A DNA stretch of 63,850 nt, the filler included, from Octopus bimaculoides (taxonomy: Eukaryota), in NCBI RefSeq assembly GCF_001194135.2. It is 6 parts of 6 records of this genome, joined end to end, with 100 filler letters (N's around TTAATTAATTAA, not from the genome) between each part and the next. Parts side by side here need not be neighbours in the genome. Positions count along the whole stretch, not along the records: positions 1 to 30,186 come from NC_068999.1; 5 more parts are not named here. One strand, 5' to 3'. Under the pieces are notes generated by a model. That model was not told the DNA's origin and did no database searches. It was given only the letters and a program-made list of their open reading frames with translations. Shown one piece after another: positions 1 to 63,850 of this stretch (the stretch's first letter is position 1; every line of letters starts with the position of its first letter). Both the position numbers and the translations under genes were made by a program.

Positions 1-2
1 AT

Positions 3-83
<81 letters not shown>

Positions 84-210
84 TGGATATATGCATACAT
101 ACATACATACATACATACATACATACATACATACATAGAGTGAGTAAGAGAGAGAAGACAGAGACAGAGAAGCAGGATGAGAGAGAGAGACAGAGAGAGA
201 GACAGAGAGA
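1..210. repeat. Compound microsatellite (GATA)n-(GACA)n-(CATA)n-(GA)-rich
   Basis: Direct reading of tandem tetra- and dinucleotide units. Confidence 0.97.
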
Positions 211-903
211 AAGATTGAGAAATACATTCTGTATGACAAAAAAGAAATTAACATCCTGGACCCAATTAAGTTTCATCTCTACGAAGAAATCATCAGCAAG
301 TAAATGGTAAACATAGTTATATTGCAAGATCATTGATTTATGAAGTTCTGCATTTCCAGAAAATTGATCTGTGAGTGTGTGTGTGTGTGTGAATGGTAGG
401 AGAGGAAGAGATGAAGGTAGAAGGATGTAGAGAGAGGGAGAGAGAGCGAACGGGAGAGAGTGAGAGAGCGAAGTGAAAGCATTCTTATCACAAGAAAACG
501 TTGGCGAGAGAATCATGTTTTCTTTTTTTTTATCGTGTTCGATATATCTCTAATAATATTTTTTTAAATGTGTTTGCCGCGAAGGAAATCCATCTAATTA
601 CACATACAGTTATAGTTCCTTCTGTATATAGCGTTCTTATTTCGAAAAAGAAAAAAAAAAGGTGGGTAAAAGAATCAATATTGCTGAACTGCCAACATTA
701 TCTTCAAACATAAATGAATTTGTATCAACACATGTTTATAACTATATGTATGTTATTTCAAGACGTTGTACATAAGCAGAAATCTCTATCTTACTGGAAG
801 AATATATCTAAGAGTAAAGTGCGTAGGAATGTAGGAAGGTGTCGTATGTGTGCATGTATGTATGCACACATGCTCACTGATTACAAACAAGGGATATATT
901 TCC

Positions 904-920
904 AATAATAATAATAATAA

Positions 921-951
<31 letters not shown>

Positions 952-1019
952 AAGAAGAAGAAGAAGAAGAAGAAGAAGAAGAAGAAGAAGAAGAAGAAGA
1001 AGAAGAAGAAGAAGAAGAA
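904..1019. repeat. Compound trinucleotide microsatellite (TAA)n-(GAA)n
   Basis: AAT run from 904, switching to an uninterrupted GAA run of about 95 bp. Confidence 0.97.
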
Positions 1020-1140
1020 TGATATATAACTATACACACACACACACACACATACGTATATATATAATGAGTTGAAAGGGGCATATAATCCTGGTGGTTA
1101 CCGTATTTCCTCTTAAATTAGTTTCATATGCTGCTATTAA

Positions 1141-1176
<36 letters not shown>

Positions 1177-1346
1177 TATTAGTAGTAGTAGTAGTAGTAG
1201 TAGTAGTATCTCTCTTAGGTACAGCGATAGTAACAACGTGTGTTAGAATTCAATATCAATATGCTTCAGAAGAATACGTCAGCCGAGTGAAGAGCAGCAA
1301 TAAGAAATTAAAAGGACCAAGGAAATAAGATATATATGTGTGCGTG

Positions 1347-1378
<32 letters not shown>

Positions 1379-1504
1379 TATATGTCTTAGTTTAAGAAGG
1401 GATAAAATTTAGATGATCATTCTATCGTTATGATTTACATCAACATATTAAATACATATAACATAAAATTAAAGCAAGACAAGGAACGTATTTTTTTCTA
1501 ATTT

Positions 1505-1705
1505 AGGCACAAGGCTCGAAATTTTCGGGGAGGGGGCCAGTCGACGAGATCGACTTCAGTCGCAACTGGTACTTAATTTATCGACTCCGAAAGGATGAAA
1601 GGCAAAGTCGACCTGGGCGAAACTTGAACTCAGAACATAGAGACAGACGAAATACCGTTAAACATTTTGCCGGGCAGGCTAACGTTTCTGCCAGCTCGCC
1701 GCCTT
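1505..1705 (-). mobile_element. tRNA-derived SINE, family A, full length
   Basis: Minus strand starts AAGGCGGCGAGCTGGCAGAAACGTTAGC (A-box-like), has GAGTTCAAGTTTC (B-box-like) and the central GTCGACTTTGCCTTTCATCCTTTCGGAGTCGATAAATTAAGTACCAG. It aligns by eye with more than 10 other copies in the window. Confidence 0.9.
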
Positions 1706-1916
1706 GAATATATATCTATATGTTGTTTAGAATATAAATAAAAAATTATATGAGTTAAATATANNNNNNNNNNNNNNNNNNNNNNNNNNNNNNNNNNNNN
1801 NNNNNNNNNNNNNNNNNNNNNNNNNNNNNNNNNNNNNNNNNNNNNNNNNNNNNNNNNNNNNNNNNNNNNNNNNNNNNNNNNNNNNNNNNNNNNNNNNNNN
1901 NNNNNNNNNNNNNNNN

Positions 1917-1958
<42 letters not shown>

Positions 1959-2057
1959 ATATATAAACACGCACACACACACACACACACACACAGAGAG
2001 AGAGGCACAAATGTTTATTTGGATATTGCCTAATACTTATAAAAGGCCGACAGATAA

Positions 2058-2189
2058 AAATGGACATCAGTACGCGTGTGAACGAAACCAACACATCTTT
2101 TTTTCGCAATAAGCGTGCTGACCAATCACACCAATATACGTGAACGCAAGAAGTGGAGGTTCCATTCCCACACGTACTAATGTCCATTT
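2058..2189. mobile_element. Short MITE-like element with 21-bp terminal inverted repeats
   Basis: AAATGGACATCAGTACGCGTG (2058-2078) matches the reverse complement of 2169-2189 at 19/21 positions. No clear TSD. Confidence 0.5.
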
Positions 2190-2804
2190 ATTATTTTTAT
2201 TTTTCTGATAGGCATTTATATGAACTTGTGCGAAACGAGCAACCCTTTGTATTCTTGCGTATGTTTATCTATACGTGCCTATTTATATGCTTGTAGGTCT
2301 ATGGTTTTTTAGTCAATTTTGGTGAAAGCTTATAAACATATTTACAGAACTTCCACTCGTCACCGTCTCTTCATTTACGCAGAATACGCACACGTTTACA
2401 CACCACTACGAAATCAAACTGACAGACGAAAGGGAATGTGAAACTTTGTGTAGCAGTAATTTGCGATGTTTTGTGATGTTTTTGTACCTTTAATAATATT
2501 GCATATTACTTTACTTGCGGTATTCGAGTACTATTTTCCCCACATCGTTTCACATTTATGTGCATACTCTGGTATGTATATATATATAAGTATACATGCA
2601 CATACATACACGTTTGGACATGTAGACGTTTATGTATACAAGCAAAGCGAAAGTACTCTTCCACTATGTCCATAATAGATATGCCTACGATATATCTATA
2701 TGCATTTACATCCGTATGTGTATATATACAAATGCACAGACAGTATCAATATGTGAACAAAAAGAATGAAAGAATATCAAATAGGATCACTCATATACAC
2801 AGCC

Positions 2805-2867
<63 letters not shown>

Positions 2868-2897
2868 TGTGTGTGTGTGTGTGTGTAGATATATTCT

Positions 2898-3020
2898 TTT
2901 CATGCTGGAACACCGATTTTAGTTCAACAAATCAACCCCGGGACTTAGTCTTTGTAAGCCTAGCACTTATTCTGTGGGTCTCTTTTACCGAACCGCACGA
3001 CATCGGTTGTCAAGCGATGG
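2898..3020 (-). mobile_element. SINE-like interspersed repeat, family D fragment
   Basis: CATGCTGGAACACCG...CTTTGTAAGCCTAGCACTTATTCT...CATCGGTTGTCAAGCGATG. Related pieces appear at 7213-7265, 21835-21935 and 49443-49493. Family assignment is partly from recollection. Confidence 0.65.
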
Positions 3021-3111
3021 TGGTGGTGGTGGTGGTGGTGGTGGTGGGTGGATGGAGGTAAGCGCAAACACACAAGNNNNNNNNNNNNNNNNNNNNNNNN
3101 NNNNNNNNNNN

Positions 3112-3152
<41 letters not shown>

Positions 3153-3940
3153 ATACAGAAAGAAAGAGAGCGGGGTATGTAGATAAATAGATATGCAACT
3201 GTAGGAACATCTAAGTAATCGTGATAGTGTGCCTGTGTAGTTATATATGTGTTTCTGGATACAAGTGTGTGTGTCATGTGCGTGGTATATATATGTATGT
3301 TTATATATATATATATATAATATATGTTTATATATGTATGTATATATGTATGTCTGTGTGTATAGTTTTAGAGTTATAAATATACTTATAGACACAGAAA
3401 TATATATACATAAATACATGGATACAGTCACGTATGTACATACATGCATAGTCACATAGACATACAAACACATACATAAACTCATATAGCTAAAGATGCG
3501 ACAGAATCGAAAGCGTTGTTCGTTTCACACAAGTGCAATAAAGTCAATTGTTTGACATTTTTTAATGGGCAACCATGATGAACTAATGTTATCATGTGTT
3601 GTGAACTGAAACAAGTTAAAGCGGAAATTGAAATCTCATCACAAAATAGATGTATAGAAAAAAAAAACTGAAAATACAAGGCAGAAAAGTAACTACTGTA
3701 TATCATGCCTTACTTAGAAATACTAATGACAGTAATTAGATTAATGAGTTGTGAATCGCAAACTTGCTTCTTTTGTAAAGCTTAACTCTACACTGAGTGG
3801 CCAGTAACAACACAGTGTAACCATTTTTTTTTTGTTTTTTGGTTATTAAGTGTTATTTCCTAAGTGCTTCTATCCAGAAATCAAAGGAAATGACTACTAT
3901 TCCCTATTTTTCGTTTTATTTCAGATAGATTCAACGCTGA

Positions 3941-4020
3941 CTTCCTGAAACAGAATCTTCTAGAAATTTCAAAAGCTCTCGAGAAGTTTCGAAAAGTTTC
4001 AAGAATTTCTAGAACGTTCT
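3941..4020. promoter_or_regulatory. Heat-shock-element (nGAAn/nTTCn) array
   Basis: One 5-bp register has GAA 3953, TTC 3958, GAA 3963, TTC 3968, (aag 3973), (ctc 3978), GAA 3983, TTC 3988, (aaa 3993), TTC 3998, GAA 4003. A shifted register adds TTC 4007, GAA 4012, TTC 4017, and upstream there is TTC 3942/GAA 3947. Confidence 0.7.
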
Positions 4021-4037
4021 GGCAATATAGATGCCAG

Positions 4038-4044
4038 TATAAAT
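4038..4044 (+). promoter_or_regulatory. TATA box candidate downstream of the HSE array
   Basis: TATAAAT, 18 bp after the last TTC pentamer. A CCAGTT Inr-like motif lies at 4058-4063, with shorter spacing than canonical. Confidence 0.45.
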
Positions 4045-4207
4045 TACTTCTAGCTCTCCAGTTGTAGACAAGCTTGAAAAATCTTTCATATTGCTAGGGA
4101 TAAGCAAACAGGAAATGAAAGTGGCTACCCAAGGACAAAATCGTGTTACAGAGTGTAATTCTTTATAGTTTGAGAACAAGGTAATTGATATTGAGGACAT
4201 GGAGCAA

Positions 4208-4373
4208 GGCGGTTTCATCGAATCCAGCGTTCAACTAGCTCTTACTTTATCGCTCCGGATTGGATGGAAAGCAAAGTCGAACTCGACGGAATTTGAACTC
4301 AGAACGTAAGACCGGAAGAAATGCCGCTAAGCATTTTGCCTGACATGCTAATATTCGACCAGCTTGTCGATTT
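4208..4373 (-). mobile_element. SINE family A, diverged
   Basis: GGAATTTGAACTCAGAACGTAAGAC...AAATGCCGCTAAGCATTTTG matches 1505-1705. Confidence 0.85.
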
Positions 4374-4435
4374 CTATAGGGCATTAATTAAAATAATGAG
4401 CGTTTCTAATTTAAGCAAAACATCTGTAATATTGA

Positions 4436-4592
4436 TGAGTCGATTACGTCGAGCTTGACTAGTGCTTTATATTACAGACCCCCGAAAGAATGAAAGGCAA
4501 ATCAGTCTTGCCAAGGTTTGATCTCAGAATGTGAAAAGTCGGGACAAATACCATAAAGTATTTTGTCCAACGCTTTAATGATTCTGCCAATA
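4436..4592 (-). mobile_element. SINE family A, strongly diverged
   Basis: GACCCCCGAAAGAATGAAAGGCAAA...TTTGATCTCAGAATGT...GATTCTGCCAA. Confidence 0.7.
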
Positions 4593-4637
4593 TGGAACCC
4601 TTAACCATAACAATGATTGTTGCTGCTGTTGTTGTTT

Positions 4638-4825
4638 ATGTTTAGCTAAAGGACAGACCTGATTGAGCAGATATTTAATAAACGGCATTACAGATGTTCC
4701 TATCCTGTCTATTTTTCAAATATAGTGTATTTAGACCTATATTACTCAACAATTCTTCCTATTTTCATAACGGTAATTATAGATTTTGCTGTTATTTCTA
4801 GCAGGCCTAACAACTTCGCAGACAG
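4638..4825 (+). repeat. Unclassified interspersed repeat, family E/F
   Basis: 5' motif TTTAGCT...CTGATTGAGCAGA...GGCATT and 3' motif GATTTTGCTGTTATTTCTAGCAGG. These motifs recur at 5008-5080, 6260-6340, 19865-19960 (rc), 21425-21480, 21545-21770, 53945-54065 (rc), 58450-58530, 58850-59025 and 59290-59335. Strand is arbitrary. Confidence 0.6.
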
Positions 4826-6723
4826 TCTCTTGTAAATGACTTTATTCATGGGAACAAAGTTTAGAATTTGTAGATGAAGGATGTAATCAATAATCTTATA
4901 AACTCCACTAGTTCCTGTTATGTCGATCCTGGAGGGATGAAAGAACAAGTTGATTCTGGTGAGACTTGAAATCAAAGCATAATAAAGTAATTAAATACTA
5001 CGAGTAGTTGTTTAGCCCCGGGTGAACACTGATCGAGCGGTTATACGATTAAAGACATTCCGATCTACATCCTTCCTCTCAAACTAGTGAGTTTCTCTCG
5101 TGAAAATTGTATGCAAGTAGCATTGTGTCATATGAAATACATTTTCTAATAGAAATTTTCAGAATCAGTTCGATTGTTGCAAAAGCTTATTTTCTATTTT
5201 AACTCTGCCTATTCCCTTGGAATTGGTAAACATGACTAAATATATGAACAAAGTTTTATAATTGATTATCATTGTTAAATGAAAGAAACGTGAAATGACT
5301 AAATGAAAGATTATATTCATTGCTGAAATCCCTGTGCTTCTCCTTTCATCTCTAGAAAATATGTTGGCTGAATAATGTAAAAGAAAGGCGTTTCAAATGA
5401 CAGCCATTTTGAAATGGTGAAACTATTGGCTATAGAATGATATCGGTGAAGGATAAAGTGGAAGAAAAACATTGAACAATCAAGATAATTTCCAGTCATT
5501 CACTTTACAATTTCGGTACATAAAGCAATATGGTGAAATATTTTAGTCATGTAATTAGTAAAGAAGTTTGCTACATTTTCGAACAATGGCGTAGAGTTAT
5601 TGGATTCTAAACGGAACAGAAATGTTTTGTATTTCTTAACTAATAATTCTAACGAATGCGTTTCAAGTGTAATATTTCCTTAAAAATCGTATGTAATTTG
5701 AGCATTATCCCGCTTTTAAATATCCATTTATTAACCAAAAGAATGTATAAAATGAATGTTTAAATCTGTAACGAATTCCTTAAAATCAATCAATCATTTT
5801 ATTCAGCTACATGAAAAAGGAAATAGAATGACAAGACCAGAGACAAATTAAGAGGCACTTATGCGATAATTTAAGAAATTTCGGAGTCTAAAAATCTGAT
5901 TCATATAATTGCAAGCAATTATTGCAAATTGATAAATGTAAATTATATTTCAGTTTTTGTATTCTTTAATTAAGCTGTGTTGAGCAAGTATTAATGTAGA
6001 CCGTTTCATAATGTAACTTTTGCAGAAAGAGAAAAAAACATTCGTTGACATGTGTCAATTGCACTCATTTATCTGGAAAATATCGATGGAAATAGAGTGG
6101 CAATACTATTAATATTACCTATGTTAATATATATTAATATAACTCTTGAAATATTACTGTAGTTGTGTGGATGGAGTGTCGCTTCAACAACTCTGCGAAA
6201 GTAACATACGTTCGTATCATACCATCAGCTATGTGTTGTTGTTTGTTGCTATTCCTATTTCTTTAGTTGTTTAGCGCCAGGGCAGTTCTGGTTGATCATA
6301 CTCGTGTTCAAAGATAATCCATTCATGAATCTCGCATCATTTTGTATGTCAGGTGCCTCAACATCCTTTATGTCCTTCTTTTATTTAAGACAGGAAGATA
6401 AAGATTGAGTATGCTTTGGTTACTATCTCTTGCAGGTTGACGGAACACGTGAAGACTTCTATACTTTATTAAGATATTCAGCTCTGATTTCCATTTACTT
6501 AAGTTTAATTCTGTTACTGACTGAACATTCATATCAGGTGGTACAGAAGGTTTTGTCTCATTAGAATTTGAGCGTGTTGAATCTTCATTTTGTTTTTTGT
6601 TTTTTTTGTAAAATCTATAAATATCGTTGGCATCCATTGATGCATAATCATATCATGAAGAGTTCCCGCGGAGGCAAGAACCATATTTTACAATGGCCAT
6701 ATTCTATATGAAGAACTATTCAT

Positions 6724-7190
6724 GAACCAAGCAAAGAGCATATTCGTCACATTAAGCTTTACGAGTGTTATTGATGTTGCAATACAAACGAAGCAGCAAA
6801 AATGTTCAAAAGGCTTATGGCCAACATGCTGTAAATGAAAAAAGACGTTGCAGAAAGGCTCATGAAACAATTCTAGTTTTTTAAATGAGTTCAGAGTAAA
6901 ACATCCTTCATAATTGAATGAAGAGCTGCTAGAAGCAACACTTGCAAGGAATCCTGCTGTGATGATGAGAGGGCTTTCATCTCAATTTAATGTTAGTATT
7001 ATGGATATTCATAATCATTTGGAGAAGCAAGGAAACGTTTCAGGGTTTGAGAAACTGAAGTTGAGAAAAGGATTCTTTGCAGATATTTTAAGCGTTACAG
7101 ACAGCTGCTCAGCCCAAATCTAATATCCGGTGTTTCATTCACGAAGACAACTCCATTCAAAGAACAATTTATAGACGGTTTAGTGGAATA
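6724..7190 (+). pseudogene. Decayed mariner-family transposase, N-terminal HTH region
   Basis: Frameshifted translation EPSKEHIRHIKLYE / KNVQKAYGQHAVNEKRRCRK / NEELLEATLARNPAVMMRGLSSQFNVSIMDIHNHLEKQGNVS resembles mariner KEHIRH.LLYEF, AYG..AV.ER and NP..T.RELA..L.VS..TI..HL..GKV motifs. Confidence 0.75.
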
Positions 7191-8774
7191 ATTTCCACGT
7201 ATTTTTCTTTATCTTTTACTTGGTTCAGTCATTTGAGTGCCGCCATTCTGGGCAGCGCCTTGGAGGGGTTTTGTTGAAATATATATATCTCGGGAAATAT
7301 AAAGAAGAATTCTTCATTAGAAAGTACAAACCACTACACAATACAAAAAGGATATTCCACCTCTTTGCTTTAAAAACGGATGCATATATCCAAATACAAG
7401 TGGATGACACCCACACTTTCAATCATTCGATCGTTGAAGAGAAGAATAACCCTCGGAGGTACACTACTATTTCATTAATCCCCTTCTCCCAAAGGGTATG
7501 TGAACTTAAAAACTTGAGGAGTACAGATAGGTATACATTAGTGTGTGTGTGTGTGTGTGTGTGTATGCTTGTGTATGTGGGTGTATATAAATATGCGGGT
7601 GTGAATGCATGTGCAAATATATGGGTACGTATGAACAAGAAAATATGTATGTGAATGTCTGTTTATATATGTATATATATGTATATATATATGTATGTAT
7701 TTATATATTTGTATATATGTATATATAGGTGTATGTGTGTGTATATATATATATATGTGTGTATGTACATATATATGTATGTATCGGTGTGTGTGTGTAT
7801 GTATGTATGTATATATATATATATATATATATAAATGTATATATATATACGTATATCTATATATGTATGTATATGTATGTACGTATATATATGTATACTT
7901 TTGTATGTTTAAATGTAGGGAAATAAATATGTGACCTATAATATTCTCCTCTCCACCTCCCTTCTTAAAACAAAATTAAACAGTACATTTCTATCAAGAA
8001 ACATTCCAAAACTCTCTGCTATCATCCCCTTTTTCATCGAAAGACATGTATCTTACCCCTTCTTTAACACCCCACCCCACCACGTCACACACCTAAACTT
8101 ATCTTTAATAGAAAATTACTGAAGTTTCTCTTTATCAAATTAAGATAGTTGATTCAGCCGTAAGAAAAACTTTTAAAAATATCTGACTATTATATTTTTC
8201 ACCAAATGTCAACTATTCAAATGGAACCAGCAAGAGGGACTTTCAAAGATGCTCCCATAAGTACCAAAAGTAAAATTTGGAATTTATGGAGGGTCAAAGT
8301 TGGGAACAAGAACAGGACAGTGAAGACATACAAGGAACCCGAACGAAAACAAACATGGAGGTTCATTAGACAAGAACGAGGGTAAAATAGGGAACGCTGA
8401 AGAAATATTTTCATTGACAAGAGAAAAGATTGAAAAGAGCGATAGGATACGTCAAGTCCGTACGACAGTCCTGAAAGAAAAGAAAGATGATCACGTGCGG
8501 AAAAGAAAGATCGACAATGGTCACGTGTGAGTAACGAGAGAGAGAACAGGAGAAAGAGGTAGAATGAGAGAGAGAGGCGGGGATAGAAAACGATGAAGGA
8601 GAGAAAAAAGGGAATTAGAGAAAGGATGAGAGAGAAAACGATGGAGGAGAAAGACAATATAGAGTAGAGTCGCCTCAAAAAGATTAAGATAGATTTATTT
8701 GGAAATGGATGCGTGACGGTCGATCGAATAATAATATAAATAATATATATATATATATGGGTACAAGGCAACTT

Positions 8775-9098
8775 CAAAATGGCCCTCCGTCGGTTACGAC
8801 GACGTGGGTTCCTGTTGATCCGATCAGCAGAACAGTCTGTACGTGAAATTAATGCACAAGAGATGGAGCACTCCACGGACACGCATATCTTTAAGGTAGT
8901 TCTCAGAGAGATTCAGCGTGACACAGAATTGGACAAGGCTGGCCATTTGAAATACAGGTACTACTCATTTTTGTTGAGTGGACTGGAGCAACGTGAAATA
9001 AAGTGTCGTGCTCAAGGACACAGCGCGTCTCCGGAAACCGAACACATGACCTCACGATCCTGAGTTAAATAACCTAAACACTAAGCTACGTGCCTTCA
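8775..9098 (-). mobile_element. tRNA-derived CORE-type SINE, family B, near full length
   Basis: Minus strand TGAAGGCACGTAGCTTAGTGTTTAGG head, then TGTGTCCTTGAGCACGACACTTTATTTCACGTTGCTCCAGTCCACTC, which is CORE-like (compare MIR GTGACCTTGGGCAAGTCACTT). A second copy is at 46261-46380. Confidence 0.8.
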
Positions 9099-9725
9099 TA
9101 CACACAAATTACGCACAAATGGAGAAAGAGTCAGTTTCTAACCTAGAAATAAGATACATTCAATGTAATTTAAGATTAAGCAAGGTAGTCTTCTATGTAT
9201 GTATGTATACAGATATGTGCACTTGTATGCATGTACAAATGTGTGAATATACAAATGTATATGTACATCTACACACACGGGCGCAGACATGGACTGCGTT
9301 GTATGGAGAATCTTCTTACACGTTGTGTTTATAAATCTTTTACATATTTTGACAGTATCATTGATCGATAGCTTCTAGCTGTAATCTTCTGATTAGTTGT
9401 CATAAAATATTCAGATTTAAAAATTCCGTAGTCTATGACGTTTGAAAAGATGTACTCTTCAGCACAAAATTTAAGTTACACATTGCAAATGTGTGTCACT
9501 AAGTCGAATTTAATATTAAAGAAAGTAGGCGTTAAATGCAGTATCAAAACCTTGTTTCTGGGTAAGTCCCAAATAGTGTCTGCAGAGAACGTTCACCACT
9601 TATGGCTACCAGACATCATCAGCGATACTGTGCGTTTGTCTTTGGATCTACGTCTGGAATTCCAAGGTATACGTAGGGTATATTTTAAGAGATAAATACA
9701 GAGGTTAACAAGAAGCATTTATTAG

Positions 9726-9831
9726 CACAACAATCGTTTCGGCTTCATATTGCACTGGTCCCCATTGGGCGTGGAACGCTGTAATAACACCAGATGCCAC
9801 GCACAGTGCAAAAGAGCCTCTTCAGGTTACA
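9726..9831 (-). ncRNA. Hammerhead ribozyme motif, type I, long stem II
   Basis: Minus strand: TGTAAC CTGAAGA (9825-9819), GGCT...AGCC stem II with inner TTGCACTG/CAGTGCAA and GCGTGG/CCACGC helices, GAAAC (9740-9736), then GATTGTTGTG. Stem I/III pairing is imperfect. Confidence 0.6.
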
Positions 9832-10046
9832 TAGTATGTTTCACGAGAAAGTGAGGAGGGTTTGGTTGGGAAGAAAATAAAAGAATAAAAACACAAAGCT
9901 TCTAACATGAATCGGGTGGAGGTGCTAATATTTAAGGTCAAGAAGTTATTGCTAAAAAATAAAAAATGTTAAGATTTTAGTGTATATGGAGGGTCATTAG
10001 CTAGAACGAATCAGCATGTGTAAGCTTCTGATGTTTGGTGGTTACG

Positions 10047-10215
10047 GCAGTCAAGCATAACACCATGTGATCAACTAGTACTTATTTTATCGACCTCCTA
10101 AATGATGAAAGGCAAAGTCGATCTTGGCGGAATTTGAATTCAGAAGGTAAAGACGGACGAGATGCCTTTAAGAATTTTGTCCGGATTTCTAAAGATCCTG
10201 CCAGCTTACCATCTT
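10047..10215 (-). mobile_element. SINE family A
   Basis: TACTTATTTTATCGACC...GATGAAAGGCAAAGTCGATCTTGGCGGAATTTGAATTCAGAA. Confidence 0.85.
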
Positions 10216-12527
10216 ACTTCCACTTATTATTGACAAAGCAACATAGCTTTGCATGTATATAATTTTTCAATGCTGTTGAACAAGTTTTAAAAGTTTTAAA
10301 TCATCTTAATTTTATTACACGTAGGAATTTATCAACATACTTTTCCAATCTCTACATGTCCACCGTCTATGAGAAATTTTAATCTAGGATAACCCGGTGT
10401 CTAGACGCGCTTTGTCCTAGATACGGTGACGGCGGTGTTCCATTGATGACGAACTATAGACGGATATACAGAATATATATAAAACATATTGTTAGCATGG
10501 ACACACCTTCCTTGTTAGTACCAGTACAAATAAAAAAGAAAAATAACATTTGAAACTTTAAAGAGTTCGATACAAAATTACGTTGAAATTGTGAGTTAGG
10601 TAAATGTTAGAACACTATATCTTTCTCTCTCTCCCCCTCCCCCTCTCTCTCTCTCTCTCTCTCTCACTCTCTTTCTCTCTATCTATCTACCTAACTTTTC
10701 CTTCAAGTGTCTCGAACTAAAACAACAATGAACATTATTCTTCTTTGAGAAGAAAACAAAATGATTGAAAACAGTTTCAATACTTGTATAGAAGATAAAT
10801 TGTTTTTTTATATAGCTTGTGTTGTTATTATTGTTCTTCTTGTTGTCACTGTAGTTGTTATTGCTGTTGTAGTAACTGTTAAACATCTTTATAAATAGGA
10901 AATTGCTTCATATATGGAAATGTAAATTGTTCTGTACTTTTTTGTTACTTATATACTTTTCTTTTGTGTTTTCTTTATCTCTTAAATGCATCTTTTGGTT
11001 CTTCGTTTCTTTGTTTATGTCCGACAATTCGATATTACGGAGTTCGGGTTAAAAATCTACATATTGCCCCCACACCCACTACTCTTGCTATCTCCTCCGA
11101 CCCTTTTAATCAGAGAATTGCTGCAATTCCTTTATTGTATATATGTCCTCTTGTTTGTTTACTCTTTTTTGTTTCTTTGGCTTGATTTGAACATTTTTTC
11201 CGCTTAAAAAATGTGTACACACACATACACACGTGTGTGTGTATTTATGAGTGTGTGTGTATGTACTTTTATACATACATACATGCATACATACATACGT
11301 ACATACATGTATCAGCACATATGCAGACATAGATCTATATGCATACATACATACATACAATACAAAACAGAGAGTATCTATCGTTTCATTTCTTTTTTCT
11401 CTTTTTTCGCTTTCATTTTGTTTTGCTTACGTCCTGTCCGGGTCTTAAGAGTTCACTCCCCTATACATGTCCCAAAAAATTTACAAATAGATTAAATAGA
11501 TACCACAAAATTGAAATATTCTAATCGATTTTCAAAGCAAATCAACAAACGTTACGATTAATCTCTAATTTTAGTTTTCAATTTTTTATTTCATTTTCTT
11601 TTTTATCTTGTAATTCTGTTAGTGTATTTTTGTTTTTGCAGTTTTGTGTTTCTTTAGCTTCTTTTTATTTTTTTTCCTTGTTTTGTTTTGTTTTGGGGAT
11701 TTTTGTTTTTCATTTTTTTAACAATTTTTTTCTTTCATATTGTATAGAATTTAGGTAAATTATAGGAAACAAAAACTTTTATCGTTGACTTGTTAAGCGA
11801 CTTCAATTAATGTGAGATTTATCTGAGACTATTGTTGTATTCTTTTTATCTTCTGTTGGCGGCAAAGTTTGCAATGATTGATGGTAGGAGATTAATATTT
11901 CACACAGTAAATGGCGAAACTGAGACTAACAACATAGGAGAGAAGATGGCAAACAATACAAAACAATAATGACGGTTTTATTACAATGGGACAAGAATTA
12001 AAGAAAAAGAGAGATAGCGGTGAGAGCTAATGGGAATCGGTTGTGTTAATGCTTTTCCAAAGGCCATTATTGTGCGTGGAGCAATTTCTATTGGTTGGGT
12101 GTAATTACTTAGCTCTATATCTGGCTTCTAAATCATTTCCAGGGACACTAACTCAGATTATTACGGCAATTTTCAACTTCCTTTTGTGTTCTTTCTCGTT
12201 TAAGAGAACGCCAGACCTATAACGGTGATGAGTTGGTGGAAAACAATGGCGGGCTGAATTTACATAGCATGCATATTTACTCACATATGCGTACGTTACG
12301 AGTTCTAATCTTCACGGATTTGGATATACCTTTCCTGCTTCATTAAATTTGTCCAGCTAAAACACTAAATTCACCGTTATAATACCATTTTTCATGGATA
12401 TTACAATGCGTTTACTGATATTTGAAATCAATTTTCGGTTTATAGAATTGTCGTAGAATGGGTGTTGTTTCCCTGGTTTTCTTTCAGATTTTATTTCAAA
12501 ATATATATTTAACTTTTCTTTGCGGTG

Positions 12528-12632
12528 AAGGCATAGCTTATGTTTAAAAAGACTCGCTTAGCAACCACGTGGTTTCGGGCTCAGTTCCATTGCGCATGTG
12601 CCTTCTGCTATAATCCCGGGCTGGTCAATTCT
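12528..12632 (+). mobile_element. SINE family C, 5' part, diverged
   Basis: GCAACCACGTGGTTTCGGGCTCAGTTCCATTGCG...TGCCTTCTGCTATAATCCCGGGCTG aligns to the reverse complement of 54606-54775. Confidence 0.7.
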
Positions 12633-15600
12633 TTGAAAGTATTATTGGTTGACGAAAATGCTATTATGTTAAATTACCGTATGTCCAAATTTGGCGAAAT
12701 GCGTTTTTTAAATATTTATTTTTGCTTGCAATAGCTGGTTCTTTTGGTCAGACTATCGTATCTTCAGCTGCTTCAGACGCCAAGATATCAAAAACTATCA
12801 AAGTGTAGTTCAACAGTTTTGCTATCGAATGGTGAGAGTATTTTTCGTTTTCTGAAAAAGCAACGTTTTGGACTTACCACTCTTTTGCATAAGAGCAACG
12901 ATATATATATATATATATATTTATATNNNNNNNNNNNNNNNNNNNNNNNNNNNNNNNNNNNNNNNNNNNNNNNNNNNNNNNNNNNNNNNNNNNNNNNNNN
13001 NNNNNNNNNNNNNNNNNNNNNNNNNNNNNNNNNNNNNNNNNNNNNNNNNNNNNNNNNNNNNNNNNNNNNNNNNNNNNNNNNNNNNNNNNNNNNNNNNNNN
13101 NNNNNNNNNNNNNNNNNNNNNNNNNNNNNNNNNNNNNNNNNNNNNNNNNNNNNNNNNNNNNNNNNNNNNNNNNNNNNNNNNNNNNNNNNNNNNNNNNNNN
13201 NNNNNNNNNNNNNNNNNNNNNNNNNNNNNNNNNNNNNNNNNNNNNNNNNNNNNNNNNNNNNNNNNNNNNNNNNNNNNNNNNNNNNNNNNNNNNNNNNNNN
13301 NNNNNNNNNNNNNNNNNNNNNNNNNNNNNNNNNNNNNNNNNNNNNNNNNNNNNNNNNNNNNNNNNNNNNNNNNNNNNNNNNNNNNNNNNNNNNNNNNNNN
13401 NNNNNNNNNNNNNNNNNNNNNNNNNNNNNNNNNNNNNNNNNNNNNNNNNNNNNNNNNNNNNNNNNNNNNNNNNNNNNNNNNNNNNNNNNNNNNNNNNNNN
13501 NNNNNNNNNNNNNNNNNNNNNNNNNNNNNNNNNNNNNNNNNNNNNNNNNNNNNNNNNNNNNNNNNNNNNNNNNNNNNNNNNNNNNTATATATATATATAT
13601 ATATAAAGTCTTGGATCTATATATACATCCGAGATTGTAAGGAATGGAACAGGTAAAACACGGACTACGTTTCAAAGCTAAAACAATATTTGTTACATAA
13701 GCTGTAACACGTGTGGAACCAGTTAAGCTTAGGTACTCTTCAGGTCCTATTGTCTATATAAGTTATTTACATTGTCGCGTGGAGATGAAGAAATGAATTA
13801 TGAAACTAGCCATGAAATGAATGGCGAGTTAAAAACAGAAAAAAAAGAAGAAAAGAAACAAATCAACATCAAATGAGCAATGAAAGTAGGAATGAATGTT
13901 AGTGGGTTGGTCGCCCTAAAAGGGACCGAGATGGGTGCATTTATATAAGCCATTAACTAAAAGGAGAAGGCTGCAAAGTAAAGAGGTAGGGAGGACTAGC
14001 AATAAAATTCCTTTAGTGTATTCCAATAATTCATCGAAGTTAGCTGTCTGGAATTTTTACTCTATCAGTCTCTTGCCATCTCCATGACGCCTAAATGTAA
14101 TGATAGGTTTGGTGGTGGGAGGGTAGCGTTAAGCCAATGTGTTAGATCTAACGCTAGTGATACTTGTTACAAAATCTTCACTGCACAAAAATTTAATCCG
14201 TCTTTCCGGTCTTCCCAATCAATGTGAAGCTGTTATCTAAGCAAGCAATCATCACGTGAAGATTCTTCATTTAATCGTTTTGTTGGCTTACTACACATGA
14301 TGAAGTATGTATCTGTACATACATACATACATACATACATACATACATACATACATACATACAAACATACAGACAGACAGACAGACAGACAGATAGACAG
14401 ACAAAGAGTGTATATAGATCGTTCCGTGTGTGCATGCTTGCATACGTAACTTTGATCGCTTTTACTTAGGATTTTCAATATCTCCTCATAAAGTCCTTCA
14501 TGTATGGTATGGAACAGTAAACTTCCTACAGTCATTAGTCTCACATTTTGAGATTTTCACGATCTGAATTTCAATACATAGACAAATGTTAATGGCGTGT
14601 GTCCGCGAGTTTTTCAGTAATTGTTAATGGGTTTCGGGAATAATTTTACAGCTGATAAGATCATCAACGCCGGACTTAACGCTGAAAACATGGACAAAGC
14701 ACCATTAAAACACTTAATTTTGAAAATTAGCCTATGAAAGACAGGAAACGTCAGATTAATAGATTTATGACAATTATTGTTCCTAATCAAGCGGAAAGAA
14801 CTAATAAACATCAAAAATTGTAAAATATATCAAACTAGAACATAGTCGTGTTTTTAACATAAAATTATTGAGATAAATGTAGTTCCATAATCACACATAT
14901 GCACACGCAAATGCATGTATACACGTACATATATATACATATGCATACACACGCACGCACACGCACGCACACATACACACATATATGCGCGTCTTCTACA
15001 CGGTTGCTGCTTACCTATTAAATTCACTCACACGGCATAGGTCAACATGGGGATAATAATAGAAGAGACACTAACGCAAGGTTTTATCTGCTATGTATAA
15101 TTTATAGGTTAACATTTTTCATCCATTTCTGTTTTATAGATATGTAAAGCATTTGACACAAAAACGCATGAATTTTTAGTTTCTAAAATAAGTTTAGTCA
15201 CTAGTTTTGACATGAACTTGTATTGCAAATTCAACTGATTTTGGCATTCATGCCAAAGTTGGTTGAATTTTTATGTATTTGTGCAGTAAGAGATTCTTGG
15301 AAATAGCTGACACATAAATACACAAGATTTTTAGTTCCTGAAACAAAGAAAAATACAATTTTGACTAATACTTTTGACGAAGTCTTCTATTGCAGATAAG
15401 ACTACTTTTGTCATTTTATTTTATAGATATAAAAATCCTGGATTCGTGGAAATATTCATGAAACACAAAAGTGCACACGTTCTTAGTATCTAAAGCACGA
15501 AAGTAATCTGGATAGGCATTTTAGCTGCTTCAACGTATTTCAATTTTCAGTTGAAGGAAATTATATAAAAAAAGAAAAAAACAATAAACTTAAGCTGTAT

Positions 15601-15798
15601 ATATTGCATTAAAGCTATGATCATTGACATTTACAGCTAACTTAATCCGCACTGGGTGGGTTGCAGAGATTTTCATAAGAATAGAAAAGGTAAGATTCTA
15701 TTGTTGTGATTGTATTGATTCTGTTTTCGTCTTCAAAAGCTTTGCATGGTATTTACTCAGCAGTCCAACGGCGGTTTTTCCCTCTCTTTCTGTCTCTG

Positions 15799-15858
<60 letters not shown>

Positions 15859-16020
15859 AGTCTCTATCACTTTCTCTCTTTATCTCTCTCTCTCTCCCCC
15901 TCTCTCTCACACATACATTCAGTCTTTCTTTTATAATGAACTCAAACTCGGTGAAGTTTAGAATTCTTGTATACAATGAACTTATATGACGTTATTAAAA
16001 TAAGCGTCGCGCGCGCGCGC

Positions 16021-16130
16021 GTGTGTATGGGTGTGTGTGTGCCTGTGTGTGTGCCTGTGTGTGTGTGCCTGTGTGTGTGCCTGTGTGTGTGCCTGTGTGT
16101 GTGCCTGTGTGTGTGCTTGTGTGTGTGTGT
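16021..16130. repeat. (GT)n-derived 12-bp tandem repeat GTGTGTGTGCCT
   Basis: About 7 units read directly. Confidence 0.9.
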
Positions 16131-16794
16131 CTCCCCCTCTCTCTCGTCCTCTCCTCTTTCTCAATCTCTATAGATGTGCATGTGTGTGTGTGAGTGTGTA
16201 CATATATACGGGTGAGTGTGTATACTTAAGCAGGTATATGTATACACATAATCACACAGAAACGCACAAACACTGATATACACACACCCGCATATACCCA
16301 TGTGGATTTAGCAAAATGGTGGGGTAGAATGAGTAATATTTACTGTATTTTTGAATTTCAGAAATAAAAAAAAATTTTTGCAAATGTTTACTACCTTGCA
16401 TAAACTACATCATCTAAGCAAATGACCTTCTTTGAATACATTAAGAACACTGTAACATATACAAAATTCTACTTCAGAAAATATCACCGTTCTCTTTGAG
16501 CGAATAAAAAGACTAATTTGGACGGGGCAAAATGAGAAAGACAAAATTAGGTAAATTTGTCTCTTCAATTCTCCATAATTACATTTAAAAAAAGACACAT
16601 GCATATCATCAGAAAGATCAGAAATGCAACAAACATTTAAAACATCTAGGACAACTGAAAGGGCATCATGAGAAAATGACTTATGATATGAATTCAACAA
16701 AACATGACAATATGAAGCAATTTCAGTAGCTTCTTCACGATTAGATGAAGTGGATCTCTCGCCGACACACAAACACGCGCGCGCACGTGTGTGC

Positions 16795-16839
<45 letters not shown>

Positions 16840-17519
16840 TGTGTATAAATTTAGGTTAGTTAAAATCTGTTTGTGACATATTTGAACTAATAAAGACAAA
16901 TTCACTGTAATTGCCGTGGAGAAAAAACATCGTCTCTTCTGGTAAAAGTTGTAAAAATACCATATCCGCCCAGGGTTGTCTTCTGTCTGACTCCCAGACA
17001 CAGCGTTTCTGGCTCTTTAACTTAATAGGAAATACCAAAGAGACGTAACTCTGTGCAGATTTAAAGCCGTATCTATAGGTAAAAGTCAGTCAACAACATT
17101 GATTGAGTTGCGCTATTAGACCGCCCGGTCAGAAAAAAATCAACAGTATCAGGCGCCAAACAGTGATTAGGCATAAGGGAACTTTAGCTGAGTTACAGTC
17201 TGTTTGTGACCACGGTAACTGTAGCGAATTTGCCTTTCGAAGTTGAAATATGTCACAAACAGCTGATTACACGTATCGGTTTAGCAAACGATTTAGGTGG
17301 TAACCCAAGGCGGTGCTCGTCAGAGGGATTAGTATGGGAAGTATGGCGACGGTTTGGATTATCACCTAACTCGTGTGCGAAATCGATTGGCAAAATCAGC
17401 TGAAATAGATCTATATTAGTGTGTAGTATATATATAAATATTAGCCACTACCCACTCTATTGACAAATATATGAACGCCTGGTTATTCTGAGATATTAGT
17501 TCCTAGATGACCATATATG

Positions 17520-17535
17520 TGTAGATAGATAGATT

Positions 17536-17616
<81 letters not shown>

Positions 17617-17633
17617 ATAGATAGGCAGGTAGG

Positions 17634-17664
<31 letters not shown>

Positions 17665-17665
17665 G

Positions 17666-17740
<75 letters not shown>

Positions 17741-17770
17741 AGGGGCAGACGGATAGACAGACAGACAGGT
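17520..17770. repeat. (GATA)n microsatellite
   Basis: About 250 bp of GATA units with a few GGTA/GACA variants. Confidence 0.97.
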
Positions 17771-18379
17771 AGATCGATAGTAAGCATATAGACTTATACA
17801 TACTTGTACATGCGGTGAATAAGAGGACGACGAGAAAAATAACAGATGGCAAGAGAAGGTTGTTTGAGGAGATGTCACAAATCGATGATGAGGACAAAGA
17901 GGCGGAGGTGGTGGAAGGGTCAGAAGGGAAAGAAGAAGAAGAAAATAAAGAAGGGAGGAGGAGTAAGAGAAAGAATGAAGAACAACCAAAATATTCAAGT
18001 AACCTTTCAGTGAATGTTCCTGTACTGCTGCATTGTTGCACACCATTGCACTATCGAACACTAATGCAGTGATGTGTTATAGAGACCACAGTGCAATATT
18101 GTTGTTTTTCATTATTGAGTTACTGAATAGAGACGCAATAACTGCCTTACAGTTACAGTGATGCTGTATTTTGTTAGAAACACTTCTAGTTTATACCAGA
18201 GCGCAGTATTGGTGTAAATCTTTGGAATATTGCATAGTGACACAGTAATAGGTATATAATAATAGTGATGTTGAGGCAGTAATGAAGTAACACTGATGTA
18301 GTATATTATTATAAATACTTCTGGTTTATAGCAAAGTGCTGTATTGCCGTATATCGTTATTTCATTATTGGATATGCTT

Positions 18380-18620
18380 TGGCATCCATTTGGAGGGAGG
18401 TCTTAGTTGTCCATCTCACTGTAACAGTGTTGTCTGTGCATGAACAGTCTGATGCACGAACTTGCGAGGCCGAACATCATGAAGCTAACATTCCACCATC
18501 TCAGTTCCAGTGTTCTTGTCCCTCTGAGTCGACGCTGGAACGTCCTCTCCGTTGTGTTGTCCGGTTCTACCTCTCCCGTACTCCCGTATAGGGTGACTGA
18601 TAGATTCAAGCCTGGTCAGT
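18380..18620 (-). pseudogene. Decayed RTE-group LINE fragment (RT C-terminal region)
   Basis: LSVTLYGS...QRRLRGTRTLELRWWNVS resembles RTE SVLLYGSE...RRLDGTYTRLLR..LNVSW. An RTE 5'UTR-like motif (GGATTTTCCTT...) lies at about 18870-18930. Confidence 0.45.
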
Positions 18621-19293
18621 ATGGTATGGAATACAGCTTATTGCACATGTAGCATGCCCCTACCACCACCACCACCACCACCAATACATTACTCATGGAT
18701 CCAAAGGAATAGTACGGGTGTTATAATTCGGAATCGGTCATGTCGCAGATGTTAACAGAACGAAGTTGTAGACAACGTCAAACTGAGTCAGAGGTTCCGA
18801 CTCCTTATTTTTCTTCGGACTTTACTCCCGATGTCTTCCCCGTGGTTAAATATGGTCACAAGAGAGCAGAGTTTTGAAACAGGATTTTCCTTAGATTTGT
18901 TGCACCCCAGGATAACGAACTCCATCTGACCGACTAACTTGCTAATTAACACATAGCTCGAACTCCGACAGGGTAAACTTCGGATAAATTAGTAGCCCTG
19001 AAGTAGTCCCACACTCCTCAAAACCTTGGACCTCCCGAATGAGGCGTGTGGAACTATTGAACAGTGTTGTAGTAATGCGTTAAAAACACTACTTGATTAT
19101 TCCATGATGCGGCATCATGTTGTATCATTACACATTTCAGCAATAATGCAGTAACGTGTTATCAACACAACTGTCATACGCCACACTGCAGTATCTTTGT
19201 ATACTTCTGCACTATCGATTTCTAACTTAATCAAATGGATTGGAAAATCGGGGTGAGGGGAACAGTGAAGCATATTAATATCAGAATATCACG

Positions 19294-19507
19294 AGGGCGA
19301 CGACCCAGCAGAATTATTTGCACGCCGGAAAAAATGCCGAGAGGCAGTTCGTTTGTATTTACGTTCTGAGTTCAAATTCCACCAAACACGACTTTGCCTT
19401 TCAGCCATTCAGGGATCAATAAACTAAGTACCAACTGAATACTGTGGTCGATATAATTGACTCATCCTCTTCCATGAAATTGCTGATCTTGTGCCAACAT
19501 TTGAAGT
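19294..19507 (+). mobile_element. SINE family A, full length, diverged
   Basis: TTACGTTCTGAGTTCAAATTCC (B box), GACTTTGCCTTTCAGCCATTCAGGGATCAATAAACTAAGTACCA, CTTGTGCCAACATTTGAA. Confidence 0.85.
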
Positions 19508-19530
19508 CAGTATCAGTATTTCACTGATAG

Positions 19531-19672
19531 TTTTATTTATTCACTCCAGAATGATGGAAGATGAAAAATAACGTTGGCCTTATTTGAACTCAGAATGTAC
19601 AGAACTGTAACTAATCGCCGCAATACATATTTGTCAACCACCCCGCTCTAACGACTCCGCCAACTCACCTCC
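19531..19672 (-). mobile_element. SINE family A, strongly diverged
   Basis: TTTGAACTCAGAATGTAC and AACGACTCCGCCAACTCACC match the reverse-complement head of family A. Confidence 0.6.
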
Positions 19673-20000
19673 AAGAACATTACCAGCAGCGGACACCATT
19701 GAAATATTAGACACAGTGATTGTAATGACTTTCATACAATTAATCGTTAATGTAATCATGTATTATTGCAGTTATTTACCGTCACATTAATATACTTGGA
19801 TGAAACAGTTGTAACCTCCCACTTACACATATATAGCCATGAGCTAACAGTAACGGAGGGTCTCCGAAGTCGACCAGACTGTAAGAAATAGCAACTGAAT
19901 CTTTCCTATCTAACATCATTTTGCCTAAACAAGGACAGTGCATATTTGATAGGTCTAGATATATCCTGTGGCGACTCGATGAGGTAGCGAAAATGCTGCT

Positions 20001-20290
20001 TTGGAAACTGAAAACTTGGGGGTAGAGAAAGGCAAGACGTGGTATGAGCACAAACCACAGAGAGTGGTTGAGTCAGAAACCTGCAAAATCCTGTGGAATT
20101 TCCAAATCCAAACAGACCAGGTGCTTGAGCACAACCAGCCAGATGTAGTGGTGGTGAACAAGGTGAAGTACATGTTCTATATAAATGTTGTTGCGTGTCC
20201 TTCGACCCACGTATGGTTAAGAAGGAAGGTGAAAATGGACATACAAAATCCTCTTAAATACGCGATAGCTCGACTGCTGCTGAGCATTTG
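20001..20290 (+). pseudogene. R4/Dong-clade non-LTR retrotransposon, restriction-like endonuclease region
   Basis: WYEHKPQRVVESETCKILWNFQIQTDQVLEHNQPDVVVVNK...VACP matches the WYEH.P..V.EN...KILWDF.IQTD..I..R.PDIVV pattern of R4/Dong ORFs. Confidence 0.8.
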
Positions 20291-20297
20291 CCAGGCC

Positions 20298-20335
20298 TAA
20301 ATATAATAATAATGATAATAATAATAATAATAATG

Positions 20336-20400
<65 letters not shown>

Positions 20401-20412
20401 AAGAAGATAATA
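20298..20412. repeat. (TAA)n-(GAA)n-(TAA)n microsatellite
   Basis: Direct reading. It lies between the R4/Dong fragment and a SINE 3' end. Confidence 0.95.
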
Positions 20413-20414
20413 AT

Positions 20415-20631
20415 AATCCTTTCTTCTGGAAGCACAAGGCCTCAGATTTGGGGAAAGGGATTAAGTCGATTACATCGACCCCAGTGCATAACTGGTACTA
20501 ATTTTATCGACCCAGAAAGGATGAAAGGCAAAGTCGACCTCGTCGGAATTTGAACTCAGAACGTAACGGCAGACGAAATACCGCTAAACATTTCGCACAG
20601 CGCGCTAACGATTCTGCCATCTCGCCGCCTT
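20415..20631 (-). mobile_element. SINE family A, full length, relatively well conserved
   Basis: AGCACAAGGCC...GTCGATTACATCGACCCCAGT...AAAGGATGAAAGGCAAAGTCGACCTCGTCGGAATTTGAACTCAGAACG...TCGCCGCCTT, with a (TTA)n tail on the sense strand. Confidence 0.92.
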
Positions 20632-20639
20632 CATATATA

Positions 20640-20676
<37 letters not shown>

Positions 20677-20678
<2 letters not shown>

Positions 20679-20888
20679 CCTTTCTGCTATAAGCACAAGG
20701 CCGGGAATTTGAGGGAAGAGGGATAGTCGATCACATCGACCCTAGTACTTGACTGCTACTTGATTTATCGACTCCGGAAGTAAGAAAGTCAGTCGAGCTC
20801 GGCGGAGTTTGAACTCAGAGCGTAAAGACAGGGGAAATATCACTAAGCATTTCACCCGGCGCTAACGTTTCTGCCCGCTCGCCGCCTT
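20677..20888 (-). mobile_element. SINE family A, full length, tandem with the previous copy
   Basis: Same motifs. Its tail is the (TAA)n run at 20637-20677. Confidence 0.9.
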
Positions 20889-22024
20889 TGCAGCTCAATA
20901 ATAATAAAAAAAAATTTAATGGCATGACAACGAACAAACCTGTAGATATCGCTTGACACTTCATAAATAACTGTCCAAAGACAACTTGGACGGAACCCAT
21001 GAGACTCATATGTCTGCTGAAACAGACTTTACTAAGACTAATCTGCAACAATAATTACAAGACAACCAACAATAACTACAACAACATTTTCATAACTGTC
21101 TGTTTTAACATCACTACATTGCAAGACTTAACTGTTGTAAATATGCATTCAATTGAGAGGTCAGCTACTCTATTGATATACGACATATGTCAGAGGTCAC
21201 TTTCAAAATACAAAACAGAGATATGTAAAACAGTATAGTGATGATGGCTTCACGGAGCCATATTATTTCATGTTGATAGAGTAGATTAATTCGGTACAGC
21301 TGTTACTTCTGTCGTTGTTTAACATAGGTGAGCTCTGATGAAAGTAGATCATAATATTCATGAGGACTCGGAGAGGGGCAGAGACAGTGTTTGACTGCCT
21401 ATATATTTTACCAAACAATAGTGTGTGACTGGGGGATATTTGGCTGCTATTTCTTGCAGTTGGAACGGTCATACACAGGTTGCTTTGCTGGTTAGATTAG
21501 ATCTTAACACACAAGATTTGCTATTGTTGTTATCTCGTTTTGTGGGGGGGGGGGGTTCCTGCAGTTTAGTCCCATATCATTCGTGATCAAACTTATCTAG
21601 GATTAAAGAGCCAGTTTGCAATCCTCTATTTTTCAAACACTGTATATCTGATACCATATTGTCCAAACAGTTTTCTTTTACCTTTATTCAGGCATTAGTG
21701 AGTAATTTGACGGTGGATTGGCTGCTATTTCTCACACATCGAACGACGTCTTAGAGATTCACTTATTGGCTTGTCAACACCAAATCCTTTATTCTTTTAT
21801 TCTTGTTTTCTTTTACTGATTTCACGCAAAATGGCCTGTGGTTTTATTTGATTTTATCGCCGCCAGTACTCATTTGAGTAAGGTTCTTATTTTATCGATC
21901 TTTATTCGCCAAACTGTTCGGTTACAGTACACAAAGGAATATAACAAAAGAACTATATTATTAAACCGGTTTAAGCATAACCAGACACAAACGTATAAGT
22001 TTACATACACACATACACGCCTGC

Positions 22025-22063
<39 letters not shown>

Positions 22064-22067
<4 letters not shown>

Positions 22068-22522
22068 TGGTTTATGTTCGATTCCACAGGTAGACTAGAT
22101 CTTTGAGAGTGGAGTTTTGTACACATAAATTTGAAATTGTTCACACACACACGCACCCATAAACGAACATATATATGTGTGTATATGTATGTATGTAATA
22201 TATATAAGTGTGTGTGTGTACGTATGTCTGAAATATATATATAGTTATATATATACATATGCATCAACATATATATGTAAATGTATATATATGTATATAT
22301 ATGTTGATGCATATGTATATATATAACTATATATATATTACAGACATACGTACACACACACGCACACACACTTATATATATTACAGACATACATATACAC
22401 ACATATATATGATCGTTTTGGGGTACATGTGTGTGTGTGTGCAAAAAATTTCAAATTTTATGTGTACAAAACTCCACCCTCAAAGTTCTAGTCTACCTGT
22501 GGAATCGAACATAAACCACTTA
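22064..22522. repeat. 459-bp imperfect palindrome (fold-back element)
   Basis: The outer ~75 bp of each arm are reverse complements with 2 mismatches and 1 indel. The inner microsatellite-like arms are also mirrored about a centre near 22290. Confidence 0.92.
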
Positions 22523-23364
22523 GTTACAAAAGGAACCTCTTTAACCACAAGGACAACCCCGGTTATATTTGGACCTACACGTGAAAGAACGTAACTGAGT
22601 ATCGTTATACATATTAGTTTCGCTATTCAGAGGTCGTTAGCAGTAATTCGAGTGAAGGGTTTCAATGTTCGTTATACATAAACCTTACAGAAATATATAT
22701 CACATTCCTTGAAAGAGTCGACTTTCAGGAAAAACTGACACAATCTGCGTACGTCATCATTATTGTATAGCAACCGACATTGCCGAAGGAGTAGAAGAAA
22801 TGGTGTACTTCTACTTAACAATGTTTTCTATACAACTCAAAACCTTATTTCATTCGATTTTTATTCATTCTTACCGATTGTTCTTCAAAAGCAGGAATCT
22901 GACATCGAGGTAAATAGTACGTGAAAATTCATGGCAAAGGCTGGAGAAATTTCACTAGCGAATCACTTAGCAATTCTGAAGCTCTCGGACCAATTCAATA
23001 CAATTCATCGTTTCAAAATACTGCTCGGAAACTATAGAACATGGAGAAGTCACGTAAGTGACAATGCCCAAGCTGAAAGTTCATATGTAGCTAAATAGAC
23101 TGTGTATGATGCAAAACAGAATGAGAAGTAAATGCTAATCGATAAACAAAATCGTTGTAAGTTGCAGAGAGATATTTTTGTGAAGTAAACCACCACCACC
23201 ACCACCACCACTACACTTGCTGCATGAATGGCTTGCTTGAAATTCGAACATTTCAAAGCTACAGGTGAAATAGTAACAATGTAGAATAGAAGCTAGTTTT
23301 GCAGGTCGTTTATTGAAATACCTACTCCAACTGGAGAACAGATTTGTAATATCAAAAATAATAC

Positions 23365-23366
<2 letters not shown>

Positions 23367-23425
<59 letters not shown>

Positions 23426-23780
23426 TAATTCGTTTTATTGGCCACAAGTGCTAATATCAATTAAAAACATGTAAGGACAAAGACAGGACGAAGATTACAA
23501 AAGGTTTTGTCCGAATAACGAACGGTATGCCGAACGAAACCTTGAGTCATTTATTAGTACGGCCAGCCTGATGACGAATTATTTCTCAAGTGATCCGCTC
23601 TTCGGAAAGGACGATCCATGCCTGCTCTAAGGCAAGCAAAGATGGGACAGGATCTTTGAGCCTTTCAGGTCGCCAAGATTTCTATTAGGAAAGTGGTAAG
23701 ATATTCTCACGCCGGAGACCTGTTCCAGATGATCGGGTCAGAATAGACTTCGCTAAAGGATCCCAAGAGTCAAGTTAAAC
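23367..23780 (-). mobile_element. Probable 3' end of an unassigned retroposon
   Basis: The minus strand ends ...ACTTGTGGCCAATAAAACGAATT, followed by a long (TTA)n run. No confident protein motif. Confidence 0.4.
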
Positions 23781-23873
23781 TGTACAACTGGTTCCTGTGT
23801 CCCCCACCGATAAAAATAGAGATAGGCCCTTAAAATATACTTTCACACAATTCCTGCTATCATGTTTCATTTA

Positions 23874-38565: not shown

Positions 38566-38676
38566 TAAACCTGACGAGTGATTATATTTTTAAATAGAAT
38601 TAAATTTGGATCGATTTATTTTTGATTTGAATTGTTATTATCTACCTTAATATAGCCACGAAACGCGCGTAGTGTA
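38566..38676 (+). ncRNA. Hammerhead ribozyme motif, type I, intact core, long stem II, palindromic stem III
   Basis: TAAAC CTGACGA (38571-38577); stem II GTGATTATATT/AATATAGCCAC (10 of 11 pairs); GAAAC (38660-38664); GCGC; GTA (38669-38671); GTGTA (stem I, 4 of 5 pairs). Confidence 0.72.
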
Positions 38677-38966
38677 CTTACTGCTATTTACTTTTTATAC
38701 TTTATCAATTCACTGCTATTTACTTTATATGCTTTATTGAATTCTTAGATTAGTATTTTTATAGTGGATTTTTTTCTGGGTGGTGTCATTGAGGTCTTTC
38801 ATTGTCTGGATTGTATAATGGTGGTTCTTCTCTAAATTATACACACACACACACACACGTACACACACGCACTTATATATATATATATATATNNNNNNNN
38901 NNNNNNNNNNNNNNNNNNNNNNNNNNNNNNNNNNNNNNNNNNNNNNNNNNNNNNNNNNNNNNNNNN

Positions 38967-39012
<46 letters not shown>

Positions 39013-39834
39013 GTGTGTATTTCATTTAAATAAATTTATCCTGAATTGTATTCCTATCACATTTATATCAGTATGTGTGAATTTATATATATTTGTAATA
39101 TACAATGTATATTACAATCATACATACATACATACATACACACACACATACATGCATACACACACACACATACATACATACATACATACATACATACATA
39201 CATACATACATACATGTCATTATGCTACAAACACTATTATAACACCTGAGCAATCTGGAGGAAAGACGGAAGCGCGAGGTTGGATAGAGCAGTTACTAAT
39301 TAACAAAATGATCCAGGAAAAAACAGTAAAATTTCGTAGATTGCCGATCAAAATTTATATTAAATTAAAAAGTGAAAGAGAACATACATATTGTACATAC
39401 ATGCATGCATATATACATAGGGGCAAAGGTATGTACCATCATAGAGGTCAGCTGCCCTGCAGATATAAGTATCTCTTTAGAAATCAAAGAAAAAGAGGAT
39501 ATCTATGGATGACTGCTTCGAAACCTCCAGCTTTTATATACAGACTATGAACTCATATTCATACCAATAATACTAAGAGCACCAGGTTTTGTTAGTAAAT
39601 GCTTAAAAGAGAATCTGGATAAACTGTGATTTTCAGAAAGAGAAATCGACCGGCTTATTCATATATTACAAGTGCAATCTTTGGGTGGAACAGTAAAAAT
39701 ATGCAAGACTTTTCTCAAGTTCTAAATGTGAATTTGTCTGTGTTAACTACATCCCAAAGATGGAGCCTTGTATCTTTGTTGGAAACCGGCTACGTCCTAA
39801 GTGAAAGATTTATAATAATTAAAAAATTGAAGAG

Positions 39835-40274
39835 ACATATATTCATACATACATACGTACATACATAAGTACGTACATACATAAATGCATACGTAAGTAC
39901 ATACATACACACACATACAGACATACATAGGCACATACAAACACAGACATACATACACCCACATACATACATACACCCACATACATACACCCACATACAT
40001 ACANNNNNNNNNNNNNNNNNNNNNNNNNNNNNNNNNNNNNNNNNNNNNNCATACATGCATACATATATACATACACACAACGTACGTACGTATGTACGTA
40101 CTTACATACACACATGCATGCATGCATACATGCATGCATACATACGTACATATATACACACATAGATATACATACGTAAGTACGTACGTACGTACATACA
40201 TACGCACACACACAAACATACATACATACACTCACATACAAACAGACACACACATACATACATACATACATACA

Positions 40275-40308
<34 letters not shown>

Positions 40309-40322
40309 CATACATACATACA
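39835..40322. repeat. (CATA)n-rich degenerate microsatellite abutting the RTE 3' end
   Basis: Direct reading. It contains an N gap. Confidence 0.95.
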
Positions 40323-40367
40323 TGGTGGTTGTCTACTCCTTATACAGAGTTTGACCACCTCCTGTAC

Positions 40368-40680
40368 CTACACCTTAGCACCAACATGGCGTCTGATGTG
40401 GCTTTTTAAACCAGAAAAGGTTCTGAAAAGACGCCTACATAGATTGCACCTTTGATTTGGACTACCAATACCTGCAGATAAGTTCTGCTCTTTGTGGATT
40501 TTAAACGTGTCTTTTGAGGCCTCTGTTGGATTTGCAAACCTTCTGGCATACACCGCATCCTGGCATACACTGCACAGACATATAGTCAGAACAGTTGGTA
40601 GAGGTTTGTTTTCCATGTGTTCACGGATGAGATTTGAGGCCTACCAAAAACAGTCATGGTCTGTCACAGACTGTGCACAC
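40368..40680 (-). pseudogene. RTE ORF C-terminus with three C2H2 zinc fingers
   Basis: CTVC-x12-HP*TH (40677-40615), CGVC-x12-HVKIH (40557-40494, 1-bp frameshift), CNLC-x12-HIRRH (40448-40386), stop at 40370-40368. Confidence 0.85.
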
Positions 40681-40999
40681 GAAAGGTCATTGTCATTCAC
40701 CTTCTCGTTCGTTACATTCCATTCTTCCTTAGATCTCTTTTGAGTCTTGCGTTTCCTGGCCTCTTCAAATGTTTTTACTCCACTCCACACCTTTGTTCGC
40801 CATCCAACTCGATCCGAAGCAAGGGTTTCTATATCTGCTGGAACCATTCAAAGTAACTTCATAGTAATCCTTATGCCATCCTTAAACCTTTCGTTTTTCG
40901 GTTTACGCCGATAGCATTTCCCCTCTGCAAGCTCAACCATAAAACAGCTGTTTCGGCATGCGTTCATCTGCCATTTGAACAATATGGCCACACCATCTC

Positions 41000-42691
41000 A
41001 ATTGATTCCTCAAAACCATAGCTTTAATTGAGGTGATCCCTGCACATGCAAAGACATCCGTGTTTGGGGTAAAAGAACTCCATTTAATTTTTAAAACGCA
41101 ACGAAGGCATTTTTGGTGGAATTGCTCTAACTGTTTAAAATGCCTTTCATAACAAGTCCAAGTTTCACAAGAATATAACAGGGATGGTAAGACAAATGAT
41201 TTGTAAAGAGCCAGCTTTGTATTCTTATTTATATGTCGCTGGCACCAAACGAGTGACTCTAAGTCACCAAATACTTTTGCTGCCCTTTGAATTCGCAGCT
41301 GTATTTCTGTATTAAGATTTCCATCATTTTGAACAGAGTTGTCAATGTAGACCGACGAATCGACAAACTCAAGTAACTTTCAGTTAACAAAAATTTTAGG
41401 GATGGGTTACAAACATCACCACACGCAAGTTTATGCATTACAACTGTTTTTTTTTTGTTTTGTTTTTTCAAGTTGTAGTCAAGCCAAAATCATCACAAGC
41501 TGAGTCAAATGCAGATACAAGAGATTGCAGACCTGTTACAGAATGGCTGACAAGATCGCAATCGTCAGCATACAAAAGTTTCCTAATGAGTGAAGTAAAA
41601 TCCTTCGTTTTGAATTTCAGTCTGGTCAGATTAAAAACATTCCCTGTTGTTCGATATTTTATGTAAATACCCTCCTCAGAGTTTTGAAAAGCATGTGACA
41701 ACACAACAGCAAAGTATATTGCAAAGTGGGTGGGTGCGTCAAGGTCTCCTTGCTTTACTTCATTTTCTACAGCAAAAGATTCAGAGAGCCTACCACCAAA
41801 ATTAACTCTAGCTTTTATATCTTGATGCAAAGCACTGACCATGTTTACAAATTTTTCTGCGCGACCTATTTCCCTTAGAATTAGCCACAGAGCATTTCGA
41901 TTAACAGTAATGGTATAGAGCAAGACTCTGTTCAATGCACTTTTCTTGTAATTGTCTGACAACAAAGATACAATCAGCTGTGCCCCTGGAAGAACGAAAA
42001 CCACACTAAGGCTCAGACACTATATTTGGAACTATAAAGGTATTTAAACGTTCTAACAAAATGCGGGCAAGTACCTTTCCAACCACAGACAAAAGCGAAA
42101 TCCCGCGAAAATTACCACACAGATCCTTTGGCCTAGATGTATACAAGGAGACTGAAATGGTATCAATCCAGTCTTGAGGCACTTTCTCAGTTCTCCAACA
42201 GTGACAATTAATATATTCAATAGTTCAGACCTTTTGTCACCCCCATATTTCTAGACTTTTGCACAGATTCCATCAGATCCTGGAGACTTGTTGTTATTCA
42301 GCTTATTCACAGCTAAATAAATGCCATTTAGAGTTGGTTCAAATGCCATCTCTTCTATAGCTGGAAGGTGTTCAATTTTTTCTATCGTCCTCATGTCAAC
42401 GGATGATGGTCTATTCAAAAGTGCAGAAAAATGTTCTACCCAACGTTTATGAATAGAAGCGGTGTCAGTCAGAAGAAAACGTCCATTTACTGTTCTCACT
42501 GGAGCTATTGAAGAAGATTTGGGGCCATATACCTCCTTAACATAAGAGTACAAACCCTTGGCATCACTTCTATCAGCTGCTTTTTGTGCCCCTTTTGCTC
42601 TATCATTACACCATTCCTGTTTAATTTTCCTTAGAGCAGTCTTCACTTTCCTTTTCAGCTTTCTGTAAGTTTCGTTTGAGTTGAGGTTCAA
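41000..42691 (-). pseudogene. RTE ORF: reverse transcriptase domain, broken by stops, frameshifts and a deletion
   Basis: NKSPGSDGI, NFRGISLLSVVGKVLARILL, CGFRSSRGT, VKQGD..APT, LLYADDCDL. The motif-A segment (FIDL.KAFD) appears to be missing between LALY and TVNR near 41920. Confidence 0.9.
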
Positions 42692-43796
42692 GGACTGAGA
42701 AAGAAGTTTTTTTGCCTAAGTTTTGTTTTTCTAAAAGTAGATCGCGAATTTCTGCTGATCTATCCGAGAACCAGTCACTGGATTTATGAGATTTATATCC
42801 CACTGATGAACTTGCAGCCTGAAATACTTTTGTTTTGAAATCTTCCCATAGATTGTTTGGGTCAAGATTGATACTTTTTATAGCATTGTGGAATCTTTGC
42901 AAGTTGCTTGATAATTTAAAGTTTGCAACATTTAACTTTTTGGGTACCTTAGGACCAGAATGTTGATTTTTAGACATTATCAAAAAATCTATTTTTCCAC
43001 GCACTACATGATGGTCAGTACAGCTCTCTGCCCCTCTCATGACCCGAACGCTAGAAACGTCTTTCATATCACGTTTCCTCATCAGAATATAATCTATGAG
43101 ATGCCAGTGCTTAGATCTTGGGTGCATCCAGGTGGTTTTATATTTATTTTTCTGCTTAAACAGAGTGTTGGTGACAACCAGATTATTCTCAGTACAAAAC
43201 GTCAAAAGAGCTACTCCATTTTTATTGCATTTTCCAATACCATGTCGACATAAAACATGCCATGAAACATAGTCCTTTCCAACTCTTGCATTGAAATCTC
43301 CCAATATGACCAGCTTGTCAGAAATTGGTACTTTCCTCAATAATCGTGCTAGATCGTCATAAAACTGTCCTACAGTTTCATCAGAATGGGATATTGTTGG
43401 TGCATAAATACTGAGAACGGTAAGAAACCTACCTTTTGTCAGTTTAATATGGCATGACATCATCCGTTCAGATATACCACTTGGAAGCTCTGCAATGGAG
43501 GATACTAATGTATTCTTGAGAGCAAACCCAACACCAGATTCTCTACGCTGACCCTTCGGTAGGCCTCTCCAAAAGATAGTATACCCATTAGTAGGTTCAT
43601 TTACTTGACCCTCACCAGAGAGACGAGTTTCAGAGAGCACAACTATATCAAGGGAATATTTCTTGAGCTCACATGCAATAAGTGAAGTACGCCTTTCTGG
43701 CCTCTTGTTGAAATTATCAAGAAGTGTGCGCACATTCCAACAACCGAAATTCAAAGGATGTTTATTTTTACTTTTTCTTGAAGATTGCTTGACCAC
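42621..43796 (-). pseudogene. RTE ORF: apurinic-like endonuclease domain (longest open segment)
   Basis: WNVRTLLD...RPERRTSLIACEL...LSETR...YAPT...LGDFNARVG...WMHPRSKHWHLIDY...TDH. Confidence 0.93.
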
Positions 43797-44749
43797 AGTG
43801 CCAGGATGACGACCGGGTCCAACCTGTGATACACTGAGACATCTGTCAAGCTAGACCCACTCCCCTGACGTTCCTAAGCCTTTTTTGCTATCTACTGAAT
43901 CTGTTTGAGACATTTTAGAGTAAGTTACAATGCATTTTAAGGTTTCTGCCAACCAACTAATTGAATGATTTTACTAAGATTTGGAATTACCTGTACAGAT
44001 GAATAATTTTCAGTGGGTGTAGCTTGCACTGCACTATCCCCACCTATTAGCCCAAGAAGACTTTCGCCGGTGTGACATGAAAATTGGCAAAACCAGGAAC
44101 TTCCAAGGCCTCAGGTTTTATTTCGGAGATTTCCTTCTCCTAGGCAGATTACCAACCGAGGCTAAAGAGCTTCTACTTGCCCATGAGGTAAGCTATCCCA
44201 TTCCAGACACCAAACCGACACTCAGACACTCTATAAAGTGATCAAATATCACCCTGGTGACTGACGCAGTGTAGCTCATTCATAAAGGAGAAAAAGAAAG
44301 ATACGATATGTGATTTGCAAATGTAAATAAGAGTTATATAGAAATATAAAAAAGTAANNNNNNNNNNNNNNNNNNNNNNNNNNNNNNNNNNNNNNNNNNN
44401 NNNNNNNNNNNNNNNNNNNNNNNNNNNNNNNNNNNNNNNNNNNNNNNNNNNNNNNNNNNNNNNNNNNNNNNNNNNNNNNNNNNNNNNNNNNNNNNNNNNN
44501 NNNNNNNNNNNNNNNNNNNNNNNNNNNNNNNNNNNNNNNNNNNNNNNNNNNNNNNNNNNNNNNNNNNNNNNNNNNNNNNNNNNNNNNNNNNNNNNNNNNN
44601 NNNNNNNNNNNNNNNNNNNNNNNNNNNNNNNNNNNNNNNNNNNNNNNNNNNNNNNNNNNNNNNNNNNNNNNNNNNNNNNNNNNNNNNNTAAGTAAAATTA
44701 TACATATATACACAAAAAAAAAGATATATGCATTATTTACAGACATTTT

Positions 44750-44941
44750 GTTGGATGCCCGTTGACTGTTCAGGAGTTCATTCGCCCTTTGACAGGTCTT
44801 ATCTTTCATCCCGCATGGTGTCCAACAACACCCTCCTCACCAAGGAAGCCTGGTGGCGTTGCTAGTTTAGTCGCCGACGACCCGACTATGCGACAGGTTG
44901 TACTGGATTACATGTTACCAGTAGCACTCAAGAGCGACCTG
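44750..44941 (-). mobile_element. Probable 5' terminus of an RTE-BovB-type element
   Basis: Minus strand CAGGTCGCTCTTGAGTGCTACTGGTAACATGTAATCCAGTACAACCTGTCGCA...GGCGACTAAAC...AAGACCTGTCAAAGGG. I recall this as an RTE 5'UTR pattern, which is not verified here. Confidence 0.5.
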
Positions 44942-45216
44942 ACATACATACATACATACATATAAACATACATGTTAAGTTAAGAATAATACACAGACGA
45001 ACAGAACCCATCAGTGGTAGACAGAATGCACATAATTCTTTAATTTTTTTAAAATTTCACCCAACGCACCATCAAATGTTTTTGCTGGTGTAACAAGTCT
45101 ATTATATTTTGCAAATGTAACAAGTCTACTATATTTTCAGATCTAGCAGAAAAGAAACAAACAAGGTAAAAACTATCTAACCATATTCCAAATTGAATCT
45201 ATTTACGCAAAATGTT

Positions 45217-45638
45217 ACATCGCTTTAAGGGATGAGGTATTTCCCGATAGCGAATAACATCAGTGATCAGATATTCACATTCTAACGTGACAGAACGTAT
45301 TAAGAATGATTAGCTACGTTATTGTTTTGATTCCTGCTGTTCTGTGTACACCTCATGAATTAATATTTGTTTGGCAAATATCTGCACGCATCAGCAAATA
45401 GTTTGTTTCTTCATTCCGATAAACAAGATCTCGTGACCTTTGGAGGCTCATTGGTCCGGGATAGCTTCAACTGCAGAGGCAAACAACTGGTGCGTCATGT
45501 ATACTGAGAACATCCTGTGTATTAAGAACATCGCTTCAAGGGAGATGATCTGCGATAGCGAATAACAGCAGTGATTGGATATTCACATTTGACTCTGCCA
45601 GAACATATTAAGAATGATTAGTTATGTTATTGCTTGAT
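45217..45638. repeat. Diverged ~115-bp direct repeat pair (45217-45331 and 45528-45638)
   Basis: Shared ACATCGCTT.AAGGGA, GATAGCGAATAACA.CAGTGAT, GATATTCACATT, CAGAAC.TATTAAGAATGATTAG.TA.GTTATTG. Confidence 0.85.
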
Positions 45639-46260
45639 CTAAAATTCGAAAGAAACTTCTTATAAACTTCCATTTAAAAGTAACCTAAAAGTACACGTCT
45701 TGACATTTGAAATACTTTTTTCAAATATTATATTATGAAGAACAATTCAAAACAAACTTGTAGTCTATTTTCAGTACGAACAATTTTTAGCTCTTGTGCC
45801 TTAACTAAGATATTGACGCTTATGTGTAAAAGATGAAAATCTGGAAAATTCTGTTGTTGTTTTCGTTGTTATTTTGCCATAATTTTTTCTTGGTGAAGTC
45901 ATAATTACAAATTTTACAAAATGTGTTTTTCTCCCCTCGTACTATTAAGGGAAAGGCTTGCAGTGTCTATAGCAAATAACGCATCTAAATTACAATCTAT
46001 GCTACATTCAACGCGTCAATTTCACAAAACCACATTCTAATTTTCTATTCCTGGAGTGTATGAAACGATTTTCACAAACTTGTATTGTACTGCCCTGGGT
46101 GGTGGTATGTTATGCAGTAATTAATAATCTTTATTATTGTTTTGTCATTGTTTGCAGCTTTATTTTATTCAGTCGTACTTATAAATATATTTTAAAATTC
46201 TGTCAATAAGGACCGGTATTCGGTTACCCTTGTTTTATTCTGGTGTAGGGTGTAGTATCG

Positions 46261-46377
46261 CTGGAGCAGCGTAAAATGAAGTCTTTTGCTCAAGAGAATA
46301 ACACACCACCAGGTCATGAGTCCAAGCCACGATCTACCGATTGTGAGTACAATACCATAACCACTTGGCTATGCGCC

Positions 46378-46380
<3 letters not shown>
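46261..46380 (-). mobile_element. SINE family B, 5' part
   Basis: CTGGAGCAGCGTAAAATGAAGTCTTTTGCTCAAGAGAATAAC...AACCACTTGGCTATGCGCCTTC parallels 8982-9098. Confidence 0.75.
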
Positions 46381-46420
<40 letters not shown>

Positions 46421-46879
46421 ACACACATATATATATATATACACACACATACATATATATACATGTATATATACACANNNNNNNNNNNNNNNNNNNNNNN
46501 NNNNNNNNNNNNNNNNNNNNNNNNNNNNNNNNNNNNNNNNNNNNNNNNNNNNNNNNNNNNNNNNNNNNNNNNNNNNNNNNNNNNNNNNNNNNNNNNNNNN
46601 NNNNNNNNNNNNNNNNNNNNNNNNNNNNNNNNNNNNNNNNNNNNNNNNNNNNNNNNNNNNNNNNNNNNNNNNNNNNNNNNNNNNNNNNNNNNNNNNNNNN
46701 NNNNNNNNNNTATATATATATATATATACAGGATGTGGACGAAATAATGAAAAAAAACCATGTTGAATGGATGCTTTATTACTTCGTCAAACTTTGGCAT
46801 CCATCAAACATTTCAGACGTTTCGAAATTGACTTATATCGGTTTTGATCAGTTGTTAAGGGAATTTTGAACCATTCTTC

Positions 46880-47505
46880 AAGTGAAACTTGTTTTAGCTC
46901 TTTAGGTGGTAATGGCGGGGAGAAGTGACTCCTCCCCTACTGCTCCGACATGCACCAATAATGCTCGATTCAACTGGGACCCGGTGATTTTAAGGGGCAA
47001 TCCATGTAGTTTACTTCACCTTTGTGTTCTTTGCATGAACTTTGAATGATATTAGCCTTTTGCATTGGAACATTCCAATCGTGGTGGACTGCGCTACTAT
47101 CAGAGAAAACTGTATGTACCTTAGGCTGGTAATGCTCAGCTAAAATACTCAGATATACCATTGTACAAGGACTAAAGAGCCCAGAGAATTCCGTACCAAG
47201 GTTGACTACTTTCAACACAGAATGAATATCTCGATTCAAGGTAGAAGCCTAGCAGATAGGGTTGAATGCTTCTTTGGTGTCTCTCAAGACATATATTCAC
47301 GCCGAAGTGGAAAAACGAGTAGACGCATATTCAACAGAGATGACAATATTCCACTGAGCCATTTACCATTTCTGGTAGTCTAGACACCAATTTTTCCGCT
47401 TCTCAGTGTTGACGAGGAAGAGAAGAGGTTTAGCAGCTGCAGCGCACTCACCGTATCCAAATTTATGGAAGTCACAACGAACGGTTTTGGTTGACATCGG
47501 GTTGG
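46880..47505 (-). pseudogene. Decayed Tc1-family transposase (HTH2 and DDE regions)
   Basis: MSTKTVRCDFHKFGY...AKPLL...RKNWCLDY...QWNIVIS / YLSILAEH...TVF...EHKGEVNYMDCPLKSP..*IEHYW follows the Tc1 motif order KPLL, W..VI.SDE, WP.QSPDLNPIEHLW. Confidence 0.78.
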
Positions 47506-47567
47506 CAAAGTGCATATATATTTAAGTACATACATATATATGCATAAATATATGCAATGTATACTAC

Positions 47568-47598
<31 letters not shown>

Positions 47599-48144
47599 NN
47601 NNNNNNNNNNNNNNNNNNNNNNNNNNNNNNNNNNNNNNNNNNNNNNNNNNNNNNNNNNNNNNNNNNNNNNNNNNNNNNNNNNNNNNNNNNNNNNNNNNNN
47701 NNNNNNNNNNNNNNNNNNNNNNNNNNNNNNNNNNNNNNNNNNNNNNNNNNNNNNNNNNNNNNNNNNNNNNNNNNNNNNNNNNNNNNNNNNNNNNNNNNNN
47801 NNNNNNNNNNNNNNNNNNNNNNNNNNNNNNNNNNNNNNNNNNNNNNNNNNNNNNNNNNNNNNNNNNNNNNNNNNNNNNNNNNNNNNNNNNNNNNNNNNNN
47901 NNNNNNNNNNNNNNNNNNNNNNNNNNNNNNNNNNNNATACATGTGTGTGTGTACGTGTGTGTGTGTATATGTCCATGTTATATGTCCATAAAAGTCTTAT
48001 TTTGGGCTTGTTTGCAGAGTTCAATCCCACAGAAAATGTCGGTTCCATCGTTTTCTCAATGTGTTTAGCTGTGATCGTAATGCCAATAAACATCTTCACA
48101 CGTACATACCCTAAATCAAACCGATGTCTGAATTCTTCTTTTTC

Positions 48145-48175
<31 letters not shown>

Positions 48176-49442
48176 CTAGTCCGAACACGCAATCTTTAAG
48201 AAGCATGTTTTACATTGATTTGAGATCATCGTATCATATATTCCTAAAGTGCCTAAGTCCACATACGGCATGCATGTAGAAGGAACGCTGGCAGAACATG
48301 CAACATAAAGGGAGCAAATAATGTAGATATATTCGAGGATGCAATGTTTGCGAGACAGAAATTCAATTGAGAGGTTAGTTATGATCGCGCACGTGCATAA
48401 ACTGTAGTCTGGTCATGAACACTTCTCTCTAGCCGGGGACCGTATAATAGACGTTACAGTACATCATTACGTATGCGTTACCAGAAATCCATAATAGACA
48501 TATTTTTAAAAAGTATCGAAGATTCATATATTTTTTCATGGCTTATTGCTTTTGCCGTTGACGAAAGCAGGTAATTCTCTGAATACAATTACTCTAATTT
48601 CTTCATGTGAAGTTTTCAAAACAGAAAACTATAACGTCGTGGCTAATCTATGTTTCTGGTTGGTACATTTCATCAGTGCAAAAAGTAGCTGTTTCGATGC
48701 ATTTAAAATTGTATTAATATACGTAACAATTTCGATACAGTTCCAAATGATAATAGTATACTCTTTGTAAAAATGTTTCGGCTAAACCCAAATTTGTTAA
48801 TGGAAACTGTACTGTATTTTATCTCAATTTACAGTGGTTGAAGAAATCAGATTAGTTACGATGAAAATTTGAGAAGAATTGATATTTTACTCTGTTGATA
48901 GGAATCATTAATCTGATTTCCGAAAGTATACATCCACTTTAGGGTGAAATTGTGGATAATTATCTATAAAACTGGTCTGCATTGCATATTAATTAGATGT
49001 ATATACGTTATTTGTCAACGGCATTATGTATGTAGAGTCATAATATGGTACCCACTTTCTAGTTTGTTCTTGTTTTTCAATTTGTGTTCTCTGTATCTTT
49101 AGGTTTATGCTTTTACTTCTTCATTTCTATTGATTTACTATCAGTATTTCTAGCAAACTCAATTTCAATCGTGTCCAATTATTTATTTTTGGGTAATTTA
49201 TTTTCTATTTAATTCCTTCTCCAACTTTTCATGGTATAAAACTAGTACACACCACATTTTGTATCAAACTTCTCGTTCAATTTCTGCTTGTAAAAACGAT
49301 ACCACGTGATAATACTCATCTCTTGAACACTACTACAAATACTCCAAATCACCAAGCTTTTAGAAATAAGTAAATCATTGGGTATAGTATTCATGAGGTT
49401 GTTTTGTTTTACGGTATTCATACATTTACGCATATTCTTTAA

Positions 49443-49657
49443 TTCTTTTACTTGTTTCAGTTATTAGAATGCAGCCACGATGGGGTACCACCTCGATGGA
49501 TATCTCTTTCAGTTTCCATCTATCAAATCCACTCGCATGGCTTTGGTCGGTCCGAGACTACGGGAGAAGACACTAGCAACGCGCTGGTGCACAACCCGGA
49601 ATCATGTGGTTGGCAAGCAAACTTCTTACCACACAGCCACGCCATTTCTTGCACCTG
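49443..49657 (-). mobile_element. SINE family C (49505-49657) joined to a family D 3' end (49443-49493)
   Basis: TTTCAGTTTCCATCTATCAAATCCACTC...GAAGACACT...AACTTCTTACCACACAGCCAC matches 54606-54775. CTTTTACTTGTTTCAGT matches 7213-7230. Confidence 0.75.
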
Positions 49658-49998
49658 AATACGTGTATGTGTATGTGTGTGCGTTTGTATATATATATAT
49701 ANNNNNNNNNNNNNNNNNNNNNNNNNNNNNNNNNNNNNNNNNNNNTTAATTAATTAANNNNNNNNNNNNNNNNNNNNNNNNNNNNNNNNNNNNNNNNNNN
49801 NCGATCCCTTTTGATCGACCCCCCCCTTTTTTTTTCCTTCCCCCTCCCCAAAAGAAAAGCTCTACATTGTATTTGTCCCATCTTCGTTGAGCCCTGTGTG
49901 GCTAATGAAAGAAAGGTATCTATCTATCTGTCTGTCTGTCTGTCTGTCTGTCCGTCCGTCCGTCCGTCCGTCCGTCCGTCCGTCCGTCTGTCCGTCCG

Positions 49999-50045
<47 letters not shown>

Positions 50046-51455
50046 GTTATTTAGAGGTCCACCAAGCAGCGATGATTAAAGCGAAGCTGGTGGCAGATAT
50101 ATTAAACACGTTCGTGCACACTCAAACGTGGAAATAACTTCGCTTTGGAAACTGTCTCGAGAAAATCCTCTTTACAGAAAATGCTGGGGATACGAATGGC
50201 ATCAACAGACTTTAAGACACGTGTTGCTACAGCAAACGTTTTTCCACGTTTGAGTATACACAAATATATAAATAAATACGGTGGGAAGATATCGAAATCG
50301 TTGTGATCCGCAGTCGATAACCAGTGAGAGGAGTGTCTTGCTGTGCAGGCTTATTGCAATACATACAATATATTCGATAATATATATATGTAGATATATG
50401 AATATATATATATAGGTGTATATATATATATATCATCATCATCATCATCATGAATGTTGACTGTTTACTTCGTAGAAATTAATTCAGTTGTGATTTTATC
50501 GTGATTTTATTAACAACTCTTATTTCCTATCACCGATAACGTACCTTTATCAGGAAGATAACCTATTTTTGCGGGCATTTTTGAGTAGCGATTTTTTAAC
50601 CGTTTTTTTTTCTCTTTATCTAAATCTCCTATTTTTAAAAAATTAAACAATAATTCAGCTTTAATACTTGGCATAATACCGTACTGCAAAAGCACAAATC
50701 AATAATAAGATTTTAGCTGAAATATTTATACGACACAGATATCTGTTTACTTAATAGCAAGATAAACATAAGAATTAATTCCCCCTCGTCCAACATCTCT
50801 TATATTTAGGCTCTCTCGTATCTTATAAATAAATGCGAGGAAAAATTTCTGATAATCGTACAGTTTAGGAATCAATACAGTTACAACTTTCCGAGCACCA
50901 AATAACTCTACACATTATTGCTTGTGATTTAATATTTTTGATTTAAATAGTGGTTTACTTATTTCTGAATTATTTTCTTGTCTCTATGTATATATATCAA
51001 ATAACAGACGAAGGGAGTTTTATATTTGTGACATTTGTTTCGCTGGGAATCTTTATTTAATGTAATTACAATAGATTTAATTATATATTACATGAATTCC
51101 CAGGTTTATCAAGCGAATTTAAGCATTGACAATCCGTGACTAGCCGACAAATTTCTGCAAGTGGAATTTAAAGTTGAAGTTGCCAACATATAAATCTAGC
51201 GGGTCGATGTGTTCAAGAGCTGACAATCAATTATGGTACAAATCAAAGAGGGGAAGAAGATATAATTTATGATCTTTTACTAAAAGATAACAAAAAGAAA
51301 CTTAAGTTTTACAAATAAAACGGCGTTAGGGGTACATCAGTTCCATACCACTACAGAGTAGACGTTTAGGTCAATTCAATGTAATAAATACGTTTTATTT
51401 TACATAATTTACAAACGCACACACACACAAACACACACATACATACATACATACA

Positions 51456-51491
<36 letters not shown>

Positions 51492-52384
51492 TATATATTG
51501 ATATATATGTAATATAAAGAAAATGGTGAGTATAAACACAGAAAAATATCAATTTATTTATATAATAGTCAATTTCATGTCGCCTACGCATGTTTCAATT
51601 CTCAACTTCATTCATATTTTGCAATTAAAATTGCATTATAAATTTAAATGATAAATATATCTTCAGGGAAAAATTGACATATGTTTCTATATATTTATTT
51701 ACATTGTAATTAGATGGAGAGCTCCTTAAATACTAAATAGCAGTATGTGTGTGTGTGTTCATGTATGTCAGCATGTGTGGCTTCGGATTCCATTCTAAAG
51801 CATAGCAAGAGGTTAAACTACGTCCATAGTGGGCAATGGCGAGTTGCAGTCTTGAAGAACTAGGTCATATACTATTCACCCTTACTGAAATTTAGATAGT
51901 TTTGTTTTAGAGGCTGCCTGCCACTCTCCTTATTCACATGTCAGAAGAATAAAAAGCAAAAATACAAATAAAAATATATACAAGTATCCAAATCTATATA
52001 ATTAATTAACTTCTACTTATTTAATTGTGAGAATTTCAATTTTTATTATTACAATTGTTTATTTATTTAAATGTGTTAGTTTTATTTGTTGATTGTTTGG
52101 GTTATTATATATATTTAAAAATTAATCTTTATGTATTTTTAGTAGAGGTACTATTCACTATATATCACATGTATGGAGCTAGATTATTTCCAAATAGTGG
52201 GAGTGCGTTTCACTTTAAGATTTGTTCCTATGTTTATCTTAATTTTATCATTCACGGAGTGTTTATTTAAATATACTTTATTATCTAAAACCTCTTAAAT
52301 ATAAACACACACACACATATATATACATATATATTCCTTTTCCTTATGAGTATAGTAAGCTCTCTATCCCTCATTTATTTAATA

Positions 52385-52420
52385 CTAGTAGAAATACACG
52401 GCTTTGCCCGGGTTAAAGAG
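52385..52420 (-). mobile_element. Helitron-type 3' terminus
   Basis: Minus strand ACCCGG-GCAAAG-CCGTGT hairpin (5 of 6 pairs), then ATTTCTA-CTAG|T, the hairpin-plus-CTAG end typical of Helitrons. Confidence 0.6.
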
Positions 52421-52818
52421 AATAATGAAATCTAAAAACGCCGTCTAGACTACGCAACCCTCAACTGTTAGTAGCTACGATACCATATTTCTACCTTAAT
52501 AACTCTCCAATCCATGCCAGCATGGAACATAGACATTAAGTGGAATGCTAGAAGAAAGTTTTCAACTCATATCTATATAAAGTAAATACACGTAATTCAG
52601 AAACATGTTTTGTGTATTTTATTTCGTAACCAAACAAACAGGTACAGATTATAAATAATGAAAGGCCAATTTTGGTGATTCATTTGACAGAGGTAGTAGA
52701 GAGACAATGTGATGATAANNNNNNNNNNNNNNNNNNNNNNNNNNNNNNNNNNNNNNNNNNNNTTAATTAATTAANNNNNNNNNNNNNNNNNNNNNNNNNN
52801 NNNNNNNNNNNNNNNNNN

Positions 52819-52922
52819 GTTTAAGAAACCATAAGAAAATTATGTTTGCTTTAAAATTTGAGATCACATAGACAGTATTTTACGTAGGATATGGGCGGTT
52901 CCCATGAGCACTATCTTTTGTG
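52819..52922 (-). pseudogene. 5'-truncated R4/Dong-clade element, extreme C-terminus
   Basis: QKIVLMGTAHILRKILSM* (52920-52864) matches the QK..LLGTA.ILRK end of R4/Dong ORFs. It starts directly at a (TAA)n run (52923-52976). Confidence 0.75.
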
Positions 52923-52943
52923 TTATTATTATTGTTATTATTA

Positions 52944-52977
<34 letters not shown>

Positions 52978-53167
52978 GGGTTTGGCAGTCATTAGAACCT
53001 TAGAAAAATTACTTTAGAGTATTAGTTCCTGTTTTCAGCATTACTTGGTTCAGGATCCTCCTGAGCTAAATTTTGCCTGTCATCTTTCTGGGGCACAAGG
53101 GTCAGCGTCATTGACTGTTCCCCTCCGCCTCAAATTTCTAGTCTTGTGCTTCTCTTTACTGTTTAAG

Positions 53168-53365
53168 GGCACTGGGCTTGCAGAATCACTGGAGCATCGG
53201 AGAAAATACCTTGTGTTATTCTATTATCGCTCTTTATATGTTTTGAGTCAGAATCCCACCGAAATCAACTTTGCCTTACATGCTTTTGGAGTTAAGGAAA
53301 TAATGTACCAGTTAAGTACCTCTATTCTAGGGACTGATTTCATTGACTATCTACTTTCTCCAAGC
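53168..53365 (+). mobile_element. SINE family A, strongly diverged
   Basis: TTTTGAGTCAGAATCCCACCGAAATCAACTTTGCCTTACATGCTTTTGGAG...AATGTACCAGTTAAGTAC. Further 3' halves lie at 53090-53152 and 53757-53855. Confidence 0.65.
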
Positions 53366-54298
53366 CTCTTTTTTTTTATCTTCCTCCAATTCTCAAATAA
53401 GCCTGCCTCCCTCATTCCAGTTCTTCCCAAGTAAGCAGTCTTTCCTTTCTCTTTTTCCCCTCATTTCAGCTTTTCCTGAGTAAAGTCTCTGCCTTCACTC
53501 CAGTTCATCTCATGCTGGCCGTCTTCTCTCATTCTAGCTTTTTTCAATTAAGCCCTACAATAATTCTATCATTCCACTGCCCTTATAAAATAATAATAGT
53601 AATAGTATCAATGATAATAATAATAGTAATTATAATAATATTAATAATAATAGTAATAATTAAAATAATAATTGCAGCAGCAATTTTAATGTAATTCTTT
53701 TAAGCCATAAGAATTTATTTTGTGTTTTTGGATGTCCTGAGATATTTTGTGATCAGTCGGGGGTCAATAAATTAAGTACCAGTCAAGTACTGGGGTCAAT
53801 ATGATTGAGAACTCCCCTCATCCATATTTCAGGCCTTGTGCCTATATCAGGAAAAATAGCAAAAACATTTTTTTAATAACAACTCATAATAATAATTATT
53901 ATTATTATAATTATACTAACAATAGTTAATGTTTATTGATGAGCTAATGAGGTTGCTCAACTTGCTAGAAATAATAGCCAAATCTCCCTCAAATTTCCAT
54001 CGTACTGTCTTGAAAGAGAAATGATGCTTTGTATAATGTAGTTCTAGAAACACTATGTCTAAATAACAGACAACAATACTACTACTACTACTATTAATAA
54101 TAATAATAATAATGATCCTTTCTTTATAAGCCACAAGGTCTGACAAAAATAAGATATAATAATAATGGTTTATTTCACCATTTGTATGTGTGTGTCTGCA
54201 ATTGTATATGATTGTGCCTCCTCATCTTGATATGATGTGATAGCTGTAAATGAGACTCACCAGCATACAAGCAGTGTCCGGTTCAGCTGTTTACTAGC

Positions 54299-54356
<58 letters not shown>

Positions 54357-54605
54357 TGTTATTCTTTNNNNNNNNNNNNNNNNNNNNNNNNNNNNNNNNN
54401 NNNNNNNNNNNNNNNNNNNNNNNNNNNNNNNNNNNNNNNNNNNNNNNNNNNNNNNNNNNNNNNNNNNNNNNNNNNNNNNNNNNNNNNNNNNNNNNNNNNN
54501 NNNNNNNNNNNNNNNNNNNNNNNNNNNNNNNNNNNNNNNNNNNNNNNNNNNNNNNNNNNNNNNNNNNNNNNNNNNNNNNNNNNATATATATATATATATA
54601 TATAT

Positions 54606-54775
54606 ACCACGGGCTTCTTTCAGTTTCCGTCTACCAAATCAAATCCACTTACAAGGCTTTAGTTGGCCTGAGGCTATAGTAGAAGACACTTACCCAAGGT
54701 GCCACGCAGTGGGACTGAACCCAGGACCATGTGATTGGTAAGCAAGCTACTTACCACACAGCCACTCCTGCACCT
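54606..54775 (-). mobile_element. tRNA-derived CORE-type SINE, family C
   Basis: Minus strand AGGTGCAGGAGTGGCTGTGTGGTAAG head, GGGTTCAGTCCC B-box-like, GGCACCTTGGGTAAGTGTCTT CORE-like. Confidence 0.85.
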
Positions 54776-55389
54776 ATATATATATATATATATCTTTCAT
54801 GAAAATGTAATATATAAAAAAAAACCCCATCCACCTTCAAATTCACGAAAAAATTGTTTTCCTTCCCTTCTGCTCTCTTTCTTTCTCATGGCATACATAA
54901 TCGCTACAACCAATAGTAACCAACATCGGTTTACTTTGCTCAGCCCATCATCATCATCATCGTCGTCAAACCGAACAGACTGCTGAGATGATGAGCTTAT
55001 TGATGATGGACTGAACAATACATCGATACATTGCCATGCATGCACACTCACCCAGAGAAATTGATTTATTGGTGACTCACAACTAGTGTTCAACACGCAC
55101 ACGCACACACGTGTGTGTATGTGTATATGTGAGTATGTATAGTGTATGGTCATGTGACAGTAGTATGAAGTATGAATTATATATTTTACATAGCGCTAAC
55201 GTGATCTGGTATGAAACTCAGCATGCTTATTTTGTCAAAGTTGATAGTCTACTCTGAGTTTTACTCTTAGCTGGGCTATATACATGACTGAACAACCCAG
55301 CTAAGGATAAAAACTCAGAGCAGACTATCAGACTAACAACTTTGATATAATAAATATGTATATAATATTGTATATATGGGAGTGAATAT

Positions 55390-55441
<52 letters not shown>

Positions 55442-55754
55442 GGTATTTGTATAACTGCAAATAATATCAATGCCTAATCTTGTTGGTTGGGGATTTTAAT
55501 GTTTGTAATTAACACCATTAATGAGTGTTTCTGTGTTTACTTGCTTGTTAATTTTAATTCCATAATTTTTTCTTCTTTTAAATTGTTTATTTAATACACG
55601 AGACTTTGATACAATATATTTTCAGTTGTTTTGTTTTTCTAAATTTCTAACTCTAATTTTACTAATGATATATTATGCTTTTTTTGTATGAGTATTTACT
55701 GATGTGTGTGTGTGTGCATTGATACATGAAGCATTGTCATTTTTACATTCACTC

Positions 55755-57400
55755 TTCCTTGCTTGCATGGGTTGGACAGGTGTTCTCAAGCACAGCATCT
55801 CACCCTTTATTGCTGCCCTTTATCATCTTCAAAAAGCTCAGTTCCCTTGAAATGAGCTTTTTTACATCTTCCTATGTCTTTTCTATCTTCCTGTAACACG
55901 GATTCCTTCCACTTGAATTGCTCGGTGCTTCTTGACTCAGCTGTCAACCTCCTTAAATGTCATGTCTTCACCAACATTGTCGCCCCTCTTATACTCTACA
56001 TCTGATTCCCCTTCTACCCAGGGTTTTTTCCTCTCAGTTTATTCACAAATGAAACATGCTCGCTTCATTTCCTTTCAATCTTTACACATCCACTGCATTC
56101 AGAGCCCTCTTTTTGCTCCAATAGTCACATCCCACTTTATAACACAAGCATCATACAAGCTGCCTTTCATCCAGAGAAAGAATCCCTATATTGCCAGCAG
56201 ATATAAAAACCTCCCTGAACTTTTGCCATGTTTTTCATACTCCAGCTTCAGTGCGTCTAGAAATTTCTTGCCTCCACTGCTGATTAAATCATCAAGGTAA
56301 CAGAAGCTAATAACTAATGCCTGAGACCCTTCCAGGTGTTTGAAAGAATTCATTTCATGAGTATACTGGCTGCTAACCGTGTGCCTGCCGTACACAAAGT
56401 CTTTCTTCTCTATCAGTCTACCTGTGATCTCACTCAATCTCTGGTACACCCATAGTTTACATATAGTACAAAATACAAAGTTCCTACCCACTATTTACTC
56501 CTTTCCTGTGTTCTGATCATGACCACCTTTGATGATAGTAGAGTTGTGTCGTCTTTTCTGCTAACCAGAGCTTTTGTCTTTGCTGGGTTCACTTTGAGAT
56601 TTCTCAATGTTATACTTTGCTTAACCCTTTGGCATTTAATTCAGCCATATTCTACCTGTTTTATGTTTAAACTGACTTGATTCAACCTCTCGCACCTACC
56701 CTACCATGTTGTTCTAAAACTATACAAATACACCAATGAAATCGGGAAGCTACAAGATAATGCACGAGTAATTCAAAACAATGTGAATAAATAAGCTTTA
56801 CATTTGACATTGACAAAGAAATCTGAATACTAAAGGGTTAAACATTTGAAATTTCTTCTCAAATTCTTTCAGGTTTAGCTATGAGAATTTGATCATCAGC
56901 ATACAGGAGCGCCCCACAGGCAGCCTGGCTTTCTAATCTGTTGTGCCCTCTTTTCTGTCATTTTCTTCATATACTCCGTCAGTTTAATGCTTCTGCTGTC
57001 GCTTCTTTTTAACACATCTCGTTTGACCTCCAGGTGTGAGGATAATACCATTCCAGTCATTGCATGGAACAATTCTCTGTACCTGATTGACTCATTGACT
57101 CGCATGTGTTCTACTTCACTGGATATTTTCAGTATCTCAGCGATTCCCCCTTAACAGTTCAGCTGTTTACTAGCTTTCATATCCCTAATCATGCTTTTAA
57201 CAGTCTAATTGTCAACTTTAATAACTGCCCTTTCTTTTGGATCTGCTCAGAGTAGATTTCACTCTCTCCTATGCATTCTCTCCATTGAGCAACCGGTTGC
57301 TGTAGCATTTCCATGTCTCTTTTACTTAGTGTTAGTGAAGGCAAGTACACTACTGTAATATCATACATGCTTCTCCCTAACATATTCTTGATTCGCATTG
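55755..57400 (-). pseudogene. Decayed, internally deleted RTE-clade LINE (family with Cys cluster inside RT)
   Basis: MIRDMKASK...IAEILKIS / RSIKLTEYMK / LLYADDQILIA / EKKFQMFKQ...LKVNPAKTKALVSRK / GRNFVFCTICKLWV...GRL...FVYGR / SFCYLDDLISSGG. Confidence 0.85.
56625..56837. mobile_element. piggyBac-type MITE nested in the RTE
   Basis: TTAA|CCCTTTGGCATT ... AATACTAAAGGG|TTAA (TSDs 56621-56624 and 56838-56841). Removing it restores the RTE frame FQMFKQSI. Confidence 0.88.
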
Positions 57401-57441
57401 ATATACTGCATTACAATCCTCAATATAGTAGTAACCCTTAG

Positions 57442-57655
57442 GGTGGTGAGCTGGCAGAATCGTTAGCACACTGGGCAAAATGCTTAGTGGCATTTCGTCC
57501 ATCTTTACGTTCTGAGTTCAAATTCTGCTATGGTTGACTTTGCCTGTCATCCTTTCAGGGTCGATAAAAATAAGTACCAGTTAAACACTGGGGTCGATGT
57601 AACTGATTTAACCACCTCCCACGGACTCGCTGGCCTTGTGCCAAAATTTGAAACG
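57442..57655 (+). mobile_element. SINE family A, full length, with 20-bp target-site duplication
   Basis: TSD AATATAGTAGTAAC(C/T)CTTAG at 57422-57441 and 57656-57675. A box TGGCAGAATCGTTAG, B box GAGTTCAAATTC. Confidence 0.93.
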
Positions 57656-58849
57656 AATATAGTAGTAACTCTTAGTACGTAGAAACTGGGAGGGAGAGAG
57701 AGAGAGAGAGAGGGGTGGGGAATGAGAAATTGTAAACTGAAACGTACTCCTTGCTGGATGTATTGCCAAGTAGGGTGTGTGTTGGTGGCAGTGGTGGTGG
57801 TGGGGGGGAGAAAATAGACATGGAGGACAACGAAAATAAGAAGCAAGACCAAAACAAAAAAAAAGGGCATAAACAGAGGTCGCCCTTCATCAGCTATCGA
57901 TCTGGAGGTCATGGTGGTTTTACACCTTGAATGTATATGTGAATAAATGTTTGCATCGGTATATATGTGTAAGTGCAGATGTTTATAGCTTTGTATATGT
58001 GTGTATGTTTATATATGTGTATATATATATGTGTGTGTGTGTGTATATATACATATGTATGTCTGTGCATATATGTGTGTGTATATATATATATATATTT
58101 GTGTGTGTATGATTAGTAACTGCGGTATAGATTATTGAAGCAAGGCAAGACATCACATCCACGCAGCAGAATTAAGCTCAATATTGTAAAATTATACACC
58201 CCCCCCCAAAAATCTATTAATCTAATGTTTGTGCTTAAACTTGCTATAATAAACAAATGCAAATGAAGGGGTTCTAATCTGAATTAAGATCATCCACGGG
58301 ATTAGGTTTAGGGCCTTTGTGCTGATCTCTGTATTCATTTTCCATGAACAATTTTGGTTTCCTGGGAAAAATACCTGGCTGGAAATCTAAACATGTTATA
58401 GAATTCAAGGTTATTCCTATTCTGTTACATAGTACTTGTCGTGGTTGTTGAGTCCGACCAAGGTCAGGCCTTGATTGAGTAGACCTAGGATCAGTTACAT
58501 TCAAGCTGTGATCATCCCGTCTTTGTTTAAAGTATAATGTATCCTGGATGCATATGTCTTGATACCTTTTGCTTTGTTTTTTTCATTTTTTTTTTTTTCA
58601 ATTTTGTTTTTTTTTCCAATAGTGGTAGAATGTGATTATGCGGGATATCTAGCTGTCATTTCTAGAAGATTGAGTGATCCACATTGGTGGTATTCCTATA
58701 GTTTGGCACAAAAAAAAAAAAAATTAGAGCCGGAGAGCTAGCTCAAGGGTGAAAAATGTTTTATTTTTTATTTATATTTTCTTTCTTTCCCCGACCCCAT
58801 TTCTTATATTATTCACAGAGAAAATATCCCCTTTTTAATCAAGCTTTAT

Positions 58850-59025
58850 ATTGCTGTTATTTAGATTCAGGTCTGGTCTAACTGAGCTGATCTGTGATCA
58901 AAGACCACACACCTGCAAGACTGATATCTCTATCCTTTCTCTTGTTTCAGATGGTAAGGTGTGATTCAAGGGAGGTTTGGGTGTTATTTCTAGCAGGTCT
59001 AGTGACCATGTAGAAACTCACTTGT
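58850..59025 (+). repeat. Family E/F repeat, internally deleted
   Basis: TTATTTAGATTCAGGTCTGG...GATCTGTGATCAAAGAC followed by GTGTGATTCAAGGGAGGTTTGGGTGTTATTTCTAGCAGGTCTAGTGACC. Confidence 0.6.
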
Positions 59026-59129
59026 ATATAAATGTGTGCATGTGTGTGTGTGCATGTGTGTGTGTGCATGTGTGTGATAGTGACAGTTCTTCTGTGATGA
59101 GATATTGTTGCTTAACAGTTTCTCCAAAG

Positions 59130-59169
<40 letters not shown>

Positions 59170-59423
59170 NNNNNNNNNNNNNNNNNNNNNNNNNNNNNNN
59201 NNNNNNNNNNNNNTTAATTAATTAANNNNNNNNNNNNNNNNNNNNNNNNNNNNNNNNNNNNNNNNNNNNCTTTTAAAATTCCATTTACTTTGTGTGATTT
59301 AAGGGAGATTTGGCTGTTGTTTCTAGCAACTTTCATATTTCTTCCCTTCTACCTGTACACACACTCATTGACTACAATATAACTCATGTTCGTCAATGTT
59401 TGGTAAATATACCACGATTTTCA

Positions 59424-59548
59424 CTAGGGTGTTAGGGTTTTAGGGTTACGGTTAGGGTTAGGATTAGGGTTAGTGTTATGGTTACGGTTTTAGGGTTAGG
59501 GTTTTAGGGTTTAGGGTTAGGTTGGGGGTTTTAGGGTTAGGGTTGGGT
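59424..59548 (+). repeat. Degenerate interstitial (TTAGGG)n-like tract
   Basis: TTAGGG, TTTTAGGG, TTACGG and TTGGG variants over about 125 bp. Confidence 0.9.
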
Positions 59549-59649
59549 AATTGTACAGGTGTTAATCTGAAAAATCACAGAAATGTGAAAACTACCGACC
59601 CTGCCATCTATTATAACTTTTGTTGTTCTTTTTAATATACACATAGATT

Positions 59650-59937
59650 ATGCCTCCAAAGAAGAGAGTTTGCTGGGGAAAGAAAGCAACCGGTTTAGAA
59701 AGACAGCAACAGACTGCAGCAATTCACCACATTCCAGAAGCTCCTTTAAACATAATGCAAAATGGTGCATCAACATCTACTGCCCAATCTGATAGAATTC
59801 TGGCAGAACTGTGTAGCAACAGATCGCCAGCAATTGCTTCATCAGAAATTGCCATGTTACCTCCTGCTAAAAGGGATTACCCTGCTATGTATAATCAGGG
59901 CAGCGCAAAAAGTTGTTTTGCACAAGCATTTCTATAG
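59650..59937 (+). CDS. Uncharacterised 95-aa ORF starting MPPKKR (possible transposon gene start)
   Basis: ATG-initiated, non-repetitive, with basic NLS-like motifs PPKKR and PPAKR. No recognised domain. Confidence 0.3.
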   Translation: MPPKKRVCWGKKATGLERQQQTAAIHHIPEAPLNIMQNGASTSTAQSDRILAELCSNRSPAIASSEIAMLPPAKRDYPAMYNQGSAKSCFAQAFL

Positions 59938-60964
59938 CCAATTAGACGAATGAAATTTACGTATGCTTAATAATGTTATGCAAAACAGCCTTCAGACTTT
60001 CCCTATTAATTTCATCGTCTTTTGAATTATGAACATATTTACATCATAAAGGTTTTTTCGTTGTANNNNNNNNNNNNNNNNNNNNNNNNNNNNNNNNNNN
60101 NNNNNNNNNNNNNNNNNNNNNNNNNNNNNNNNNNNNNNNNNNNNNNNNNNNNNNNNNNNNNNNNNNNNNNNNNNNNNNNNNNNNNNNNNNNNNNNNNNNN
60201 NNNNNNNNNNNNNNNNNNNNNNNNNNNNNNNNNNNNNNNNNNNNNNNNNNNNNNNNNNNNNNNNNNNNNNNNNNNNNNNNNNNNNNNNNNNNNNNNNNNN
60301 NNNNNNNNNNNNNNNNNNNNNNNNNNNNNNNNNNNNNNNNNNNNNNNNNNNNNNNNNNNNNNNNNNNNNNNNNNNNNNNNNNNNNNNNNNNNNNNNNNNN
60401 NNNNNNNNNNNNNNNNNNNNNNNNNNNNNNNNNNNNNNNNNNNNNNNNNNNNNNNNNNNNNNNNNNNNNNNNNNNNNNNNNNNNNNNNNNNNNNNNNNNN
60501 NNNNNNNNNNNNNNNNNNNNNNNNNNNNNNNNNNNNNNNNNNNNNNNNNNNNNNNNNNNNNNNNNNNNNNNNNNNNNNNNNNNNNNNNNNNNNNNNNNNN
60601 NNNNNNNNNNNNNNNNNNNNNNNNNNNNNNNNNNNNNNNNNNNNNNNNNNNNNNNNNNNNNNNNNNNNNNNNNNNNNNNNNNNNNNNNNNNNNNNNNNNN
60701 NNNNNNNNNNNNNNNNNNNNNNNNNNNNNNNNNNNNNNNNNNNNNNNNNNNNNNNNNNNNNNNNNNNNNNNNNNNNNNNNNNNNNNNNNNNNNNNNNNNN
60801 NNNNNNNNNNNNNNNNAATTAGTATATAATTATCATGTTCTCTATTAATAGTTTAGTTCACCATTATATTCTATGTTAATTCCAATCATTCATTTTATCA
60901 GTTTCTTAAACCTTGATGAGTCCATCATTATAAACCATGTAAATCCTATGTATCAATTCTTTAC

Positions 60965-61108
60965 ATTAGTTATATAATAAATTTTATCTCTTATGTGTCC
61001 TTTAAATGATATTAGATATATAAGTTTAATTTTAAAATTAGTTATATAATAAATTTTTTCTCTTATGTGTCCTTTAAATGATATTAGATATATAAGTTTA
61101 ATTTTATA
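60965..61108. repeat. Tandem duplication, 2 x 72 bp
   Basis: ATTAGTTATATAATAAATTTT.TCTCTTATGTGTCCTTTAAATGATATTAGATATATAAGTTTAATTTTA starts at 60965 and again at 61037. Confidence 0.93.
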
Positions 61109-61978
61109 ATTTTAGTCCAGGTTCCTTATACTGGTGTAAATCGGTCTAAATGTACTTTACCGTAGCATTTTAAATTAATACCACTTCATGGTTTTTGCAT
61201 ATTGCATTAATTGATTATTTACATTACTATACACTATTTTTTTATGCCATTATTAATTTATAATTAGCCTTTATTTATTCACATATTAATTAAGCAGATA
61301 TTGGTATCTCAAGTATTTCAAACGTAGCATATGTAAAACAATACTGATACATCATTCTGATTAATGAAAACTATGAATAACCATTTACTGTATCTGTACA
61401 CAATTTAGCAACTTTATTTTATATACTTTTGACCTAGGTGCCTTATGTTAAAACTTCCCCTACTCCATTGTAAACTGGTCTGCTAGTAGAGAAACCCCCC
61501 ACCTATAGTAGTTTCCCACTAAACCCAAAGAAATTTTATAACTATATCATCCATGTTTGCTGTCTACACTGCCTATCCCTTTCCCTTTCCCTACAAGGAA
61601 AATGCTGGTGCCCTCTTAAGCTTTGAATCATTAGGTCTGATAAGATGATCCATAAATCAGAAACAAAAAAACAAATAAAATCAGTAACAGTTAAAAATCT
61701 GTTTAGAATTATTCACTAGCCTGTATGGTCTGGCTAAGTCAAAATGTTTTTTTGTATTCTTCCTTTCTACTTGGAGAGTTTAAATGTAGTTATAAAAATA
61801 TGTCCTTCTGTTGAAATGTAATTTCAGTAAATTTCTATATCCTTGTACAGCTGAGGATTGCTCTGCATTTTACATTTGATGTAATGTTCACATTGCTTAA
61901 ATAAATGGAGTCACATAAAACAATCATACTGCATTAACTTTGGATATCCTTGTTGCTTATTTTGATATATATATATAA

Positions 61979-62610
61979 TTCATTAAAATACAGAGATGCC
62001 TATAATAGGACATCTAACCCGCTAGAAAGAGCAGCAAAAAATTCTATACCACAGATGTCCTTATTATAGGCATCTCTGTATTTTAATGAATAATATATAT
62101 ATAGTCTATTGACTAATTTTTATTCTCGCTGGACCACTGGTGGTAAATTAAATTTCTAAAATTTTTTTTGCTGCCCTATGATTTATTAATGATAATATAT
62201 TTTTGGCTAATTTCTGAAAGAAAATCGGCATTTGTTTTATATTTACTGCCGATAAGTTAAAGCGCACATGCACGGTAAATTTTTGAAAAATTAAGCGTGT
62301 AAACACGGGTCGTGTTTTCCTATGACTCGTGTTTACACGCTTGTTCTTGGTACTCTGCTGAAGATAGTTTCCGAGCGAGGTATATTTTTATCTTGCTAAA
62401 TAACTTGAAACCATGGTACAGAGTATAGACTGGTAAAAGTTTTTATTTTTCATTCTCTTTTGACATTATCCCTATTTTTGTGGTATAGAGTTTTTTTTGC
62501 TGCTCTTTCTAGCGGGTTAGATGTCCTATTATAGGCATCTCTGTATTTTAATGAATAATATATATATAGTCTATTGACTAATTTTTATTCTCGCTGGACC
62601 ACTGGTGGTA
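61979..62610. repeat. Combined inverted and direct duplication
   Basis: 61979-62015 is the reverse complement of 62053-62090. 62053-62145 equals 62519-62610 apart from a 1-bp indel. The spacer 62016-62052 recurs inverted at 62480-62518. Confidence 0.9.
62293..62342 (+). other. 21-bp hairpin with 8-nt loop
   Basis: AAGCGTGTAAACACGGGTCGT-GTTTTCCT-ATGACTCGTGTTTACACGCTT: 19 Watson-Crick and 2 G-U pairs on the + strand. Confidence 0.8.
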
Positions 62611-63775
62611 NNNNNNNNNNNNNNNNNNNNNNNNNNNNNNNNNNNNNNNNNNNNTTAATTAATTAANNNNNNNNNNNNNNNNNNNNNNNNNNNNNNNNNN
62701 NNNNNNNNNNATATATTATATATATATATACCTATATACATATATGCTTTATGTATATGGCTATATATATACCTATATATATACCTATATGTATATATAT
62801 ATATGCCTATATATATAAATATATACCTATGCATAGATATATACCTAAGTACCCAACATTCAGACAAATACAGGAGTACGTCCTCATAAATGAAACTTCC
62901 TCAATACTAAATAGGAAATATACATATTAGATATCATACTCCCATACCCACAATTTACGTAGGTAGAGTAGAATAGTTAGTGGGCTGTTATGTAGTTAAA
63001 CGTCTGTATGTGGGGTATATATTTAACTATATGTATATGCACATATATATAAGCATATGGATATGAAAATAAACAGATCAACAAACAGAAGGTTAGGTAC
63101 AGACAAGGTCATATGAACACACAAGCATGCATACATAAATAAAGACTGAAACACATGACCATATATACACACACTCTACTTCACACAGGGACACATATGG
63201 AGACACACGTTCACATGGAAATGCACATCCATAAAAACACGTTACATAGTTGCAAAGCACACACACACACACTAAGACATGCACACACAAGGAGACAGAG
63301 GTACACACACACACAAACACACACGCACACACATAAAAGCACACAAACACGGACACGCAAACACATGAATATGCAGAATACATACATACATACAAATATA
63401 CGCATATACATACTTATATACACATGCACACATACACATACATGCATACACACATGCATACATACATAGTACATATTTACATACATGCATGCATGCATAT
63501 GTAGGCACTCACACACACACACACTAATCTACACACATGCGCACAAACAAGCAAAAAGTATGAATAACGGACAGAGTCAAAACAATTGAAAAGGTTGCAA
63601 GACGCAACGAAAATTTTAGAAACATAAATAAGTATATGAGTGGAAATTTTACCGGTGTGTGCGTTAAATTATAAGGCACTAAAACAGAATGACTCTCCCG
63701 AGACACAACAGAATATGCTTCAACACACGAAATCACATAAAGAATCTTGCAAGCCAAAAATGATACATACATACA

Positions 63776-63842
<67 letters not shown>

Positions 63843-63850
63843 GTATATAT

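What the first reader, a model, noticed from the sequence alone, without database searches (positions are those of the whole stretch)
3789..4200. Very long heat-shock-element array followed by a TATA box, possibly a stress-inducible transposon promoter
Seen: about 16 nGAAn/nTTCn pentamers in 80 bp, 13 of them perfect, in registers of 11, 3 and 2, then TATAAAT 18 bp downstream. Established: HSF trimers bind three or more alternating nGAAn units cooperatively, and TE-borne HSEs are known (ONSEN in Arabidopsis, Helitrons in Caenorhabditis). Inference: TA|CACTGAGTGGCCA at 3789 resembles a Tc1-type end, and 4095-4200 could be a decayed transposase start cut off by a SINE. If so, a transposon family may be spreading heat-shock promoters in an ectotherm genome. 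No hsp gene follows.
Basis: partly seen in the sequence, partly recalled or inferred. Interest (0 to 1): 0.72.

Follow-up and report, generated by a model that had tools for sequence, protein, structure and literature searches.

The report
Orphan heat-shock-type promoter beside SINEs
A dense, genuine cluster of heat-shock-factor binding motifs sits just upstream of a TATA box, so it looks like a heat-inducible promoter, but no heat-shock gene or transposase follows it and nothing tested supports the idea that it belongs to a transposon.

Summary
Positions 3942-4021 carry 16 nGAAn/nTTCn pentamers, 13 of them perfect, in registers of 2, 11 and 3 units. TATAAAT lies 18 bp downstream at 4038-4044, with a CA/Inr-like start at about 4060-4070. 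Eight perfect units in one 11-unit register never arose in 200 simulated 30-kb sequences, where the maximum was 5.

The transposon reading is not supported, though it is not refuted:
- The "Tc1-type end" at 3791 has no inverted partner in the window.
- The region has no second copy within 30 kb.
- Nothing in it resembles a transposase.
- The SINE begins at about 4150, not 4200, so the "decayed transposase start" shrinks to 15 open codons.

No hsp70, sHSP, DnaJ or other Pfam-recognisable exon lies on the + strand in the 26 kb downstream.

My best reading is an HSF-responsive, TATA-dependent Pol II promoter. Its about 90-nt leader now runs into two sense-oriented SINE copies, and its product is unknown. 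The rivals are a functionless degenerate 10/20-bp minisatellite and a transposon-borne promoter.

The decisive tests could not be run. This is an ordinary kind of element in an unusual dose, of moderate to low interest.

The parts
3789..3811 (+). I treat it as ordinary unique sequence.
   Evidence: No partner on either strand with up to 3 mismatches. No inverted match longer than 13 nt by blastn-short.
3900..3932 (.). Four TTC triplets at exact 10-bp steps (3900, 3910, 3920, 3930) with no GAA between them. They may be decayed or step-type units, and they are out of phase with the main array.
   Evidence: Significance was not tested and the region is T-rich.
3941..3951 (.). Distal 2-unit HSE register (TTC 3942, GAA 3947).
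3952..4006 (.). Main HSE register of 11 contiguous alternating pentamers, 8 perfect and 3 imperfect (AAG, CTC, AAA). It could hold about 3 HSF trimers. It carries a trace of a 20-bp (4-unit) tandem duplication.
   Evidence: TRF reports period 10 (3.4 copies, 76% match) and period 20 (2.3 copies, 78% match) at 3965-4009.
4006..4021 (.). Proximal perfect 3-unit HSE (TTCtaGAAcgTTC), shifted by -1 nt relative to the main register.
   Evidence: perfect TTCnnGAAnnTTC at 4007.
4038..4044 (+). TATA box, TATAAAT.
   Evidence: Frequency of TATAAAW is 0.73 per kb.
4058..4071 (+). Predicted transcription start zone. It contains the Inr-like CCAGTT (A at 4060, 22 nt from the TATA box) and CA at 4069/4070 (32 nt from the TATA box).
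   Evidence: Read from the sequence and inferred from metazoan core-promoter rules. Not tested.
4072..4149 (+). Unique A-rich leader. It holds a short open frame from ATG 4105 (MKVATQGQNRVTECN...) that stays open up to the SINE junction and stops inside the SINE head at 4156-4158.
   Evidence: No Pfam or protein-database similarity.
4150..4400 (+). SINE copy 1, sense orientation, full head (ttctttatagtttgagAACAAGGT...) and an A/T-rich tail.
   Evidence: 73-79% identity to other copies at 1563-1682, 10071-10179, 19315-19428(-) and 20448-20596. Alignment, head comparison.
4401..4640 (+). SINE copy 2, sense orientation, older (67-71% identity to other copies). It abuts the tail of copy 1.
   Evidence: No target-site duplication was recoverable.
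4677..4682 (+). First AATAAA after the SINEs. If used, the transcript would be an unspliced RNA of about 0.6 kb that contains both SINEs.
   Evidence: Sequence only. Speculative.

Best explanation
Positions 3942-4071 form a heat-shock-factor-responsive, TATA-dependent RNA polymerase II promoter pointing rightwards. On proteotoxic stress, HSF trimers would bind cooperatively to the 11-unit and 3-unit runs of inverted nGAAn pentamers, with room for four to five trimers. They would then drive initiation about 25-32 nt downstream of TATAAAT, at about 4060-4070.

The transcription unit is not a recognisable hsp gene. An A-rich leader of about 90 nt runs into two sense-oriented SINE copies inserted at about 4150 and 4401. 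The product is therefore one of three things: a non-coding or SINE-containing RNA, the non-coding first exon of a gene whose coding exons were not recognised or lie outside the window, or the stranded promoter of a gene that no longer exists.

Shown: the motif architecture, its non-randomness, the SINE insertions, and the absence of hsp or transposase coding sequence.
Inferred: HSF binding, heat inducibility, the start site and the nature of the product.
For: - Sixteen units, 13 perfect, in registers of 2, 11 and 3.
- Eight perfect units in one 11-unit register, against a maximum of 5 in 200 simulated 30-kb sequences. All three perfect trimeric HSEs of the window lie here.
- TATAAAT sits 18 nt after the last unit, with a chance of about 0.02. 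That is the spacing of classical hsp promoters (established knowledge).
- The spacer bases between triplets differ from unit to unit (TC, TA, AT, AA, CT, GA, GT...). The plain 10-bp minisatellites that match the same skeleton elsewhere look different: (GGGAATTTTC)n and (GGAAGGTTCC)n.
- A precedes GAA in 7 of 8 perfect GAA units, which fits the extended AGAAn preference (read by eye).
Against: - No recognisable heat-shock or other coding exon of 33 aa or more on the + strand in 26 kb downstream, nor on the - strand upstream (Pfam; tblastn with recalled HSPA1A, HSPB1, DNAJB1 and ubiquitin).
- No identical annotated exon in the protein collection. This is a weak test, because the two transposon-derived ORFs added as positive controls also gave nothing.
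- No known RNA family or tRNA.
- Part of the array looks like a 20-bp tandem duplication, so fewer than 16 units are independent.
- The conserved flanking bases follow a direct-repeat pattern (AGAAn / TTTCn) rather than strict dyad symmetry.
- No expression, binding or conservation data could be obtained.
Confidence: 0.5

Rival explanations
1. The array is a degenerate 10/20-bp minisatellite whose unit happens to be GAAnnTTCnn. It arose by replication slippage, and its nearness to a TATAAAT in AT-rich DNA is a coincidence. It has no regulatory role.
For: - TRF finds period 10 (3.4 copies, 76% match) and period 20 (2.3 copies, 78% match) at 3965-4009.
- The window is packed with micro- and minisatellites.
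- The same 33-base skeleton occurs elsewhere as plain 10-bp minisatellites.
- No gene is found downstream.
Against: - Only about 45 of the 80 bp are scored as tandem repeat, and only weakly. The flanking TTCTAGAA units and the distal pair are not part of it.
- Spacers are heterogeneous while the triplets are kept. There is an ascertainment caveat here: the array was found by its triplets.
- A TATA box at canonical distance has a chance of about 0.02.
- Whatever its origin, such a sequence is by definition a strong HSF binding site.
Confidence: 0.22
2. One reading: 3789-4150 is the 5' end of a Tc1/mariner-type or other transposon that carries its own heat-shock promoter. It was truncated by SINE insertion, and a family of such elements spreads HSEs through the genome.
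For: - TE-borne HSEs are known. Examples are ONSEN LTRs and Caenorhabditis Helitrons, in which 61% of C. elegans HSEs reside and which often carry tandem overlapping HSEs (PMC6927752).
- An orphan promoter with no host gene is what a dead transposon would leave behind.
- TA precedes CACTG at 3789.
Against: - No terminal inverted repeat partner in 30 kb.
- No second copy of any part of 3786-4200 in the window.
- No transposase, RT or integrase domain on the + strand downstream.
- The nearest mariner-looking stretch (6759-7120) is 2.7 kb away and not significant (tblastn E 0.64; no Pfam hit).
- Six-frame pieces of 3760-4175 hit nothing among 5.8 billion proteins.
- The "transposase start" is 15 codons followed by SINE head.
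- PMC6927752 found no dense HSE clusters in bilaterians outside Caenorhabditis.
Confidence: 0.13
3. It is the stranded promoter of a former hsp gene, for example an hsp70 paralogue. The coding region was lost by deletion or rearrangement, much as the hsp70-promoter-bearing alpha-gamma elements at Drosophila 87C drive non-hsp sequence.
For: - The architecture is that of a strong inducible hsp promoter.
- hsp70 families commonly duplicate and decay (general knowledge).
- The downstream sequence is riddled with SINE insertions.
Against: - Not even a fragmentary HSP70, sHSP or DnaJ match at E of 10 or better in the whole window, apart from noise.
- No sequence from this species' hsp promoters could be fetched for comparison.
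Confidence: 0.1

Closest known systems
Classical inducible hsp promoters (Drosophila hsp70 and hsp83, vertebrate HSPA1A)
   Same: Contiguous inverted nGAAn pentamers immediately upstream of a TATA box, with the last HSE about 15-20 nt from TATA. The leader is A-rich.
   Different: No hsp coding sequence follows. The array (11 + 3 + 2 units in 80 bp) is longer than most: from memory, hsp83 has about 8 contiguous units and hsp70 has several separate 3-4-unit HSEs. The leader is interrupted by SINEs after about 90 nt.
Helitron-acquired HSE clusters in Caenorhabditis (PMC6927752)
   Same: Dense, tandem, overlapping HSEs lie outside hsp genes and can make neighbouring genes heat-responsive.
   Different: Those clusters sit in identifiable multi-copy Helitrons and may hold tens to more than 100 HSEs. 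Here there are no Helitron or other TE hallmarks, a single copy in 30 kb, and the array has its own TATA box.
ONSEN (ATCOPIA78) LTR heat-shock elements in Arabidopsis
   Same: HSEs and a core promoter together in one compact unit that could drive a mobile element's transcript.
   Different: ONSEN HSEs lie in paired LTRs that flank gag-pol. Here there is no LTR pair and no RT or integrase domain on the + strand downstream.
HSF1-driven non-coding transcription units (human satellite III, Drosophila hsr-omega and the 87C alpha-gamma repeats)
   Same: An HSF-type promoter leads into repetitive, non-protein-coding sequence.
   Different: Those are experimentally shown to be transcribed. Here transcription is untested, and the downstream repeats are two SINE copies rather than a satellite.
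10-bp minisatellites of GAAnnTTCnn type (loci L001 and L002)
   Same: They match the same 33-base HSE skeleton, including the register shift.
   Different: They are uniform repeats of one unit, (GGGAATTTTC)n and (GGAAGGTTCC)n, tens of copies long and with no TATA box at the end. The array here has heterogeneous spacers and only weak periodic identity.

Membership tests
HSF-dependent (heat-shock) promoter | At least three contiguous inverted nGAAn pentamers at 5-bp pitch | tested here: met
   Runs of 11 units (8 perfect), 3 (all perfect) and 2.
HSF-dependent (heat-shock) promoter | Core promoter (TATA and initiator) within a few tens of bp downstream of the proximal HSE | tested here: met
   TATAAAT at 4038-4044, 18 nt after the array. 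CA/Inr-like sites at 4060 and 4070.
HSF-dependent (heat-shock) promoter | HSF occupancy and heat-induced initiation | not testable with these tools
No ChIP data are available.
HSF-dependent (heat-shock) promoter | A chaperone or other identifiable gene downstream | tested here: not met
   No Pfam hit for + strand ORFs of 33 aa or more in 4000-30186. tblastn with HSP70, HSPB1, DNAJB1 and ubiquitin was negative. No protein-database hit.
Tc1/mariner DNA transposon | Terminal inverted repeats flanked by a TA duplication | tested here: not met
   No inverted partner of 3786-3835 in the window. The right end could lie outside only if the element exceeded 26 kb.
Tc1/mariner DNA transposon | DDE/D transposase ORF or its remnants | tested here: not met
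   No Pfam hit. tblastn with a recalled Hsmar1 transposase gave a best E of 0.53-0.64. Of 4095-4200, 55 nt are unique sequence and the rest is SINE head.
Tc1/mariner DNA transposon | Multiple dispersed copies in the genome | not testable with these tools
   Only this 30-kb piece is available, and within it there is a single copy. Six-frame pieces hit nothing in the protein collection.
LTR retrotransposon with HSE-bearing LTR (ONSEN-like) | Two LTR copies flanking gag-pol, or a solo LTR bounded by TG...CA with a target duplication | tested here: inconclusive
   No second copy and no RT, RNase H or integrase on the + strand, which argues against a full element. A solo LTR cannot be excluded without other genomic copies.
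Helitron carrying HSE clusters | 5' TC and 3' CTRR ends with a subterminal hairpin, a Rep/helicase, and multiple copies | not tested
   The ends cannot be defined from one copy. No helicase or Rep domain was found among the + strand ORFs scanned.
Simple 10-bp minisatellite | Head-to-tail copies of one unit with uniform identity at all positions | tested here: inconclusive
   TRF reports 3.4 copies at 76% (period 10) and 2.3 copies at 78% (period 20) over 45 of the 80 bp. Spacer positions n1 and n3 differ in nearly every unit.

The most novel reading that the evidence does not exclude
The HSE-TATA module is the promoter of a mobile or formerly mobile element family, of unknown class. That family would have scattered strong heat-shock promoters through this SINE-rich genome, which I think is a cephalopod's. 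Alternatively, it is a host promoter that makes a SINE-containing non-coding RNA on heat stress, a Pol II analogue of satellite III or hsr-omega transcripts.
Probability: 0.15. Interest if true: 0.65.

Novelty: new member of a known kind. Interest (0 to 1): 0.3.

Why it matters
If the promoter is active, it marks an unannotated heat-inducible transcription unit with no chaperone product, in an animal group where the heat-shock regulon is barely mapped. If it proved multi-copy, it would be a third independent case, after ONSEN and the Caenorhabditis Helitrons, of mobile DNA distributing HSF sites, and the first in a mollusc. As it stands, it is a single well-formed HSE/TATA module of unknown output. 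It is useful mainly as a candidate for heat-shock RNA-seq or CAGE follow-up, or as a compact inducible promoter for transgenesis in that species.

Tried and rejected
2. Exact look-ups of five window ORFs in the assembly collection, to fetch the same or orthologous loci: none is on record.
3. Protein-collection search with concatenated six-frame pieces of 3760-4175, to detect other copies: no hit.
Because the controls also failed, the search only excludes identical annotated exons.
5. Pfam on + strand downstream and - strand upstream ORFs: nothing but a spurious DUF3915 hit.
6. tblastn with recalled HSP70, HSPB1, DNAJB1 and ubiquitin sequences: noise only.
7. A mariner-like impression at 6759-7120: not significant, so I rejected it as evidence.
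8. The splice donor AAG|GTAATT at 4179, which I first took for the end of a non-coding exon 1. It lies in the conserved SINE head (CACAAGGCC...), so it is not evidence for an exon.
9. Hairpin or cruciform idea for the palindromic array: z-score -1.44, not significant.
10. Target-site duplications around the SINEs, to rebuild the empty site: none found.
11. Rfam and tRNA scans: nothing.
12. HSE-skeleton scans of the viral and metagenome collections: 0 hits and 2 unrelated minisatellites.
13. Literature searches for cephalopod HSEs or Tc1/mariner elements with HSEs: nothing specific.
14. The whole-window repeat finder: swamped by microsatellites and uninformative.

Full report
**Context.** The piece (1-30186) is AT-rich eukaryotic DNA, about 30-40% G+C. 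It is crowded with micro- and minisatellites and contains assembly gaps (N runs). It holds at least seven copies of one SINE of about 200-250 nt. From memory, that SINE resembles the tRNA-derived SINEs that fill octopus genomes. I could not verify the organism with the tools at hand.

**Observation.** Reading 3900-4080 gives perfect triplets in three registers.
- Two-unit register: TTC 3942 and GAA 3947.
- Eleven-unit register: GAA 3953, TTC 3958, GAA 3963, TTC 3968, GAA 3983, TTC 3988, TTC 3998 and GAA 4003. The imperfect units are AAG 3973, CTC 3978 and AAA 3993.
- Three-unit register: TTC 4007, GAA 4012 and TTC 4017. It is shifted by one base because GAAtTTC at 4003-4009 has a 1-nt spacer.

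TATAAAT lies at 4038-4044, 18 nt after the last unit.

The array is far beyond chance.
- The best 11-unit register in the window has 8 perfect units. In 200 Markov-simulated 30-kb sequences the best had 3 to 5.
- The only three perfect trimeric HSEs in the window are all inside the array.
- TATAAAW occurs 0.73 times per kb on the + strand, so one in the 30-nt slot just downstream has a chance of about 0.02.
- A minimal initiator lies at the right distance: CA at 4069/4070, 32 nt from the first T of the TATA box. An Inr-like CCAGTT is also present, with A at 4060.

**Anatomy of the array.** TRF scores 3965-4009 as a weak tandem repeat: period 10 with 3.4 copies at 76% match, and period 20 with 2.3 copies at 78%. 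Part of the 11-unit run therefore probably grew by duplication of a 4-unit block. Two TTCTAGAA palindromes (3958 and 4007) bracket it. The dinucleotide spacers differ from unit to unit, while A precedes GAA in 7 of the 8 perfect GAA units.

The single-strand hairpin that the palindromic array can form is not unusual for its composition (z = -1.44). Upstream, TTC recurs at 3900, 3910, 3920 and 3930 without intervening GAA. These may be decayed units, and I give them little weight.

**What follows the promoter.** Alignment with the other SINE copies shows that the SINE head begins at about 4150: consensus cctttct.ctataagCACAAGGCc.gaaattt.gggga..., here ttctttatagtttgagAACAAGGTaattgatattgagga. 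Three things follow from this.
- Only 4045-4149 is unique leader sequence.
- The attractive splice donor AAG|GTAATT at 4179 is simply the conserved SINE head.

A second, older SINE copy follows directly at 4401 to about 4640. No target-site duplications are recoverable. The first AATAAA after the SINEs is at 4677-4682.

**Is there a gene?**
- All + strand ORFs of 33 aa or more from 4000 to 30186, and all - strand ORFs upstream of 4100, gave no credible Pfam match.
- tblastn with recalled HSPA1A, HSPB1, DNAJB1 and ubiquitin sequences gave only noise.
- Rfam and ARAGORN found nothing in the whole piece.
- A protein-collection search with the + strand ORFs of 38 aa or more (4600-29200) found nothing. 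The two transposon-derived ORFs that I added as positive controls also scored nothing. That search therefore excludes only identical annotated exons, and only if the species' proteome is in the collection.

**Is it a transposon?**
- The 21-mer at 3791 has no other match on either strand with up to 3 mismatches.
- Short-word BLAST of 3786-3835 finds no inverted partner longer than 13 nt.
- Region 3786-4200 has no other copy in the window except its own palindromic self-match.
- Six-frame pieces of 3760-4175 hit nothing among the 5.8 billion clustered proteins.
- A stretch at 6759-7120 (+) looked to me like a mariner HTH region. It is not significant (tblastn E = 0.64; no Pfam hit), and it lies 2.7 kb away, too far for a mariner leader.
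- There is no LTR pair and no RT or integrase on the + strand.

None of the defining features of Tc1/mariner, LTR or Helitron elements that could be tested was met. The key feature, copy number in the genome, could not be tested.

**A control from elsewhere.** I scanned for the array's own skeleton: 33 fixed bases, including the one-base register shift. The scan found nothing in viral contigs and two loci in metagenome contigs. Both are plain 10-bp minisatellites, (GGGAATTTTC)n and (GGAAGGTTCC)n, and are unrelated to this locus. They show that slippage alone can generate HSE-like periodicity, which keeps the minisatellite rival alive. They also show what such arrays look like: uniform units, tens of copies, and no TATA box. 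This one differs on all three counts.

**Mechanism.** By established knowledge of HSF, each trimer contacts three inverted nGAAn units, and adjacent trimers bind cooperatively. The 11-unit and 3-unit runs should therefore bind four to five trimers with very high affinity. A TATA box 18 nt downstream is the arrangement of classical inducible hsp promoters. I therefore commit to an HSF-responsive Pol II promoter firing rightwards from about 4060-4070 (confidence about 0.5). Its product is unknown. The possibilities are:
- a SINE-containing non-coding RNA of about 0.6 kb ending near 4700;
- the first non-coding exon of a gene with unrecognised or distant coding exons;
- a stranded promoter.

**Comparison with what is known.** The element works like a classical hsp promoter, with an unusually long HSE run. 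Dense HSE clusters outside hsp genes are known from Caenorhabditis Helitrons. The authors of that study report no such clusters in the other bilaterians they examined (PMC6927752). HSE-bearing LTRs are known from ONSEN. Membership in either TE class is not supported here.

**Verdict.** The transposon reading is unsupported but not refuted. This is a new instance of a known kind of element, and its interest is moderate to low until copy number and heat-shock expression are measured.

Noticed in passing
window 1478-1700, 4150-4400, 4401-4640, 10040-10230, 19290-19470 (-), 20403-20630, 20664-20860: At least seven copies of one SINE family of about 200-250 nt. The head is cctttctgctataagCACAAGGCC..., the core is ...GGCAAAGTCGACCTCGGCGGAATTTGAACTCAGAACG..., and the tail is often followed by (AAT)n or (ATA)n. 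Copies are 67-83% identical to each other. Two pairs are tandem: 4150/4401 and 20403/20664.
   Followed up: partly
window 26943-27284 (-): An ORF with the motif ...CPSMYIGQTGRRLDHRFAEH... gives a weak GIY-YIG hit, below Pfam's cut-off (E = 0.012). It looks like the endonuclease domain of a decayed Penelope-like retroelement. Neighbouring - strand ORFs (27435-27912) may belong to it.
   Followed up: partly
window 19983-20297 (+): A 105-aa ORF containing ...CKILWNFQIQTDQVLEHNQPDVVVVNK.... It reminds me of the C-terminal region of non-LTR retrotransposon ORF2 proteins common in molluscs. It has no Pfam hit and no protein-database hit.
   Followed up: partly
window 6759-7120 (+): Two adjacent ORF pieces (ALRVLLMLQYKRSSKNVQKAYGQHAVNEK... 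and LNEELLEATLARNPAVMMRGLSSQFNVSIMDIHNHLEKQGNV...) look by eye like the paired HTH region of a mariner transposase. Neither tblastn (E = 0.64) nor Pfam supports this.
   Followed up: yes
window 3900-3932: TTC at exact 10-bp steps (3900, 3910, 3920, 3930) just upstream of the HSE array and out of phase with it. These may be decayed HSE units or chance in a T-rich stretch.
   Followed up: no
window 1764-1916, 3077-3111, 12927-13585: Runs of N (assembly gaps), each flanked by (TA)n microsatellite. This suggests a short-read scaffold assembly that broke in TA repeats.
   Followed up: no
window 922-1019, 17522-17739, 29347-29769, 15782-15908, 25594-25708: Very long pure microsatellites: (AAG)32, (TAGA)54, (AGAG)61 followed by (CAGA)37, (CT)63 and (TG)57. 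Their density is unusually high for a 30-kb stretch.
   Followed up: no
L001 467-533 and L002 120-345 (metagenome contigs Ga0126342_10002820 and PJEL010063778.1): Long 10-bp minisatellites, (GGGAATTTTC)n and (GGAAGGTTCC)n. Formally they are perfect HSE arrays tens of units long in unidentified, probably eukaryotic, DNA. L001 is flanked by further minisatellites with other units.
   Followed up: partly
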